DNA of 64,000 nucleotides, taken from the NCBI GenBank assembly GCA_963845755.1, contig CAWJTV010000020.1, positions 384,001-448,000 of the forward strand. The letters are read 5' to 3'. Within the stretch, counting starts at the first letter, position 1; each line of letters starts with the position of its first letter. The translations under genes were made by a program, and so were the position numbers. This stretch comes from an uncultured Planctomycetota bacterium (GTDB taxonomy: Bacteria; Planctomycetota; Planctomycetia; Isosphaerales; Isosphaeraceae). The notes below the pieces were generated by a model. It was not told the origin of the DNA. It saw only the letters and a program-made list of their open reading frames with translations, and ran no database searches. Below, piece by piece: positions 1-64,000 of this stretch.

Positions 1-187
1 ACAGAGTGTGCGCAACCCATCTGTTATGCGCTCAAGAGCGATAGACGAATGGACCTCGCCCGGATCGGGTAGACCTCGGGGCGACACGACCCCAGCCGGC
101 TTCCCCCGTGCGGCGGTCGAAGCGCCTCGGCGCAGTCGGACCGAAACACTCTGGTGATCCTTCGCACGCTTCCTGACGGGGTCCGTA

Positions 188-1003
188 TTACGGGTAGGAT
201 TCATACGGCCTGCGGTGCCGCGGCGGAGCCCAGCCGAGGTTGGACGGGCGCTCTCCCAGCGCACGCGCCCGGTACTGGTAAACAAACGCAAAGGCGATTC
301 CGGCCGCCGCACCGCCGATATGTGCCGCGTAGGCGACTCCGCCTTTCTGGCCGGCGGAGGACAGCTCCCCCATCCCGAGCACCAGTTGCATCACGATCCA
401 GAGGCCAATGACGATCAGGGCCGGCATCCAGGTGATCGTGCGCAAGGCCAGCACGCGCACCCGATTGTGGGGGAACCAGATGATGTACATGCCCATCACG
501 CCGGCAATCGCGCCCGAAGCCCCCAGCGTCGGGATCAACGAGTTTGGCGCCAGCGCGATATGTGAGAGGCTGGCCACCAAACCACATGTCAGGTACACTA
601 ACGCGTAGCGCACGTGGCCCAGCACCTCCTCGACGTTGTCGCCGAAGATCCACAAATAGAGCATGTTCCCCCCGAGGTGGGCGAGCCCTCCGTGCATGAA
701 GATGGAGGTCAACAGGGTGAACCAGACCGGGAACGGGATCGGCCCCTGGGGAATCACTTGCTCCTCGGGTCTCAGTTGAATTCGCCCGAGCGCATCCTGC
801 TCCGCCGACTCGTGAGTGACGACCACCGGGCGGGCGATGTCGCGGTTGTGCGTGATCTCGTACGGGGTCGCCGCATAGGCGATCGTGAAGGACTCGGGTT
901 GCGATTGCTGCACGAAAAAAACCAGGACGTTGAGCGCAATGATCGCGTAGTTGACGACCGGCACGATCTGCGTCGGGGACTCGTCACTGAGCGGCATGAC
1001 CAT
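188..1003 (-). CDS. Rhomboid family intramembrane serine protease
   Basis: FMHGGLAHLGGNMLYLWIFGDNVE, GASG catalytic motif and AHIGG. Start placed at ATG 1003 (MVMPLSD). Confidence 0.9.
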   Translation of the reverse strand: MVMPLSDESPTQIVPVVNYAIIALNVLVFFVQQSQPESFTIAYAATPYEITHNRDIARPVVVTHESAEQDALGRIQLRPEEQVIPQGPIPFPVWFTLLTSIFMHGGLAHLGGNMLYLWIFGDNVEEVLGHVRYALVYLTCGLVASLSHIALAPNSLIPTLGASGAIAGVMGMYIIWFPHNRVRVLALRTITWMPALIVIGLWIVMQLVLGMGELSSAGQKGGVAYAAHIGGAAAGIAFAFVYQYRARALGERPSNLGWAPPRHRRPYESYP

Positions 1004-1341
1004 GGTCTGAGTCTCACACGGGAGTTGTTCGCAACGATCGGTGAGTCGGCCACCGTGGCAGCGACGGGGATCGCCTTGCCCCGCCGGTGAGCATATCGGA
1101 TGTGTTGACCGGTGGCCAGAGAGTTGCAGTTCGTATCCCGCGTCCGACCGGCCGGACAACCGATGTCCGAGTTTCTCGCGTCCGCATCTCCCATGTTTAT
1201 TGATGCCGAGGGTGCGACGAATGTCGGGATAATGCGGGACGGGTCGTAAGGTAAAGTCGCTCGATAATGATAGGGTCCGCGGCCGGGCGATCGAGCGGCG
1301 GTGGTCTGGGCGGACCTCAGATGCACAGCGAGGGACGAGCC

Positions 1342-2133
1342 ATGTCATCGACATTGAAGCGGACGGGGGTCCTGGTGGGCTCCGCGGTAGTGCTGGTCGT
1401 GGCAGTCGCCGCGGGCCAGGACCAAAAGGGGGCGCCGGCGGACGGGCGACGGATCGTGAGCGTCTTCAACTCGGTCGAGGGCCGCACGACCATCGTCTCG
1501 AGCCAGCCTCACGGGGCGAGAGTTCAGAAGGGCGACGTGCTCTGCGAGCTGGATCCCGGCGATCTTCAGGACCGGCTGTCGATTCAGGAAATCGTCATCC
1601 AGGGTGCCGAGGTTGAGGCCCAGGCGGCAAAACTCATCCGCGAGGCGGCCGAACTGGCCCGGACCGAGTACATCGACGGCCTTTTTCGGAAGGATCTCGT
1701 CACGGTCGAGGGCGAGATCAAGCTGGCCGAGGTCAATCTGACCCAGGAAGAGGATGCCCTCGATTGGACCCGGCGCATGTACGAAAAGGGCTATGCGTCG
1801 ATGGCCGCGAAAATCGCCGTGGAACTGAAGTTCAAGCAAACCCAGTTTGCCCTCGAGCAGGCTCACAGCAAACTCAAGGTCCTGGTCGGATACACCAAGA
1901 CCAAGACGATCAAGGAGTTATCGGGAGCGATCGAGACAGCCCGGTCTCGCGAGCTGGCCAAGCAGGCGGCCCTCGAACGGGAGCGGTCGATGAAGAAGCG
2001 GCTGGGGGACCAGATTCGTCGTTGCAAGGTCGTGGCGCCGGTGAGCGGACTCCTCCATCACGTGACGCCGATCGGACCAGGAGCGGTCCTGCATGACGGT
2101 CAGATTCTCTTCCAGATCGATCCTCGAGGGTGA
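1342..2133 (+). CDS. HlyD/RND periplasmic adaptor-like protein
   Basis: Signal-like N-terminus, lipoyl-like halves (GARVQKGDVLCELD ... VVAPVSG) flanking a long coiled coil. Confidence 0.7.
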   Translation: MSSTLKRTGVLVGSAVVLVVAVAAGQDQKGAPADGRRIVSVFNSVEGRTTIVSSQPHGARVQKGDVLCELDPGDLQDRLSIQEIVIQGAEVEAQAAKLIREAAELARTEYIDGLFRKDLVTVEGEIKLAEVNLTQEEDALDWTRRMYEKGYASMAAKIAVELKFKQTQFALEQAHSKLKVLVGYTKTKTIKELSGAIETARSRELAKQAALERERSMKKRLGDQIRRCKVVAPVSGLLHHVTPIGPGAVLHDGQILFQIDPRG

Positions 2134-2194
2134 ATCCGTGAAGAAGGCGGAGTAACCAGCAACCCCATCGCTTTCGACCATTGGAGGCACTTCC

Positions 2195-3466
2195 ATGCGG
2201 ACGCTGTTAACGGGTTTCCTGGCGTGCGTGGTCTATACCCTGGCCTCGGCCTCGGTTGTCGGTCAACCCCCAGCTCCGCCTCCGCCGGAGGGGGAAGTAA
2301 ACCGAATCCGGACTCAGGAGGCGCTCGACCTCGCCCAGATCATGCAGCCGGTCGTCCTTTCATCTCTGGATGTTGACAAGGCAACCGCCGGCCTGTCGCC
2401 GGACAGTCATCCGGAACTCCTCACCTGGGAACGCGTCTACGCGCTGGCCCTGGTGTGCGCCCGAGGCGGCCATGGGCCGCATGCTGAGACTCTCGACCCG
2501 AAGGCCCTTGATGAACAGGCGACGCGGAATGGAGTCGCCGACTTTTCCAGGTTCCGCAAGGAGTTCCTCACGCCCAGTGCCGGTGAGGCGTTTCGCGACC
2601 CGAGCGGCGACTACCTCGAGCTCCTTGGCCGGCTCCAGAAGGTCGACCACGCGCGGCGCAACGTCGCATTTTATGAGAACATGTTGAAATTAATACAGGA
2701 ACTGATTCAAGGCGAGTCCGGGGGCCTGAGTCAGCTCCAACTTGACCTGGTGAACGCCTCGTTGGTCCAGGCTCGCCAGGGCCTGTCGGATGAGGTTGCC
2801 GACTTCCGCGATCAGCTCGAGGCGCTGAAGGTCTCGCTGGGTCTCTCGCCACACGCCCCGGTCATCCTGGACCGGCAGAGTGTCGCGGCCTTCCCGAGGG
2901 TGTCGGAGCAGGTCCAAGGCTGGCAAAGTCGAGCCGATCGTAGTCTCCGCGAACTTTCCCAGCTCATCGAGAGACTGCCGGCCCTGCGTGAGGTCACGGT
3001 CGGCGGCCGCCCCATCCTCGCGCTGATGGGAGGGAATCCGGATCAGCAGGAGGAGGTACTGACCCGTGCGGCTCGGTTCGCGATCCAGAATCGGAGCGAC
3101 ATCGACAAAGGCGCGGCTTCCGGAGATGCCGCCGCCACGCTCGAGCTGAACGTCCGACGACGGATCCGTCGGCTGTTCGAGATGCGACGCGCCTATGAGG
3201 GGCAGCAGCGAGGCTTCGAGCTGGCCATCCGGTTGCTGGATCAGGCGTTCGAGCAAGTCGTCGCCCCGTCCGCGGCCATCGTAGCGTCGCGCGGGGTGGC
3301 GCTCACCGGAATCCTCGCGCCGGAAAATCAGAGACGCCAAGCCGAGGACCGGCTCGTCAACTTCTGGGTTTCCTTCCAGACGGAGCGGCTGGCCCTCTAT
3401 CGGGAGCTCGGAATCCTCCCCTACGACGATTGGAACGCCTTCTTCAAAGACCTCTCGGCCCGATGA
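2195..3466 (+). CDS. Exported helical protein, distant TolC-like (paralog 1)
   Basis: Signal peptide and helical repeats. C-terminal RLALYRELGILPYDDW. Follows the HlyD-like gene. Confidence 0.5.
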   Translation: MRTLLTGFLACVVYTLASASVVGQPPAPPPPEGEVNRIRTQEALDLAQIMQPVVLSSLDVDKATAGLSPDSHPELLTWERVYALALVCARGGHGPHAETLDPKALDEQATRNGVADFSRFRKEFLTPSAGEAFRDPSGDYLELLGRLQKVDHARRNVAFYENMLKLIQELIQGESGGLSQLQLDLVNASLVQARQGLSDEVADFRDQLEALKVSLGLSPHAPVILDRQSVAAFPRVSEQVQGWQSRADRSLRELSQLIERLPALREVTVGGRPILALMGGNPDQQEEVLTRAARFAIQNRSDIDKGAASGDAAATLELNVRRRIRRLFEMRRAYEGQQRGFELAIRLLDQAFEQVVAPSAAIVASRGVALTGILAPENQRRQAEDRLVNFWVSFQTERLALYRELGILPYDDWNAFFKDLSAR

Positions 3467-3550
3467 GCCATCGGTGGCGGCTTGCGTGTCGTCAAGGGCG
3501 ATGGTGGAATAACCGACAGCCAATTCCTTCTCGGTCTTGGAGGCATTCCC

Positions 3551-4843
3551 ATGCGGATGATCTCGATGCGATTCCTGGCCTGCGCCGTCTGTGTGTTGGC
3601 CCCGGTCTCGGTTCTCGCCCAACTCCAACCTCCCCCTCAACAGGAGGAGGAAAGGGACCAATCCTTCACGGCGCATGGCCTCGCGAAGGTGATAGAGCCA
3701 CGCATCCCTTCGTCTCTGGATGCAGTCCTTGACAAGGAGGTCGCCGGCCTGGCCGCGGGCCGTCATCCGGAGGTCCTGACCTGGGAACGCGTCTACGCCC
3801 TGGCCCTGGTCCGCGCCCGTGGCGGCGCTCGGCCGCGTACCGAGAGTCTCGACCCGAAGGCCCTTGCGGAACAGGCCGCGCGGTATGGGGTTGCCGACTT
3901 CGCCCGGTTCCGCAAGGAGTTCCTCGCCGCCGGTAGCCGTGACCATGACGGTCTCCGGGACCCGAGCGACGACCTCCTCGCGCTCCTGGGCAGGCTCAAG
4001 GGGATCGACCACACGAGACAGAATGTTACATTTTATGAGAATATCTTCAGATTAATGTCGGAGCTCGCTAAAGGTGAGTCTTCGGGAGTGACCCAGCTCA
4101 ATCTTGACCAGGTCGAGGACGTCAAGGTCAAGGCCCGCCAGAACCTGGACCACCAGATCGCCGAATACCGCAATCGTCTCGATCGGTTCAAGGTCGCGCT
4201 CGGCCTGTCTGTTCGCGCGCCGGTGGTGTTGGACCGGGAGAGTGTGGCGTCATTCGGGAGGGCGTTTGATCAGGCCCGGGACTGGCAAATGCGACCCGAC
4301 CGTACTCTCCGCGAACTTCCCCAGATCATCAAGAGACTGCCGGCCCTGGGTGAGGTCACGGTCGACGGCCGCCCCATCCTCACGCTGATGGGAGGGAATC
4401 CAGATCAGCAGGAAGAGGTACTGACCCGTGCGGCGCGTCTCGCGATCCAGAACCGGAGCGATCTCGACAAGGGCGGTGCTCCCGGAGATGCCGCCGCCGC
4501 CGCACTCGAGGTGAACGTCCGGCGCCGGATCCGTCGGTTGTTCGAGCTGCGCCGCGATTATGAGGCGCAGCAGCGACGCTACGAGCTGTCCATCCGGCTG
4601 CTGGATCAGGGGCTTGAGCAAATCTTCGCTCAGTCCAAGATCAGCGCACTCGCGATCTCGGCCAGGGTCGCCAGTGGCATCACCGGTCTCCTCGCGCCGG
4701 AGAATCAGCGGCTCAACGCGGAGGGCCAGCTCACCACCCTCTGGACTTCATTCCAGATGGAGCGGCTGGCCTTATACCGGGAGCTCGGAAGCCTCCCCTA
4801 CGACGATTGGAACTCCTTCTACAAAGATCTCTCGGCCCGATGA
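3551..4843 (+). CDS. Exported helical protein, distant TolC-like (paralog 2)
   Basis: Clear paralog of 2195..3466 (shared LTWERVYALALV, GGNPDQQEEVLTRAAR, PYDDWN..KDLSAR). RBS GGAGG before ATG 3551. Confidence 0.5.
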   Translation: MRMISMRFLACAVCVLAPVSVLAQLQPPPQQEEERDQSFTAHGLAKVIEPRIPSSLDAVLDKEVAGLAAGRHPEVLTWERVYALALVRARGGARPRTESLDPKALAEQAARYGVADFARFRKEFLAAGSRDHDGLRDPSDDLLALLGRLKGIDHTRQNVTFYENIFRLMSELAKGESSGVTQLNLDQVEDVKVKARQNLDHQIAEYRNRLDRFKVALGLSVRAPVVLDRESVASFGRAFDQARDWQMRPDRTLRELPQIIKRLPALGEVTVDGRPILTLMGGNPDQQEEVLTRAARLAIQNRSDLDKGGAPGDAAAAALEVNVRRRIRRLFELRRDYEAQQRRYELSIRLLDQGLEQIFAQSKISALAISARVASGITGLLAPENQRLNAEGQLTTLWTSFQMERLALYRELGSLPYDDWNSFYKDLSAR

Positions 4844-5055
4844 GGCACCGAGGTCGGCTCGCTCGTCGTCAAGGTCGCCCAGGTCCGAGGATTCGGCACG
4901 ACCAGCTCCAGTGGTCGCTCGTTCCGGTTTTCCGGGAGTTCGGCTGATCCCAGGCCCTGTCCGAGCCGAACAATGATGTCTGCCTACTCGGCGCGGCGGT
5001 CCATGCCGACGGTCGGGATTCCCAGAACGGAACCGGAGAGACAAGGAGGTAGCCG

Positions 5056-5355
5056 ATGAGCCCCGATACCCAGACGACCTCGTCCGATCTCGTGCGCTGG
5101 ACGTTCACGATCAACCCGGACCACCGAACCGAGATCGAGAACCATCTGATTGACCTCGGCGCCGATGTCCTCGTCCGGGAGGGGAGCGAGTTCCTCGTGA
5201 CCTGGGATGAGCCCAATGAAGATCTGGCCGAGGTGGTCGAAGCCATCTGGTCCCTCAATGGCGAGCCGTTCGACGTGATCCAGGAAGAGTTCCAGCGGCT
5301 GGGTCTCCATACGCTCCATTTCTCCGAGGATGAGCCGGCCCAGGAAGCGGCGTGA
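5056..5355 (+). CDS. Small acidic hypothetical protein
   Basis: Strong RBS AAGGAGGT; 99-aa ORF with protein-like composition. Confidence 0.65.
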
Positions 5356-5371
5356 ATGGGGCTGAGCCGCG

Positions 5372-6242
5372 TCAGGAGAGCGGAATTTCCCGCGCGCGCC
5401 GCCCGGCCTGGTCGCGGAGCCAGCCATACCAGGCATCCAGGTGATCGCCGCGCGTTGCCGAGACTTGCAGGATCTGGATCTTGGGATTGACCTGCCTCGC
5501 ATATCCGATGCAGCGCTCCACGTCGAACTTGGACATACGGGAGCAGGTCGATCTTGTTCAGGATCATGAGTTCGCTTGCTCGGAACATGTGCGGATACTT
5601 GATCGGTTTGTCATCCCCCTCGGTGACGGAGACGATCACCACCTTCGCCCACTCGCCGAGGTCGAAGAGTGCCGGGCAGACCAGGTTGCCGACGTTCTCG
5701 ATCATCACCACCGAGCCTTGCGGCGGGTTGAGTTGTGGCAAGGCGCGGCCGATCATCGAGGCGTCGAGGTGGCAGGCCGTCCCTGTATTGATCTGGACGA
5801 CCGGGCAGCCGGTGGCTTGAATCCGCTGTGCATCGTGGAGCGTTTGCTGATCGCCTTCGATGACGGAGATCGGTATCTCCCCGCCCAGGTCGGTGATGGT
5901 GCGTTCCAGCAATGTCGTCTTGCCCGCCCCGGGTGAACTCACAAGGTTAAGGGCCAGGATGTCCCGGCCAGCCAGCCAGCCCCGGACCCGCTCCGCAAGC
6001 TGGTTGTTCCGGGACAAGACCTCCTGCTCGAGCGAGATGACGGTGCCGTGCTGATGAGAATGCGTGTGATCCTCGACATGGTCATGATCGTGGTCGTGGT
6101 GATGGTGATGGTGGTGCCCCTCGTGCCCATGATCGTGGGGATGTGAGTGATGATGGACGGGATTCAAGATGAGGGTTTCCCCGCTTTGCAGGTTGGTGAG
6201 TTTGGTCTCGGACTCGTCCGAGCAGCCGCAGGTTGCGCACAT
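5372..6242 (-). CDS. hypB: Hydrogenase nickel incorporation GTPase HypB (frameshift near 5530)
   Basis: MCATCGC N-terminus, His-rich linker, [29 protein letters not shown]-terminus continues in another frame to TGA at 5372. Confidence 0.92.
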
Positions 6243-6572
6243 TCAGGTCACCTCCATTTCCTTGATCTTGATCTCGCCACCAGCCAGCCATTGCAGGTCG
6301 CAGCTCCCACAGGAGCACATCCCGAAGGGTTGTTCGAGCGCGACCTCCGCGCCACACTCCCGACACTGAGCCCGGCCCGGGATCTCGCGGATCTCCAGTC
6401 GGGCACCCTCGACCGCCGTCCCCTCGCTGCACAGGTCGAAGCAGAACCGGATCGAGTCGGGTAGGATCAAGGCGTGCTGGCCGATCTCCAGCACCACGCG
6501 CGTGACCCGGGACTTCCCGGCGCGCTCGGCGACGATCTCAATGATCTCCTGAGCGATCCCCAGCTCGTGCAT
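6243..6572 (-). CDS. hypA: Hydrogenase maturation metallochaperone HypA
   Basis: MHELGIA start, CxxC ... CxCG zinc site. Confidence 0.93.
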   Translation of the reverse strand: MHELGIAQEIIEIVAERAGKSRVTRVVLEIGQHALILPDSIRFCFDLCSEGTAVEGARLEIREIPGRAQCRECGAEVALEQPFGMCSCGSCDLQWLAGGEIKIKEMEVT

Positions 6573-6593
6573 GATCACCTTACACTCGATGGC

Positions 6594-6714
6594 TTACATG
6601 TTCTTCACCCTGAGATACCGGCCCGTGTCCGGTATGAACAGAACAACCCCGACCAGGCCCATGACGAGCAGAGTCAAGAGTCCGATGAAGAATCCCGCGA
6701 TGTCGCTCGAACAT
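6594..6714 (-). CDS. Small membrane protein of group 1h hydrogenase clusters (DUF6893-like; one extra base after ATG)
   Basis: RBS AGGAGGA then ATG. Removing one T gives MSSDIAGFFIGLLTLLVMGLVGVVLFIPDTGRYLRVKNM*, with a PDxxRYLR..M tail. Absent from the ORF track. Confidence 0.6.
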
Positions 6715-6833
6715 GTCAGATCCTCCTAACCAGGCTATTCATTCGCTCGCGCCGGCTGTCAGGGCGGCCCAGGATTGCATTGGGTACGCCCCAGGGCCGA
6801 TGCGAGTGCACCCCCTGGCCCTTCTCAAGGGGG

Positions 6834-7406
6834 TCAGGAGGGTTCCCCATGCGTATTCAACACAACCGTGAAACGCTCTCGAGGCATCGTGCTCCGTTTG
6901 TGGGTCTCCGCGAGAAGGTTAGCGACGAGCGAATCGATGAGTGGGAGGGCCTCGTCCACGGCCCCCTCCACAGCGGCGCTCATTCCCATGACTGGGTCCT
7001 CGTCGGTGCCGAGCGTCTCGGGCTCACAGCCGACGAGGAGCACGCGCATGGGCTGGCCATTCAAGGCCCTCGCCAGGCGAAGGACCTTCACCGGATCCAT
7101 CCCGTGCGTCTGGATCAGCAGGTCGGCATCCTCGGGCCCGTTGGCGTCGCGAGAGTCCGGTTCGATCACGTAGAGCGTACCCGGTGTGCCGCCTCGCGGT
7201 GTCGCGTCCACAAGGATGGTCGCGTCGTAACCGTCGAGCAGCGCATAGGTGAGGTCAAAGCCCCTGATGCCGAAATCCACCACGCGTACTCCATCGGGAA
7301 GAGGGTGGGTACGGCTCGCCAGCCGTCGCGCCACCTCCGAGCCGAACGCGTCGTCTCCGAAGAAGATGTTCCCGATCCCGGCGATCAGGATCCTTGGTAT
7401 CGTCAT
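6834..7406 (-). CDS. Hydrogenase maturation endopeptidase
   Basis: ILIAGIGNIFFGDDAFG, VDFGIRG, LVDA, THGMDP. Confidence 0.9.
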   Translation of the reverse strand: MTIPRILIAGIGNIFFGDDAFGSEVARRLASRTHPLPDGVRVVDFGIRGFDLTYALLDGYDATILVDATPRGGTPGTLYVIEPDSRDANGPEDADLLIQTHGMDPVKVLRLARALNGQPMRVLLVGCEPETLGTDEDPVMGMSAAVEGAVDEALPLIDSLVANLLAETHKRSTMPRERFTVVLNTHGEPS

Positions 7407-7717
7407 GGGTTGCCTCGTTCCTCGCATTCGATCGGCTCGAGTTCCTCGGGCCGGAAGAAGAACCGGTGGCCGGGTTTTCCCTCCGCGCCCAGGTCCTGAC
7501 CGGGATCCTCATCCACCGTGACGGCCACATGGACGCGATCCTCCAGGTCCTGCTCGATCGCGGCGATGGTGGCATCCTTCCCCTTCAGCGCCAGGTCGAA
7601 GATGTCGGCCGCGCCCAGTGGCCAGATCCGCACCCGGTCGCCGAGCTTGAACTCGACTCCGGCGACGCGAATGTGATCGATCCTCGGCGGTTCTTCCCAG
7701 GGCTCGCGGTCGTTCAT
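7403..7717 (-). CDS. Conserved hypothetical protein of the hydrogenase cluster
   Basis: GDRVRI..ADIFDLALKGK..IEQD..GHRFFFRPEELEP. Stop overlaps the protease start. Confidence 0.7.
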   Translation of the reverse strand: MNDREPWEEPPRIDHIRVAGVEFKLGDRVRIWPLGAADIFDLALKGKDATIAAIEQDLEDRVHVAVTVDEDPGQDLGAEGKPGHRFFFRPEELEPIECEERGNP

Positions 7718-7764
7718 GGGTTTGCTCGCTTCATACCTGTCATGTTGTGGAGAGAGTCCAGTCG

Positions 7765-7892
7765 CGGATTCGAGATTCCGGATTCGAGATTCCGGATTCG
7801 AGGGCTAATGTTCAATATTTAATAATCTTATTATCATATTATTATTTGTTAAATTACTTGAATATAATCGCGATTGTGAATCTCGAATCCGG
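7765..7892. repeat. Heptamer-repeat-flanked palindromic element with AT-rich core
   Basis: Tandem GATTCGA/GATTCCG units at 7767-7801, inverted copy AATCTCGAATCCGG near 7879-7892, AT-rich imperfect palindrome between them. Confidence 0.7.
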
Positions 7893-7901
7893 GATCGGCA
7901 A

Positions 7902-8911
7902 TCAGAGCGGCCGAAGGCCGCGGATGGTGCCATGGAGTCCCATGAGCTGTTCGCGCGCGATCGATTCCGTGCGTTCCAGGAGCGCTCGGGCTCGCTCGTC
8001 AACGTTTACCATCGCCCGCTTCTCGTCGTCGGTCAGAGTGAGGATTCGGAGGGTCAGGATCTCGTCGATCTCGGTGGAGTCGAACAGGTCTCCTGGGCTC
8101 TCCGGGGCGATCTGGGGATAGTCGTAGAGAATGTTCGGCGCCGAGAGCATGGTGTCCCGCGCCTCCCGATTCGCCGACCAGGACCGGCCAGGTCCCCAGG
8201 TTACAACAGGCTGCCGCGATCTCTCGCCAGGGCTCGGGTGGATCGATCGACGAGACGAAATCGCCGCCACGCGCACCGAGGATCGCGTGCGTGGAAACCA
8301 GCGAACGCAATAGGGACTCGTCGCGGCTCGACGGCGTGGATGTCTCGAATGGCGTGGTGTTCTCGATCCGCACTCGTACCTGGTAGAGTCCCTCCGCGAC
8401 GAGTTCGGCTGAGAGCTCCACAGACCCGGAGATCGACGCCTGCTCGCGGATCACGGTTCCCTCGAACGGGCCATGAGGACCGCGCAAGTGCTCCTCCTCG
8501 CGCCGTGAGGGGAAATGGAACGCGCGCGTTTGCGGCCGGGCGATGAGCGCTGCCAGATCGTGCGAGCCGACATCGATGTCACGCTCGACGGCTTCTTGCC
8601 AGTCGGACGGGAGCGCGAAATCAGGCTCGACAGCCGGGGCATGGGCTGGTCTCTCGACCCGGCGCAATTGAAGGTGGAGGAATCGGATCCGTACGCTCAC
8701 ACTCGCCGTTTCGCCGTTCGCGCACCTCCAGCAGGCATTCTGTTCGCGACATCCAGGGATCGGTCCCGTCCTGGGCCTCGCTGTATGACCGGGGATACAA
8801 CCCGCCGAACGTCCAGCGCTGGCGATTCTTCACGGACGGCCGATAGGGATAAAGGAGGTAGCCCTCGTAGAGGACGGCATGTGCGATCTGATCCACGAGC
8901 GCGGCGTTCAT
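7902..8911 (-). CDS. Conserved hypothetical protein of group 1h hydrogenase clusters (frameshifted)
   Basis: AVLYEGYLLYPYR..NRQRWTFG N-terminus; RFLHL middle; ILYDYPQIAPESPGDLFDSTEIDEILTLR C-terminus. Spread over three frames. Confidence 0.75.
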
Positions 8912-9560
8912 CGCGTCACCGCCTTCCCGGCTTGCGAGAGGAGACATTCCAGGGCTTGCTCCCAGGTCGGCAGTCCCCGGCGCATCTTGAACGCGTGGAG
9001 TTCATCAAACACATCTTTTCGCAAGCAGAGCCAGGCCGTGTTGGGGTAGTAGAGATCCATCATCTCGCGCAGATTCGGACAGGCAGCCGGAACTCGGCCT
9101 CTTTCTCCCAGGAGATGGGGGCGGCTTGCAAGGCGCTGTCGTCCGTCGCGTGGAAGATGGTTCCGCTGAACAGGAGCTGGAGCGGGACCTCGCCATTCTC
9201 GAGCGCCGCGAAGTACTTGGTCGCGGCCACGTTGAAGTCGAACGTGCAGGGAATGGGCAGGTCGACAACGGTGTGGCCGGTGAATGACGGGACGACGAGG
9301 CTCGCGTGGGTCCAGAGGAGCCCGCGCAACGTCTGGCCCCAGCGCGCCGGCTCGCCGAACAGGTCGAGTAGTCCCCTCTGCTCGGCTGCGTCGTACCGAC
9401 GTCGGGTGGGCTCGATCCGGATCTGGCACCGCAGCGCGACAGCCGGGATCGGCAGAGGCCGCGGATCGGAGTCGCTGATCCGGAGCTGGAACACCAGATG
9501 GGGCGACGCGGCCATCGGCATCGGAGCGGCCCCGGCCACGTCAAAGGTCAGTTCCGGCAT
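8908..9560 (-). CDS. DUF6084-like protein (frameshift near 9075)
   Basis: MPELTF, LRCQIRIEP.RRRY, LFGEP.RWG.TL, CTFDFNVAATKYF, MMDLYYPN.AWLCL. Confidence 0.75.
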
Positions 9561-10194
9561 TCGGGGGCCCTCCACCAGGTCGCACGCGGTCGCGCAACTC
9601 ATCGAAGAAGCGCTTGATGCCGTCCCAGACTTCCGACCCGCCGGAGAGGCCCCGCCACTGGCTACGGAGCAGGCCGACGAGCTTGTAGCATTCATCGATC
9701 GGGACGCGGAAATAGTCGCGCGCCTGGCCCACGCGGTTGACCAGCAGGGCCTCCACATCTCCCTCCAGGTCGCGGAGGACCGGGTTCTCGGCCTCCAACT
9801 CTTGCCAGGCCTCCAGCGACAGGAGCGATTCCATCGCCCCCGCCGGGCTCGGGTAGAACGCCAGGACCCGGCCCGCCGGCGTGCTCCGGAAGAAGAACGC
9901 CAGGCCGATCGGCAGGTGAAGGCTCTCCCACTGAGCGTCGGTGATCTGGAAGTCGCCCAATGCCTCGACGCGACGCGGCACCCTGCGGAACCGGGCACCC
10001 TCGCGGTTGCTGAATAAGATTGCGCAAGCCGAACAGGCACAATGCAATTGGCGGCTGGCCGGCTCGACCAGGTGCTCGTGCTCGTGAGCCAGCGCGGCGC
10101 CGCAGAGCTCGCAGCGCTGCTCGGGCGGCCGCGGCCGTGCGAATCGGCGGAGCGCCATCAACGGGTTAACGGGCGTGGAGGTGATTGGCGTCAT
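9541..10194 (-). CDS. DUF5947-like protein
   Basis: CELC..HEHL..CAC..C, LPIGLAFF, FYPSPAGA.ES, VPIDECY.LVG. Confidence 0.78.
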   Translation of the reverse strand: MTPITSTPVNPLMALRRFARPRPPEQRCELCGAALAHEHEHLVEPASRQLHCACSACAILFSNREGARFRRVPRRVEALGDFQITDAQWESLHLPIGLAFFFRSTPAGRVLAFYPSPAGAMESLLSLEAWQELEAENPVLRDLEGDVEALLVNRVGQARDYFRVPIDECYKLVGLLRSQWRGLSGGSEVWDGIKRFFDELRDRVRPGGGPPNAGTDL

Positions 10195-10826
10195 CTCGGA
10201 GGTCCCACCAACGGCCGGCCGTCGCGCTCGGGACGGACTGATCCATTTCCAGGGCCGCTCCACAACTGCTCGACGGAGATGAAGCCGGACGACGGCGCGG
10301 GCGTCGGCTCGGCAACACCGTCGACCGCGATGCCCGTGGCGTCCGGCGCGGCGGCGACGATCGCCTCCTCGATCCGGTTCCGAAGGGTTTCCGACGACGA
10401 TGGGCAGCTCTGGCAGCTTCCTTTCATGCGGAGCCGCACCACGCCGTCGGTAATGCCCACGAGCTCGACCTCGCCTCCATGCGAGTGGAGGAATGGCCGC
10501 ACCGAGTCGAGCGCCTGTTGTACGCGAGTTTCCAGGTCCAGGGGATGGAGCCCGTGGAGCATCAGCAGACTGCCGACCAGGTCGTCGCGGGCCAGCTCGT
10601 CCAGGAGCGACCGGCCGGGCTCTCCGGCCGCTCCCAGGCGCTCGCAAACGCGAGAAAGGCCCATCCCGTGCAGGTCGAGGACGGCCTGAACCAGCTCCTG
10701 GGCACCGGCCCGCGTCGCGGGATCGGCCGATTGCTCGATCGTCTGGATCAACGACTCGATCCGCTCGATTCGCTGCCGAAATGCGCCGTTGACGGTCGGT
10801 TCCACGATCACCCCCCTGATTGTCAA
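10191..10826 (-). CDS. NifU-like Fe-S biogenesis protein
   Basis: LLMLHGLHP, VRPFLHSHGGEVEL, GSCQSCPSS. Confidence 0.85.
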   Translation of the reverse strand: MTIRGVIVEPTVNGAFRQRIERIESLIQTIEQSADPATRAGAQELVQAVLDLHGMGLSRVCERLGAAGEPGRSLLDELARDDLVGSLLMLHGLHPLDLETRVQQALDSVRPFLHSHGGEVELVGITDGVVRLRMKGSCQSCPSSSETLRNRIEEAIVAAAPDATGIAVDGVAEPTPAPSSGFISVEQLWSGPGNGSVRPERDGRPLVGPPR

Positions 10827-10840
10827 TGCGAGATTCCTTC

Positions 10841-10902
10841 GTAGGGTGGGTGAAACCCACCAGTGATAGGGACCCGATACTGGTGGGTTTCACCCACCCT
10901 AC
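10841..10902. repeat. GTAG-type REP pair (REPIN-like inverted repeat)
   Basis: GTAGGGTGGGTGAAACCCACCAG ... CTGGTGGGTTTCACCCACCCTAC, a perfect inverted pair with internal palindromes. Confidence 0.8.
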
Positions 10903-10932
10903 AAAGGCCGGAGTTGTTATTCGGACCGTTTG

Positions 10933-12730
10933 CTACCGCGGCGCCCCGAACATGGGCGAGTGCCGGACGTCGAGCGTCTTGCCATCGCCGAGATACATGT
11001 GGACGCCGCAGGGCAGGCATGGGTCGAAGCTGCGGACGGCGCGCATGATGTCGATCCCCTTGAACTTATCGGGGCCGTTCTCCTCGAAGATCGGCGTGTT
11101 CTGCACGGCGTCTTCATAGGGGCCGGGCGTACCGTAGGTGTCGCGCGGATTGGCGTTCCAGGGAGTCGGCGGGTAGGGGTGATAATTGGCGATCTTCCCA
11201 CCGCGGATCACCACATGGTGCGAGAGCACCCCGCGCACCGCCTCGTGGAAGCCGCAGCCGATCGCCTCGTCGGGGACCTTGAAATCGCTCCAGGTCGCGG
11301 TCCGGCCGGCATTGAGCTCCTTGAACGCCTGCTCCACGAAGTAGAGCGCCGCCGCGGCGGCGTAGACCTGGAAGTAAGTCCGCGCCCGGTCGCGCTCGAT
11401 GGCGTTGCTCCACTTGGGGATCTTCCACTCGAACTCGACTTCCGGCAGCATGGCCGTCTTGGGCAGGTACATCTTGACGCTGTTGCCGGTCGACTTGATG
11501 TAGCCGATGTCGACCAGCCCCGCCAGCGCCGTGGACCAGAGGCGGGCGATCGGACCACCGCCGGTGTCGAGCGCGAGGTGTTCCTTGGTCCGCTTATCGT
11601 ACCATCGCGGCGACATCACCCAGGTGTACTTGCCCTTGAAGTCGCGTTTCTGGGGCTTGGGGATCGTCAACTGGTTCCACGGATGCCGCCGGTCCACCGG
11701 GTTGCCCAGCGGGTCGGTCTTCACGAACGTCTCGGAGTTCTCCCAGTCATCGTAGTACGAGCTGCCCAGGAGGATGCGGATGTTGAGGTTGATGTCGACC
11801 AGGTCGGTGGTGACGAGCTTGCCGTCGACCACCACGCCGGGGGTCACGTACATCGCCGCGGCCCCACTTGGTCATGGTCCTGTAGTCGTAATCGCATACG
11901 TCGGGATTCTGGAACGAGCCCCAGCAGCCCAGCAGGATGCGACGGCGGCCGACCTCCTCGTAGCCGGGCAGCGCCTCGTAGAAAAAGTCGAAGAGGTCGT
12001 CGTGGAGCGGGACGACCTTCTTCATGAACTCGACGTACTTCATCAGCCGGACGAGGTAATCGGTGAAAAGCTGGACGGTCGGCACGGTCCCGACGCCGCC
12101 CGGGTAGAGGGTTGAAGGATGGACGTGCCGCCCTTCCATCAGGCAGAACATCTCCCGGGTCATCCGGCTCATCTGCAAGGCTTCGCGGTAGAAGCTGCCG
12201 GTGAACGGGTTGAGGGCCCTCATGATGTCGGCGATCGTCTTGAAACCATGCAAATGGGCGTGGGGCGACTCGGTGCGCTCGGCTTTCTCCAGCACGCCGG
12301 GATTCGTCTCCTTGACCATCTGCTCGCAGAAGTCGACGCCCACCAGGTTATCCTGGAAGATGTTGTGGTCGAACATGTATTCGGCCGCCTCGCCGAGGTT
12401 GACGATCCATTCTCCGAGGGCGGGCGGTCGGACGCCGAATGCCATGTTCTGGGCGTAGTTGGCGCAGGTGGCGTGGTTGTCGCCGCAAATGCCGCAGATC
12501 CGGCTGGTGATGAAATGGGCATCGCGGGGATCCTTGCCCTTCATGAAGATGCTGTAGCCGCGGAAAATCGACGAGGTGCTGTGGCACTCGGCGACCCGGC
12601 GGCTGGCGAAGTCGATCTTGGTGTAGATGCCCAGGCTGCCGACGATCCGGGTGATCGGGTCCCAGGACATCTCGACCAGGTTCCCGGTCTGGGCGGGGGC
12701 CTCAGGCTCGGTCAGTGTTGCGGTTGCCAT
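10933..12730 (-). CDS. hhyL: Group 1h [NiFe]-hydrogenase large subunit (frameshift near 11855)
   Basis: L1 ITSRICGICGDNH and L2 SFDPCLPCGVH match group 1h signatures. C-terminal extension follows His. Confidence 0.93.
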
Positions 12731-12745
12731 GGAGAGGCTCCTTTC

Positions 12746-13819
12746 TCAGCGGGCGGCATAAGTGGTGGGGTGATATCCGGTGGTCAACTCGGGGCGTTTG
12801 TGCCGCCACTTGGGCTCCTGGTCGAGCGAGCGGTTGGTAAAGCCGCGGAGGGCTCGAATGATCCGGCCGTACATGCCGATGGCCGTCGAGGACAGCTTCG
12901 AGCCGGGAGGCGCGTCCATGAACGGCATGAACTTGTCCGGGAAACCGGGCATGGTGCAACCGATGCAGATCCCGCCGACGTTGGGGCAGCCGCCGAGGCC
13001 GGCCATCCAGCCGCGCTTGGGCACGTTGCACTGGACCACCGGGCCCCAGCAACCCATCTTGACCAGGCATTTGGGGGACCCGTACTCGTGGGCGAAGTCG
13101 CCCTGTTCGTAATAGCCCGCGCGGTCGCAGCCCTCATGCACCGTCTTGCCGAACAGCCAGGTGGGTCGATGCGCATCGTCCAGGGGGATCATCGGCGAGA
13201 GGCCCGCGGCCTGGTACAGCAGATACAGGAATGTCTCCATGAAGTTGTCAGGTTGAACCGGGCAGCCGGGCACGCAGACGATCGGAATCCCCGCCTTGGT
13301 CTTCCAATCCCAGCCGAGGTAGTCGAGCAGTCCCATGCAGCCGGTGGGGTTGCCCTCCATCGCGTGAATGCCGCCGTAGGTCGCACAGGTGCCGCACGCC
13401 ACGACGGCCAGCGCCTTGGGCGCCAGGCGGTCGATCCAATCGCAGGTCGGGATCGGCTGGCCGGTCTTCTTGTCGGTCCCGAGCGCGGCCCAGTAGCCCT
13501 CCTTCTTGATCTTCTCGTTGGGGATCGAGCCCTCCACCACCAGGACGAAGGGGTCGAGCCGCCCCTCCTCGGCCTGGTACCAGTAACTCATGAACTCGTC
13601 GCCGTTCTCGTAGGCGAGGACAGGATTGTGCAGGTGGACCTTGGGGAGCCCGGGGATCGCGCCCAGGATCACGTCCTCGATGCTGGGCTGGGTCGCGGCG
13701 GTGATGGAGACCGAGTCGCCGTCGCAACCGAGTCCCGCCGTGATCCAGACGACATGTACCTCCTTCACGGCGGGCGCCTTCTGCGTCTTGCGTCCGTAGG
13801 GGACTGTCGCTTCGGCCAT
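12746..13819 (-). CDS. hhyS: Group 1h [NiFe]-hydrogenase small subunit
   Basis: GLGCDGDS, GTCATYGG, PGCP, HEGCDRA, GCWGP, GGCPNVGGICIGCT. No Tat signal. Confidence 0.92.
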   Translation of the reverse strand: MAEATVPYGRKTQKAPAVKEVHVVWITAGLGCDGDSVSITAATQPSIEDVILGAIPGLPKVHLHNPVLAYENGDEFMSYWYQAEEGRLDPFVLVVEGSIPNEKIKKEGYWAALGTDKKTGQPIPTCDWIDRLAPKALAVVACGTCATYGGIHAMEGNPTGCMGLLDYLGWDWKTKAGIPIVCVPGCPVQPDNFMETFLYLLYQAAGLSPMIPLDDAHRPTWLFGKTVHEGCDRAGYYEQGDFAHEYGSPKCLVKMGCWGPVVQCNVPKRGWMAGLGGCPNVGGICIGCTMPGFPDKFMPFMDAPPGSKLSSTAIGMYGRIIRALRGFTNRSLDQEPKWRHKRPELTTGYHPTTYAAR

Positions 13820-13877
13820 CTCGGGTTCTCCTTTCGGCCTGGGTCCACGGATCGAAACGAATGAGGGGACGGATGGT

Positions 13878-14999
13878 TCAGCAGATCCTCGGCAACTGTT
13901 CTCCTGCCAGCATGGTGACGACACGTTCGCCGCCCACCACCGAGCGCATGGTGACCATGCCCGCGTGTTCGGCGACGACCTCTCCAATGATTGCTGCCTG
14001 ACGTCCGAGCGGATGAGCCTGCATGGCCTGCACGACGCGGGCGGCATCCGCGGGCGGTACGACCGCGATGAGCTTCCCTTCGTTGGCCACATACAGGGGA
14101 TCGAGACCGAGCATCTCGCAGGCGCCCCGGACCTCATTACGGACAGGGATCGCCTCCTCGACGAGCCGGACCCCGACTTGTGAGGCGACGGCCAGTTCGT
14201 TCAAGGTACTCGAGACACCACCGCGGGTCGGGTCGCGCATGGTGCGGATCTCGGGGCAAGCCGCGAGCATGGTGCGGACCAGCCCGGTGAGCGGCGCACA
14301 GTCGCTCTCCAGCATCGTCTCGAATTCGATCCCCTCGCGCACCGACATGATCGCAATCCCGTGGTCGCCGATCGTCCCCGAAACCACAATGCAATCACCG
14401 GGCCGCGCGGCTGCGATCGAGAGATTTCGCCCTTCCGGGACCACGCCGATGCCCGATGTCGTGATGAAGACCTGGTCCCCCTTGCCCCGATCCACGACTT
14501 TCGTGTCCCCCGTGACCAGCGATACCCCCGCCTCATCGCACGCGGCGCGCATCGAGGCGACGATCCGCATCAAGTCCGACAACGCCAATCCTTCCTCGAG
14601 GATGAATGCCGCCGAGAGGAAAAGCGGCTCGGCCCCGCCCACCGCCAGGTCGTTCACCGTGCCGTGAACCGCCAGCCGACCGATGTCGCCACCCGGGAAG
14701 AAGAGCGGCTTGACCACGAACGAATCCGTCGTGAACGCGAGTCGCGGCGCCTTCACACCGTTGTCGCCACCGAGCCGGAGGGTCGCCTGGTCCTCCAGCC
14801 GGGCGAGCACGTCGTTGCCGAACGCGGGGACGAAAAGACGTCCGATCAACTCGGCGGTCAACCAGCCGCCGCTGCCGTGCCCGAGCACGATCTGGTCGTA
14901 CTGAGAGCGCGGGATCGGACAGGAACCGAAGAGCTCGGGAGCGAGGCTCGAGCCGGGATCGGTCGTGTCAGATGACGTCTTCTTCCCCGCGGATGACAT
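13878..14999 (-). CDS. hypE: Carbamoyl dehydratase HypE
   Basis: GHGSGG, FTTDSFVV, GTVNDLA, RDPTRGG, C-terminal LPRIC. Confidence 0.96.
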   Translation of the reverse strand: MSSAGKKTSSDTTDPGSSLAPELFGSCPIPRSQYDQIVLGHGSGGWLTAELIGRLFVPAFGNDVLARLEDQATLRLGGDNGVKAPRLAFTTDSFVVKPLFFPGGDIGRLAVHGTVNDLAVGGAEPLFLSAAFILEEGLALSDLMRIVASMRAACDEAGVSLVTGDTKVVDRGKGDQVFITTSGIGVVPEGRNLSIAAARPGDCIVVSGTIGDHGIAIMSVREGIEFETMLESDCAPLTGLVRTMLAACPEIRTMRDPTRGGVSSTLNELAVASQVGVRLVEEAIPVRNEVRGACEMLGLDPLYVANEGKLIAVVPPADAARVVQAMQAHPLGRQAAIIGEVVAEHAGMVTMRSVVGGERVVTMLAGEQLPRIC

Positions 15000-15600
15000 G
15001 GATCAAGTCCCACAAAATGTGCAGCAGAGTCTCATGCGTTTCCTGAATACGATGGATGCTGAAGCTGGGGACTGTAAAGCAGTAGTCACAGATCTCGGGC
15101 ATTCGCCCACCGTCACGGCCGGAGAAGCCCACGGTCCGCATTCCCAGTTCGCGTGCCGCCTGGAGTGCGCGGTTGACGTTGGCCGACTTCCCGCTGGTCG
15201 AGATGCCCAGGGCCAGGTCGCCGGCGCGGCCCAGCATCCGGAGCTGCTCGATGAAGGTCATGGAGAAATCCTGGTCGTTGCCGACCGCCGTGAGGAACGC
15301 CGTGTCGGTCGTCAGCGCCATGGCCGGCAGCGCCGGACGTTTTTCGATGATCGGGTGCATGAACTCGACCGAGACATGCGCCGCATCGCACGAGCTGCCG
15401 CCGTTGCCCATGACGAAGAGCCGGCCCCCTTCGTCGAAGGCCCGCGCCATGGCGGTGGCGCACTCGGTGATCCGATCGGCATTCTCGTTGAAGAACTGCT
15501 CCTTCGTCGCCATGCTCTCGCGGCACTTGCGCAGGATCGCCGCGTGCAACACGTCGGAAGCGGACGCTCGGGGCGCGTTCGGGTCGGCGATGACGGCCAT
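14968..15600 (-). CDS. SIS-domain GmhA-like phosphoheptose isomerase
   Basis: GNGGSSCDAAH, AVGND, ISTSGKS.NV, IQETH. Confidence 0.85.
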   Translation of the reverse strand: MAVIADPNAPRASASDVLHAAILRKCRESMATKEQFFNENADRITECATAMARAFDEGGRLFVMGNGGSSCDAAHVSVEFMHPIIEKRPALPAMALTTDTAFLTAVGNDQDFSMTFIEQLRMLGRAGDLALGISTSGKSANVNRALQAARELGMRTVGFSGRDGGRMPEICDYCFTVPSFSIHRIQETHETLLHILWDLIHVIRGEEDVI

Positions 15601-16781
15601 CAGAGGGTTCCTCCGATCTGGACCAGTTGGGGGTCGGCAAGGGGACTCACCTCGGCGGATCCTGACCCATCGGCCCGCCTCGTCCTGGCCGCCTCGAGAT
15701 GGCGGCCGTACGCGTAGTACGCCGCGCAGGCGCCCTCGGACGAGACCATCGTGGCGCCCAAAGGCATCTGCGGAGTACACTCCTTGCCGAATGCGGGGCA
15801 GTCGTGCGGCTTCTTGAGCCCCTTGAGGATCTGTCCGCTGATGCAGAGCGGCGACTCCTGCGTCTCGACGTCGTCCACCTCGAAGAGCCGCTCGGCATCG
15901 TGGGCCCGATACTCGTAGCGCAGCTTGAAACCGCTCTTGGGGATCAGGCCGACCCCGCGCCACTTGCGGTCGCAGACCTCGAACACGTCGTCGATCAGTC
16001 GCCTCGAATCGAGGTTCCCCTCGCGACGGACGACCCGGGCATAGGGGTTCTCGACCTCGGCGCGGCCGGCTTCGAGCTGCTGGATGGTAAGATAGACCCC
16101 TTCGAGCAGGTCGACCGGCTCGAAGCCGGTGACCACGATCGGAACCCGGTATCGGCGGGCGATCGGCTCATATTCCGTGTGACCCATCACGGTGCAGACA
16201 TGCCCCGGTCCCAGGAAGCCCTGGACCCGATTCCCCGGCGCCTGGAGGATGGCCGTGATCATCGGCGGCACGAGCACGTGGGAGACCAGCACGCTGAAGT
16301 TCGTCAGGCGTCTCTTGTGGGCCATCGCGACAGCCATGGCGTTGGGGGGCGCCGTCGTCTCGAAGCCGATCGCGAAGAACACCACGTTGCGGTCCGGGTT
16401 CGCGGCCGCGAGGTTCACGGCGTCCAGCGGTGAATAGACGATCCGGATGTCGCTGCCTCGCGACTTGAGCTGCAAGAGGTCGCCGCGCGAACCGGGCACG
16501 CGGAGCATGTCGCCAAACGAGCAGAAGATGACCTTGGGCCGGGAGGCGATCGCATGCGCGCGGTCGATCATCTCCAACGAGGTGACGCAGACCGGACAGC
16601 CGGGGCCGTGCACCAGCTCGACTTCCGCGGGCAGGATCCGGTCGATCCCGTATTTGACGATGCTGTGCGTTTGACCGCCGCAGACCTCCATGATGGTCCA
16701 GGGCCGGGTCACAATCCGCGCGATCGCACTCGACAACTTACGAACGGCCGACCTGTCGCGGTATTCGTCGAGATGTTTCAT
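15600..16781 (-). CDS. hypD: Hydrogenase formation protein HypD
   Basis: [39 protein letters not shown]. Confidence 0.96.
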
Positions 16782-17026
16782 GGCGGCGCCTTCAATTCGT
16801 CCAGTTGATCCATGCTTTCGAGGAACGCGAAGACGCGACGGGCCTCGGCCTCGTCGATGCGCGAAAGCGCGAAGCCCACGTGGACCAGCACGTAATCGTC
16901 GGGGACGGCCTCGGGCACGTGCTCCAGGCACACGCGCCGGGAGACCCCGCCGAACTCGACTTTCCCCATCAGGATGTCGTGTTCGCGATAGGTCTCAACG
17001 ACCTTCCCCGGGATGGCAAGACACAT
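16778..17026 (-). CDS. hypC: Hydrogenase chaperone HypC
   Basis: MCLAIPG start, YVLVHVGFA. Confidence 0.96.
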
Positions 17027-19316
17027 CAACACCTCCCTCGGTCATTCGTACCTGGGCCACGGCGATGGCGAGCTGGCCCAGGCACAGTCCGCCGTCGTTC
17101 GGGGGCACGAGATGATGTCGGAAGACTCGGAACCCGTCGCCCGTCAGCCTGACCTCGACTTCGGCCGTCAGAAGGGCATTGAGGAACACACCGCCGCTGA
17201 GCACCACGGCATCGAGCCCGGTCTTCAACCGCAAACGCCCGCAAACCCGCGCCACGACTTCCACGATCGTCGAATGGAACCGTCGGGCGATCTTCGCCGG
17301 CACCACTCCGCGACGGGCCTCATCGGCGATCACGAGGACCATCGGCCGCATGTCGATCACGAGCGGATCCACGTTGCCGGTCTCCAGGATCTCGAACGGA
17401 TAGGCTCCCTCGGGCATGACCTCGGATGCGAGCCACTCCAGCTCCATGGCCGCCTGTCCCTCGAAGCTCACTCGTTGCCGGACACCGGCCAGTGCAGCCA
17501 CCGCATCGAAGAGCCGTCCCATGCTGGTGGTTCGCGGCGCATTGAACCGGCCCTCGATCATCCGCTCAATCAGGCGCCGCGATGGGAGTGGGATGATCTC
17601 TGATAAATTCGCAAGTGTCTTGCCTGCGTCGATCAGATGGGCCGCCGCCATCCGCCAGGGCTCCCGGATCGCCTGTTCGCCGCCGGGCATCCCAACCGGA
17701 CGAAGATGAGCCGATCTGCGATAGTCGCGATAATCCCCCGTCAGAAACTCACCGCCCCAGATGACTCCATCGGTCCCGAACCCGCTGCCGTCAAAGGTGA
17801 CGCCGATCACCGGCTCATCCAGGCCATGCTCGGCCATGCAACTGGCCATGTGCGCGTGATGGTGCTGAACGGCGATCTTCGAGGTCGCGCCCGAATGGTT
17901 CCGTGCATAATTCGTCGATTGATAATCGGCGTGCAAATCGTGGACCAACACCTCTGGCCGCAGGTCGAAAAGCTGTTCGTAATGGTCGATCGCTTCGCGG
18001 TAGGCGCGGTAGGCTTCGTAATGGTCGAGATCGCCGATATGGTGACTGAGGAACGCGTGATGTCCGCGTCCCATCGCGAACGTCGTCTTGAGTTGGCCGC
18101 CGAGGGCGAGGGTCGGCCGTCGGCACTCGACCGGCAGGGAGATCGATCGCGGTGCGTCGCCTCGCGAGCGGCGAATCGGCAACTCGGCCCCGGCGACGAC
18201 CCGCGTCACCGAGTCGTCGCAACGGAGATGAATCGGCCGATCGTGGGTGAGGAAGAAGTCGGCGATCCCTGCCAGACGCTCGCACGCATCCCGATCGTCG
18301 TAAGAGATGGGCTCGTCGGACTGATTCCCGCTCGTCATCACCAAGGGCGTACCGCCTAGCTCGCGCAGGAGCAGATGGTGCAAGGGCGTATAGGGGAGCA
18401 TCACGCCGAGCCAGGGATTGCGCGGTGCGATTCCCTCGGCCAGGCAAACGCTCGCCCGACGGCGCAGCAGGACGATGGGTCGGCGAGGCGCGAGGAGCAG
18501 GGTTTCCTCTTCGGGAGAGACCTCACAAAGCTCGCTGCACTGCGGCGATGTCCACGACCATGATCGCGAACGGCTTCTCGTCGCGATGCTTCCGCCGGCG
18601 GAGCTCGGCCGACAGCCTGCTCGTTCCCCGCGACACAGGCCAGGTGATAGCCGCCCAGTCCCTTGATCGCCCCGATCATCCCCTTCTGGAGGGCCGCGGT
18701 CGCATGCGCGACGGGATCGGCCGTCTCGATCGGTCGTCCCCGATGGTCGAGGTAGGTGAGCTGTGGCCCGCAAGCCGGACAGGCGGTGGGCTGGGCGTGG
18801 AATCGTCGGTTGGTCGGATCCTCGTACTCGGCCCGACAGGCGGGACACATGGCGAAGGCGGCCATGCTCGTCCGCTCGCGGTCGTACGGTGTCCCCGTGA
18901 CGATGGTGAGCCGAGGCCCGCAGTTGGTGCAGTTGAGGAACGGATACCGATATCGGCGGTCGTCGGGATCGAAAAGGTCCGCCAGGCAATCCGCGCAGGT
19001 CGCGATATCGGGCGAGATGAAAATCGGACCGGTCTCGTCGAGCACGCTGGACTCGATCCGGAACGAGAGGTCTCCCACGCGGCGGCTGGGACGACCAGTG
19101 CAGTTCGTCGATCCGGGCCAGGGGCGGCGGCTGGGTCGTCAGCTCGGCGAGGAATCGATCCAGGGAGCTCGGCTCCCCCTCCACCTCGATGAGGACGCCG
19201 CCGGTGCAGTTTCGGATACAGCCACGAAGGCCCAGCCGGGACGCGAGCCGGTAGATGTGGGGTCGAAATCCGACACCCTGGACGATCCCGCTGATGGTGA
19301 TCGCGCGACGGATCAT
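16995..19316 (-). CDS. hypF: Carbamoyltransferase HypF (frameshifts near 19080 and 18540-18610)
   Basis: VQGVGFRP acylphosphatase domain, zinc fingers (CADC, CTNCGPR, CPAC), [24 protein letters not shown]. Confidence 0.93.
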
Positions 19317-21657
19317 GCAGCGCGCTCCGGCCGATCGCTTCCTTGCGATGGAGCCACGGTCCGCGAATCGTGGTTGTGCTGGGGTTCTTCTTGTACTTTG
19401 GGGGGTGCCGGTGACCCTGTCAACCCACCGTCCTTCGACCAATGGTGAGACGACGGTATAGCGATGGAGCCGTCATGTCCGATTCCTCGTCGGGCCGATC
19501 GACCTCATGGCACAGCTCATGGTACAAGCAAAAGGGCGGAGGGGACTCGATTCGGATCGTGCAGCCGCAGGAAAGTGTAACCGATCCCGGCGGTTCCCAA
19601 CATCAAGGAGGGGTTTGGGCCGCCGGAGTAAAGGCCCGAGGGCCAGTCGCCCGAGTCTGAGTGGCGGGCGATCAAGGCGCGCGCCGCGGCGAGGGCGCCG
19701 TCGCGACACGATGAATCATCGAGCGTCTCGCCGGCGATGAATAGGATCTCGATCAATCCTCCCAGGCCGTGGCATGGGGTTGCGTCGCACCGCGGCGACG
19801 CGAGTTTCTGCTCGATCGCAACACGGGTCGTAGCGATCCCGACTCGGGCCATCGCGAGGTAGTCGTTCCTACACTCCGGGTCGAGCGTGGCGGCACGCAG
19901 CCGCGCCAGAGCAATCCCGGGTGCCCCATGGCACCAGGCCGTTTCGAAACGCAAGCGGCCCGAGCGACGTTTCCGATCGGCCCAGTTGCCATGTTCCGGT
20001 TCGAACAGCGTATCCTCGAATTCAAATGCTCGACGAGCGGCATCCCGGAAATCGACACGTCCGGTCGCCGCGTGGAGCTCGAGCAAGGCCAGGCCGATTC
20101 CGGCCGCGCCGTGGGAGATACCACTGTAGAGCAACTCGGCGGGCGCCGGATCGGTCGCGGAGTCTCCCTCCTGGGGCTGCAAGACCACTCGCCAGAGATC
20201 GGATCGGATTAGATCCTCACCGAGCGTCGTCGCGAGATCGCAGCAGCGCTCCAGGCCGGGCGACTTGCTCAATACGAGGATGCCGGGATCGCCCCGGCAT
20301 TCCCGGCGATCACGTTGACCATGTGGGGCAAAGAAACCGCCTCGACTACCCGATCCAGTATCGATTCGGCCTGGGCGAATCGTTCCTCGGACCGCGTCAG
20401 GTTCCCCATTCTCCAGGCCACATATGCCACTCCCAGATCCCCGCTGAAGAACGACAGTGGAGAGAGGGGCTGCTTCACGGGCCAACGCTCGAACTGACGA
20501 ATCGAGCGGGCCACGGCTCCGTCGGAAATGCGCCGAAACTCGTCGTCGCCGACCGCCGCATCGAGTTGCGCCAGGAATAGCGCCATGCCTGCGGAGCCCC
20601 CGTAGAGATCCGGTCCGAGGGCTGCCGATGCCGGCGTGATCATGCCATCGGTCTGGGCGACCTCGTCGGTTGATCGGCCGATCCAGTTGCAGAACCGGCC
20701 CTCCCGGTCCCAATATGCCGATCGACAAAGGCTCCGACCGATCTGGATGGCTGCTCCAAGAAGCGACGCTGACGCGGGGTGAGCCGGCCCGAACTTGAAG
20801 GTCTCAGGCGTTCTCTCGCGATCTGCGGTCTTCTCGTCGCTCGCCCAGGCAGACGACAACGCCCCAGGGTCGTAATCTTCCCTCGAACCCGGCCCCAGAT
20901 GAGGTCGGAGTGGATCGAGACTCTGGCGGATGAATGCCGCCGCCAAGGCGTCGGCACGACGACAGCGATCGACTTGCCCGCTCAGGAACGATTGCCATAG
21001 GGACTCCGCAACGAGCTGGCATCGATGTTCGCCGAAACTCAACGAACCGCTCGGGTCTTCCGCGAACCCCAATCCGTCGGCCAGCCGCTTGGTGAAGAGA
21101 GGTACCTCCGGGCGAAGTCCGGATGCCACGCTCGAGTAGATGCGGCCGATGACCGCCTCGACCCGGGCCCGGTATCGGCGGCGCAAATAGATCACGCCTG
21201 CATCGGCGCGGTGGTAAGCGTGCGGGTGTCTGAGCACCTTGACCTGGAATGGGAGCCGCGATTCGTTCAAGAGTGAGGTGGCCGTGGCGATGAACGAGAC
21301 CGCCGCGCTGGCTTTCAAGTGCCAATAATAGCGCACGAGGGAGTCCACCCCATCGCGGCTGCTATCGGAGTCATTCTCTTCATCCCCGATGGCGAGATAG
21401 TAGCCCGGGACCAGATTGCGCAGCTCCTTCGCGACTCGAACCGAACAGATTTCGCCAGGCCGGATCGAGCCGTTCTGAACGCGCACATCCGTCGCCTTTG
21501 CCCAGAACTCGACGCCCTCTCTTGCGACCACAATCCGTCCGTCCTCCGCGAGCCGGAGGACAGACCAACCCGACTCCCAGTGCCCTCGGCCGGCGTTGGC
21601 CGCCGAAAGGGCGGCGAGCAGGTCACGCTCGGCGAGCTCATCGCGCTGGGTTAGGGG

Positions 21658-23149
21658 CAATACCGTTGAAATAGGCGCAAGCCACAGCCTCCTGTTACTT
21701 TGGGTTTACTCACGACCCAAGCAACACGGAGGCCATGACTCGCATGCCGCACGGACATTGCACGCTGCCGCCCGATGCGTCGGGCCGGATCTTGGATCGC
21801 TTGGCGGGACTGGAACAGATTATCTCGCCCGAGGCCGTTCGCCAAGTCCTCGCGGCCACCGGTAAAACCAATCAACGACGTTGCACACTGACCCACGAGA
21901 TTGTTTGCTGGGTGGTCCTGGCCATGGGGCTGTTGACCGACTTGCCGATCCGCCAAGTCTTCAAGCATGCACGCCGGCTCCGAGTCGGCGAGGAGAGTCC
22001 CCATCGATCCAGCCTGTGTGTGGCCCGGCAACGCCTGGGCATCGCGCCGGTCCGCCACCTGTTCGAGCACGTCGTTCATCCTCTGGCCCGGCCCGATACG
22101 CCCGGAGCCTTCTACCGCGGGTTCCGCCTGGTCGGCATCGATGGGACCGTCTACGATGTCCCCGACTCGGAGGCCAACGCCGTGGCCTTCGGCGCCCCTC
22201 GGCCGGGCCGCGCGGCGACGGGGCGTTCCCCCAAGTCCGCAAGCTGAGCCTGGTCGAATTGGGGACCCACATCGAACTGGCCTTCGTGGTCCGGTCGATC
22301 GCCCACGGCGAACCGTCGATGGTCGGCGGCTTGCTCCGCCATCTGACTCCGGAGATGCTCCTGTTGGAGGATCGCGGGTTTTTCAGCTATGACCACTGGA
22401 AAACGGCGATGTTGCGGGGCGTCAAGCTGTTGGCACGCGTGAAAAGCGGCTTGATCCTCAAGTCGATCCAAAACCTGGCGGATGGCTCGTACCTGGCCAA
22501 GATTTATCGGGGTTGCTACGACCGTCAGATCGATCGGGATGGGATCGTCGTCCGGGTGATCCGCTATACACTGGACGACCCGCAACGAGTCGGACACGGT
22601 GAAACTCATGTGCTGATCACGAATCTCCTTGACGCGGAGCTTTATCCTGCTGAAGAATTGATCATTCTTTATCACGAGAGATGGGAACAGGAGTTGGTCT
22701 ATGACGAGCAAAAGACCCATCATGATCCGCGGCGGGCGACCAAGCCGGCACAGATGCGGAGCGAGACCCCGGCGGGGGTGATCCAGGAGATCTATGCGCT
22801 GTCGCTGGGTCATTTCGTGATCCGAGCCTTGATGGTTGCGGCCGCCGGGACCGTGGGGCTGGACCCGGATCGGCTGTCGTTTCTGGGGTGCTTCCAGATC
22901 CTCAAGTGCCGGTTGCCAGAATGCAACAGCTCGACCCCCGAGGCGTTCGAGGAGTGGTATCAGCGGATTATTGTGGGAGATGCAGGGGGAACGCACCGAT
23001 GACGAAGTGCGGAGGAACCGGATCAATCCGCGAGTGATCAAGCGTAAAGATGTCGAAATGGAAGAAGAAACGATCCCAAACATCGACACATTCCGCCCTT
23101 GAAGAAAACCTTTGCAGAGACAGTGGTTATGCTTCGTTAAACGGTATTG
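21658..23149 (+). mobile_element. IS4-family insertion sequence, 1492 bp
   Basis: Terminal IRs CAATACCGTTGAA and (reverse complement) CAATACCGTTTAA. 10-bp TSD GGGTTAGGGG at 21648-21657 and 23150-23159. Confidence 0.92.
21735..23140 (+). CDS. IS4-family DDE transposase (frameshifted)
   Basis: ARQRLG, GIDGT, LLEDRGF, Y..RWEQEL.YDEQK (YREK-like). Stop TAA at 23138-23140 inside the right IR. Confidence 0.88.
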
Positions 23150-23359
23150 GGGTTAGGGGAGGCGGGGAAGGTCGGAGATAGAGCCACTCGTAAAGGTGGT
23201 CCGCAAGCGCCAAGGTGAGGAGAGTCGGCCCGGCCGTGGAGGACGATTCGGAGAGGGCGTCGTCCGGGATCTCGCGCAGCCTGCCGAGCAGGGCATAGCG
23301 CGATGGTGACAGGATCTCCACCGCGTCGAGAATCGTCAGGAGATCATCGTGGACAGGAG

Positions 23360-24494
23360 TCATGACGCGACAGCTCCCGGCGGAATCCCGAAGAGTTGCA
23401 CCTGGCCAAGCTCGGGTTCAGCCAGTAGGTTCGCGCTAATCTGTAGCAGGAGCACCGGTTGACCGGTGAGACGGTCCGACTTGCCTGTAAGCTCGTAGGT
23501 CGAACTGGATGAGTCGGACTGCGGCGAACGCCACCGCCCGCCGCAAGAACCCGCCCTCCTCGGCAACCTCGAGACCGGCCGCCGCGCGAATAACCAGCCC
23601 ACAAGGCACGTGATGCGGCCCGCAACTCGTCCAGCGGGACCCGCGCCCGTGCGGTCATCTCCTCGGTGGTCAGCTCATCGGAGAGCGGCATCGAGGAGAC
23701 CCAGAGGACCAGGAAATCCTGCAAGGCACCCGCCAAATCCCATGCAGGATCGCCGATCCGGACCATCTCCCAATCGACGATCCACAGCTCGATGGCGTCA
23801 ACTTCCTCGTCCGCCCGCGGTGACCTGACCAGCACGTTGTCGAACCGGATGTCGCCATGGATCACCGTTTCGGGCCGCCACGACCGCGTCAATCGCTCGA
23901 GGTGTTCGACGAAACCCGCGTTGGCCTGAAGAATCCGCAGGATCTCGAGGTCAGCCCGGCTCAATCCGGCGCAATTCTCGGGCCCCGGTTGGTGAAAAAC
24001 TAGGATTGAGGGCAACGCCGGGGGAGCCAATCCAGACGTGGATCGCGTTCCGGATCCATCAGGCGAAAGTCGCGGTGGAGCGTACCCAGGGCTTGACCGA
24101 GTTCCCGAGCCGCCCGGAGGCTATGGCACCGGCCGCCGTGTTCCGCCGATTTGATCTGAAGCGTCGTGGCATCGGAGATCAACTCGAACACGAGAATGGC
24201 ATCTTCGACACAATTGTGCACAAGCCGCGGAAGAAAATGTGTCAAAGCGGTCGCGGCCGGCTCCTCCCGGCAGAACGTGTGGAATAACAATTCGCGACGA
24301 AGCGTCGCATGGCCGCCATGTGACAGGTGGTCCGGCTGTTTGATCAAGAAGCCCACGCCTTCGGGGCCGTCAACCCTCAGATTCCGATTTCGCCGCGAGA
24401 CGCTGCGGATGGTCAAGGTACCGTCGATGATCCATGCGACTTCGATCAGTCCCCGCTCGAGCAGGAAAGGAACGACACTGTCCACATCAAGCAT
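23360..24494 (-). CDS. APH/phosphotransferase-family kinase (LanK-like), frameshifted
   Basis: SRRNRN, FLIKQ, VIHGDIRFDNVLV, IVDWE, GDPAWDLA. Stop overlaps the next start (ATGA at 23360-23363). Confidence 0.8.
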
Positions 24495-24626
24495 CGCGGG
24501 ATGTCTCACGGATGCGGGATTTGCCCCATGACGGTCTCAGTTACAGGCGGGTGTAACCGCATCATTTCGGTCGACAAACAAGCACGACCTGGCGCGGCGG
24601 TGCGAGGGGTGATGCCGCCGGTTTAA

Positions 24627-25137
24627 TCAGTCGAGAAGGCTCCGGATGGGCGAGATCACCGAAGGTGATGGCCTAGGAGTTGGCGTCGGGGAAGAGCAGG
24701 CGGCTTCGCTCGGTACTGGAAAGAGTCCCGACGCGAATCCAAGGACGTCGGTGTTTAGCGCAGACTTGATCGAATTAGCCGACACGATAGAGCCTCTCAG
24801 GAATGACGCCTCGACCGACTGGACGAGCTTGAGGGGCCCATCCAAGTTGACGACGATCCTCGTCGGCTGGGTTTCATCCGACGGGTCGAACGGCTCGAGG
24901 TATAGGATCTTGCCCTTGGGCACCTCGACATAAGCCTGGAACCTCAGATCAAGGTAGATGCGAACCAAACCGTTCGGATCGGTGCGCACCGAGGAACCCG
25001 ACCACTACGACGGTTTCGCGTGGCTCGCCGGAATCCTGCAAGATCCTGGCAACTAGCGGATGTGGAGTGAGAACGACGCCCTGCGCGCCAGGGTAGGACG
25101 GTGTCCCCTTGCTGCTTGGATCCTGCTTATCAGCCAC
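24627..25137 (-). CDS. Putative large RiPP precursor-like protein (frameshift near 24985)
   Basis: RBS GAGGGA plus GTG. ORFs 24949..25137 and 24627..24989 join into about 170 aa: folded-looking N-terminus (VGFLG..VRIYLDL..YVEVP..IL) and a Ser/Thr/Pro-rich tail with SEAAC. First gene of the kinase/lyase-cyclase cluster. Confidence 0.55.
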
Positions 25138-25354
25138 AGCTCGTCCCTCACAACGTCCGAGGGGGATCTACTCGAGAAGCATGACTACCATAATCATGTT
25201 GCCTGGATCTTCGAGAATATACAGCGTCGTTAGGGATGTCGCAATAGAGTCGTTTCCCGATGGTTAATCTCGCCGCACCGATCGGTGTCATCTAAAAGAA
25301 TAATACAAATAGTTTCTATCATCTTCTTGTATCGCAGATTCCAAGGCGGGGCGA

Positions 25355-28300
25355 TCATGGAATCGTCCGCGCGACACGCATCCCGACATCGGGCTCGAAG
25401 GCTGCTGCCTCGGCCCAGGCTTGATTGGCAGATCGTAGTCCGAGCGAGGCCCTACGGAAGGAGGAACCGCGAAGGATGCGGTTTTCACGAAGGACCGTTT
25501 CGCCAAGAATCTCGTCCGCGATCATGCGGCCCGGAATGATGGCAGATTCCGATTGTCGATCGTGACACCACTCGATCACGTTGCCCAACAAATCGAACAG
25601 TCCCAAGTCGTTAGGAAGCAAACTGCCGCAGGGGCGAGTTCGGTGTCCACCCTTGACGCCCGCATTGTCCAGATACCACTCGTAATACGAGAGCAACCCG
25701 GGGGGACTGCCGAAGTAGCGGGACGTCACGGTTCCAGCCCGGCACGCATACTCCCACTCCGCTTGCGTCGGGAGGCGATACCCGCCAGCAGCCACGGCCT
25801 CGGCATCAACACGCATCCCTGCCGCATATTGGCCTTTATCATTCGGCAGGTAGCATGGTCGTAACTTTTCCTTCGCGCCGAGCCAGTTGCAATAGGCAGC
25901 GGCTTCGTACCAGGTCATGTTGGGTTGGGGGCAGTCCGGGGTGGGACTGTACTGTACCTCGTACCCGTGACGCCTCTTATGCGTCTCCATCGTGTATGTC
26001 TGGAAGCTCTCGACGTTCACCTCCCTGGAAGCGATGGCGAATCGCCGGGGGATGAGTCGTCGATGGAACGGTTTGAAATCGCCTCGAGTCGGTTCGGAGC
26101 GCGGCGAGCCCATGTCGAACAGAGCCGGGCCGTCGATGAGGACCATCGTCTGGCCCTCCCGGTTGACGTACCAGCGCCGGCGGATCGCTTCACCGGCCCG
26201 AGGTGGCTGTCCGGGCTCGAGATTGAGCCGATCGACGTACCCCCATCGTCTCAGGACCAGCTCTGCCGACGAGTGGACGCCTCCGTCAGGATCGTTTCGA
26301 TACAACTTGATCAGAGTCTGGATCAATCGAGATGGTTCTTCGGGGCCGAGGGCCGTCTTCGGATACGCCGCCAATGCCTGGATGAGTGCCCGTTGCCGCG
26401 AGATCAACGGGTCGAAGAGGTAAGAGTTCTTCTCCGAGACCGCTCCCACGTCCTCGCCAAGTCGCTCGAGCTCCACCGCGAGGATCGAGGGGTCTGCGCC
26501 ATAGGGTGCGAGCGCAGTGATGAAATTGCTTCGCACTTCCGGGTCCTTGCTGTGTTCGAGCAACTTCCAGACCTCCTTGTCGGAACCCAGGCGGACCAGG
26601 GCTACTGCCGCTCTTGCCCGGCGCGGATCGCCGAGTCGCGGCCATGCCGCCTTCACTCGGCTGGTGGCCCTCCTTTCCGGAAGCCGGAGACACGGCGGGG
26701 CTCATCCTGCCCATCGAAGCGGGCTGCGTAGACTCTAATTCCTTATGGAGGTCCAGGAGGACTGCCGCAGGATCTCTTTGGATCACGTTGAAAAACAGGG
26801 AGAACGCCTTAGGATCCGCATCGAGCATGACATCGAGCAGATCATTCGGTCTGCCGGCGGCGTAGCGGGACAGAAACTCGGTCGCCAGGTTATGTTCGCC
26901 CTCGGGACGGCCTTCATCGCGAAAGATCCGTTTCAAGGGATCCAAGAGGTAGAGATGGACGCTCGACATGGCATCGAGCCAGCCTTTCGCGTCGAACTGC
27001 CCCCGACCATCGCGCCCGCGACGATGTCGGCGACCTCCGACCAATGCCGATTCGTCGCGTCGTAATCTGCCAGGAGGCCCGCCAAGGGGAGGATCCGGTT
27101 GTCGCCGGGCCTGGCACCCCGCAAGTCACGCCACGACCGATCGAGCAGCATGCCCCGATAAGGTCCCAGGCAAACCCGGAGCACCGCCATCTCGCTCGAG
27201 TCGACGACCGTGTTGGGCGACTTGTCAGGGACCAGGTAGTTGTAGAGGTAATCGACCGGCTCGTCGTTGAACGCAAGGAGAGCGAGGCTGGCGTGAAGCT
27301 TCTGTTTGGTGCGATTCGGCGCCTCGAGGACGATGCGCCTGAGCTCCGGATAGGTCCACCGTCGGAACGCCCAGATCTCGTGAACGATGTCGGGCACTTC
27401 GGCGATCTCGGCCGTGAGGAGCTGTTGCATCAAACCAGCGGCATGGGTTTCCGCGTTGGCCTCGATGAATCGATGACGGATCATGAGTCCCGCGACGAGG
27501 AGGCCGGCGAGCAGGACTGCCCCACCGAGGCCACGGAGCCCGATAATCCAGTCCGCCCGCCTCATCATCCGGCCCTGAGACTCGGTCCACCCCTTTGGCT
27601 TCGTCAGCGACCGGATCGAGAGCCACTCCACGGCCGAGGGCAGGTAACGGTCCTCCGGCTTGGCGTTCCACATCGCCGCGCGCTCCGCCAGCCGGAGTTC
27701 AGCCCGACCTTGGCGGGTCTCGCGTTGCTTGCGCGTCAACCAGTCGCGCAAGGCATGGACCAGGTAATCGTGTGTGAGTTGGTAGCAGCGGCCAGCCGCC
27801 GCGTGAGACGGCATGTCCTCATCGATCGAGCCCTCGGGATCGACGGGTGTGATCAGCCGAAGCTCATTGTCAAGCATGCGGATCAGGTCGATGAAGTCCG
27901 CGCGGGCGATCTCCGTATCCCGATAGACCTCGCAGTTCCTCGATCGATCGCATCCGCCCTTTGATATCCGCGTTCGACTCGGGCAGGAGCGCCTTCAGGA
28001 CGGCCTGCGCCGCCTTCTGGTGATATCGGTGATTTGGGTTGGCTCGCGGCGAGCTGAAGGTCTCCTCCAGGAACGTGACTCCGACTCCGTCCATGCCGCC
28101 GACTTCCCGCAAGGTTGCAGGGACCCAAGCCTTCCTCTTGACCATCTCGGCGAACAGTGCCAGCCGAACCGGGACGACTCGACTATCCTGCGCCAGCCCG
28201 TCGACCGCCTGATCGAGGAAGGCGCGCTGCTCACGGGTAAGGTCGTCGGCCCGCGGCGGCAAGGCTTCGTAAGCGCGCCCGTAGGCCGCCAGGACCTTGC

Positions 28301-30300
28301 GGGCGTGCTTCGGATCGAAGAGGTCGACAGCCGCGACGTTACGATCGGGGACCAGGTCGATCTCGAGGTCTCTCATCAATCGGGTCGCGGCCATCCAGAA
28401 GTCGTCGCGCACGAGGCAGAGGGCCTGGAGATGTTCGCCGTCGCATTGCCGCAGCGCCGCGACCAACTCGGCTGCCGGCTCACCATGATGGGCGAAAAGC
28501 CACTGCTCGAACTGGTCGAGGACCAACAAGACCTTCCGGTCGTGCGTGATGCCCTGGCCGCGCCGGAGGCTCGCCAGCGATTCGACCAGCCCGACGTCGG
28601 CGGGCAGGCTGGGAAACCGCTTGCGGACGCCCCGGAGCAATCGCGCCTCCGTCTCGCCGACGGTCGACTCGACGTAGACCGTCGCGACGTGTTGGCCTAG
28701 CATGGGCAGCAGCCCCGCCTTGACGAGCGACGACTTGCCGCAGCCCGATGGCCCGTAGATGAGCCCGACTCGGAACGTCCTGTCCGGATCGGTTGCCTCA
28801 ATCCGCGTCTTCCAGAACCGCAGTCCTTCGGGGAGCCCTTCGCGATCGCGAGGGCCGGGGAGGAGCTCGAGGAAGAAGTCGGCATCGTTTTCGTCGAAGG
28901 ACCCTAGCCCCTTCGGGACGATCCGGATCGAAAGGAGGATCGAATCCGATGATGCCGGGATGAGGGTCGGCGAGCCTTCGGTCGTCGTCGGTGTCGAGAC
29001 GGTCTTTGCTGCTGGGCTCACGCCGTGCATCGACATCGTCCGCAACTTCGATTCGAGGAAGTGCCGCAAGTCCTCGGCGAGGTCCCTGGCGGTGGCATAT
29101 CGCTCGGAAGATCGTTTGGAAAGCGATTTCAGGCAGATCCGCTCGAGTTCCCGGGGAATCGTGTCGTCGATCTGCCGCGGCGGGCGGGGCTCGGCGTGGA
29201 TGATCTGCTCCATGACCTGGTCCTTCGACGAACCCCGAAACGGTCGGCGGCCGGTCAGCAGCTCGTAGAGGACGACGCCGAGGCTGAAGATGTCCGAGCG
29301 CCCGTTCGACGCGATGCGCTTCACCACGCGCCTGCTCCGGACTCATGTACGCCGCCGTGCCAAGGTGGCGCGATCCCTTTCCCAGGTTTTCCTCCTTCAA
29401 GGCCAGGCCGAAATCCGCCAGGTATGGTGCACCGTGGGCATCGAGCAGGATATTCGCGGGCTTGATGTCCCGGTGAAAGAGGTCATGAATATGAGTGTAG
29501 TGCAGTGCCTCGCAGAGGACCGCGATCATCTCGGCGGCCTCGGCAACGGCAAGCCGTCCGCGACGAAGCCGGGCGGCGAGGTCGCCCCCATCCATATACT
29601 TGGACACCACGTAACAGTGGCCGTCCTCGGTGCGGCCCACGTCGTAGACCGGCACGATGTTCGGATGGGAGAGCCGGGCGATGATCCGGGCTTCCTCGAG
29701 GTAGGACTCAACATCCAGGAACCAAGACGACTGTGAGTGTACCGGCTTCTTAATCGCGACGTCGCGGTCGAGCTCGGCGTCGTGCGCCAGGTAGACTCGC
29801 CCGAACCCGCCCTCGCCGAGGACCCGGATCACCCGGTATCGGCCGATGGAACTCGGACATGGGTCCGGCCCGGTCTTGTTCGCCGCTCGGTCACCGTCAT
29901 CTCGGGCCAGAACAGGCGGGTCCGACGAAGGATGTCCCGGAAGGACTCCCGGATCGGCCACGGGTTCCACTGGTGAGTGCTTCAGGAAGGCATACAGCCG
30001 TTTCTGCCGTTCGGTTCTTTCACGCAGCGCTTCCAACAATTCGGGGTCATTGACACCGAGAGACTCCGGGGAAGCGTCCTCGCCGCGACCATAGCGCTGT
30101 TCCCACTGCGCGAGGAAGTCGAGAAGACGGTCATCCCGGTCATCGCTGGGCCCCATCCATACTTCGCCACGCTCGATCTTGGGCTTGCGCAGGGACTCCC
30201 TTTGGGTGTCCTCGCTCGTGGACTGCGCGGGGGTCTCACCGGCCTGGGCGCCGGCCTCAATTCGGGGAGTGGGCTGTGAGTCCGCGTCGGGGTCGTTCAT
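25355..30300 (-). CDS. Ser/Thr kinase + STAND-like NTPase + TM + FGE-sulfatase domain protein, copy B (frameshifted)
   Basis: GEGGFG, HRDIKPANILL, DFGLA; GPSGCGKSS, LVLDQFEQ; RLPT.AEWEYACRAG, PNDLGLFDLLGNV.EWC. Confidence 0.85.
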
Positions 30301-30329
30301 CGGCCGCTCCGCTCGATCGTCCCGTAATG

Positions 30330-30592
30330 TCAGAAGGGTGTATTCGATCCATCCAGCCAGTGCGCGGCACGGTCGCTTCCAGGGCGACGACCAGCCGCAT
30401 CCAGACCTCGCTGACGACGCTTTCCAGGTCGTGACGGCCGTGCAGGCCGGAGAAATCGTCCTGATAGATCCGGGCGGCGATTCGCAACATGCGGTCGTGG
30501 GCGCGCTCCAGTAACTCGCACCGAGCCGTGATATCGCCACGGCGGAGCCGGTCGATCAGATTCTTGAGGTTAGCCGAAGTGTCGCCTACCAC
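30330..30592 (-). pseudogene. Internally deleted ECF sigma factor
   Basis: Matches 35949..36560 up to ALEATVP, then jumps to the last codons; about 350 nt missing. Confidence 0.82.
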
Positions 30593-30882
30593 GTCGAGGA
30601 CGCCTTTCGGCGGGATGTCCGAGCCGATGGATGTGCCGGATCGATCGCGCCTCAGGAATCCCGCGGCCCTCCATCGTAATCAAATCTGGCACACGCTCTC
30701 AACAAATCCCGGATTCTTGCAAGGTTTTTTGTCCCAGGTCGCGATACGGATTGCCTGGCGATAGTGAGCAACCCATCGAAGGCCAGGCCGCATCCGGGCG
30801 AGACCAGAGTGACGAATGAGGAGCCGACAGAGTGGATCCGAGAAGATGTCCCGTGAGAGCCCGCCGCGGAGGACGATCCCGC

Positions 30883-33800
30883 TCAGGGCAGGGTCCTGAC
30901 GGGGCGGAACCCCAGGTCGGACCGGGATCCCTCCGGCACTAACCAGAATCGGCTCCAGGAGCGGAGCGAGTCGGGGTCGTTCCGGCAGGATCCGCCGCGA
31001 AGATAGCGATATTCGCCCTTCCTCACGGTCTCGTCTGCAATCACATCGCCTTTCCCGTCGGCTGGCCGGTCCTTGAGGTTCCACCCGGTATGACGATCGT
31101 GGCACCACTCCATCGCGTTGCCCAGCATGTCGAATAGCCCGAACTCGTTGGGAAGTCGCATGCCGCAGGAGTGGCGCGGAACCCCGAGGTGTAGTCGATC
31201 GCATAGACTGCGAGCAGGTCGAGGGACTGACCATAGTGGCGGCTGGTCACTGTCCCTGCCCGGGCGGCGTACTCCCATTCGGCCTCGGTCGGCAGGCGAT
31301 AGCCGCCCTGAGCAACCGCCCTGGAGTCGAACCCGCAGCCCCTCCGCGAACGTGCCATCGTTGGTCGCCAGGTAACATGGCGGTAGGCCCTCCCGCTCGC
31401 TGAGCCAGTTGCAGTAGGCCGCGGCGTCGAAATAGGTGATGTCGACCATCGGGCCATCCGGGTCTGGGTCGTAACGCTTGGTGTACTTGTGGGGGGCCTT
31501 TCGCACGTCTCTTGCGAAGGTCTGAAACTCCTCGATCGACACTTCCTTGGAGGCCATGGCCAATCGGTGCGAGATCCGTTGTCTGTGATATACCTCCTCT
31601 TCCTGACGGAGCGGGTCCATCGGCGGGGCGCCCATGTCGAAGTCGACCCGGCCATCGATGAGGATCATCGTCTGGCCAGCCCGATTGACATACCAGCGGC
31701 GGACGATCGGTTCTCCCGCCCGAGGCGCGCCCCCGGGCTCAAGCTTCAGTCGATTCTGGCGACCCCAACGCCTCAGGATCAATTCCGCCGCCGAGTGGAT
31801 GCCGGCGTCGGGGTCGTTGCGGTAGAGGTCCTCCAGGGTTTCGAGCAGCGCGTCGCGCTCGCGAGGATCGGAGTCGAGCGCCACCTTGGGGAATCCCGCG
31901 AGCGCCTGGATCAGCGCCCGGCTCTTCGATCTGGCCCGGTCGAAGAGGTAATCGTTTTTCCCTCCGCCCAGGCCGGGCCTGGCAAGTTCCATCGGGGCGT
32001 CGCGAACCAGCCGGGCGAACTCGCGAGCGAGGACGGCGGCCTCGACGCCATGCGTGCCCAGTGCGTGGATAAGAGCGCTGCGAGTGCGTGGGTCGGAACG
32101 ATACTCGAGCAAGTGCCACACCGCGCCGTCGGAGCCGAGGCGGATCAGAGCGACCGCCGCCCGCGCCGCTCGCGCGGCCCGCCGATCCCTGGACTCTTCC
32201 ACGTCCTCCGGGGTAGCGGGTGGCCTTTCCGACGTGCCTGGGATCCCCGTCGGCGAGCCGGGCGCCTCGACTCCCTTCGACAGCAAGACCGCCTCTTCCA
32301 GATCAGCGAGGACGGCCGCTCGGTTCTTCTCGGCGACGGGGAGGAGGATCGAGAACGACATGGGATCGGAGTCGAGTAGCAGATCCACCAGGCGGTCGGG
32401 GTCGTTGGCGGTGTACCGTGCCAGGACGTACGCCGCGAACTCGCGCTCCTCGATCGGACGATTGTGGTCCCGGTAGATTCGGGATAAGGGGTCGATGATC
32501 ACGGATTGAATACCTGTCAGCGCGTCCGTCCAGGTGTTCACAGAAATGAGTTTCGCCCCGACCATCGCGTCTGCGACCTTGTTCGCCAGCTCGGACCAGT
32601 TCGAATTCGTCCGGTCGTAACTCGCGAGTACGCCTGCCACGGGGAGCAGTCCATCATCACCAACCCTGGCCTCACGCAAGTCGCCCCATAGATTCTCGAT
32701 CAGTTCGCCCTGATACGGCCTGAGGCTCTCCCGAAGTATGGGCATCTCCCCCGAAATGCCTTCGAGCAGGCGCCGGTGCAGGTAGTCGACCTGCCCACGG
32801 TCGTCCGGCAGCCGGGCGAGGCTGTACCAGAGTCGAGAACGGGTGTCGTCTCCGGACCGGCTCGCCAGGTGCTGGAGGCGACGGGCATACATCCAGCGGG
32901 GATAGGTTGCGAGTTGACCCAGGACCTCGGGGATCTTCTCAACTTTCGAGTTCGGTAGCGACTCCAGCAATACCTCGGTCCGCGAGTAGACGCTGTAGGC
33001 CTCGGTTATCATCGTCACGAGAGCAATGAAGATGACGAAGCCGAACAGTCTCGTCCCATGGACCCACCGTCCGCGCGTCATCATCCGCCGCTGAGGCTCG
33101 GTCCACCCCTTGGGTTTCGTCAACAGCCGAATCGATAGCCATTCGCCCGTTGATGGAAGGTGACGATCCTCCGGCTTGGAGTTCCATGCGGCTGCGCGCT
33201 CCGCCAGCAAGAACTCGACTCGACCGCGGCGAGTGTCACGCTGTTTGCGCGTCAACCACTCGCGAAGGGCGTGGACCAGGTAGTCGTGGGTCAGTTGGTA
33301 GTAGAGTCCGCCGACCGGGAGAGCCGGTGCGTCCTCATCGATCGAACCCTCCGGGTCAACCGGCGTGATCAGGCGAAGATCCGTATCGAGGATGCGGATC
33401 ACGTCGGCGAACTCCGTCGGTCTCTCGGCATAACCCGAGAACTGTCGAAGCTCCTCCACCGACCTCATCCGCCCCTTGATGTCGGCATTCGCCTCGGGCA
33501 GGAGCGCCTTCAACACGGCCTGTGCGGCTCTCTGATGGTAATGGTGGTTCGGATTGGACCGGGGCGAGCTGAAGGTGTCCTCGAGGAACGTGACCCCGAC
33601 TCCATCCATGCCGCCGACGTCGCGCAAGGTCGCGGTTGTCCAGGGCTTCTGCTTGACCATCTCGGCGAGGAGAGCCAGCCGAACCGGGACGACGCGACCG
33701 TCCTGCGCCAGGCCGTCGACCGCCTGGTCGAGGAATGCGCCATGTTCCCTCGTGAGGTCTTCGGTCCTCCGCGGCAGGGCCTCGTATGCGCGCGCCGAAC

Positions 33801-35919
33801 GCCGCCAGGACCTTGCGGGCGTGCTTCGGATCGAAGAGGTTGACAGCCGCCACGTTCCGGTCGGGCACCAGGTCGATCTCCAGGTCACGCATGAACCGGG
33901 TTGCCGCCATCCAGAAATCGTCCCGCACCAGGCAGATGGCCTGGAGGTGCTCGCCGTCACATTGCCGCAGCGCCGCCACCAGGTCGGTCGACGGCTCGCT
34001 CCGATGGGCGAACAGCCACTGCTCGAACTGGTCCAGGACCACGAGGACCTTCCGGTTCTGGGTTAGTGCCTGGTTGCGCCGCAGGGTCGTCAGGGACGCG
34101 GTCAGGCCGGCGTCGACGGGCAAGCCGGGGAACCCCTTGCGGACGCCGCGGAGCACGCGCGCCTCGGTCTCGGCGACCGTCGCCTCGACGTAGACCGGTG
34201 CCACGTGCTGGCCCAGCAGGGGCAGCAAGCCTGCCTTGACGAGCGACGACTTGCCGCAGCCCGACGGCCCGTAAATGAGCCCGACGCGGAACGTCCTGTC
34301 CGGGTCGGTCGCCTCGACCCGCGTCTTCCAGAATCGCAGCCCGTCCGGGAGTCCTCCGCGATCGCGAGGGCCAGGGAGTAGGTCGAGGAAGAAGTCGGCA
34401 TCGTTCTCGTCGAAAGAACTCAGTCCCTTCGGGACGATCCGGATCGCACGGAAGACGGAGTCCGACGATCCGGGGATCGGGGGGGGCGTGGGCTCGATGG
34501 ATGTTGCCATGGGGACTGCGTTGGCTTCCGGGCTCACGCCCTCCGTCGACCTCGCCCACAACACCGACTCGAGGAAGTGCCGCAGGTCCTCGGCCAGGTC
34601 CCGGGCGGTGGCGTACCGCTCGGCGGCCCGTTTCGAAAGCGCTTTCAGGCAGATCCGCTCGAGCTCCCGTGGGATCGAATCGTCGATCTGCCGCAGGGGA
34701 CGGGGCTCGGCACGGATGATCTGTTCCATGACCTGGTCTTTCGACGAACCCCGGAAGGGACGGCGGCCCGTCAGCAGTTCGTAGAGGACCAGGCCGAGGC
34801 TGAAGATGTCCGAACGGCCGTTCGACGCGATGCCCCTCGCCCCGCGCCTGCTCCGGACTCATGTACGCCGCCGTGCCGACGAGGCGCGGCACCCTTGCCG
34901 AGGTCCTCATCCCTCAGGGCCAGGCCGAAATCGGCGAGCGACGGGACGCCTGCCGCGTCGAGCAGGATGTTCGCGGGCTTGATGTCGCGGTGGAACAGGT
35001 CGTGAGTGTGCGTGTAATGCAGCGCATCGCAGAGGACCGCGATCAGCCCGGCCGATTCGGCGAACGCCGGCCGCCCCCGACGTAGCCTGTCGGACAGGTC
35101 GCCTCCATCCATATATTTAGACACAACATAACAGCGGTCGTCCTCGGTGCGACCGACGTCGTAGACCGGCACGATGTTCGGATGGCAGAGCCGGGCGATG
35201 ATCCGGGCTTCGGCGAGGTAAGTCTCGACATCCAGGAACCGGGACGCCTGGGCATGGATGGGCATCTTGATGGCGACGTCACGGTCGAGCTCGGCGTCAT
35301 GGGCCAGGTAGACCCGCCCGAACCCGCCCTCGCCGAGGACCCGGATCACCCGGTATCGGCCGATGCTGGCCGGTGATGGCTCCGATCCGGCCTTGACCTT
35401 CAATCCGACACCGGTATTTCGGGCCAAGGCCGCCGGGCCCAACACAGGTGCTGCCCGATGGACTCCCGACTCCGCCATCGTGTCCGTGGGCGTGTGCTTC
35501 AGGAAGGCATACAACCGCCGTAGCCGTTCGATTCTTTCAAGCAGCACTTCCCTCAGTACCGAGTCGTTGACACCGAGCGACTCCGGAGAAGCATCGTCGC
35601 CGCGATGATAGCGCTCTTCCCACCTCGCGAGGAGGTCGAGGAGACGGTCCTCCTCATCGTCGCCGGGTCCCACCTTGGCCTCTCCGACTTCGATCCGGGC
35701 GCCGAGTTCAGACTCGGTGGCAGGTTCCGAGCCGATTGGGGTGTCAACCACGGTGGCCGGCAGGCGGTCGCCGACCGGCCGGATGTCGGAATCGGGCTCG
35801 GTGACAACCTGCGTCTCGGGTTTGGTGTCAACGTCAGAGGGCCGCGCGCGGTTTTTACCGGTCGAAGAGTCGGTGTGGATTCGGGGAGTGGGCTGGAAGT
35901 CCGCGTCGGGATCGTTCAT
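30883..35919 (-). CDS. Ser/Thr kinase + STAND-like NTPase + TM + FGE-sulfatase domain protein, copy A (frameshifted)
   Basis: Same motifs and order as copy B. Both start MNDPDAD.QPTPRI. Confidence 0.85.
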
Positions 35920-35948
35920 CGGCCGCTCCGCTCGATCGTCCCATCACG

Positions 35949-36560
35949 TCAGAGGGGTGCATTCGATCCATCCAGCCAGTGCGCGAGCCGCCCCGTTGCG
36001 GCCAACCAGAGCCGGCTGACCTGCTTCCGGTGCACCTCCAGCATCTGGGCGATCTCGGCTTGAGAGAAACCGCCATAATAGTGCAAATCAAAGACGATAC
36101 GTTGTTCGTCGGGCAACTTCCCGACTTGCTCGTGGAATTCGGTCAGCAGGGCCAGGCGGCCCGGATCGTGGGTGGTGTCGGCCCGGTCGATGGCTGCCAG
36201 CGCTTCCGAATCAGCCGCGTCGAGCGGCCCCTCGCGGCGCCGGGCATCGATGCGACGTTGGCCCTGGGCCATATCCAGCAGGACATGCCGTACCTTCACG
36301 AAGACCAGCCCGAAGAAGCCCTCGACGGTGTCTGGTACGGTCGCTTCCAGGGCGACGACCAGCCGCATCCAGACCTCGCTGACGACGCTTTCCAGGTCGT
36401 GACGGCCGTGCAGGCCCGGGAAATCGTCGTGAAAGAGCCGGGCTGCGATCCGCAACATGCGGTCGTGGGCGCGCTCCAGGAGCTCGCGCCGAGCCGTGAT
36501 GTCGCCGCGGCGGAGCCGGTCGATCAGATTCCTGAGTTCAGCCGAAGTGTCGTCTACCAC
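35949..36560 (-). CDS. ECF-type RNA polymerase sigma factor
   Basis: LIDRLRRGD..AR.ELL, region 2 (ESVVSEVWMRL), region 4 (LPDEQRIVFDLHYYGGFSQAEIAQMLEV..VSRLW). Lies directly upstream of the kinase. Confidence 0.88.
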   Translation of the reverse strand: MVDDTSAELRNLIDRLRRGDITARRELLERAHDRMLRIAARLFHDDFPGLHGRHDLESVVSEVWMRLVVALEATVPDTVEGFFGLVFVKVRHVLLDMAQGQRRIDARRREGPLDAADSEALAAIDRADTTHDPGRLALLTEFHEQVGKLPDEQRIVFDLHYYGGFSQAEIAQMLEVHRKQVSRLWLAATGRLAHWLDGSNAPL

Positions 36561-37135
36561 GTCGAGGACGCCTTTCGGCGGGATGTCCGAGCCGATGGAT
36601 GTGCCGGATCGATCGCGCTTCGGGGATCCCATGCGCCCTCCATCATAGTCAAGTTGGCACCCGCCCTCAACAAATCCGAGATTCTTGCAAGACTTTTTGT
36701 CCCAAGTTGCGACTCGAACAGCCTGGCGTATTAGAGCGACGAAGGAGAGGGATGGCCCGGAATGGCGAGAATCCAAGGACGGCCTCGAAGCTCGATCGAA
36801 ACGCCTTTTTCTCCAGAGTGATGGGACAGATGCCCAGGCGTTGATATGCGACCCGATTCCCGCCGACCGGGAACGGGAGCCACGCGGGGATTCAGGATCG
36901 GCGTCGCCGTAACTCGGCACGCGACGGAATCCTTGCTGGCTCGTCTGCCCGTGCTTCTCCCGACGAGAGCCGGAGATGATCCGACTCGAAAAGTCCATCA
37001 CTCGGGTTGAAGGACGATATCCGAACCTCCAGCCGTGTCGAGACGCGACCGAATGCCTTGCATGGCCGGATGGGGAGGGTGCGCGACCACCGTCAGTTTG
37101 ACCATCACGTCACCAACCTTGCGAAGGAGCTATCG

Positions 37136-37528
37136 ATGAAGAAGTCAACATTCGTACCCAGCCCCGATCAATTGGAAACCCGCGTCGTCCTGTCGAGCGG
37201 GCCCAAGTTCGCCCACGGTGCGGCAATCCTGACGAACCGCGCCCTGAACCAGACCTACGCCCAGATCCAGAAGGCGTTCAGCCAGTTCGCCCATCACGGG
37301 CAGAACTACAGACGGCTCCAGACCACGCTGGCCAACGACGTCAGCCGCATCCCCTGGAACCGGCGCGATGGCTTGCTGGCCGCCGTCGAATCCGAGGTGT
37401 CGCAGATGCACGTGGACATCGCCACCAGCGATGCCACGCCCGTGAAGAACGCGGCCCAACGGGCGCTCCAGGACGTCCATGATTTCGTCCAGGGCGAGAT
37501 CGCCGACGGCGTCATCACGATGCGCTGA
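37136..37528 (+). CDS. Small exported protein with planctomycete LEPR-XLL-like signal
   Basis: RBS AAGGAG; MKKSTFVPSPDQLETRVVLS. Confidence 0.65.
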   Translation: MKKSTFVPSPDQLETRVVLSSGPKFAHGAAILTNRALNQTYAQIQKAFSQFAHHGQNYRRLQTTLANDVSRIPWNRRDGLLAAVESEVSQMHVDIATSDATPVKNAAQRALQDVHDFVQGEIADGVITMR

Positions 37529-37595
37529 GGCGGGAAAACCCGCCCAGGGCGATCGCGAGCACGGCAACGGGGACGGCGATGTCCCCGTTGCAGTG

Positions 37596-38000
37596 TCATT
37601 GTCGCAAAGCGGCGATGGCGGCCTTGACGTCATCGCTGTCGACCGGCTGGCCGGCCAGGGACTTCATCGCGATGCCCATGGCCATGCCTTCCTTGGGCGC
37701 GGCCCTGATCTGGTCGGCCAACGGTCCCAGCGCCTCGGCGATCTGCTCGGAGGTCAGGGTCGACGGGACCCATTCGCGGATTAGGGCCAGCTCCTCGGGA
37801 GTGAATGTGGTCATCCCCGACTTCGCTTCCTTCAGCACGCCGCGCATCTTCTTGAAGGCATCGGCATCGGACATCTCGGCACCGGTGCCGAGCGTCAGTT
37901 GCGCGATCCAGTAGCGCAGGAAACCCGTTCGGACGGCGTCGCGCGCCTTCATCGACTCGGTCAGTTGCGAGCGCATCTTCTGCACGATGGACCGAGACAT
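37596..38000 (-). CDS. GatB/YqeY domain protein
   Basis: LTESMKARD..R...LR, ELALI..WVP..L, MGIAMKSL.G. Confidence 0.75.
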   Translation of the reverse strand: MSRSIVQKMRSQLTESMKARDAVRTGFLRYWIAQLTLGTGAEMSDADAFKKMRGVLKEAKSGMTTFTPEELALIREWVPSTLTSEQIAEALGPLADQIRAAPKEGMAMGIAMKSLAGQPVDSDDVKAAIAALRQ

Positions 38001-38032
38001 GTCGAATCCTCCCGGCATTTGTCCTGCTCCGA

Positions 38033-39493
38033 TCAAGCCTCAGAGGTGGAACCGTCGAAGAGCGGCACGATCGGCTCGCCCGTGCAGAGCCGGATCGGTC
38101 GGTCGAGCCGGTCGCGCACCTCGGTATCGGGGTCAACGCCCAGCGACCGGTACACGGTGGCCGCCAGGTCGGCCGGCTTGTAGGGTCGGCTCGCCGGATA
38201 GGCGCCCAGCTTATCCGATTGCCCGATCAACTGCCCCCCCCGCACGCCGGCGCCGGCGAAGGCTGCCGAGAACACCGCGGCCCAGTGGTCCCGGCCGTCG
38301 CGGCTGTTGGCGTTCCCCGTGCTCTTGCCGATCCGGGGCGTGCGGCCGAATTCCCCGGTCACGATGACCAGGGTCTCGTCGAGCAGCCCTCGGGCCGCCA
38401 GGTCGTCGAGCAGCGCGGCGACCCCTCGGTCGGTCGGCGGCAGCAGTCGATCCTTGAGCGACTTGAAATTGGCCGAATGCGTATCCCACGTCTGAACGCG
38501 ACCCATGTTCACCTGAACAATGGGCACACCCACCTCGATCAGCCGCCTGGCGAGCAGGAGCGACTGCCCGTACATGTGCCGGCCGTAGTGATCGCGGAGC
38601 CGCGGGTCTTCCTCGCCAAGATCGAAGGCGCGCGCCACCTTGCCGGAGAGCAGCAGGGCGTAGGCGCGGTCGACCTGGTCGATGAAGGGGTCCTTCGCCT
38701 CCTCGGCCCAGCCACCGAAAGCGTCGCGCCCCGCACTCAAACAGTCGAGCAGCGACTTCCGGCGGTCCAGCCGTTCGACACTCAGGCCCGTGGGAAGGTT
38801 CAGGCCGTCGAAGCCGAAGCCCGACCGATTGGGATCCTGCTTGACCTGCCAGGGGTCGTGACGCGGCCCGAGGAATCCTGCATGCTGGCCGGGCCAGGTC
38901 AGGGGGCCGTCCATGAGGAACGTCGGGAGCATCACTCCGCTGGGAATACCGTCGCCCCGAGGCCGGATCGCGTCCACCGCTGAGGCATAGCACGGATAAT
39001 CGTCCCGTGATGCGATCTTGTCGAAGAAGGCGCCAGGCTGCGGGTGGCCGGTCAGGATTTCGTGCGTGGCGTTGAGGTGGTTGGTATACGAATGCGAGAG
39101 CGAACGGACGACCGCCAGCTTATCCGCCCGCTCCGCCAATCGGGGCAGGTGCTCGCAGTAGTGGATCCCCGGCACTGCCGTCTCGATCGGCTTGAACTCG
39201 CCCCGGATCCCCTCGGGCGCCTCCGGTTTCATGTCGAAGGAGTCGATGTGGCTCAGGCCCCCTGTCAGGAAGACGATGATCACCGACCTGGCCCGCGCCG
39301 CCGGCATCGGCTTCGCAATCGACGCGCCGGGGTTTGCCTCCGCGGCACGAGCCCGCGTCGCCAGGAGGCCCGGCAGCGAGAGGCCCAGCAGTCCGGAGAA
39401 TCCCACTTGGATAAACTCGCGGCGCACGATGCCGACGGGATGAGCCGTCGTCGTTTGATGTTGCACTACAGGGTTGACCGAACCGGTCGTCAT
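38033..39493 (-). CDS. DUF1501 domain protein (Tat-like RREF signal)
   Basis: FLTGGLSHIDSFDMKP, QSLLLARRLIEVGV, WDTH, GEFGRTP, GRDHW. Confidence 0.92.
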   Translation of the reverse strand: MTTGSVNPVVQHQTTTAHPVGIVRREFIQVGFSGLLGLSLPGLLATRARAAEANPGASIAKPMPAARARSVIIVFLTGGLSHIDSFDMKPEAPEGIRGEFKPIETAVPGIHYCEHLPRLAERADKLAVVRSLSHSYTNHLNATHEILTGHPQPGAFFDKIASRDDYPCYASAVDAIRPRGDGIPSGVMLPTFLMDGPLTWPGQHAGFLGPRHDPWQVKQDPNRSGFGFDGLNLPTGLSVERLDRRKSLLDCLSAGRDAFGGWAEEAKDPFIDQVDRAYALLLSGKVARAFDLGEEDPRLRDHYGRHMYGQSLLLARRLIEVGVPIVQVNMGRVQTWDTHSANFKSLKDRLLPPTDRGVAALLDDLAARGLLDETLVIVTGEFGRTPRIGKSTGNANSRDGRDHWAAVFSAAFAGAGVRGGQLIGQSDKLGAYPASRPYKPADLAATVYRSLGVDPDTEVRDRLDRPIRLCTGEPIVPLFDGSTSEA

Positions 39494-39606
39494 GCACACC
39501 TCGATTCATTCACAGCGTGTAATAATGTTTGATTTTATCTCAAACAATCGGCAGGGAGCAAGTCCATCGACAGGATTGCCCGTTCCAAGGCGCCCTGGGT
39601 GGGAGA

Positions 39607-41085
39607 TCACGGGGTGATACGGGGCTTGGTCGGCGTCAACGGCTCGGGCGCGGTCAGGAAGGCGATGAGGTCGCGCACGGCCGCCTCGCCGAGTGCGGCC
39701 ACCAGGCCGGGGGGCATGATCGACGTCGCGCTCGGCCGGATCTCCTGGATCTGGTCGCGGCGGATGATCGTCTCGTGCGCATTGGTGTCAGTGACCTTGA
39801 TCGCATCCGGTCCCTCCGCGCGGACGACACCGGCTAAGACCTGGCCCGCCCTGGTGGCGATGGTGTATGACGTGTAAGCGGGCTCGATCGTGGCACTGGG
39901 CACCGCAAGGCTCCGGTAGATTTCGGCCCGGCCTTTCCGCCCGACGTCCGTCAAGTCGGGACCCACCTTGCCCCCCTCGCCTCGGAAGACGTGGCACTGG
40001 GCGCAACGGGCCTGATCGCCCGAGAAGATCGCCCGACCGCGCACGGGATCTCCTCCAGACAGGTCGGGGACCGCAACCGGCGCCGTGGCGGCCGAATCGG
40101 CCAAGAGCGGAGCCCAAGGGAGAATCAGGCGATCCCGCTCGATGCCAGAATCCTCCTTCGCGCCTTCGCGCCGGTAGACCGCCTTGACCGAGAATGGCCG
40201 TACCGTCGGGCCCGTCCGCACCGTCATGGTGAAAAAGAGCGGTTCCCCCTGGGATTCGACGGTCAACACGACGTGGTGGTCCTCGTCTTTGGAGGCCGGG
40301 GGCGAGTCCCCCGCCTGGCTGTCGCCCAGCATGGCCTCATCGATCCGGCCGGACGCGTTGATCCGGAGCGACACCTTTCCCGGTGGCAGGCGAATGAGCG
40401 TGCTCAGCGTGAGCTGTCCGGGCTGTGAGAGGCGAGCCAGACCGGCCTCGTGCGGCCGCGAGCCGCGCGTGAGCCGCCGCGTTGCTTCGAGGTCTAACTG
40501 CGGCCACCAACCCGACCAGCTCGGATTGCCGGGCGGTTGATCGGGCGCGCTCCAGATGGCCTCGACGCCCGTCAGGTCATAAGCGACGGTCGCATCGTTG
40601 TTCGACTTCGAGCTGGTGTCACCGGTCGCCGCTGGGATCGGGAGGAGATAGCGGGCGATGCGCGGGTGCGGGTCGGAGGCCATGACGAGCGTCTGACCTC
40701 CGTCGATCAAGCGAGTGCCGACGATCCGCAGGGATCCCGAGGGTAGGGTGCGGGTAGGCTGTCCCTGGGCATCCGATCGGGTCTCGACATAGGAGATCGT
40801 GCGCCCGATGTACGATCTCGCGAGCCCTGCGTCGATCGGCCGGTCGAACGCAGCGATCGCCTCAAGGGGCCCCGGTGCCCAGACCGCCACGGGACCGAAC
40901 TCCGAACCGCGACCGCTCGCGGCCGTCCCCTGGGCCAACCCGTCCGGGGTGACCGTCCCCATCAGGATCATCGCCAGGCCGAGGTGTTTCCCCGCGCAAC
41001 GCGTGGTCTTTCGCCAGCAAGAGCCGGACGCCGATCGGGGCGACGTCGGATCGGAACGCCAATGGGTCGAAGGGGATGTCTTCAT
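39607..41085 (-). CDS. c-type cytochrome / putative heme-binding domain protein
   Basis: GDPVRGRAIF..CAQCH..GG.VGPDLT, SIMPPGL, DLIAFL. N-terminus uncertain. Confidence 0.78.
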   Translation of the reverse strand: MKTSPSTHWRSDPTSPRSASGSCWRKTTRCAGKHLGLAMILMGTVTPDGLAQGTAASGRGSEFGPVAVWAPGPLEAIAAFDRPIDAGLARSYIGRTISYVETRSDAQGQPTRTLPSGSLRIVGTRLIDGGQTLVMASDPHPRIARYLLPIPAATGDTSSKSNNDATVAYDLTGVEAIWSAPDQPPGNPSWSGWWPQLDLEATRRLTRGSRPHEAGLARLSQPGQLTLSTLIRLPPGKVSLRINASGRIDEAMLGDSQAGDSPPASKDEDHHVVLTVESQGEPLFFTMTVRTGPTVRPFSVKAVYRREGAKEDSGIERDRLILPWAPLLADSAATAPVAVPDLSGGDPVRGRAIFSGDQARCAQCHVFRGEGGKVGPDLTDVGRKGRAEIYRSLAVPSATIEPAYTSYTIATRAGQVLAGVVRAEGPDAIKVTDTNAHETIIRRDQIQEIRPSATSIMPPGLVAALGEAAVRDLIAFLTAPEPLTPTKPRITP

Positions 41086-41227
41086 AGTCGAGATTCTACC
41101 GAGTTGACCGGGCGGGTGGAATCCGCGGTGGAATGAGGGTGCCGTCTGACATTGACGCGACAGCGGTCCCGGACTAAAGTTTGGCTCCCCTCCGATCCCA
41201 ATCTCGTCCTATCGAAAGGAGAGTGCC

Positions 41228-41769
41228 ATGGCCTGGCGATGGACCGCCCGGCGATCGGTCATTTCGGCCTTCGTGATCTTCCATCTTTCAGCCTTGATGA
41301 TCTGGACGGTGCCGAACTGCGCCATCAAGTCGCAATTCCAGTCGCCCTATCGCTATTACATGCTGCCGCTGGGTCTTTGGCAATGGTGGGCGATTTTTGC
41401 CCCGACCCCATCCGCAACACGACGAACCTCAATGCCGAGATCATCGACGCAAAAGGGATGCGGCAGACTTACGAGTTCCCACGGCTCGGCAACCTGACCT
41501 GGTGGGAAAGGATCCCCCGGTATCGGAACTGCAAATTCACGGCCAATATGTCCGTCGAGGAATACAACGAGCATCGCACGTTCACGGCACGTCATGTCGT
41601 CCGCCAGCTTGGCATGGCTGCCGAGGCGTTCCCTGTCTGGGTCAGCCTGTATTACGAGTTCACAGATTCTCCTCCACCCGGTACGGGCGTCGCCGACCCG
41701 ATGGCCTCGACACGCGTTCGCGTCCTGGATCGCTTTCAGTTCCGATCGCTCAAGGAGGTGATGCCGTGA
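41228..41769 (+). CDS. Hypothetical membrane-anchored partner of the HTTM protein (frameshift near 41400)
   Basis: ISAFVIFHL..LGLWQWWAIFAP joins DPIRN..RYRNCKF. Stop overlaps the HTTM start. Confidence 0.65.
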
Positions 41770-42803
41770 ATCCCATCAAAGCTTGGAATCGGTTCTTGTT
41801 CCGCCCGATCTCCGCGCGGCCGCTCGGGTTGTTCCGGATCGTTTACGGGCTGTTGCTCTTGATCTATCTGTCCTTGATGACCGTGGAATTCAAGCACTGG
41901 TACACCGGTGCCGGGCTGCTCCAGGGGACGGAAGCCCGGGAGGCGGCCGGGCCATTGCGATTCTCGCCGCTCCAGTTCGTCGCGAACCCGATCGTGCCAC
42001 AGCTCGTCCTCGCGACAGCCTTCGTCGCGGCGCTGGGGGTCACGCTGGGTTGGCGGACTCGCCTGCTGAGCGTCGTGCTCTATCTATGCATGCTCTCGTT
42101 CTACCACCGGAACGTCTCATCCAATGGCGGTCCGGATGCCGTCCCCGTGATCCTGTCGTTCTACGTGATGCTCTGCCCGAGTGGCGCGGCGTATTCGCTG
42201 GACGCTCGCCGCGAGGCCAGGCGTCGCGGGACGCTCGCCGAACCGCTCATCGTCCCCTGGGGTGTCCGTCTGCTCCAGATGCAGCTCTGCCTGATCTACT
42301 TCCAATCGTGCGTCATCAAGTGCGGCGGCCCGGCCTGGATGGACGGCACGGCCGTGCATTATGTCTTGTTCAACCGAGAATTCGGTCAATTCAACCTGGA
42401 ATGGGTGGCGTCTTATCCGATCCTCGTAAACCTGATGACGCACGGGGCGCTGTTGATCGAGTTCTCCCTGGCGTTCTGGTTATGGTTCAAGCCGACGCGG
42501 CGGTGGGTGATCCTGGGAGGGATCCTCTTGCATGCGGGAATCCGGCCGGTCATCAATATCCCGGGTTTCGGCGAGACGATGTGCGCGACTTACCTGACGT
42601 TCCTCGACGCGACCGAGGCCGCGACGTTGCTCCGGGTCCTGGATCCACGAGCCTGGCTGGTTCGTCTGGGCATCCGCAGACCCCAGTTCGATTTCTTCCC
42701 GGGGACCGATCGTCCGGTCGCGATGCCCGCGTGGCAGCAGCGGGAGTTCACCTTCGAAGGTGCCGAGGTCTATGCTGGCACCGAGCCGATGGCGCTGGCA
42801 TGA
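41766..42803 (+). CDS. HTTM domain membrane protein
   Basis: PLGLFRI, LGWRTR, HRN...NGGPD, SLDA, QLCLIYF...K..W.DG.A. Confidence 0.8.
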   Translation: MNPIKAWNRFLFRPISARPLGLFRIVYGLLLLIYLSLMTVEFKHWYTGAGLLQGTEAREAAGPLRFSPLQFVANPIVPQLVLATAFVAALGVTLGWRTRLLSVVLYLCMLSFYHRNVSSNGGPDAVPVILSFYVMLCPSGAAYSLDARREARRRGTLAEPLIVPWGVRLLQMQLCLIYFQSCVIKCGGPAWMDGTAVHYVLFNREFGQFNLEWVASYPILVNLMTHGALLIEFSLAFWLWFKPTRRWVILGGILLHAGIRPVINIPGFGETMCATYLTFLDATEAATLLRVLDPRAWLVRLGIRRPQFDFFPGTDRPVAMPAWQQREFTFEGAEVYAGTEPMALA

Positions 42804-42818
42804 GGTTGCCTGAAGGTC

Positions 42819-43334
42819 TCAGGGATTCCGAGTCAGTCGCCGGATGATCTCGGCGTGGCTCGGATAATGGTCAAGCAGGTCCGCGCTACCGCCGGTCTCG
42901 TAGTCGGCATAGTCGAATCCCGGTGCCATTGTCGCGCCCATCAGGGCGAACTCGACACCCGGTTCCAGGTGAGTGCCCTGCCAGACTCGCGGCGGCACGA
43001 TGACCTGCGGCTGTTGACCGGCGAGGACATCCGAGCCGATGAGGATCTCGCGGACCCGACCATCGGGGAAGAGCTGGAGCATTCGCGCCGGGCCTCCCAG
43101 GTAAAGGTGGAAGACCTCCTCGGTCGGCAGCCGGTGCATTTCGGAGAACGTATCCGCCGTCAGCAGGTAGTAGATCGCGGTGCCAAAGGCTCGATCGCCG
43201 CGCGCATGATAGACGATCGGCAGTGCGGACGCCGGGATCGATTCGGAAGACCGATAGGTCTCGCCGAAGAAGCCGCCCTCGATCGGATGGGGCTGGAGCC
43301 CGAGCGCATCGATGATCTGCCTGGCGTTGGTCAT
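42819..43334 (-). CDS. Cupin_5 (DUF985) domain protein
   Basis: LGLQPHP.EGGFF.ETYRS, TAIYYLL, HRL..EEVFH, PGFDY.D. Confidence 0.9.
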   Translation of the reverse strand: MTNARQIIDALGLQPHPIEGGFFGETYRSSESIPASALPIVYHARGDRAFGTAIYYLLTADTFSEMHRLPTEEVFHLYLGGPARMLQLFPDGRVREILIGSDVLAGQQPQVIVPPRVWQGTHLEPGVEFALMGATMAPGFDYADYETGGSADLLDHYPSHAEIIRRLTRNP

Positions 43335-43418
43335 GGTGGGTTTGCTCTCCTATTTCGGTGAGAGGGCGTGCGCCGGAGAGGGCGGAGGTCGACACTGCGC
43401 GCCGGGTGGAGGAATCGA

Positions 43419-44548
43419 TCAGCCGATGCGGAACGTCTCGATCCCTTCCGCGCTGAGCTCGATGCCAAGACCGGGCGCATCGGGTACGGCGACCCGGCCG
43501 TCCTGGGCTCGGATGACCTCGGTGATGGACTGCCGGAGGTTTGTTCCCTCCTCGACGACGAACTCGAGGAGCCCGAGCGTATTCGGAACGCTGGCCAGGA
43601 AGTGGAGCGCGGCGGCAACGTTCAGGTAGGTGGTAAACCCGTGATTGACGACCGGCAGTCCCCGGTCGGCCGCCAGGGCGGCGATCTTCATGGCTTCGGT
43701 GAAGCCGCCGCACCGCGTCAGGTCGATCTGCACGATGTCGATCTGGCCGACGTCCATGAGCTGGAGGAACGACTTGCGCTCGCTCTCTTCCTCGCCGGCG
43801 GCGATCCGTAGCGGGCTACTCGCGGCCAGCTTGGCATAGCCCAGATAGTCGTCCGGCTGCAAGGGTTCTTCGAACCAGAACGGATTGTACGGTTCGAACG
43901 CCCGGCGCGCTGAATGGCGGTCTTGGCGTCGTAGACCAGGCCGGCGTCGATCATCAGGTCGACGTTGGGGCCGAGCCCCGCGCGCGCCTCGCGGACCAGG
44001 GCGACGTCGGTTTCGGCGTCTTTCCCCATCGGGTCCCAGCCGAACTTGACGGCCGTGAAGCCCTGATCGGCGAACCGCCGTGCGCGCCGGCCGGTCTCCG
44101 CGGGCGTCTCGCCGAAGAGTGAGCTGGCGTAGGCCCGCAAACTCCGGGTGAATCCGCCGCCGAGCAGCCTCCAGATCGGCAGACCGAGCGCCTTCCCCTT
44201 GATGTCCCACAGCGCCAGGTCGATCCCGCTCATCGCGTGGATGCCGAGACCGCGCCGACCGCCGTAGATGTTAGCCCGGTACATCTTGTGCCAGAGGTAC
44301 TCGGTCCGGAACGGGTCCTCGCCGATCAGCACGTGCGCCAGACCCGTGGCCGTCGTGTGCGAGAACGGCCCCTCGATGCACCCCTTCGCCGCCATCGGGT
44401 TCGAATCCACTTCGCCGTACCCGACGACCCCCGAATCGGTCGTAATCTTGACGATCAAAGCATCCTGGCCGCTGTCGCATTGGGTCTTCACGTCGGGGAG
44501 GCGGAGGTAGATGGCCTCCACGTTAGTGATCTTCAAGTCGCTCGTCAT
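43419..44548 (-). CDS. Mandelate racemase/muconate lactonizing enzyme family protein (frameshift near 43910)
   Basis: [39 protein letters not shown]. Confidence 0.9.
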
Positions 44549-44627
44549 GCGTATGTCCCGGTACCCCTGGTCCTTGTCCAGACGATGGCAACCTGCGCGG
44601 GCGAGCGCCATCCTCTCTGCTTGCATC

Positions 44628-45698
44628 TCAACACGCCAGGTTGTGGCTGTCGAAACTTAGTTGTACTGAGCTGAGTTTCTGCTCACTCCCACCCCAGTCT
44701 CGGAGACCTGGAGGCCCATTCCCAATACCTGGTTCGACGGCCGGTTGAAGGAGGCTCGCAATCTCGAACGACCTTACTTCTTTATCCATAACAATCAGCA
44801 AGTGCTTCCCGTAAGCGACATAGGCGTCAACTGCCTGAATCGGCGTATAGGGACATCGGAATGGACGGTCCAATCGGTCGCCCTGCAAGTATCTGGTAAG
44901 CAGATTGGGCAGAGCAACGATTCTCTTGCTAGTCAGGACAAACAGATGTCCGTCTGCTCTCAGAATCGAGTAAGGAGTTCCGTGCAATTCTTCCAGACGC
45001 AGTGCTTGTGGTTGCGGCTGAGTGAGATCCCGAACAAAGATCAACGTGCCATCCAAGCTCAATCCGACGACGGCGTGAGGCCATTGTTGGGAATCCATGG
45101 AGCACACATCGACAAAATCGACATCTTGCGAAACGAGTTCCTCGACATCCATATGGTCGGAGCCGGATTTGATCATCAAGAGACCGCTTGTACGAGCCGC
45201 GCAGGCAAGAATCTCCTGGTCCGCCGCCTTCCCGAGATAGATTAGCCTATAGAAATACGGGGTTGCTTGGTCTGGTTTGTCAATCGTGACTTCGTCAACG
45301 GGGATCTTGCCCGCATCCACACGAAGCAGGCCCGATGTACCCATAGGCGCGAAGAAATGTCCCTGCGGGGTAGCAAGAATCCCATGAGCGCCATCCGGAG
45401 TCCTTATGACGGCGGGGTGGATGCGGTCGTCTGAGGAGCTTCTTCGGGCGAAAACCACTTCGCTCGGAGTGCTAATCCCGATGAAGTCCTTCCAAAAAGC
45501 CACGTCGTTGATGGCGTCTTTCGCAACCTTATTCGGGGGAAGGATTTTGAGGTCATCGTCGCCGACCTGTTTGCCAACCAGAAGTTCGCCGTCTTCGGTG
45601 CCGAAGCAGAGGCTGCCGGTCCACGGGCACTCGCCCGCCCAAGTGATACCCTGGTCGGGGAATGGGAGTGACTTCCTTTGAACGACAAGCGAGCTCAT
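44628..45698 (-). CDS. Hypothetical protein, possibly beta-propeller-like
   Basis: Long ORF rich in beta-strand patterns, lower GC than neighbours. Start overlaps the upstream stop (ATGA). Confidence 0.6.
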
Positions 45699-46147
45699 GC
45701 GTGCTTTCCCTTCCAAAGTCGCTTCCGTTCCTCTCGAGTGAGCAATCCCGCGTTCACCATCTTCTGAAGCACGTCCTCCGGCGGTTTCCGCTTAGGCGGA
45801 TGCGGTGGATCGAGGGTCTTCTCGAGTGGCCAAAGCGGGTACCCGTGCCAATGGGATCCCGAGTCGTGGAACTCGGCGATCTGCTGCCCGAGAGTTCCCA
45901 AAACGAGGATCTGTCGCTCTGGATGGAGTCTCAATCGGATTCCATAAAGGTTGCCGCGCTTGTCGCCCAAGTCCAAGAGGTCAGCCTGGTCAAAGATGCC
46001 AAGCTCCTCATTCGGACTCAAGTTCGACACCCATTGTGCCGCTTTGGGACCTCCGTGCCCATGGTGCTTGTCATAAAAGAGGTAATGATAGCCATTCCTC
46101 TGACTCGCCACAGGATGGACATGACCGGGTTCACCGCCGACGGACAT
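45695..46147 (-). CDS. Hypothetical basic protein with WHGYP motif
   Basis: 150-aa ORF translationally coupled to 44628..45698. Confidence 0.6.
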   Translation of the reverse strand: MSVGGEPGHVHPVASQRNGYHYLFYDKHHGHGGPKAAQWVSNLSPNEELGIFDQADLLDLGDKRGNLYGIRLRLHPERQILVLGTLGQQIAEFHDSGSHWHGYPLWPLEKTLDPPHPPKRKPPEDVLQKMVNAGLLTREERKRLWKGKHA

Positions 46148-46372
46148 GGCTATTTCCCGAAAGACTGTGTCTCGGTCGTCTTAGCGCTCTCCTTGTTCAT
46201 TTTACACGAGATGATCCCGATCCTGCGAGTGTGGCGCGGAGCTGGACAATTCGATCTCGCATCCGGTGTTTCTTCGAGAAAAGAGGATTCGATGGAGTCG
46301 TAACAGCCGATGAAACGTGTTGAGGCGTTTCGATCCCTGCGCGTCGTGACTCGTTTTCGAGACGAATGGCCG

Positions 46373-47292
46373 ATGACCAGCCTGGTGATGGTGCGGTTGC
46401 TATGTGTCGTCCTCTGCTTCGCCGGCCTGGCAACCGCTCAGGAGCCACCACCGCTGGAGCCGCCGGACCTGGGGCCGCCCAGGGCCGGCGCGCCTCAGGC
46501 CCAGCCGGGGACAACGTCAAAGCCGGCCAGCCCGAAGCCGACCGCCCCGACGCAGCCCCGAGCCACCCAGGCGGTAAACTCACGCCCCGCATCGGGACCA
46601 ATGCTGGCGATCCCCGGCGTGACCGCACCGACGGCTCGCCCTCGGCCTCAACCCGCAAGTCCCCTACAAAGCGGAACCTCGCCCTTCTCGTCTCCGATCG
46701 CAAGCCCACCTGTTCGGTCGGCGGTGCCGGTCACTCGGCGGCCCTCTCCAGCGAATGGGATTCCGCCTCTCGAGGCGTTGTCGGGACCGTCACCGCGTGA
46801 GACGATCCCACTCTCGATCGAGCCACTCATCGATGTGCCCTCACCGGAGCAGGCCCGGGCCAGTACCTCGCTCCCGCGACCGGTTGCTAGTAGGGCTCTC
46901 GGCGCCGGGAGGACCGATCCGCCATCGCAGGAGAAAGCATCGTCCGCGCCAAGACCCGCACCCGACGACTGCCCGGCATGCTCGGTCGCCTCTTCGGGGC
47001 GCCGCCACCGCCACCCTCGCGCGAACCGTCGCGAACCACCCCCGGAGCGACCAACAGTCGTGAAACCGATGTCGTGTCCGATGCCGAACTTGTCGCCAAA
47101 CGGCGGATCGAGCGCCAGATCCGCGAGACCCTCGGCGACCGGGTCAATCACTTCGAGGTTCGCATCACCGGCCGGAATGCGGTGATCGTCGCCCAGCCGA
47201 GCCGCTTCTGGTTCCGGCGTTCCGTCCGCCGCTCACTCGAGACCCTCCCCGCACTCGAGGGATATCGAGCCCGCATCGAGGTGAGCGAGTGA
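46373..47292 (+). CDS. Exported Pro-rich protein with BON-like C-terminus (frameshift near 46965)
   Basis: Signal peptide, Pro-rich linker, C-terminal KRRIERQIRETLGDRV..FEVRITG. Confidence 0.55.
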
Positions 47293-47759
47293 AGCCATGG
47301 ATGCCCCGCATGGTTTGGTTCTCGTTCCCACGCTTCGCTCCCGCGTGGGTACAAGTCGTTCGCAAGTCTTGCCCTTTCTTCTGGTTGACGCGTATTAACT
47401 GGCATTGCCCCTGAATTGGTTTCTCGCGGCCATCTCTGGGGTCGCCCTCGTGTCAACCCTACCGCTGCATCGACAGCCTTCTCGAGAATTCGCCGATTTC
47501 GCGCGAACATCCGGCCGGTACTCGGCGTCTGTCAAGTACCAGACGCGACGGTGACAGCCAGCGTGGCCGAGACCGAGTTGTCGCGATCTGATCGGCCTCA
47601 GCTCTCAGACAGCGAGCGGGACTGCGATGTACGGAGTATGTCAACGGCTTGATCGGGTCATCCGCAAGGCGAAACGTTCCGCCGATCGCTCAGCGAGTCT
47701 CCGCCCGCGCCAAGTCCGACGCTGCTGACACCCGGCCTGTCCTCCTTCGACGGAATCTC

Positions 47760-47790
47760 AAGACCCGGTGTCGAAAACACTGGGTCTTTT
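47760..47790 (+). terminator. Hairpin with U-tract upstream of the tRNA array
   Basis: AAGACCCGGTGT-CGAAA-ACACTGGGTCTT followed by TT. Confidence 0.45.
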
Positions 47791-47839
47791 CGTTGGACAG
47801 CGACGGAATCTCCGACGCTGCATCGTGCCGACCCTCGAA

Positions 47840-47914
47840 CAGGGCGTGGGAAAGCCTGGTTAATCCGCGAGCTCGGGGAGCTCGAGATCGCCGGTTCAAA
47901 TCCGGCCGCCCTGA
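47840..47914 (+). tRNA. tRNA-Pro (GGG; C at position 33)
   Basis: Acceptor CAGGGCG/CGCCCTG, anticodon stem CGAGC/GCTCG with loop TCGGGGA, GGTTCAAATCC T-arm. No encoded CCA. Confidence 0.8.
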
Positions 47915-48004
47915 CACTCTGACATACGTAGGATATTCGGCCTCGGGAGGGAGGTGTTGAGATGGATGCGCGAGTCAAACGCATACCCCGGAGAGGCGAT
48001 CGCC

Positions 48005-48076
48005 GGGGTCGTGATGTAAAGGCAGCATATCGGCCTTTTAAGCCGGGAAGTGGGGGTTCGAGTCCCTCCGGCCCCA
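48005..48076 (+). tRNA. tRNA-Lys (TTT)
   Basis: Acceptor GGGGTCG/CGGCCCC, loop CTTTTAA, GGTTCGAGTCC. Confidence 0.85.
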
Positions 48077-48077
48077 A

Positions 48078-48149
48078 TGGCGCCTAGCTCAGCGGCAGAG
48101 CACTCCCCTTATAAGGGAGCGACGAGGGGTTCGAGTCCCCCGGCGCCGA
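48078..48149 (+). tRNA. tRNA-Ile (TAT anticodon)
   Basis: Acceptor TGGCGCC/GGCGCCG, D-arm GCTC/GAGC, stem CTCCC/GGGAG with loop CTTATAA, GGTTCGAGTCC. Confidence 0.85.
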
Positions 48150-48172
48150 CCGTCGAGGCCATCGCATGAGAG

Positions 48173-48243
48173 CGGCCCGTAGCTCAAGGGCAGAGCATCC
48201 GGCCGATAACCGGAAGACGAAGGTTCGACTCCTTCCGGGCCGA
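48173..48243 (+). tRNA. tRNA-Ile (GAT; C at position 33)
   Basis: Acceptor CGGCCCG/CGGGCCG, stem TCCGG/CCGGA with loop CCGATAA, GGTTCGACTCC. Confidence 0.85.
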
Positions 48244-48315
48244 CTCGTGTTGAGTGAGATCTCGCCCCGCGAAGGGACCAAAGTTCTCGTGGCAGAGCGC
48301 CCGGCTCTTCCTTGC

Positions 48316-48735
48316 TCATGGCGGATCGGCGGATCCACTCCCGCTCCACGTTTCCGCGGGTAACCTGCGAGCGAGCAGGAAAACCTGGACCATAGTACCA
48401 CTCGTAAACGCCTGCACCACAGTGCCGGTCGTCGTCTCAACTTCCGCGGTGGCCTCGCGCACCTCCACACCCGTGATTCGCCGGATTTCCTTCCGCAGTG
48501 GCTCGGAAGTTGATGTGAATAACTGACGATGAAACTCCTGCACTCGAGCGGCACCTTCCGGCGTCCTGGCCAGGTCCTTCTCCGCCGGCGACAAAGACCC
48601 GTGGAGCGTGACGACCAACGTGTCCTCACTCACGACCACCGTCGCCGATGCGGGCAAGTGGCCAGTTCGTCGCAGCTCGAAGGCGATGGCTGCCTCGGCG
48701 ATCTGCTGCGCCAGGGTCGAATCGGGCTTGAGCAT
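48316..48735 (-). CDS. DUF2294 (MpsC-like) family protein
   Basis: QQIA..A.AFE..RTGH.P..ATVV..DTLVVTLHG.LSPAEK.LA, FHRQLF, ITGVEV. Confidence 0.8.
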   Translation of the reverse strand: MLKPDSTLAQQIAEAAIAFELRRTGHLPASATVVVSEDTLVVTLHGSLSPAEKDLARTPEGAARVQEFHRQLFTSTSEPLRKEIRRITGVEVREATAEVETTTGTVVQAFTSGTMVQVFLLARRLPAETWSGSGSADPP

Positions 48736-48779
48736 CGAGATCACCCCTATCGCTTACGGCCGTCCTGCACCACCGCTAG

Positions 48780-48890
48780 AAAAAAAGCCGACGTGGTGGA
48801 ACACCCAGGGGTATTCGACCATGTCGGCTTACTCGGCAACGGGCCCCCCGGTTCAGCCGGGTTACCCTTCATCTAGTCGTCCGACGACAT
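48780..48890 (-). promoter_or_regulatory. Structured leader motif copy 1 (riboswitch/attenuator candidate) upstream of DUF2294
   Basis: GTCGTCGGACGACTAGATG..CCGG..CCGG..CGAGT-AAGCCGAC..GTCGGCTTTTTTT. Ends in an intrinsic terminator. Confidence 0.75.
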
Positions 48891-48947
48891 TGATTCAAGT
48901 TCCTGAGAACCGACTGCCAGTCGGCCTCGGCTCGATTCGTCACGCCA

Positions 48948-48977
48948 ATTGTGCACTGACCAAAATGGAAAAGGCAA
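48948..48977 (-). promoter_or_regulatory. Sigma70-like promoter for leader copy 1
   Basis: TTGCCT-N18-CACAAT, 58 nt upstream of the motif. Confidence 0.45.
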
Positions 48978-49108
48978 GTGAAATATCCTTCGCTTTCTTG
49001 TATGTTGGTCTTCGGCTAGTCCGAGTATCGGCGACGCGACCTCGGACGCCGGAAGGAGACGATCTTCTACGGCGGCCACGCGATCCGGAAGTGGACGGCG
49101 AAGTCGGC

Positions 49109-49168
49109 ACGAGAAAGCACGGAGAGATCGAGGCCGCCATCAGCGAAGGGATCACCGGCTTCGAACAG
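49109..49168 (+). pseudogene. DUF2294 N-terminal remnant
   Basis: (ACG)RKHGEIEAAISEGITGFEQ versus MKTQGEIEAAICEGINRFEQ of 54206..54586. Confidence 0.65.
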
Positions 49169-49268
49169 GTGATCCAGTCCCTCATCGACCTTATCCGGAC
49201 CGCACAGGCGGGAACTGGGTAAGCTGGTCTCGCCGTCTCAACGCCAAATTCCATTGCGGGGTTAGCCC

Positions 49269-49727
49269 TCATCTGGCTATAACGTTCGATGCTTCTATGA
49301 TCATCCATCTGTTGGGGATCGGCCCATCCTTCGATTCGCACGAGGTGCTCTCGAACTGCCCGGCCAAGGCCCCGGGGTCTCTGTCCGATCCAGGATCTTC
49401 CGACACCCGGCAGGCGGCCAGATCATCCGCAGCCGGCAACGTATTCCTGTACCCGAGCACGGCCTCGAGTTGGTCCTGGAGCCTCAAACTGTGTGTGTGG
49501 AGCAACGTCAGCGACTTCCTTAATCTCTCATTCTCATCCTTCAACTCCTGGAATTCTTCACTAATCGCGGAATCCTTCCCGTCCTGCACGGCGGCCACCT
49601 GTTCGACCATCGGTATCATCTCGGCACCATGGGATGTCACGGATCTTCGATAGGCCTGTCGAAGGGCTCGCTTGGCCTCAAAGAATCGCCGAAGAGCCGA
49701 CCGCAATTCGTGTGGGTCTACATTCAC
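49269..49727 (-). CDS. Hypothetical coiled-coil protein
   Basis: 152-aa ORF with RBS AAGGAG upstream and a heptad segment EEFQELKDENERLRKSL. Confidence 0.55.
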   Translation of the reverse strand: MNVDPHELRSALRRFFEAKRALRQAYRRSVTSHGAEMIPMVEQVAAVQDGKDSAISEEFQELKDENERLRKSLTLLHTHSLRLQDQLEAVLGYRNTLPAADDLAACRVSEDPGSDRDPGALAGQFESTSCESKDGPIPNRWMIIEASNVIAR

Positions 49728-49877
49728 CTTGCATTCTCCTTATGGTCCGCTCCGGTGGGGAAATCGCCCGGAGCAGCGCCTTCTCGAATCCGTCCCGGCC
49801 GCCTCGACGAGAAGGGACGTCGCAGGGATGCGGCATCGCGCCCGCCTCATGTCTGGAAGATCGATTCCGAAGGGTAG

Positions 49878-50168
49878 TTACTGTCCTTCCGGACCGTCCA
49901 CCAAGCCACCGATCCTCAGGAAGTCCCGGGCCTCGGGCACCATCACCATCACCACGCCGTCCTGGTCCGTCAGCACCTCGAGGATGAACCAATGCTGGCA
50001 CCCAGCGCAGATGCCAAGCAGCCTGTCGGGAGACCCGGGATCGGGTTGGTGCAGATCGAGGCCGATATCACAAGACAGACACGTGACTCGAGAGAAGTCA
50101 TCGTGCGAGGTCGAGAAGCGAGTTACCGTCAGCGAGACCAATGCCGTGACCGGAGTTTTGGGACTCAT
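49878..50168 (-). CDS. Small zinc-ribbon-like protein
   Basis: [22 protein letters not shown] overlap with the upstream HTH gene. Confidence 0.65.
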
Positions 50169-50449
50169 GGTGGTTGCCCCTCGATCTGGAACCGAAGCAG
50201 CTGCGGTTCGCCGTAATCGGCCAGACCTCTTTCACCTTCGCCGGTCAGGAGCCAATAGGGTTCGGCCCCCGTGGCATCGATGAAGCGGAGGAGTACCAAC
50301 CCGGGGATTGTCACTCCGGACTCGTAATGAGCCCAGGTCCGGGCGGGGATACCCAGCGCCTCAGCCATGAGAGGCGCGCCATTTTCGCCATAGATCTCGA
50401 GGCGGACTTCGCGCAGACGGCGGGCCAACGCGTCGCTTTCTGGCTTCAT
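50165..50449 (-). CDS. XRE-family HTH regulator
   Basis: [33 protein letters not shown]. Confidence 0.8.
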
Positions 50450-50470
50450 CGCCGCTACCCTTTCTCGAAG

Positions 50471-50580
50471 AAAAAGGCCGACGTGGAGGAATACCTTCGG
50501 GTACTCCTCCACGTCGGCCTACTCGTCAACGAGCCCTCCGGCCGTGCCGGGTTGCCCCTCATCTAGTCTTCCGACGACAT
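50471..50580 (-). promoter_or_regulatory. Structured leader motif copy 2 upstream of the XRE gene
   Basis: Same motif. Terminator AGGCCGACGTGGAGGA..TCCTCCACGTCGGCCTTTTT. Confidence 0.75.
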
Positions 50581-50637
50581 CTGATAATGCTTCATCGGAG
50601 CCGAGTACGATTGCATACCAACTCCGCTACACCCCTA

Positions 50638-50666
50638 ATCATGACGATCAGGATGGAGGAAAACAA
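50638..50666 (-). promoter_or_regulatory. Sigma70-like promoter for leader copy 2
   Basis: TTGTTT-N17-CATGAT, 58 nt upstream of the motif. Confidence 0.45.
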
Positions 50667-50836
50667 GTCACTGCCACTCGAACTGCCCGTATCATGAATC
50701 CCGGATCTCCCGAGGACACACGCTCCGAGACCGGCAAACCCACCGAGGAGACCGAGAGCGGCATCCCCAGAGTGTGACCGCGCGGCGGATCCGCCGAGAT
50801 TTCGAAGAATGGTTTGGAAATTCCTTGAATTCCGCG

Positions 50837-51557
50837 TCACAGCCGAACGTCCTGGGCGAAGCTCGCGACCCTGGCGAGCGGCTGGAGGGGCACATCGTGA
50901 GCCGCCGGCACGAACGGCACGACGACCTTGAGGATGAACCGGTAGTGGGCCAGGCTGCCCGCCAGCACGAACAGGTGGAACAGCTCATGGGTCCCGAAGA
51001 TCCCCGGGTAGAGGACGGGCCAGTGGAGTAGGTTGAGCACGGCCCCCAGGCTGTAGGAGAGGCCGCCGCCCACGATCGGAAGCAACTGCGCGGTGCGACA
51101 CAACCTGCGCGATCTCGGAATAGCAGACGAGGGAGCCCCACCCCATCCCCAGGTACAGCCCGGTTGACCACGCGAGCGGGAAGTGCCGGCCGGTCGCGAT
51201 CAAGGCCGTGGCCATGGCCGCCACGCCCCAGACGATCGCCAGCGTCCACTGCCGCCATCGGCCCCGCATCAAGCACCAGGCCAGCGGAGTATAGCTCCCG
51301 GCGATCAGCGCAAAGATCCCGACGCCGTCCAGGCGGGCGAACGTGGCGAGCTGGGCGGACGGCAGCCGAACGCCGTGAAAGAGGCTACTGGCCAAATAGC
51401 AGAAGGCCAGGGTCAGGCCATAGATGAGGAGGCTCAGCCGCTTCGGGGGCTGGCCTGCGCTTCGCCGCCAGAGGAAATAGGTACCGGGCAGTGCCAGGAG
51501 CAGGCCGGCACAATGACTCCAGGTGCTGACGGGCTCGCGAAAGTCGAGGAAGTTCAT
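50837..51557 (-). CDS. Hemolysin III / PAQR family membrane protein (frameshift near 51090)
   Basis: REPVSTWSH, SSLFH, LDGVGIFALIAGSYTP, YLGMGW, GTHELFHLFVLAGS..H. Confidence 0.88.
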
Positions 51558-51610
51558 CCGAAGACATCCGATAGGGCCTGATGTCGGGATAGGAGGTGGC
51601 TGCCAAGGGC

Positions 51611-52666
51611 TCAGACTTCGCACTCGTGGACCCAGGTGAAGCGGGTGGGCGGGCGTTTGGCGAGTGTTTCCGCGAGCTCGCCGGCGATGCGTTGATACTT
51701 CTCGGCCTGCTGGCAAAGGTAGTCCTGGGCCCTGGCCGCCTTCCCCGAGAGGGACCGATGCGCCACGCCCCAGACCTCGACGAGGTGTTCGATGATCTGC
51801 GCATAGGACAGGATAGTGTAGGCCCCGATCCGTTGCGAGACGATCGCGAAATGGTCGAACAGGTCGGGATCCTCGCCGTCGAACATGAAGCGTCCGGGCA
51901 TGGAGATGATGCCCTTGATCATCGACCGGAAGGCGATGATTCCCGTCTCCGGGTCTCGTTCCATGGCCTGGCCGACGACTCTCGTGTAGAACGTCTCGTG
52001 GCGCGCCTCGTCGCCGGCGATCCTCCGGCAGATCCTCGCGAGATTCTCATCCCCCTGCTGGGCGGCGAGCTTGCCCAGATTCCCGTGGGCGATCCGGGTC
52101 GCTCGCTCCTGGAAGGCGGCATAGATCAGCGCCGAGCAGTCGTCGCCCTTATTGCGCGAGTCGAATCCATTTCTGATGAGATGATGGATCGTCCGCTCGA
52201 TGGCTTGCATGTCCACCCGGCCCGTGAGCCGGAGGTAAGCGTTGAGCAGGTCGCCATGTCGGTTCTCCTCCGCCGTCCATCCCCGCAACCACTGAGCCCA
52301 GGGATCGTCGTCGATCCCGGACTGGTCTCGGGCGATGCGATTCAGCGAGATGGCGTAACTTGGCAGGGCCTCTTCCGTGACCATGTTCCCCACCAGCACG
52401 ACCAGCAGTTCGTGCGAGACCTGTCGCGCGGAAGTCCGGAACCGCGTCACTTGCTCGGCCCAATCTTCGGAGGTCAGATCGGGGAGGAAGTCGGTCGGCT
52501 GCCAGGCCTGATCCACGGGTGTGAGCAGCGCGAGGTTTTCCGCGACGAACCCTTGCAAATCCTCCATCAGTTCCATGTCGTGAGGCTCCTGGTCGATAGG
52601 GATGGTGCCGCTGATTGGCTCAATCCGATGCTCCTGTGAATCTTCCCGATCCTCGGCGGCACACAC
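51611..52666 (-). CDS. Acyl-ACP desaturase
   Basis: WQPTDFLPD, TEEALPSY, WTAEENRHGDLL, FQERAT..AH, DEARHE diiron motifs. Start uncertain. Confidence 0.92.
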   Translation of the reverse strand: MCAAEDREDSQEHRIEPISGTIPIDQEPHDMELMEDLQGFVAENLALLTPVDQAWQPTDFLPDLTSEDWAEQVTRFRTSARQVSHELLVVLVGNMVTEEALPSYAISLNRIARDQSGIDDDPWAQWLRGWTAEENRHGDLLNAYLRLTGRVDMQAIERTIHHLIRNGFDSRNKGDDCSALIYAAFQERATRIAHGNLGKLAAQQGDENLARICRRIAGDEARHETFYTRVVGQAMERDPETGIIAFRSMIKGIISMPGRFMFDGEDPDLFDHFAIVSQRIGAYTILSYAQIIEHLVEVWGVAHRSLSGKAARAQDYLCQQAEKYQRIAGELAETLAKRPPTRFTWVHECEV

Positions 52667-53555
52667 CGATCAGTTCGGTTTCGCTTTCCGGTGAAGGGCC
52701 CCGCGACCGCGGCATGGGGATCGTCCTGGGACGCTTCACACCGTGGGCCAGCCCGACCACGGCCAGGAGGCGGATCGCCCAGTAGGTCGCGTCGAGCTCC
52801 CACCAACGCAGGCCGTGCCGCGCCGAGGTCTGGGAGGCATGGTGGTTGTTATGCCAGCCCTCGCCGAAGGTGAGCAGGGCCACCCACCAGAGGTTCGTCG
52901 AGGTGTCGCGGGTCGGATAGCTGCGGTAGCCCCAGACGTGGGTGGCCGAGTTGACCAGCCAGGTCGAGTGCAACACCAGGCACGACCGGACGAAGCCGCC
53001 CCAGATCAGCCAGGGCAGGCCGCCCGCGGCGTAAAGGGCCGCGAACATCAGGAGCGGTAAGGTGAAGTGGAACCGGTCGAGCACGCGGTGGACCGGGTCT
53101 CGAGCGAGGTCGGGTGCCCACTTCGTGTAGTATTCCGGGACGTGGGTCCGGGCGACTTCGGGCGTGATCCACCAGAGCATATGAGCCCAGGCGAGGCCGT
53201 GGCCGGGGCTGTGGACGTCCTGCTCCTCGTCGGCGTGGGCGTGGTGCTTGCGGTGGTCGGCGACCCAGCCGATCGCCCCTCCCTCCGAGGCACAGCAGCC
53301 GATGGCCGTGAAGAGGTATTCGAGCCACCGAGGCCGAAGGGCGAAGCTGCGGTGCGTGAGGAGCCGGTGGTAGGTTAAGCAGATGCCGAGGCCGGCGGTG
53401 AGCCAGTAGAGGGACAGGCAGACGGCCGCAGCAGACCAGGTAAATAAGGCGGGCAAGAACGCCGCCAGGGCACCGACGTGCAGTCCGGCGATCCAGAGTA
53501 CGGCGGGCCACGCGATGCCAGACAACGCAGGCCGCGGCCGGGGGATCTCTCTCAT
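52620..53555 (-). CDS. Membrane delta-9-type fatty acid desaturase
   Basis: His boxes YHRLLTH, HRKHH, GWHNNHH. Confidence 0.92.
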   Translation of the reverse strand: MREIPRPRPALSGIAWPAVLWIAGLHVGALAAFLPALFTWSAAAVCLSLYWLTAGLGICLTYHRLLTHRSFALRPRWLEYLFTAIGCCASEGGAIGWVADHRKHHAHADEEQDVHSPGHGLAWAHMLWWITPEVARTHVPEYYTKWAPDLARDPVHRVLDRFHFTLPLLMFAALYAAGGLPWLIWGGFVRSCLVLHSTWLVNSATHVWGYRSYPTRDTSTNLWWVALLTFGEGWHNNHHASQTSARHGLRWWELDATYWAIRLLAVVGLAHGVKRPRTIPMPRSRGPSPESETELIGVCRRGSGRFTGASD

Positions 53556-53760
53556 GCAGGACTCACGATCGGGAAAAAGCCGAAGTTGATCGCTCCGCGC
53601 CACCGGGCTCGCCGGCGAGACCTCCTCACACGGAGGGGGCGACGTCGGGTGATGGGTTCGCCGACCCCGTCGCCACGACGAGGCGAGGGTGCCGGGATCG
53701 CGCTCTCGCGGGCCTCCGGTCCTCCCACAGCGTGCGCCATCAAAAGGTCGCGACAATTAG

Positions 53761-53788
53761 AGTATAGAAAGAATCTAATCCAATTCAA
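53761..53788 (-). promoter_or_regulatory. Sigma70-like promoter for the desaturase operon
   Basis: TTGAAT-N16-TATACT in an AT-rich divergent intergenic region. Confidence 0.45.
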
Positions 53789-53916
53789 TAGATCGACAAA
53801 TTTTTTTTGGATAAATCCTTGACATACTGGATTTAAAGCTTCTTGTCTGTTATAGTTCTTGATAAACAGAGGATTTGCACACCGGTGCTGGCTTTTCCTG
53901 GATTGTGATGGTGGGG

Positions 53917-54129
53917 ATGATGGCGAAGCCGGAGCGGAGGAGGCCGGGACGTCCCCGGCGTGAGGCGTCGAGGCGCGAGACGGTCGTCGCGATCAAGGGC
54001 TCGACGGAATGGAAATCGTGGCTCGACGAGTTCTCGACCCATTGCCGGCTGGGGCTCTCCGACACGATCGAGCAATCGCTGGTCTACTACGCCGAGGAGC
54101 GTGGTTACCGGGAGCCGCCCAAGCGTTGA
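53917..54129 (+). CDS. Small hypothetical, possibly ribbon-helix-helix DNA-binding protein
   Basis: RPGRP basic N-terminus, VVAIKG strand followed by two helices. Confidence 0.55.
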   Translation: MMAKPERRRPGRPRREASRRETVVAIKGSTEWKSWLDEFSTHCRLGLSDTIEQSLVYYAEERGYREPPKR

Positions 54130-54205
54130 GGGCCTGCTCGACCCCCGTGAGGAGCTCTCTCGTGGCAGCCGGGTAATGCGGGAGTGGTAGGCGAGCGAGG
54201 GCACC

Positions 54206-54586
54206 ATGAAAACGCAGGGGGAAATCGAAGCCGCCATCTGCGAAGGAATCAATCGCTTCGAGCAGGAATACATGGGCCGGGGACCCAAGGACATCCGGGC
54301 GCACTTGATCGGTGATCTCCTCGTCGTCCGACTCCAGGGCGTCCTGACCGCCGCTGAACAGCATCTGGTCAAATCGCTCCCGGCCGAGAAGGGACGAGAT
54401 TTGCTCAAGCAAGTCCGGACCCATCTGCTCGAAACCGCTCGGCCGTTCCTGGAAGCGATGGTCCGCGAGATCACCGGCATAGCGGTGCTCAGCCTGCACC
54501 ATGACATCAGCACCACCACCGGCGAAGAAATCGTGTTGTTCACCCTGTCCGAGCCGGTGCCCGTCCGCGAGACGAGGAAGAAGTAA
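54206..54586 (+). CDS. DUF2294 (MpsC-like) family protein
   Basis: MKTQGEIEAAI, YMGRGPKDI, GVLTAAEQ.L, GRDLLKQVR, LHHDIST.TGE. Confidence 0.9.
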   Translation: MKTQGEIEAAICEGINRFEQEYMGRGPKDIRAHLIGDLLVVRLQGVLTAAEQHLVKSLPAEKGRDLLKQVRTHLLETARPFLEAMVREITGIAVLSLHHDISTTTGEEIVLFTLSEPVPVRETRKK

Positions 54587-54851
54587 CTCGCTTGGATCGA
54601 GGATCCCGCGATCGTCGAGATTCATGCCGATTACGCCCACCGGAACCCACGGTGGAGGACCACACATCCTCTCGGAAGGTCACGCCCGCGGATGCTCAGC
54701 CTCCAGATCGCCACGCCGGCCGCATTCTCCCCCGTGCAGAAAGCCGTACCGACCGACGCCAATTCGTCCAGCGTCTCCAGCACTTCGATCGTGCCGCCGA
54801 CGTGGCGGCGCAGCAGCGCTCCGTAGGAGGGCCCGGCGCTCGTAAAGTATA

Positions 54852-55061
54852 TCAAGGGCTCACCTTCGCATCGCCCGAAAAATCGTTGATTTCCCGCTCC
54901 GCCTCGTCTCTCGCGTAGCCATACTTTCGTTGAAGGAGGCTGGAGAGTTGTTCGCGCTTGCCGCTGAATGTCGTCAGGTCGGCGTCTGTCAGCTTGCCCC
55001 ACTTCGCTTTGACCTTCTCCGTGAAATGCTTCCAGTCGCCCGCGATCTCGTACCAGATCAT
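54852..55061 (-). CDS. CsbD/UPF0337 (YjbJ-like) stress protein
   Basis: W.EIAG.WK.F..KVK.KWGKLTD.DL..GKREQL...LQ.KYG. Confidence 0.85.
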   Translation of the reverse strand: MIWYEIAGDWKHFTEKVKAKWGKLTDADLTTFSGKREQLSSLLQRKYGYARDEAEREINDFSGDAKVSP

Positions 55062-55282
55062 GATTGACATCCTAACGCGGCACAGCCGCAACCCGAAGGA
55101 TCGGGGGTTCTCCCCTGTGCGCGGGACTCCCGACCCCGCCCCGGACCGACTGCCGTTCTCCCAGGTTATCACAACGTACTCCAGGTTGTGCGCACGACGA
55201 GGATGGAAAGGAATCTCGAGGACTTGCGACACGAGAACGAGTCCAGCAAGCCCCGAGCGACCCGGTGCCTCGACGGACGCCT

Positions 55283-55516
55283 TCACTTGCTCGATTGCGC
55301 GTGCGCATCCGCCGAGTGCTGATGAGCTTGCTCGCTGTGCCGATTCGCGGACTCGGAGTGCTTCTTGGCCGACTCGTGCTCTCCCACTTCGTGGTGGTGG
55401 GCCGCCTCGAGGTGATGATGAGCGGCGGCCGTGTGGTGGGTCGCGGCCCTGTGGTGGTACTCGGCTGGTGTGCGTTTCCTGGTCGTCGCCGAGGCGTTCT
55501 TGGTGGTTGTGGCCAT
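55283..55516 (-). CDS. Small His/Ala-rich helical protein
   Basis: RBS GAGAGGAG; EYHHRAATHHTAAAHHHLEAAHHHEVGEHE. Confidence 0.75.
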   Translation of the reverse strand: MATTTKNASATTRKRTPAEYHHRAATHHTAAAHHHLEAAHHHEVGEHESAKKHSESANRHSEQAHQHSADAHAQSSK

Positions 55517-55633
55517 GGTTCGATTCTCCTCTCGAAGGATTGAAACCGCGCTCGTCCGCGTTCCGTTCATGACTAACCGGCCAGCCCGCAGAATCGCCGT
55601 TTCTCGGCGAAGGCCGAACAGTAAGCCTCAAGC

Positions 55634-55743
55634 AAAAAAAAAGACGTGGAGGAATACCCTGAGGCATTCGACCACGCCGGCTTACTCGTTGACGAGCCCC
55701 CCGGTCCGGCCGGATTGCTCTTCATCTAGTCGTCCGACGACAC
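55634..55743 (-). promoter_or_regulatory. Structured leader motif copy 3 upstream of the His-rich protein
   Basis: Same motif. The terminator 3' arm is shortened (lacks GGC). Confidence 0.72.
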
Positions 55744-55803
55744 CTACTTTGATTCTCAACCGCGCCGACCGGTAATACCGAATCGGCACCGAGTTCGCCT
55801 CTC

Positions 55804-55831
55804 ATTATGACGCGCGGTGCTGAGGTAGCAA
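55804..55831 (-). promoter_or_regulatory. Sigma70-like promoter for leader copy 3
   Basis: TTGCTA-N16-CATAAT, 61 nt upstream of the motif. Confidence 0.5.
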
Positions 55832-55958
55832 GGAAATTCTTTTAATTCTTGTTTATGAAGGTCCCTCGATAGCCAAGTAGCGGGCGATTGGCGCGCGGGC
55901 ACCATCCGCGACAGGCCGGATCCGAGCCATCCGAGGAAAGCCGCACCTTGGAGGCCCG

Positions 55959-56132
55959 GTGAGAACGTTCAGAGAGATCGAAGCCGCGATCTCTGATGGG
56001 ATCGTTCCGATCGATCACTGCGAGCAGGAATGGACAGGGGGACTCAGAGATACTGACAGGCACTCCCGTGGTGATCTCCTCGTGGGCCGTACGCGGCCCG
56101 ATGATAGCCGGGAAAAACTCCGAAACGCATGA
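55959..56132 (+). pseudogene. Degenerate truncated DUF2294 copy
   Basis: GGAGG plus GTG; RTFREIEAAISDGI..CEQEWTGGLRDTDRHSRGDLLVGR aligns to GEIEAAICEGI..FEQEYMGRGPKDIRAHLIGDLLVVR. Stops after 57 aa. Confidence 0.65.
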
Positions 56133-56133
56133 C

Positions 56134-56208
56134 GGCACGGTGCACGAAATGGGCTTAGCGATCAGGCTGAGCGTTTGATGTCTGTGGATTCGACTCCCAC
56201 CTCGGCGA
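56134..56208 (+). pseudogene. Degenerate tRNA-Leu(GAG)-like remnant
   Basis: T-arm GTGGA-TTCGACT-CCCAC, anticodon arm TCAGG-CTGAGCG-TTTGA. The acceptor stem no longer pairs. Confidence 0.4.
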
Positions 56209-56664
56209 CGGGACACCAAGCAACAAGCCCCTTGGCTATAAAAGGTTGCGTCAACGACGCCTGTCTGGCGAGCCTGTGTGGGTACGCCGTGGTACCTCCA
56301 GCCCGGCGAAGGGCGTGTGTTCTCGTCTTCTCTCCGATGGCGGGATCTGATAAACCCTACCCGAATCGACGCGGCCGCGCGGCTTTCAGGGAGGAGGCCA
56401 TGGCCGAACCGACATGCCGTAAATCACGGCGTCGAGCCCGAACTGGTTCTCCGGAAACTTTGGGCCGGCGCTGAACCATGTCGCCAGTTCGAGGCGCGCG
56501 ACCCGGTATGAGACGTCGGCCAACCCCCTTCAAGGGATTCTCGCATCCCGTCGGATACCCGCCCGACGGTATGGGTTCCGACCGTTTCGGACATCTGGGG
56601 GAGCAGGCATCTCCCTCCGGGTTCGCGACCGACCCCGGCCTACCGAATCTCGAAGGATCGAGTC

Positions 56665-58122
56665 ATGGTCTTTACCACTCATCTATTCATTTTCTATTAT
56701 TTGTCGTTCTTCCTGATCATCTACTATCTCCTCCCTTTCCGCGCGCGGACCGCGCTGATCGCGCTCGGAAGCTATTTGTTCTACGGCTGGGCGAACCCAA
56801 TCTGGGCCTTGCTGATGTTCTTGAGCTCGGGGGTCGATTACGTCTGCGGCCTGTCGCTGTTGCGGCTCTCGGGACTCCCGTCGGAAGGTGGTCTGCCACC
56901 GATCCTGAGTAAGGACCGACCGCGAAGCGGGATGCAAACGGCGATTCTGGTCGCCTCGATCGTGTCCAACATGGGCCTCCTGGCCTACTTCAAGTACACC
57001 GGCTTCGTGGCGGAGAACTTGAACGCCCTGTCGCAGCTCTTGGGGCAGGGGAACGACCTCGTGCCGGCGCTCCAGATCGTCTTGCCAGTGGGCATCTCGT
57101 TCTACACGTTCAAGTCGATGAGTTACGCGATCGACGTCTACCGCGGTGATGCGCGGCCGATGACCAACTTCATCGACTTCTGCTGCTTCGAGGCGTTCTT
57201 CCCGGACCTGGTGGCCGGGCCCATCGTCCGATACGGGGCGATCGAGCAGCAGATGCGTCAGCGAAGCCACACGGCCGAGAAGTTCGCCCGCGGCGTCGTC
57301 TTCTTCGCATTCGGGATGGCCAAGAAGATCCTGATCGCCAACCCGCTGGCGCAGGTTGCCGACGCAGCCTTCGGCGCCGGCGGACTGCACTGGTATGACG
57401 CCTGGTATGGGATCGTGGGCTACGCCTTCCAGATCTATTTCGATTTCTCGGGCTATTCCGACATGGCCAGCGGGCTCGCACTGATGATGGGGTTTGTCCT
57501 GATCCAGAATTTCGACTCGCCCTATCGGTCGGAGAGCATCACCGACTTCTGGCGACGGTGGCACATCAGCCTGTCAACCTGGCTCCGCGACTACCTGTAT
57601 ATCCCGCTGGGCGGCAACCGCCGGGGCCCGCTCCGCACCTACGTCAATCTGATGACCGTGATGCTCATCGGCGGATTGTGGCACGGAGCCAGCTGGAACT
57701 TCGTGATCTGGGGCGCGATCCATGGCGCGATGCTGGCCTTCGAACGAATGCAGGGCAAGCAGGGCTCGTACGGGCGTCTGCCGCAACCCGTGCGAGTCGG
57801 CCTGACCTTCGGCATCGTCTGCATCACCTGGGTCTTCTTCCGCGCACGGACCCTGCCGCAGGCGTTGACGTATCTCGCCTGCCTCCTCGGCCTGGGGTCG
57901 GCTCCCGCCGGCGGAGATGCAGTCGCAGCAGTCATGTACACAAATTACCATGCCATGATCTTTGCGTTGGCCGCAATACTCGTCTGGCAGTCGCCCACTT
58001 CCTGGGTCTTCTCTCGGAGAATCACCTGGGCGCGCGCTGGGTATGCGAGCGCCCTGCTCCTGCTCTCCATGGCCTTCATGTGGACGCAGAGCGCGAATCC
58101 GTTCATCTACTTCCAGTTTTGA
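56665..58122 (+). CDS. MBOAT family O-acyltransferase (AlgI/DltB-like)
   Basis: LPVGISFYTF, FQIYFDFSGYSDMA, FWRRWHISLS.WLRDYLYIPLGG, GLWHGA. Confidence 0.95.
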   Translation: MVFTTHLFIFYYLSFFLIIYYLLPFRARTALIALGSYLFYGWANPIWALLMFLSSGVDYVCGLSLLRLSGLPSEGGLPPILSKDRPRSGMQTAILVASIVSNMGLLAYFKYTGFVAENLNALSQLLGQGNDLVPALQIVLPVGISFYTFKSMSYAIDVYRGDARPMTNFIDFCCFEAFFPDLVAGPIVRYGAIEQQMRQRSHTAEKFARGVVFFAFGMAKKILIANPLAQVADAAFGAGGLHWYDAWYGIVGYAFQIYFDFSGYSDMASGLALMMGFVLIQNFDSPYRSESITDFWRRWHISLSTWLRDYLYIPLGGNRRGPLRTYVNLMTVMLIGGLWHGASWNFVIWGAIHGAMLAFERMQGKQGSYGRLPQPVRVGLTFGIVCITWVFFRARTLPQALTYLACLLGLGSAPAGGDAVAAVMYTNYHAMIFALAAILVWQSPTSWVFSRRITWARAGYASALLLLSMAFMWTQSANPFIYFQF

Positions 58123-58123
58123 G

Positions 58124-59816
58124 ATGATCCATGCCGATTCTCAAGGATGGCCAGAAGCGGCGAGCGCGACTGACCCGGCTCTTTCCCAGCCCCGGCCAGA
58201 CCAGGTCGGCGGCGCGCAGGATGACCTGAGCCGCGGCATCCTGACGACGGAGATCCACCCTCTCCTCGCCAGGGTACTGACGATTGGTTTTCTCGCGTTG
58301 ATCGTCGCCGTGCCGGTCATTCAGACGACTCTCGAGCTGGTTCGCCGGTCGAGGATTCAGGCCCTGACGGTCTTCACCCGGGTTCCCACGCGAGCAAATC
58401 TCGACGAGTTTGAGAAGGACCTCACCCGGCAGTCGTTCGCCCGCCAGATCGTGAAGCCGCGAATGCAGTTGAACCTCAGCCGCGACCTGGGTTTCGGTTC
58501 GACCCAGGTAATCCTGGGGCGCGAGGGCTGGCTGTTCTACCGGCCAGGCGTCGACTGGCTGGCAGGTCCCGGCCTGCTCGATGCGACTCGTCTGGCGCTG
58601 CGTTGAACGGGACCTCATCGAGGCGGGCGAGGCCAACCCGTCTCCCGACCCGATACCGGCGATCCGCGCCTTCCACCAGGATTGCCAGGAGGCCGGCGTT
58701 CATCTCGTGGTGGTGCCGGTGCCCGACAAGGCGACGCTCCAGCCGGTCGAGCTCACATCGCGCTTCAATCGAGAAGGTCCGGCCGAACTCCCCGCCAACG
58801 TCGACTACCCGCGTTTCCTGGATGTTTTGCGGTCCTCCGGCGTGGATGTCTTTGATCCCAGCCCGAAACAGGTTAGCTCGGGCGAGCCGCCGCGCTTCTT
58901 ACGCCAGGATACGCACTGGACTCCGGAATGGATGGAAGCCGTGGCCCGCGACCTTGCAAATCACCTGAGGGCCCGAAACGCAGCCTTGCGCGCCACGACG
59001 CATCCGTGGCTCGTCCAGGAGACGCCGGTTAGCCGCGTGGGCGACCTCGTCGACATGCTCGAGCTGTCCGATGACCAGCAACTCTACTCGCCGCAAACAG
59101 TAACGATCCATCGGGTGCTCGACCCCGGCAACGGCCGCCAATGGCAGCCGCGAGCGGAGGCGGACGTGCTGCTCCTTGGAGATAGTTTTAGCAACATCTA
59201 CGGAACGCCCGACCTGGGCTGGGGAGAAGGTGCGGGATTCCCCGCCCAGCTCGCGCGATTCCTTGGCCGTGACGTCGATGCAATCGCCCGCAGCGGCTCG
59301 GGCGCCACGGCGACGAGGCGCGAGCTCGCGCGCCGGCCGGACCCGCTGAAGGGTAAGACCGTACTCGTCTGGGAGTTCGCCGTCAGGGAATTGCTGCAGG
59401 CCAATTGGGAAGTGGTGCCGATGCTCGCAACACGCTCCGGTACCCCGGCTCAACGGCCCGTTCAGGCTTCGTCGGCGAATCTGGCACCCCTTCTCCTGGA
59501 AGGCACGATCGTGGCCGCGTCGCGCGTGCCCCGGCCCTACACGGTCCCTTACAAGGACTGTCTCACCTACGTGAAGCTGCGCGTTGACCGGGTGGTGGAG
59601 GGGACGCACGAGGACGATCAGGTCATTGCCGTCTTCTGGGGGATGAAGGACAACGTTCGACTTCCCGCAGCCGACTATCCCGTGGGGACGCGACTCCAAC
59701 TGAAACTCGTACCCATGCGAAAGGCACCCGACACCCTGAGAACCGCGCGGAGCAGCGACGACCTGGATGACTACCAGCACCAACCTTTCTACGTTCTCGA
59801 GGAGCACGCTCTATGA
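58124..59816 (+). CDS. AlgJ/AlgX-like SGNH O-acetyltransferase (frameshift near 58600)
   Basis: N-terminal TM, GREGWLFY, VPVPDK, DTHW, LLGDSFS. Confidence 0.8.
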
Positions 59817-61012
59817 GACGGGGGAATCGATCAATCGTCGCGACGATCGGCGGACTGTGCCTGGTGGCGGCGCTATCCGTCGTGGTTCGCGCGCGGTGGG
59901 GTTCGCACGCCTCACTGGGGCGACCGAGCCTGCCCGTTCCTGCGACCTCGAATCGAGCAACCGCGCGGCAAGCACGGGCCGCCGCGATCCGCGAGACGAT
60001 GGAGACAATCCGGGCGGAATGCCAGCGCCAGGCGGGCGGCGATTGGGGTCGATGGTCGCATCAATTGGAGTCGCTCCGGGCCAATCTCACCGAGAGAATC
60101 CACGCGGCAAAGCCCTACAATCCCAAGGCCACCGGCTACTTCGAAGCACGATCGTCGGTCCTCGAGGGGAAGGACGCGTTTCCTCTCGTCGAGTCGGCTC
60201 CGGATCAGTACTTGCTGCATGTGGTCGAGCCTTCCTGCCTGGATGCCTTCCGCAAGGAGCGACCCGTTGTCGCCGGAGCACGCTGGCTGAAGCAGAAAGG
60301 GATCGACGTCCTCTTCGTGGCGGTGCCGAAGATGACCGAAGTCTACGCGGAGCACTTCACGGATCCCTGCCCGAGCGACCGGATCATCGCTCCTCAGGTA
60401 CGCCAGGCGTTACTCGAGCTGCTCGAAGCCGATGTCGAAGTCGTGGACTTGTGGTACGCGTTCCAGGAGGAACGAGACAAGGATACCCAGCCGCTCTACC
60501 TGCCCGCGGACCCTCACTGGGCACCGCGAGCTCACGAGATCGCCGCGCGCTTGATCGCCGCGCGCTTGCGGCGATACGAGTTCGTCTCGAAAGCGCAGGA
60601 CTCACCGGCCTTCTGCGAGTCGGCAAGGGTTCCCTATTTCCCCGTCAGCACTGGCGCCACGTTCCAGGCATTGAATCCCGACCAGCAGCGACGGGCGGAG
60701 GAAGTCCAGCCACGTTGGTATCTCACCTCGAAGAACTGCAAGAGTCCACAATTCGACGATTCCGCCCCTGTGGCTTGCATCGGCGACAGCTACAACGGAT
60801 GGTTCATGGATGCACTGAGCCGCGAGCTCAACCTCCCGATAAAGAACCTCACCGGCGGCGGTAACACGACTCAGGCGTTCAAGGAGTTCCTGCGAGATCC
60901 CGAGCTCCTCAAGGACTGCAAGGTCTTGATCTGGCTCGTCTGCAATTCCAGCCTCAAGAACCCGTGGCCCATGCCGCCACAAATCCGCGAAACCTCCGAT
61001 CGAGATGACTGA
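59813..61012 (+). CDS. Second AlgX/AlgJ-like SGNH protein
   Basis: Signal anchor, VAVPK, DPHW, IGDSY. Start overlaps the upstream stop. Confidence 0.7.
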   Translation: MRRGNRSIVATIGGLCLVAALSVVVRARWGSHASLGRPSLPVPATSNRATARQARAAAIRETMETIRAECQRQAGGDWGRWSHQLESLRANLTERIHAAKPYNPKATGYFEARSSVLEGKDAFPLVESAPDQYLLHVVEPSCLDAFRKERPVVAGARWLKQKGIDVLFVAVPKMTEVYAEHFTDPCPSDRIIAPQVRQALLELLEADVEVVDLWYAFQEERDKDTQPLYLPADPHWAPRAHEIAARLIAARLRRYEFVSKAQDSPAFCESARVPYFPVSTGATFQALNPDQQRRAEEVQPRWYLTSKNCKSPQFDDSAPVACIGDSYNGWFMDALSRELNLPIKNLTGGGNTTQAFKEFLRDPELLKDCKVLIWLVCNSSLKNPWPMPPQIRETSDRDD

Positions 61013-61109
61013 TCCGTCAATCCGGTATGTCGCGCGAGAAACGATAGAGTGTCCTCTTGCCCACAACCGGCCCTCCAGGACACATCGCCCCGCCGGTCCA
61101 CCCTCGCGG

Positions 61110-62318
61110 TCAAACAGATTCGACCGAGGCCATCGACCTGTCACGAAAGGCCGACATCCGGCTCATGATGACGGGGAAGCACAACAGGTAGAGTCCGGCT
61201 CCCACGACCCAGACCAGGCCGGGTGCCGAAGCGGGTGAGGCGGAGTAGATACTGGTGGCGGCGATCGGACCGACCACCTCGGTCAGGCTGAGGATGCTGA
61301 CCAGCGTCCCCTGCAACTCGCCCTGCCGCTCCTCTTCAACCTGTCTGGACAGGAGCGATTGGAAGGCCGGCATCGCGATCCCGCCCGCAGTGAAAAGGAT
61401 CAGGATCGGGAAGACCATCCACCCTTTCGTGACCAGCGCCATCGCGATGAACGCCAGGCTGTCGGACACAACACCCAGGATGATCGCGCCTCGTTCGCCG
61501 AGGTGATGGGTCGCTGGCCCGGTGAAGAACGCCTGGGCGATCGCGTGGAGGATCCCAAACGCGGCGAAGGTTAGGCCGACCATCCAAATGTCCCAGCCGA
61601 ACCTGTCCTCGCCATGGACGATCCAGAGCGACCCCGGTATCTGGCCGATCAACTGGATCATGAAATAGATCGTCAAGAGAGGCAAGAGGGTGCGGTTCCC
61701 GCGGATCGACAACAGCGGAGCGAAGAGGTTTCGAGGCCTCGGCTCAGATTCTCCTCTTCCCATCAGGTGGGACTCCGGGAGCGTCGAGAACCCGAGCAAC
61801 AGGTTCAAGCCGTTGAACAGCGCGGCGAGCAGAAATGGGTATCGCGGCGACAGGCTGCCGACCAGGCCGCCCAGGAGCGGGCCGGCGATGAAGCCGAGGC
61901 CAAAGCAGGCGTTCATGTACCCGAACCGCCTGGACCGCTCGTCCGGGCCGGAGATGTCGGCGATGTAGGCCGTGGCGACGGCCATGTTGGCCCCCGTCAG
62001 CCCCGCGAAAATCCGGCCCAGGTAGAGCACCCAGAGGAGAGGCGATAGACCCATGATCAGATAGTCGACCGCGGCCCCGGCCAGCGAAACCAGCAGGACC
62101 GGCCGGCGGCCGAAACGGTCACTCAGTCGGCCGAGCACGGGCGAGAACAGGAACTGCATGAAGGGGTAGATCGCCATGAAGTAGCCGAAGCGGCCGGCGA
62201 TCTTGCTCTCGTGCGACAGTTCGCGGAGTAGCGAAGGGATCACCGGCAACGCCAGGCCGATCCCGACGGCGTCGAGGGTGACCGTCGCCAGGATGACGAT
62301 CAGGGCCCGATTGACCAA
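61110..62318 (-). CDS. TetA-like MFS efflux transporter
   Basis: LDAVGIGL..PV.P.LL, motif A GRLSDRFGRRPVLL, GLTGAN, QGELQG. About 12 TMs. Confidence 0.88.
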   Translation of the reverse strand: MVNRALIVILATVTLDAVGIGLALPVIPSLLRELSHESKIAGRFGYFMAIYPFMQFLFSPVLGRLSDRFGRRPVLLVSLAGAAVDYLIMGLSPLLWVLYLGRIFAGLTGANMAVATAYIADISGPDERSRRFGYMNACFGLGFIAGPLLGGLVGSLSPRYPFLLAALFNGLNLLLGFSTLPESHLMGRGESEPRPRNLFAPLLSIRGNRTLLPLLTIYFMIQLIGQIPGSLWIVHGEDRFGWDIWMVGLTFAAFGILHAIAQAFFTGPATHHLGERGAIILGVVSDSLAFIAMALVTKGWMVFPILILFTAGGIAMPAFQSLLSRQVEEERQGELQGTLVSILSLTEVVGPIAATSIYSASPASAPGLVWVVGAGLYLLCFPVIMSRMSAFRDRSMASVESV

Positions 62319-62630
62319 GACGACTCCCTCTTCAATGGGTTGTCTTGAACGGGTGTTTTCCGCAAGAGCGCCGGATCAGAATCCGGTAGGCGACGTGCGG
62401 AAGCCCGGGAACGATTGGGCTTCCGGCAACGGCACCGAAGCGGCCTCACCGCCCCGGACACCGCTCGGGCCATCCAGGTTCGAAGAGCGCCAGGCGGATT
62501 GATCGAGACGGCGGCAACCTCCCATGGCGACCGCACTCGGTACGGTTCCCGGATCGCACTCCTTCTCCAGCCGAGTCCTGGCCGCAGTGCGTCGGAGTTG
62601 GCGCCGCTTCGCACCGTTCATTTTACGTGG

Positions 62631-63440
62631 TCAGTCGGCCGTCCGGCGTGCCAACGTTTTCAACGCCTCCTTCGCCACCTTGGTCGGCTGGGCGTCGGGA
62701 TGGCCTTTAGCCATGTCCTTGAGGATCTCTTCGGCGTCGGGAGTACCGAGATACTCCAGCAGAACGATGGCCCGGACAGCCCGCGTCCATTTCTTCTTGT
62801 CGGTGCGGTGAACGTGGGAGTTGATGCGTTCGATCTTGTGCTCGGCCCACCAGGAGCCGAAGTTGGGCTGGGCGAAGAAGTTGAAGCCGTCCTGGCCGAC
62901 GGGCCTCAAGCTGACCTCCTTGCCCGCCAGTTGACCGGCCTCGCGTCCGCTCAAGACCTCAACCATGCGCTGCCGGCCCGGGGCCTCCTTGTAGCGGTCC
63001 ATCAAGATCTGTAGATCGATCGCCAGCCGGGGGTCGAAGTATTCCAGCTCCTCGAAAGCGGGCTTCCAGACGGATTCTTCGCCATTTCCCAACTTGAGCA
63101 GGAGCGCCTTCGCCTGCCCGGACGAGAGTTTGAGCGGCTTCAACTTTCTCTTCAAGAAGTCCACGGCGTCTCTCGGCCGAGCCGATAGGTTGAGCAACGC
63201 TCGCGAGGCTTCGAGGTCGCCCTTTTCGAGGTCGGCCCATAAGGATTCGATTCGTTTATCGTCGGGCGATAAAGCGAGAATGGCTGGTATCGGTCCCAGA
63301 ATCAGTAGGCAGGCGATCTGGAAGCGGCGAGAGGATCGGGTCTGGGCCACGGGAAGAGCTCCGGTAGCGGCCTCGGGTATCGGCCAAACATATGACAATC
63401 GTACCAGCCAGGACGGCTTATCGTCATCCGGGCAAAGCAC
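62631..63440 (-). CDS. Hypothetical helical (HEAT-like) protein
   Basis: LWADL, RAVRAI.LLE.LGTP.A..IL..MA.G. Start uncertain. Confidence 0.6.
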   Translation of the reverse strand: MLCPDDDKPSWLVRLSYVWPIPEAATGALPVAQTRSSRRFQIACLLILGPIPAILALSPDDKRIESLWADLEKGDLEASRALLNLSARPRDAVDFLKRKLKPLKLSSGQAKALLLKLGNGEESVWKPAFEELEYFDPRLAIDLQILMDRYKEAPGRQRMVEVLSGREAGQLAGKEVSLRPVGQDGFNFFAQPNFGSWWAEHKIERINSHVHRTDKKKWTRAVRAIVLLEYLGTPDAEEILKDMAKGHPDAQPTKVAKEALKTLARRTAD

Positions 63441-63469
63441 CGTCGGTTCCCGCTACGGGATCCTCGCGA

Positions 63470-64000
63470 TCAAACCTTCAGGGTCTTGAGATAGGCCACA
63501 CTCCGCTGAGTCAGTTCCCAGTCTTGCTCGACGAAGTAATTCTTAACTCCGCCTGCCCGCGCGGCGGTGAAGGTTTCCACCCAGTCGATGGTGCCCTGGC
63601 CCATCGCAACCTGAGGGCGTTTCCCCGTCTCCGTTGGAGCGTCCATGTCCACGTCCTGAAGATGCATCGAGTTGAATCGGCCGGGATGCTTCCGGAAATA
63701 CTCGGCGGCGACGAGGCCGACCTTGATGGCCGACATCTGGAACTGAAACTTGACCAGCTCCGGATCGAGCAGGTCGAACAACAGGTCGTAGGCTCGTTTG
63801 CCGTTGACCATCGCGTGTTCGAAATCCTCATTGTGCAGGCCCTGCTGGAGGCCGGCCTTCGCCGACACGGCCGCGATCCTGTTGTATTCGTCCGCGGCCC
63901 CTTTCACCTGGTCCAGCGTTGGGCTCTCACCCTGTCGGCCCAGGGTCGCGGTGATCATCTGCGTGATACCGACGTCTTTCGCCCACTCGATGCTCTTCTC
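63470..64000 (-). CDS. Sugar phosphate isomerase/epimerase TIM-barrel protein (5' part outside the window)
   Basis: LHNE.FE, MHLQD, MGQGTIDW, YFVEQD. Confidence 0.82.
   Translation of the reverse strand, partial: EKSIEWAKDVGITQMITATLGRQGESPTLDQVKGAADEYNRIAAVSAKAGLQQGLHNEDFEHAMVNGKRAYDLLFDLLDPELVKFQFQMSAIKVGLVAAEYFRKHPGRFNSMHLQDVDMDAPTETGKRPQVAMGQGTIDWVETFTAARAGGVKNYFVEQDWELTQRSVAYLKTLKV

Follow-up and report, generated by a model that had tools for sequence, protein, structure and literature searches.

A probable class V-type lanthipeptide gene cluster, interrupted by an insertion sequence, in a soil planctomycete

Introduction

Do three adjacent genes in the genome of a soil planctomycete encode a lanthipeptide pathway, how would such a pathway relate to the known classes, and could it still operate in this organism? 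The genes lie within a stretch of 64,000 nucleotides (the window), and an initial annotation had proposed for them a class V-type dehydration coupled to a LanC cyclase, an architecture which it placed outside the standard classes. A comparable system, the class Vb set SmoK/SmoY/SmoC making mSmoA, was reportedly described by Pei et al. in JACS in 2022. In passages of papers that refer to class Vb, it consists of LanK, LanY and a dedicated LanC, with mSmoA as the parent member (PMC11186320, PMC12291118, PMC12328550). The accessible part of the survey by Eyles et al. 2021, which sought short peptides with RiPPER (Families 11/20 and 22), points to HopA1-LanC fusions beside phosphotransferases as a possibly new, uncharacterised lanthionine synthetase (PMC8153245).

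The three genes, encoding a precursor, a kinase and a fused lyase-cyclase, form a cluster for a sulfur-bridged ribosomal peptide, of a kind already known from genome surveys. We consider it very likely that lanA-lanK-lanYC is a class V-type (class Vb-like) lanthipeptide cluster, in which an insertion sequence (IS) cuts lanYC and has most likely switched the pathway off, and in which several changes of reading frame are most likely assembly errors.

Results

According to the ORF list the three genes share the minus strand. The precursor gene lanA (24627..25137, in two frames) is followed by lanK (23360..24494), which encodes an APH-type Ser/Thr kinase resembling the LanK of class V and falls into four frame pieces. 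The stop codon of lanK overlaps the start of the fusion gene lanYC (19517..23363, IS included) in an ATGA at 23363-23360, and both the co-orientation and the overlap reported in the initial annotation were thus recovered. Each of the three genes is present as a single copy in this genome. A Pfam scan of 12 neighboring ORFs found hyp genes on one flank of the cluster, and on the opposite flank an FGE-sulfatase protein together with a Ser/Thr-kinase/STAND NTPase; neither a protease nor a transporter nor a flavoprotein was detected among these 12 ORFs, in agreement with the earlier remark that no protease, transporter or flavin decarboxylase is adjacent. Upstream of lanA, on the minus strand, lies a promoter-like site (25216..25244, TTGCGA-17-TATATT) with 9 of 12 matches, which is weak evidence; 3 such sites were found versus 1.2 expected from shuffles.

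When the IS is left out, the frame of lanYC runs on for about 780-781 codons, and intact relatives have 774-792 aa. The HopA1-like (LanY) phosphoSer/Thr lyase domain (20896..21417, minus strand) was recognized by PF17914 in ORF 20269-21660 (4.5e-37, residues 82-255) and was placed identically by a second search. The LanC-type zinc cyclase domain (19517..20619, minus strand, with the stop codon and a frame change near 20284) was recognized by LANC_like (PF05147), the N-terminal part of which matches ORF 20269-21660 at 3.5e-9 and positions 138-350 of which match ORF 19517-20728 at 2.5e-34. The profile searches therefore bear out a protein of about 780 aa joining the two domains as it had been reconstructed earlier, and the SHG, WCHG and CHG motifs noticed at that time are contained in GISHGAAGIG, AWCHGAPG and PCHGLGG, which align with GLAHGLAGVG, AWCYGGPG and CHGYSG of NisC. 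The cyclase domain matches both LicM2 (2.8e-15) and NisC (3.5e-6), and the zinc ligands, His and Cys/Cys-His, are aligned; their columns are invariant or nearly so in an alignment of 15 sequences (A2). In the lyase part, residues 73-326 of the relative P0002 match chain 9dk1_B, the LxmY of the LxmKY complex, at 5.7e-8. For CaoY, R187, K219, R229 and Y236 are named as the residues that matter in a passage of PMC9486802. R177, K208, R218 and Y225 of P0002 correspond to this set by spacing only, because the alignment contains no CaoY sequence; the window ORF carries the complete set, and in A2 Y225 is the consensus residue and the other three never vary.

The kinase gene was recognized by APH (PF01636) in ORF 23344-24030 at 6.2e-11, and its translation in the window contains VIHGDIRFDNVLV and IVDWEMV, so that HGDIRFDN and DWE are present and the phosphotransferase described earlier by HGD..DN and DWE is confirmed. 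Across 42 kinases K52, H211, D213, N218 and D236-W-E238 are invariant. The best NCBIfam match of an intact LanK orthologue is NF038156 LxmK (1.7e-19), with 70 bits below the equivalog cut-off of 315.

Could these enzymes instead represent a class IV (LanL) or class II (LanM) synthetase that has been split and is not related to class V? The best NCBIfam matches of the fusion protein are LanM (2e-73), LanL (3e-31) and LanKC (1.5e-21), all by way of the cyclase part, and LicM2 is the closest solved cyclase. However, these matches are all below their cut-offs and concern the C-terminal cyclase region only: TIGR03897 (LanM) aligns over profile positions 536-932 only, with 247.6 bits versus a cut-off of 304, and NF038150 (LanL) aligns with the cyclase part only, with 108.6 bits versus 650. 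Furthermore, the kinase is of the APH type, with LxmK as its best NCBIfam match, and is not a Pkinase, the lyase is a PF17914 protein matching LxmY of the solved complex, and there is no LanM dehydratase domain. The arrangement differs both from LanM, with its N-terminal dehydratase and C-terminal LanC-like part, and from LanL, which combines an OspF-type lyase, a Pkinase-type kinase and LanC in one polypeptide, as the APH-type kinase is a separate protein here. A split synthetase is thus barely credible, and an APH-type kinase, a HopA1 lyase and the adjacency of their genes, all found at this locus, are those of the class V dehydratase pair.

The IS of 1492 bp (21658..23149, plus strand) is located inside lanYC after about codon 71 and not between genes. 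It severs a 5' piece of codons 1 to about 68 (23160..23363, minus strand), which was recognized by the ATGA overlap and by the alignment of ORF 23127-23363 to residues 1-64 of the relatives P0002 and P0003. The transposase (21735-23002, in two frames) matches Nterm_IS4 (PF13006) at 1.4e-18 and DDE_Tnp_1 (PF01609) at 6.5e-7, the inverted repeats CAATACCGTTGAA and TTAAACGGTATTG have 13 nt with one mismatch, and the element is flanked by a 10-bp target-site duplication GGGTTAGGGG (21648..21657 and 23150-23159). With a DDE transposase, an IS4 N-terminal domain, inverted repeats and a target-site duplication, it belongs to the IS4 family, and it is a recently active element; 17 full-length copies with 98-100% identity are present in the genome. 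In the same-genus genome G001 the insertion site in lanYC is uninterrupted, as one HSP extends over residues 1-170. The left junction of the IS was found on a short-read contig of 1580 nt, and no empty site was found among the short-read contigs from soil-metagenome runs. This break at about codon 71 of lanYC has most likely switched the pathway off in this genome.

Mapping with intact homologues revealed five 1-base frame changes, three in the kinase gene (near 24016, 23588 and 23502) and one each in the precursor gene (near 24983) and the LanC part (near 20284). Five such changes within about 4.1 kb, the IS, a lanA tail with only one Cys and the fact that the genome has only this copy of each gene might indicate that the whole cluster is a decayed relic, in which the frame changes are real, arose with or after the IS and leave none of the three genes functional. 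Against this, short-read contigs lack the indel or differ at two of the five sites: one contig does not have one base at 23589 and another breaks off at 24019 in a C5 run. These contigs have a depth of 2-4 and originate from soil metagenomes and so could derive from a related strain and not from the same genome; their coverage excludes 19400-21566 and 24719-25300 and is uninformative for those parts or for habitat. In the five soil-metagenome runs (two studies) at most 0.24 of the sampled words were found, mostly from the multi-copy IS. Unrelated genes of the window, namely hypF, a Pkinase/STAND gene and the IS transposase, are shifted likewise, and IS copies that are 98-99% identical nevertheless range in length between 1485 and 1492 bp. 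Among the relatives, genomes in few contigs and with low marker completeness (G001, G008) have the gene broken, whereas it is whole in a short-read genome of 570 contigs that is 99% complete (G015). Beyond the shifts, no premature stop or deletion was seen. Real decay of the whole cluster is therefore unlikely, and the five frame changes are probably long-read assembly errors.

To what extent is the arrangement conserved elsewhere? Both PF17914 and PF05147 were found in 104 of the 120 listed relatives, whose full-length forms have mostly 700-811 aa. A pattern search of genome contigs gave 600 matches, 479 of which were confirmed by tblastn, and 78 loci spanning at least 10 phyla were kept. Fusion-like genes occur in 64 of these loci; in 55 of them the sequence continues for more than 2.5 kb upstream, and the kinase gene is directly upstream of the fusion gene in all 55 testable loci; synteny of a HopA1-LanC fusion and an APH kinase, on which the earlier interpretation depended, is thus evident. 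The expected co-occurrence with the upstream protein held in part: an ORF with the leader domain described below is upstream in 37 of the 55 fusion loci and downstream in one more (L030), whereas in the other 17 none was found within 10 kb, also with a second profile (39 sequences), and the large-leader protein is consequently not an obligate partner. After clustering the 2,960 ORFs of the 78 loci, no neighbor beyond the three genes was conserved in more than 10 loci. Neither LanX (kinase-fold cyclase) nor LanD (flavin Cys decarboxylase) was found among these conserved neighbors or in the 12 ORFs next to the cluster. C39-ABC, S8, HlyD and LanB were considered as neighbors of the cassette and rejected, as they belong to loci matching the LanC part only.

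The lanA gene of the window comprises ORFs 24949-25137 and 24627-24989, and tblastn of intact homologues, which are located upstream of the kinase gene in related loci, placed it at 25149-24985 and 24980-24717 in two frames. The leader-domain profile also matches it in two pieces. Its product would have a folded leader domain at the N-terminus, followed by a short tail rich in Ser/Thr/Pro, in which the single Cys allows one ring at most; the closest relatives (locus L002) have none or one. The true tail may be hidden by assembly indels. Being interrupted by the IS and having a single-Cys tail, the copy in the window is a poor object for study.

The less expected part, and the addition made by this analysis, is that lanA belongs to a large family of folded-leader precursors. 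At E<=1e-3 the leader-domain profile retrieved 3,605 representative clusters; tightening the threshold to E<=1e-10 leaves 2,495. About 115 residues long, the domain stands at the N-terminus of almost every one of the 150 family members listed. Median Cys content is 0.7% in the head versus 11.6% in the tail of the 150 best members, 138 of which have at least two Cys after residue 140. Tails are hypervariable, rich in Cys/Ser/Thr/Pro and often repetitive or tandemly repeated, some members have 600-1,233 residues in total, the latter being the largest, and several loci (L024, L028, L045) have two precursor genes in tandem. No Pfam match was obtained with eight and no NCBIfam match with seven precursor sequences. 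The predicted fold of the leader is a small beta-barrel with a helix, for which Foldseek found nothing in the PDB at E<=0.001. With VIA-align against 48,161 chains the best Z was 3.8, to Sm/SH3-like small barrels; these were rejected as relatives, the score reflecting a common arrangement and no more.

The trio might also be a modification or repair system acting on cellular proteins, as eukaryotic LanCL does on dehydroamino acids, with the upstream protein as adaptor and not as substrate. In favor of it, no protease, exporter or immunity gene conserved with the cassette was found in the 78 loci or next to the cluster in the window, a folded domain is unusual for a leader, and among the 150 best family members 7 tails have no Cys and 5 have one. 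However, the contrast between a conserved N-domain and hypervariable, Cys/Ser/Thr/Pro-rich, repeated tails is characteristic of RiPP cores, the genes show translational coupling, with precursor genes in tandem as mentioned, and homologous unfused enzymes make lanthipeptides. We regard a repair function as very unlikely, and the pattern of the family supports its role as putative substrate of LanK and LanYC.

A complex of LanK and LanA from Mesorhizobium, predicted with alignments, reached an ipSAE of 0.78 versus 0.00 for the best control, a value which 116 of 157 solved complexes and 2 of 215 mismatched pairs attain. Three runs share at least 46% of contacts, with a partner pLDDT of at least 61, and the predicted interface comprises LanA residues 107-130 and kinase residues 264-290 and 333-365. 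The solved LxmKY structures (9dk1-3) may have influenced this prediction. In the proposed lanthipeptide pathway, the folded leader of about 115 residues would be followed by a conserved helix ('FLxGxI') on which LanK would dock, phosphorylating Ser/Thr of the C-terminal tail; the HopA1-like domain of LanYC would eliminate phosphate to form dehydroalanine or dehydrobutyrine, and the fused zinc LanC domain would add Cys thiols to these residues, giving (methyl)lanthionine rings. This whole chemistry of phosphorylation, elimination and cyclisation is that expected from the protein families. Given that synteny and catalytic residues are conserved, and given what kind of family lies upstream, class V-type dehydration coupled to a LanC cyclase is supported as the probable function.

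Discussion

In class Va (LxmK/LxmY/LxmX, CaoK/CaoY/CaoX, RosK/Y/X/D), LanK and LanY are homologous to the enzymes described here, the Arg/Lys/Arg/Tyr set of the lyase is kept, and among solved structures the LxmKY complex comes nearest to the lyase part. Class Va clusters contain LanX and LanD, whereas here both are missing from the cluster and a LanC domain is found instead, and a C-terminal Cys motif of the AviMeCys type is not evident in the tail encoded in the window. With class Vb (Smo), as far as passages citing it describe it, the cluster shares a free APH-type kinase, a HopA1-type lyase, a zinc LanC-type cyclase with His and Cys/Cys-His ligands and the absence of an adjacent LanX/LanD. 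It differs in that LanC is stand-alone in Smo (SmoC), whereas here lyase and cyclase form one polypeptide of about 780 aa; the folded leader of about 115 residues, the planctomycete host and the relatives in many phyla are further contrasts with Smo as those citing passages describe it. Massatide was considered as a class Vb product and rejected, as it is an AviMeCys peptide.

The fusion clusters in the accessible part of Eyles et al. 2021 are arranged in the same way, with a phosphotransferase adjacent to a fusion of a HopA1-like protein and LanC, and this is the only mention of a HopA1-LanC or LanY-LanC fusion in the literature searched. The view that the architecture is outside the standard classes therefore has to be given up: the fusion was flagged in 2021, class Vb followed in 2022, and with kinase/lyase dehydration and LanC cyclisation being known chemistry the cluster opens no new class. 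None of four leader motifs from the lanA family occurs in the peptide table of that survey (supplement 2), and neither a fused system nor a large leader appears in titles and abstracts of HopA1/RiPP papers from 2022 on. Although the fusion is common across phyla, the searched literature contains no fused LanY-LanC system with a known product.

The usual substrate of the fused system appears to be protein-sized with a folded leader, and mining tools for short peptides would miss such precursors; the long repetitive tails may accordingly receive many thioether rings from the enzymes. Tentatively, and with somewhat less than even confidence, we propose that the upstream gene represents a very large, undescribed family of 'lanthi-protein' precursors, in which a beta-barrel leader and a LanK-docking helix would precede Cys/Ser/Thr/Pro-rich, sometimes tandemly repeated cores, up to a length of 1,233 residues. 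If so, and if LanK and LanYC work iteratively, these would rank among the largest ribosomal products that any lanthionine synthetase acts on, and would be a widespread product class of soil phyla, with planctomycetes, acidobacteria, Chloroflexia and Gemmatimonadota among them. Nif11-type and nitrile-hydratase-like leaders of class II lanthipeptides and proteusins are likewise long and conserved, with hypervariable cores and sometimes several precursors per cluster. The likeness of lanA to them is one of general description, whereas the predicted beta-barrel and helix, which have no clear structural relative, the 600-1,233 residues of some family members and the lack of Pfam and NCBIfam matches set it apart.

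Gene layout and enzymes of the cluster

The genes lanA, lanK and lanYC form a lanthipeptide cluster of class V type whose lyase and cyclase are fused and which is insertionally broken in its own genome. From high to low coordinates, the precursor-like gene lanA (24627-25137, in two reading frames), the APH-type kinase gene lanK (23360-24494) and lanYC, encoding a HopA1 lyase (LanY) fused to a LanC cyclase, are all located on the minus strand, and the lanYC start (23363) is shared with the kinase stop as ATGA, confirming the three co-oriented genes, the last two overlapping, described in the initial annotation. The phosphotransferase, HopA1 and LanC assignments of that annotation were likewise recovered in profile searches: LanK, in which HGDIRFDN and DWE motifs are found, matches PF01636 (6.2e-11), the HopA1 domain (20896-21417, minus strand) matches PF17914 (4.5e-37), and the LanC domain, on the same strand, matches PF05147 in two pieces (3.5e-9 and 2.5e-34). 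The SHG, WCHG and CHG motifs reported for the cyclase are present as GISHGAAGIG, AWCHGAPG and PCHGLGG and align with GLAHGLAGVG, AWCYGGPG and CHGYSG of NisC, which we take to hold its catalytic His and its Cys and Cys-His zinc ligands. Each of the three genes occurs in single copy in its genome. As had been noted for the window, no protease or transporter adjoins the cassette among the 12 neighboring ORFs scanned, and neither these nor any further gene was found conserved next to it across 78 related loci. FGE-sulfatase (SUMF1-like) domains are encoded in two proteins of the window (25355-26656 and 30883-33960, both minus strand), and a counterpart of the first also adjoins the cluster upstream in the closest relative, L002.

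For the intact kinase of the related locus L003, the best NCBIfam match is class V LxmK (NF038156; 1.7e-19, below the equivalog cut-off), and in 42 aligned kinases K52, H211, D213, N218 and D236-W-E238 are invariant. The lyase part of an intact fusion relative, P0002, matches the LxmKY lexapeptide dehydratase complex at chain B of its structure 9dk1 (5.7e-8). In CaoY, elimination requires Arg187 and Lys219, Arg229 contributes and Tyr236 is conserved (Liang et al., 2022; PMC9486802). Residues R177, K208, R218 and Y225 of P0002 would correspond to these, as judged purely from their spacing (31, 10 and 7 residues versus 32, 10 and 7 in CaoY); the first three are invariant in an alignment of 15 sequences and all four are kept in the window ORF. 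For the cyclase part, the nearest matches are LicM2, a cyclase of LanM type, and, with a score short of the cut-off, the C-terminal region of the LanM model.

The architecture had been proposed to lie outside the known classes, a view that we abandon because LanK and LanY together with a dedicated LanC are named class Vb, with mSmoA, formed with the cyclase SmoC, as parent member (PMC11186320, PMC12291118, PMC12328550), and because the same fused lyase-cyclase has been flagged before. Eyles et al. (2021; PMC8153245) found 1,340 HopA1-domain proteins, 96% of which adjoin a phosphotransferase, and mentioned HopA1-LanC fusions as a possibly new, uncharacterized lanthionine synthetase. In the literature searched, no characterization was found of the product of the fused enzyme or of the large precursor family with a folded leader. 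The main interest of the cluster lies in this family of protein-sized precursors and not in the hybrid architecture that first drew attention to it.

The HopA1-LanC fusion is a real and widespread protein family

The query ORF matched 207 proteins, and 104 of the 120 matches listed contained both Pfam domains; among these 120, full-length fusions are mostly 700-811 amino acids long, and several are assigned by name to Isosphaerales or Gemmataceae. When contigs representing one genome per species were searched, 479 of 600 pattern matches were confirmed by tblastn, and the 78 loci retained represent Planctomycetota, Myxococcota, Acidobacteriota, Gemmatimonadota, Chloroflexota, Pseudomonadota (Undibacterium, Mesorhizobium), Bacteroidota, Actinomycetota, Verrucomicrobiota, Cyanobacteria and one Nitrososphaeraceae MAG. 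Fusion-like loci account for 64 of the 78. The suggested association of such fusions with APH kinases was borne out in all 55 of these 64 that have more than 2.5 kb of upstream sequence, in which the kinase gene lies immediately upstream. Co-occurrence with the upstream protein held in part: of the 55 fusion loci, 37 have a leader-domain ORF detected upstream by a domain profile, one more (L030) has it downstream, and the other 17 show none within 10 kb. Within the organism's family the distribution is patchy, the cluster being present in 3 of the 18 other genomes searched; it was found in none of 12 genomes searched from other families of the class. In the closest relative, a second, diverged cassette with all three genes (precursor, kinase and fusion; L002:17300-21500) follows the first, about 5 kb downstream. 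On the 5151-base contig of the Nitrososphaeraceae MAG (L038), an APH kinase gene precedes a fused HopA1-LanC gene, the archaeal assignment being tentative for so short a contig.

An IS4-family element and small frame changes interrupt the cluster

Past about codon 71, lanYC is split by an IS4-family element of 1492 bp (21658-23149; PF13006 and PF01609), with its transposase on the plus strand, inverted repeats of 13 nt and the 10-bp direct repeat GGGTTAGGGG on both sides. Removal of the element and one repeat copy yields an open frame of about 781 codons, in agreement with the roughly 780 residues of the earlier reconstruction and with intact relatives of 774-792 amino acids. The insertion is real, because the genome contains 17 full-length copies of 98-100% identity, a short-read contig of 1580 nt from a run on a soil metagenome includes the left boundary between the element and the HopA1 gene, and the same site is uninterrupted in the same-genus genome G001. 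The near-identical copies, in the window and at 16 other places of the 14.3-Mb genome, point to a recent transposition burst.

Mapping of intact homologues onto the window revealed five more frame changes on the minus strand, near 24016, 23588 and 23502 in the kinase gene, near 24983 in the precursor gene and near 20284 in the LanC part. These are probably assembly errors, because of short-read contigs, shifted unrelated genes, the spread in IS lengths and the pattern among relatives. One short-read contig agrees with the window throughout 23523-23674 except for a single base missing at the frameshift site 23589, and a second, identical over 24019-24156, ends in the C5 run at the frameshift site 24019; both have a depth of 2-4 and may stem from a related strain. 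The IS transposase is read in two frames, short-read contigs having an extra C after 22191, and IS copies 98-99% identical are yet 1485-1492 bp long. The fusion gene is fragmented in G001 and G008, two related genomes of few contigs and low marker completeness, and whole in a third, G015 (99% complete, 570 contigs). Elsewhere in the window, hypF (16995-19442 with 18401-19078, minus strand) is read in two frames: a long ORF encodes the acylphosphatase, Sua5 and Kae1-like domains, and a separate ORF in a different frame encodes the pair of HypF zinc fingers. Its neighbors are the gene for the small subunit of a NiFe hydrogenase and intact-looking hypC, hypD and hypE, and its split probably reflects the same indel noise. 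A fusion of a Ser/Thr protein kinase with nSTAND1, a novel STAND NTPase (26933-30540, minus strand), occupies at least two frames, with a break within the Pkinase domain.

A family of protein-sized putative precursors with a predicted folded leader domain

In related loci, homologues of the precursor-like ORF are located immediately upstream of the kinase gene, in several cases (L024, L028, L045) as tandem pairs. At the N terminus they share some 115 conserved residues, roughly ..LxGFLGxS..RLYLDxxLxxYVEIP...SPLGG.VWV...A.FLxGxI.., followed by mutually dissimilar tails in which Cys, Ser, Thr and Pro abound, such as GCYTLAGTLCLTCTPTFICPQ in Mesorhizobium (L013) or three copies of FxNPPPCxxTxPHHTC in L005. 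Tails in L010, L035, L016 and L008 contain dozens of CPSQLTFCQSQ or GCPNTSTCPPQT units, and dozens of such near-identical Cys/Thr/Ser/Pro units occur in the tails of the very long precursor ORFs L010:7573-8766, L035:6350-8740, L043:6011-8812, L008:4541-6859 and L016:7189-8754.

No Pfam or NCBIfam model matched the precursors, and none of four leader motifs occurs in the RiPPER peptide table (supplement 2) of Eyles et al., whose family logos may show related peptides. Against 1.84 billion representative proteins, the leader profile retrieved 3,605 clusters at E<=1e-3, of which 2,495 pass E<=1e-10 and 366 pass E<=1e-30. In nearly all of the best 150 listed, the domain occupies the N terminus; these proteins range in length from 124 to 1,233 residues, P0226 being the longest, and past residue 140 at least two Cys occur in 138, one in 5 and none in 7. 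Over the 142 whose tails reach 15 residues or more, Cys accounts for a median 0.7% of residues 1-140 versus 11.6% of the tail. AlphaFold2, with a 39-sequence alignment, predicts six strands and then a helix, with a pLDDT of about 97 over residues 40-100, and structure searches found no clear structural relative of the leader domain. The window precursor keeps the leader motif as SFLRGSI and has a single Cys amid many Ser, Thr and Pro in its tail; of the two copies in L002, one has no tail Cys and the other has one. Unless indel errors mask the true tail, no more than one ring could form in this clade, together with several dehydro residues.

Predicted docking and proposed pathway

For the Mesorhizobium kinase and precursor N-terminal region, complex prediction gave an ipSAE of 0.78 versus 0.00 for the best control, a mark attained by 116 of 157 solved complexes and 2 of 215 mismatched pairs, counts that are only rough here since our own alignments were supplied. 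Three runs share at least 46% of contacts, with a partner pLDDT of at least 61. The predicted interface joins precursor residues 107-130, the conserved 'YLxGxI' helix past the barrel, to kinase residues 264-290 and 333-365 in the C-terminal helical lobe. The model, which may have been aided by the solved LxmKY structures, supports a putative binding of the leader helix by the kinase.

From family membership, we infer a pathway in which LanK would dock on the leader helix and phosphorylate Ser/Thr of the tail (step 1), the LanY domain would eliminate phosphate (step 2) and the LanC domain would join Cys thiols to the resulting dehydro residues in (methyl)lanthionine rings (step 3). Leader removal and export would depend on unlinked genes. 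The IS element within lanYC should block steps 2 and 3 in its own genome.

Follow-up and report, generated by a model that had tools for sequence, protein, structure and literature searches.

Transcription-terminating riboswitches such as c-di-GMP-I (GEMM-I) and ydaO/c-di-AMP occur in many copies per genome. Other terminator/antiterminator leaders are controlled by proteins, as for the BglG/SacY RAT sites and the targets of HutP, PyrR, TRAP and ANTAR proteins, with BglG, HutP and PyrR being autoregulated antiterminators. General stress regulons are defined by sigma factors, namely sigma-B in Bacillus, sigma-S in E. coli and EcfG in Alphaproteobacteria. Within Planctomycetes, the Rhodopirellula-switch motif of Rfam is an RNA with proposed alternative folds.

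Here we describe a previously undescribed, riboswitch-like RNA element of soil Planctomycetes, a leader with its own promoter and a built-in terminator. Like GEMM-I and ydaO it has a 5′-leader position, combines a structured sensor with an intrinsic terminator that would share a strand of the closing helix, and stands in many copies per genome before functionally related, non-homologous genes. It differs from both in having no match in Rfam 15, in a regulon that resembles a general-stress set, in a promoter conserved together with the RNA and in the use of only one type of expression platform. With the protein-controlled leaders it would share the choice between terminator and antiterminator, and the first gene of its anchor locus could be the regulator itself. 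However, their defining protein domains were not seen among the leader's neighbours scanned, and its conserved non-helical core is larger than that of RAT, ANTAR or triplet-repeat sites. Gene content is reminiscent of the sigma-B, sigma-S and EcfG regulons (CsbD, Dps, YflT, BON/OsmY, Transgly_assoc (YeaQ/YmgE), a hibernation factor, glucose-6-phosphate dehydrogenase and PP2C/PAS proteins), whereas the common element is a sigma70-like promoter plus a terminator-bearing RNA leader rather than a special promoter only. The Rhodopirellula-switch motif is likewise Planctomycete and has proposed alternative structures, but unlike the leader it is an Rfam family.

A multi-copy promoter and leader unit

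The window, a 64,000-nt stretch from an uncultured Planctomycetota bacterium (GCA_963845755.1, CAWJTV010000020.1:384001-448000), carries three minus-strand copies of a motif of about 110 nt (Table 1), at the places given by the initial annotation. Copies A, B and C score 124.2, 118.7 and 111.1 bits with the covariance model. When copy A was searched against the whole 14.27-Mb genome, copies B and C were recovered at 81–82% identity (E 4e-23 and 2e-25) together with four further copies on contig C23 at 86–95% identity to copy A, making seven in this genome; their similarity is far above chance. Each window copy lies directly 5′ of a co-oriented gene and has a sigma70-like −10 box 58, 58 or 61 nt upstream (A, B and C), matching the reported spacing of 58–61 nt. 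Among the three, a simple promoter scan detects the promoter of copy C only, and the copy C terminator is formed only in part in the minimum-free-energy fold. The type-1 DUF2294/MpsC gene starts 45 nt past the copy A U-tract, and a type-2 paralog without a leader of its own adjoins the copy C operon. The downstream genes first assigned to copies A (DUF2294) and C (His-rich protein) stand, while the XRE regulator of copy B amounts to a sub-cut-off HTH_19/HTH_31 match.

Table 1. Features of the three leader copies and adjacent genes (window positions).
Feature	Position	Strand	Basis
Copy A, motif	48780-48889	-	covariance-model coordinates
Copy A, whole unit	48780..48977	-	sequence, alignments, model match, fold
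Copy A, -35 TTGCCT	48977-48972	-	read from sequence
Copy A, -10 CACAAT	48953-48948	-	read from sequence
Copy A, 5′ hairpin P0	about 48940-48900	-	
Copy A, sensor domain (P1 5′ strand, J1/2, P2, J2/1, P1 3′ strand)	48886-48823	-	
Copy A, terminator stem	48830-48785	-	
Copy A, U-tract	48786-48780	-	
DUF2294/MpsC type-1 gene, 139 aa	48316..48735	-	Pfam PF10057, E 4.5e-22; gene call
Copy B, motif	50470-50579	-	covariance-model coordinates
Copy B, whole unit, P0 hairpin included	50470..50666	-	sequence, model match
Copy B, -35 TTGTTT	50666-50661	-	read from sequence
Copy B, -10 CATGAT	50643-50638	-	read from sequence
Copy B, sensor domain	50576-50513	-	
Copy B, terminator stem	50520-50475	-	detected by simple terminator scan
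Copy B, U-tract	down to 50470	-	
Operon 3′ of copy B	49269..50449	-	own gene calls
Weak HTH protein, 94 aa, copy B operon	50165-50449	-	Pfam HTH_19/HTH_31, E 0.006, below cut-off
96-aa ORF, copy B operon	49878-50168	-	gene call
Coiled-coil-like ORF, 113 aa, copy B operon	49269-49610	-	gene call
Copy C, motif	55633-55742	-	covariance-model coordinates
Copy C, whole unit, P0 hairpin included	55633..55831	-	sequence, promoter scan, model match
Copy C, -35 TTGCTA	55831-55826	-	read from sequence
Copy C, -10 CATAAT	55809-55804	-	read from sequence; promoter scan
Copy C, sensor domain	55739-55676	-	
Copy C, shortened terminator and long U-tract	down to 55633	-	
Operon 3′ of copy C	54631..55516	-	ORFs
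His-rich 77-aa ORF, copy C operon	55283-55516	-	without Pfam match
CsbD-like protein, 69 aa, copy C operon	54852-55061	-	Pfam CsbD, E 2.6e-13
74-aa ORF, copy C operon	54631-54855	-	ORF
DUF2294/MpsC type-2 paralog, 126 aa	54206..54586	+	Pfam E 2.6e-36; subtype alignment; position survey

No known riboswitch class had been recognised at the outset, and none emerged from Rfam 15: the whole window at gathering score returned four tRNAs only, and region 48500-56000 with E up to 10 returned four chance-level matches only. The best of these, MIR848, falls on the terminator hairpin and scores 24 bits, whereas its gathering score is 90. The motif is matched in 22 of 61 relatives, and an aptamer-only model matches 18 of 150 high-quality genomes of the class, its own genome aside. 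At least 127 motif stretches lie in named Planctomycetota metagenome-assembled genomes (MAGs), with carriers labelled Isosphaeraceae, Gemmataceae, Tepidisphaeraceae/Phycisphaerae and Pirellulaceae. In related Planctomycetota genomes the number of full-length copies rises to at least 25, many of them in clusters, and several complete genomes searched carry the motif (G053, for example, has 8 copies).

Covariation of the sensor domain and terminator

Compensatory change was assessed in two alignments of further instances, one of 87 sequences (set 1) and one of 88 sequences from other genomes (set 2). In set 1, 94.6% of cells are paired with double changes at 27 of 37 pairs; the corresponding values for set 2 are 93.3% and 30 of 37, and 0 of 500 shuffles were as high in either set. 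Covariation is real in both sets, and the individual compensatory changes given in the initial annotation are genuine (AAGCC../..GGCUU versus AGGCC../..GGCCU at the terminator base; GGGU/GCCC, GGGC/GCUC and GAGC/GCUC in the inner stem). Pairing in set 1 reaches 97.4% in P2a, 96.5% in P2b and 96.0% in the terminator, and all nine P2 pairs covary across the two sets. This is strong support for a structured sensor domain with a two-part hairpin, P2, followed by a long intrinsic terminator. P2a is GGGC/GCYC, followed by an AA/GG bulge and then P2b, CCCGG/CCGGG. The most invariant bases belong to a large internal loop, with G12, A13 and C14 on its 5′ side and G72, U73 and A74 on its 3′ side. In total about 27 unpaired bases are highly conserved, with near-invariant ones present throughout MAGs labelled with several Planctomycetota lineages. 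A second partner for GCUC through a CUCG/CGAG hairpin, part of the original description, is not upheld: it is 75.5% paired in 87 instances with no excess over shuffles, in a test run jointly with a 4-bp GUC-GGAY-GAC hairpin (79.1% paired, likewise no excess).

With its G+C-rich stem-loop and the U-tract behind it, the 3′ element is an intrinsic (Rho-independent) terminator. Its helix is 94.7–96.0% paired with 17 of 23 pairs covarying, it is present in 80 of 87 full-length minimum-free-energy folds, and a U-rich tail follows in 83 of 88 instances. The CCG at the terminator base is nearly invariant (83–86 of 87) whereas the upper stem covaries freely, which suggests a second constraint on the CCG strand. 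Every real match has this same platform with no translational variant among them, so aptamer and platform may not be separable. A leader-peptide attenuator is not indicated, as same-genome copies have ACT or ATA where the motif has its ATG.

The predicted dominance of the terminator in these folds would also suit a constitutive element, either a 5′ stabiliser or a fixed attenuator damping strong promoters, or a ligand-free sensor of temperature or ionic strength. P0 does resemble a stabiliser, and the regulon includes cold- or membrane-related genes encoding fatty acid desaturases and ice-binding-like proteins. However, P0 is usual but dispensable, with short-promoter variants lacking it, and a fixed attenuator or simple thermometer leaves the near-invariant unpaired bases across several lineages unexplained. 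We consider such a constitutive or physical element improbable.

Cis position and the downstream genes

The leader has a 5′-UTR location co-oriented with its downstream genes, as is required of a riboswitch. In 81 of 88 instances the leader and the first gene after it point the same way, with a median gap of 136 nt. Random orientation had been named initially as the mark of a mobile repeat, and a MITE-like or selfish element could account for a motif that is multi-copy and clustered. Yet orientation toward genes is fixed, promoter geometry is functional, covariation is of the RNA type, and copies occupy orthologous positions beside the same gene families in different genomes. A mobile origin is most improbable, with the search for direct and inverted repeats at the window copies confined to the alignments.

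Multi-copy sRNA families exist, and a family of small trans-acting RNAs of about 110–170 nt, for which read-through is incidental, would explain why every copy has its own promoter and strong terminator and why instances 61 and 73 face a strong opposite-strand gene rather than a co-oriented one. Against such stand-alone genes with unrelated neighbours are the fixed orientation, the recurrence of the same downstream families in two independent sets, and the gaps of 60 nt or less past the U-tract in 22 of 81 cases, which are too short for a separate promoter of the downstream gene. A purely trans-acting family is therefore quite unlikely, although a terminated leader would be abundant and an additional role in trans is possible.

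Among the first genes of set 1 (83 proteins) are MpsC (13), DUF3309 (11), SPFH (4), and CsbD, Transgly_assoc and YflT (3 each), as well as hybrid kinases, Dps, BON and others. Set 2 agrees, with MpsC in 18 of 66 first ORFs. Genes further downstream are of the same kind. DUF1328, sensor kinases and a CsrA paralog also belong to the downstream set, as do the PP2C/PAS signalling proteins, hibernation factor and glucose-6-phosphate dehydrogenase mentioned above. By their families, the downstream genes appear to be a general-stress set, which suggests that soil Planctomycetes may turn an entire stress regulon on and off through RNA. DUF2294 is the commonest and anchoring downstream gene, which justifies the initial focus on it. 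The inorganic-carbon reading built on its identity with MpsC does not follow: there is no MpsA/MpsB-type gene among 294 neighbour proteins scanned (20+83+28+97+66) and the gene set is broad, so a bicarbonate signal is unsupported. An ion or osmotic signal is possible.

A model for default-off attenuation

Our results are consistent with a model in which the leader acts in cis as a new kind of transcription attenuator, off by default, and uses its conserved internal loop to sense a ligand or factor. We judge this model to have an even chance of being correct. Each copy would be a self-contained transcription start comprising a strong sigma70-type promoter, usually P0, a sensor of about 65 nt, a long terminator and the regulated genes. 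The sensor would form one irregular stem of P1, the large internal loop, P2a, the bulge and P2b. By default the terminator of about 20 bp would win and transcription would stop after about 170 nt. On binding to the internal loop, a ligand or factor would hold P1 during transcription and leave the terminator unable to nucleate, so that stress genes are read through, which would make the leader an ON switch. The motif family, P2, the terminator, the position in cis and the regulon are demonstrated here; we infer the competition between P1 and terminator, the direction of the switch and a small-molecule or ion effector.

P1 would pair the 5′ (C)GUCGG with CCGAC(G), the same CCGAC(G) that forms the base of the terminator 5′ arm. 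The pairing proposed in the initial annotation is possible in that compatibility reaches 96.7% for set 1 and 90.6% for set 2, part of which was gathered by a pattern that fixes the inner P1 bases, and P1 forms in 66 of 87 folds of RNA ending before the terminator 3′ arm. Covariation is almost absent (two A-U and one U-A double changes in set 1, one in set 2) because both strands are nearly invariant. In set 2 the two outermost pairs are broken in 13 of 83 and 30 of 86 sequences, and fold computation favours the terminator conformer over the antiterminator by about 12 kcal/mol. A P1 antiterminator is plausible, not proven.

The decision between P1 and terminator might instead be taken by a protein of the anchor locus bound to the conserved 5′ segment or internal loop, either the stress-module CsrA paralog, on the GGA of GUC-GGAY-GAC, or a DUF2294 protein, much as with the autoregulated antiterminators BglG, HutP and PyrR. 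The order motif, type-1 DUF2294, CsrA recurs at five loci (L062, L081, L070, L069 and L082), and type-2 DUF2294 genes are divergent from, or adjoin, motif promoters in 9–10 cases. Of 61 relatives, 20 have a type-1 DUF2294 and 19 of these 20 carry the motif, although this co-occurrence is not independent as the genes are physically linked to the motif. Twelve motif-bearing genomes are listed with a close CsrA paralog (at least 54% identity), but motif-less G051 also has a CsrA at 59% identity. All 87 sequences have G8 and G9, and A10 is at least 90% conserved. CsrA leaders have two or more GGA, at least one of them in a hairpin loop; here a single conserved GGA falls in a possible GUC-GGAY-GAC hairpin, with no second conserved GGA inside the motif. 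A few members have GGU or GGG, divergent members lose the GUC/GAC mini-hairpin, and the conserved unpaired bases exceed the need of known CsrA sites. The DUF2294 structure model (pLDDT 87) does not clearly match any fold (best E of 0.012 with Foldseek and best Z of 6.7 with VIA), and no RNA-binding fold is prominent. Among the 294 neighbouring proteins scanned, no Pfam name indicates a cognate ANTAR or CAT_RBD/PRD protein. Control by a protein is therefore possible but doubtful, yet the content of the anchor operon, with DUF2294 and a CsrA paralog, fits a protein effector no less well than a small molecule.

The make-up of the regulon is suggestive of a stress alarmone or an ionic/osmotic signal. 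We tentatively suggest, while thinking it somewhat more apt to fail than to hold, that the leader is a new orphan riboswitch class for such a signal and that it controls the general stress response of soil Planctomycetota as a master switch. A single promoter-plus-aptamer module would then serve at least 25 operons per genome, RNA-level antitermination would gate the stress regulon in place of, or in addition to, sigma-factor partner switching, and the DUF2294-CsrA anchor operon would supply feedback. Given that the promoter is conserved along with the RNA, the regulon could also be defined mainly at the promoter.

Any cultured strain among the motif-bearing complete genomes would serve for practical study, and the new structured RNA offers its conserved unpaired bases as targets for ligand tests. 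Should the model hold, a phylum in which gene regulation has hardly been studied would have a large and cleanly defined regulon under RNA control. The regulon would give a direct handle on the Planctomycete general stress response through a list of co-regulated genes that includes DUF2294, DUF3309 and DUF1328, and a first physiological context for DUF2294/MpsC-like proteins outside Staphylococcus. It may also be an example of transcription attenuation gating an entire stress response.

Copies and distribution of the leader

The three minus-strand copies recognised in the initial annotation (A, B and C) are correctly placed in the window and align over about 110 nt, a length over which mean column identity is 90% when four further copies of the genome are included. 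Searching all 14.27 Mb of the assembly at nucleotide level, copy A recovers exactly seven full-length copies: three in the window (C20:384001-448000) and four grouped within 14 kb of contig C23. Identity to copy A ranges over 81–95% (E 4e-23 to 7e-44), and a covariance-model search of the genome recovers the same seven. The initial annotation did not recognise the motif as a known riboswitch class, and Rfam 15 gives nothing relevant, whether the entire window is scanned at gathering score or region 48500-56000 at E up to 10. A 2017 study reportedly described 224 candidate structured RNAs, and for comparison with the leader its motifs were covered via Rfam.

The covariance model that the initial annotation proposed to search in Planctomycetota, built here from the seven genome copies (R1), has matches in 22 of 61 related genomes, including 16 of 36 within the window's own family, and in four other families of the class. 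As raw R1 counts include reverse-strand matches to the palindromic terminator, full-length matches were counted; one relative, G035, carries at least 25 at 70 bits or above. Copies cluster; contig C10 of G035, for example, holds about 15 in a stretch of 65 kb. Complete genomes among the carriers are G053 (8 copies), G311, G265 and G266. Among the genomes sampled, the motif model matches 5 of 150 others phylum-wide; within the class, 18 of 150 high-quality genomes match an aptamer-only model (R2). Scanning named genome records for the exact pattern returns at least 127 stretches. Among the pattern matches listed, nearly all are metagenome-assembled genomes labelled Isosphaeraceae/Isosphaerales, Gemmataceae, Planctomycetaceae, Pirellulaceae or Tepidisphaeraceae/Phycisphaerae, a few carrying other labels. 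The latter (L108-L110, L136, L161, L165, L169 and L171) are labelled delta proteobacterium, Deltaproteobacteria, Solirubrobacteraceae, Sumerlaeia, Bacillota and Gammaproteobacteria, and may be wrongly binned contigs of Planctomycetes or a genuine spread beyond the phylum. Within the literature covered, no paper describes the leader motif or a Planctomycete general-stress leader. PMC11109978 concerns a Streptococcus yjbJ motif and was ruled out as a candidate description.

Conserved structure and proposed switching

The leader is an RNA family with a conserved P2 and an intrinsic terminator. Set 1 comprises 87 instances, taken from the window, from contig C23 and from clusters in seven relatives; set 2 comprises 88 from other genomes and is partly biased, some of it having been gathered with a pattern fixing columns 6-27. 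The model structure is 94.6% paired in set 1, with both-side changes in 27 of 37 pairs, and 93.3% paired in set 2, with such changes in 30 of 37. None of 500 shuffles reaches the observed values in either set, and in slid controls of set 1 pairing drops to 37–56%. Covariation, of which the initial annotation noted compensatory changes among the three copies, is seen in both sets. In set 1, P2a is 97.4% and P2b 96.5% paired; in set 2, P2 as a whole reaches 97.0% and nine of nine pairs covary. Pairing of the terminator is 96.0% in set 1 and 94.7% in set 2, and each set shows covariation in 17 of its 23 pairs. The large internal loop adjoining P1 is surrounded by the most invariant bases (G8 G9, G12 A13 C14, G72 U73 A74 and C77 C78). 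Other expression platforms were sought with R2 and none was found, all real matches keeping the terminator.

Several further elements were discarded. The second partner that the initial annotation gave to the GCUC strand of P2a, a CUCG/CGAG hairpin, is rejected as a conserved helix (75.5% paired, no excess over shuffles), as is a local GUCG/CGAC hairpin (79.1%, likewise no excess). A helix between columns 3-7 and 18-22, drawn by RNAalifold and by R1, is weak at 83.7% (set 1) and 79.6% (set 2) paired and is not relied on. A leader peptide is ruled out because the in-motif ATG is not conserved.

The antiterminator of the initial annotation, 5' GUCGG with CCGAC of the terminator 5' arm, corresponds to P1, a long-range pairing of CGUCGG with CCGACG. 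Its compatibility is high (96.7% in set 1, 90.6% in set 2), but only one to three double changes occur in the two sets, so the pairing is plausible and not demonstrated by covariation. The inner four pairs are kept in at least 95%; of the outer two, one fails in 13 of 83 sequences of set 2 and the other in 30 of 86. Indirect support comes from the terminator in set 1, where CCG at the base of the 5' arm hardly varies and the remaining stem covaries freely, and from column 80, which alternates between A and G, each matched by Watson-Crick pairing to the 3' arm, as the P1 partner of the column stays U and pairs with both. Predicted folds point the same way. Truncated before the terminator 3' arm, 66 of 87 contain P1 and 68 of 87 contain P2. 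At full length, 80 of 87 contain the terminator, and the antiterminator conformer is less stable by about 12 kcal/mol.

From this we infer competition between P1 and the terminator, and propose that the leader would act as a default-off transcription attenuator. Something bound at the internal loop would stabilise P1 during transcription, which would block terminator nucleation and turn the switch on. That the effector is a ligand or ion, making the leader riboswitch-like, seems to us about an even call. Readings in which the leader is solely an sRNA, or in which it is constitutive or a physical sensor, each appear very improbable.

The -10-like boxes reported in the initial annotation are present 58, 58 and 61 nt upstream of copies A, B and C, and -35-like hexamers (TTGCCT, TTGTTT and TTGCTA) lie 16–18 nt above them. 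In 63 of 88 instances a conserved promoter precedes the motif by 84–96 nt, in the order A-rich stretch with GAATTCA, CTTGCT, 16–17 nt and a GACAAT-like box. Conservation extends beyond the hexamers, about 85–125 nt upstream in most instances, and the A-rich/GAATTCA stretch might serve as an UP element or bind a protein. Between promoter and motif a P0 hairpin is seen by eye, its arm sequences varying and its 3' arm often reading GUCGGCUCC, which resembles the terminator 3' arm; RNAalifold predicts no P0 helix from a MAFFT alignment of the region. In some members the promoter precedes the motif by only about 40 nt and P0 is missing; P0 therefore lies outside the core. In one subtype the P0 arms, GGGAGUCGAC / GUCGGCUCCC, mimic both arms of the terminator base. 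Judged by sequence, the P0 3' arm could also pair with the terminator 5' arm.

The DUF2294-CsrA anchor locus

A protein could instead operate the switch. We consider this rather unlikely, and keep it as a serious rival because of the locus at which DUF2294 and CsrA meet. DUF2294 falls into two subtypes, type 2 being about 25–30% identical to type 1 (Pfam 120–125 bits). Type 1 takes first place after the leader, and a CsrA paralog of 73–76 aa often comes next, an order that recurs in G001, G012, G032 and other relatives. Type 2 stands divergent from or beside leader promoters in 9–10 cases, a placement typical of a regulator gene. Of 61 relatives, 20 have type 1, 19 of them together with the motif, a co-occurrence that reflects a shared module and not independent co-evolution because gene and motif are physically linked. 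CsrA is present in all 61 genomes searched, each with other CsrA copies; the close paralog occurs in 12 motif-bearing genomes, and motif-less G051 shows a 59% match. DUF2294 has no sequence match in the PDB. For the type 2 AlphaFold model (pLDDT 87), Foldseek gives no clear fold (best TRAPP Bet3/TPC6 and H-NOX, E 0.012–0.03, TM 0.46) and a wide VIA search has a best Z of 6.7 with no family standing out.

Features of the leader loci (L numbers are genome stretches; L062 is part of contig C23 of the window's own genome, G000)
Feature	Location	Strand	Remark
CsrA paralog	L062:16833-17063 = G000:C23:106833-107063	-	directly after leader-controlled DUF2294 gene
DUF2294 type 2	window 54206-54586	+	without leader
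DUF2294 type 2	L062:3917-4297	+	without leader
DUF2294 type 2	L062:17819-18259	+	without leader
DUF2294 type 1 of G001	L082:15507-16022		two overlapping frames; apparent frameshift/split
Ferritin-like C-terminal fragment (59 aa) adjoining 163-aa ORF	L062:14943-15613		apparent frameshift/split of leader-controlled gene
Two complete leaders in tandem, G053	L079:4318-4428 and 4500-4610		same strand, before one gene; about 180 nt apart
Two complete leaders in tandem about 180 nt apart, G029	L076:5466-5576 and 5174-5282		same strand, before one gene
Cluster of four tRNA genes	window 47840-48243	+	Rfam tRNA, 52-67 bits; immediately downstream of and convergent with copy A DUF2294 gene
FA_desaturase_2 and FA_desaturase genes, short C-terminal HlyIII fragment	window 51611-53555 and 50837-51073	-	between copies B and C; no own leader
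Sigma70-like promoter match	window 53788-53761		near desaturase genes
A-rich stretch and GAATTCA before CTTGCT	window 55831-55850		example of extended promoter
P0 mimicking terminator base	L073:15662-15748; L069:3304-3390		examples of subtype

Position and downstream genes

The motif is a 5' leader. With genes called by a codon-bias script (starts approximate) and the first downstream gene taken at a score of at least 10, 81 of 88 instances have that gene in the same orientation, 6 have it reversed and 1 has none, an orientation bias in keeping with the riboswitch-like candidate of the initial annotation, for which random orientation would have been fatal. The gap to the gene has a median of 136 nt and is at most 60 nt in 22 of 81. 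The two tandem arrangements fit a regulatory element.

In the window, copy A leads into DUF2294, copy B into a weak HTH protein and two small ORFs, and copy C into a His-rich ORF and CsbD. ORFs of 48000-56000 score low in codon bias compared with flanking genes, perhaps because very small genes are numerous there or because the stretch is an island of atypical composition.

The first genes of set 1 (83 proteins) include MpsC/DUF2294 (13), DUF3309 (11), hybrid histidine kinases/response regulators (about 6), SPFH (4), CsbD, Transgly_assoc, YflT and Peptidase_C92 (3 each), and ferritin/Dps, BON, desaturase and HPr (2 each), with CsrA, a sigma-70 family protein, PPK2, DUF1328 and others found singly. 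Second and third genes (97 proteins) add DUF1328 (8), CsbD (5), Dps and phosphomannose isomerase (4 each), CsrA and Transgly_assoc (3 each), G6PD (2), PGI, PPK2, N-ATPase subunits, PAS-SpoIIE, BrkB and glycosyltransferases. The 66 first ORFs of set 2, mostly cut, give a similar spectrum and include MpsC (18), DUF3309 and CsbD (4 each), hibernation factor, ECF sigma, KaiC, BON and YflT. The inorganic carbon, Na+ or pH signal suggested in the initial annotation is not borne out in its bicarbonate form, these genes belonging neither to bicarbonate nor to any single-metabolite pathway. The leader family stands before a general stress regulon.
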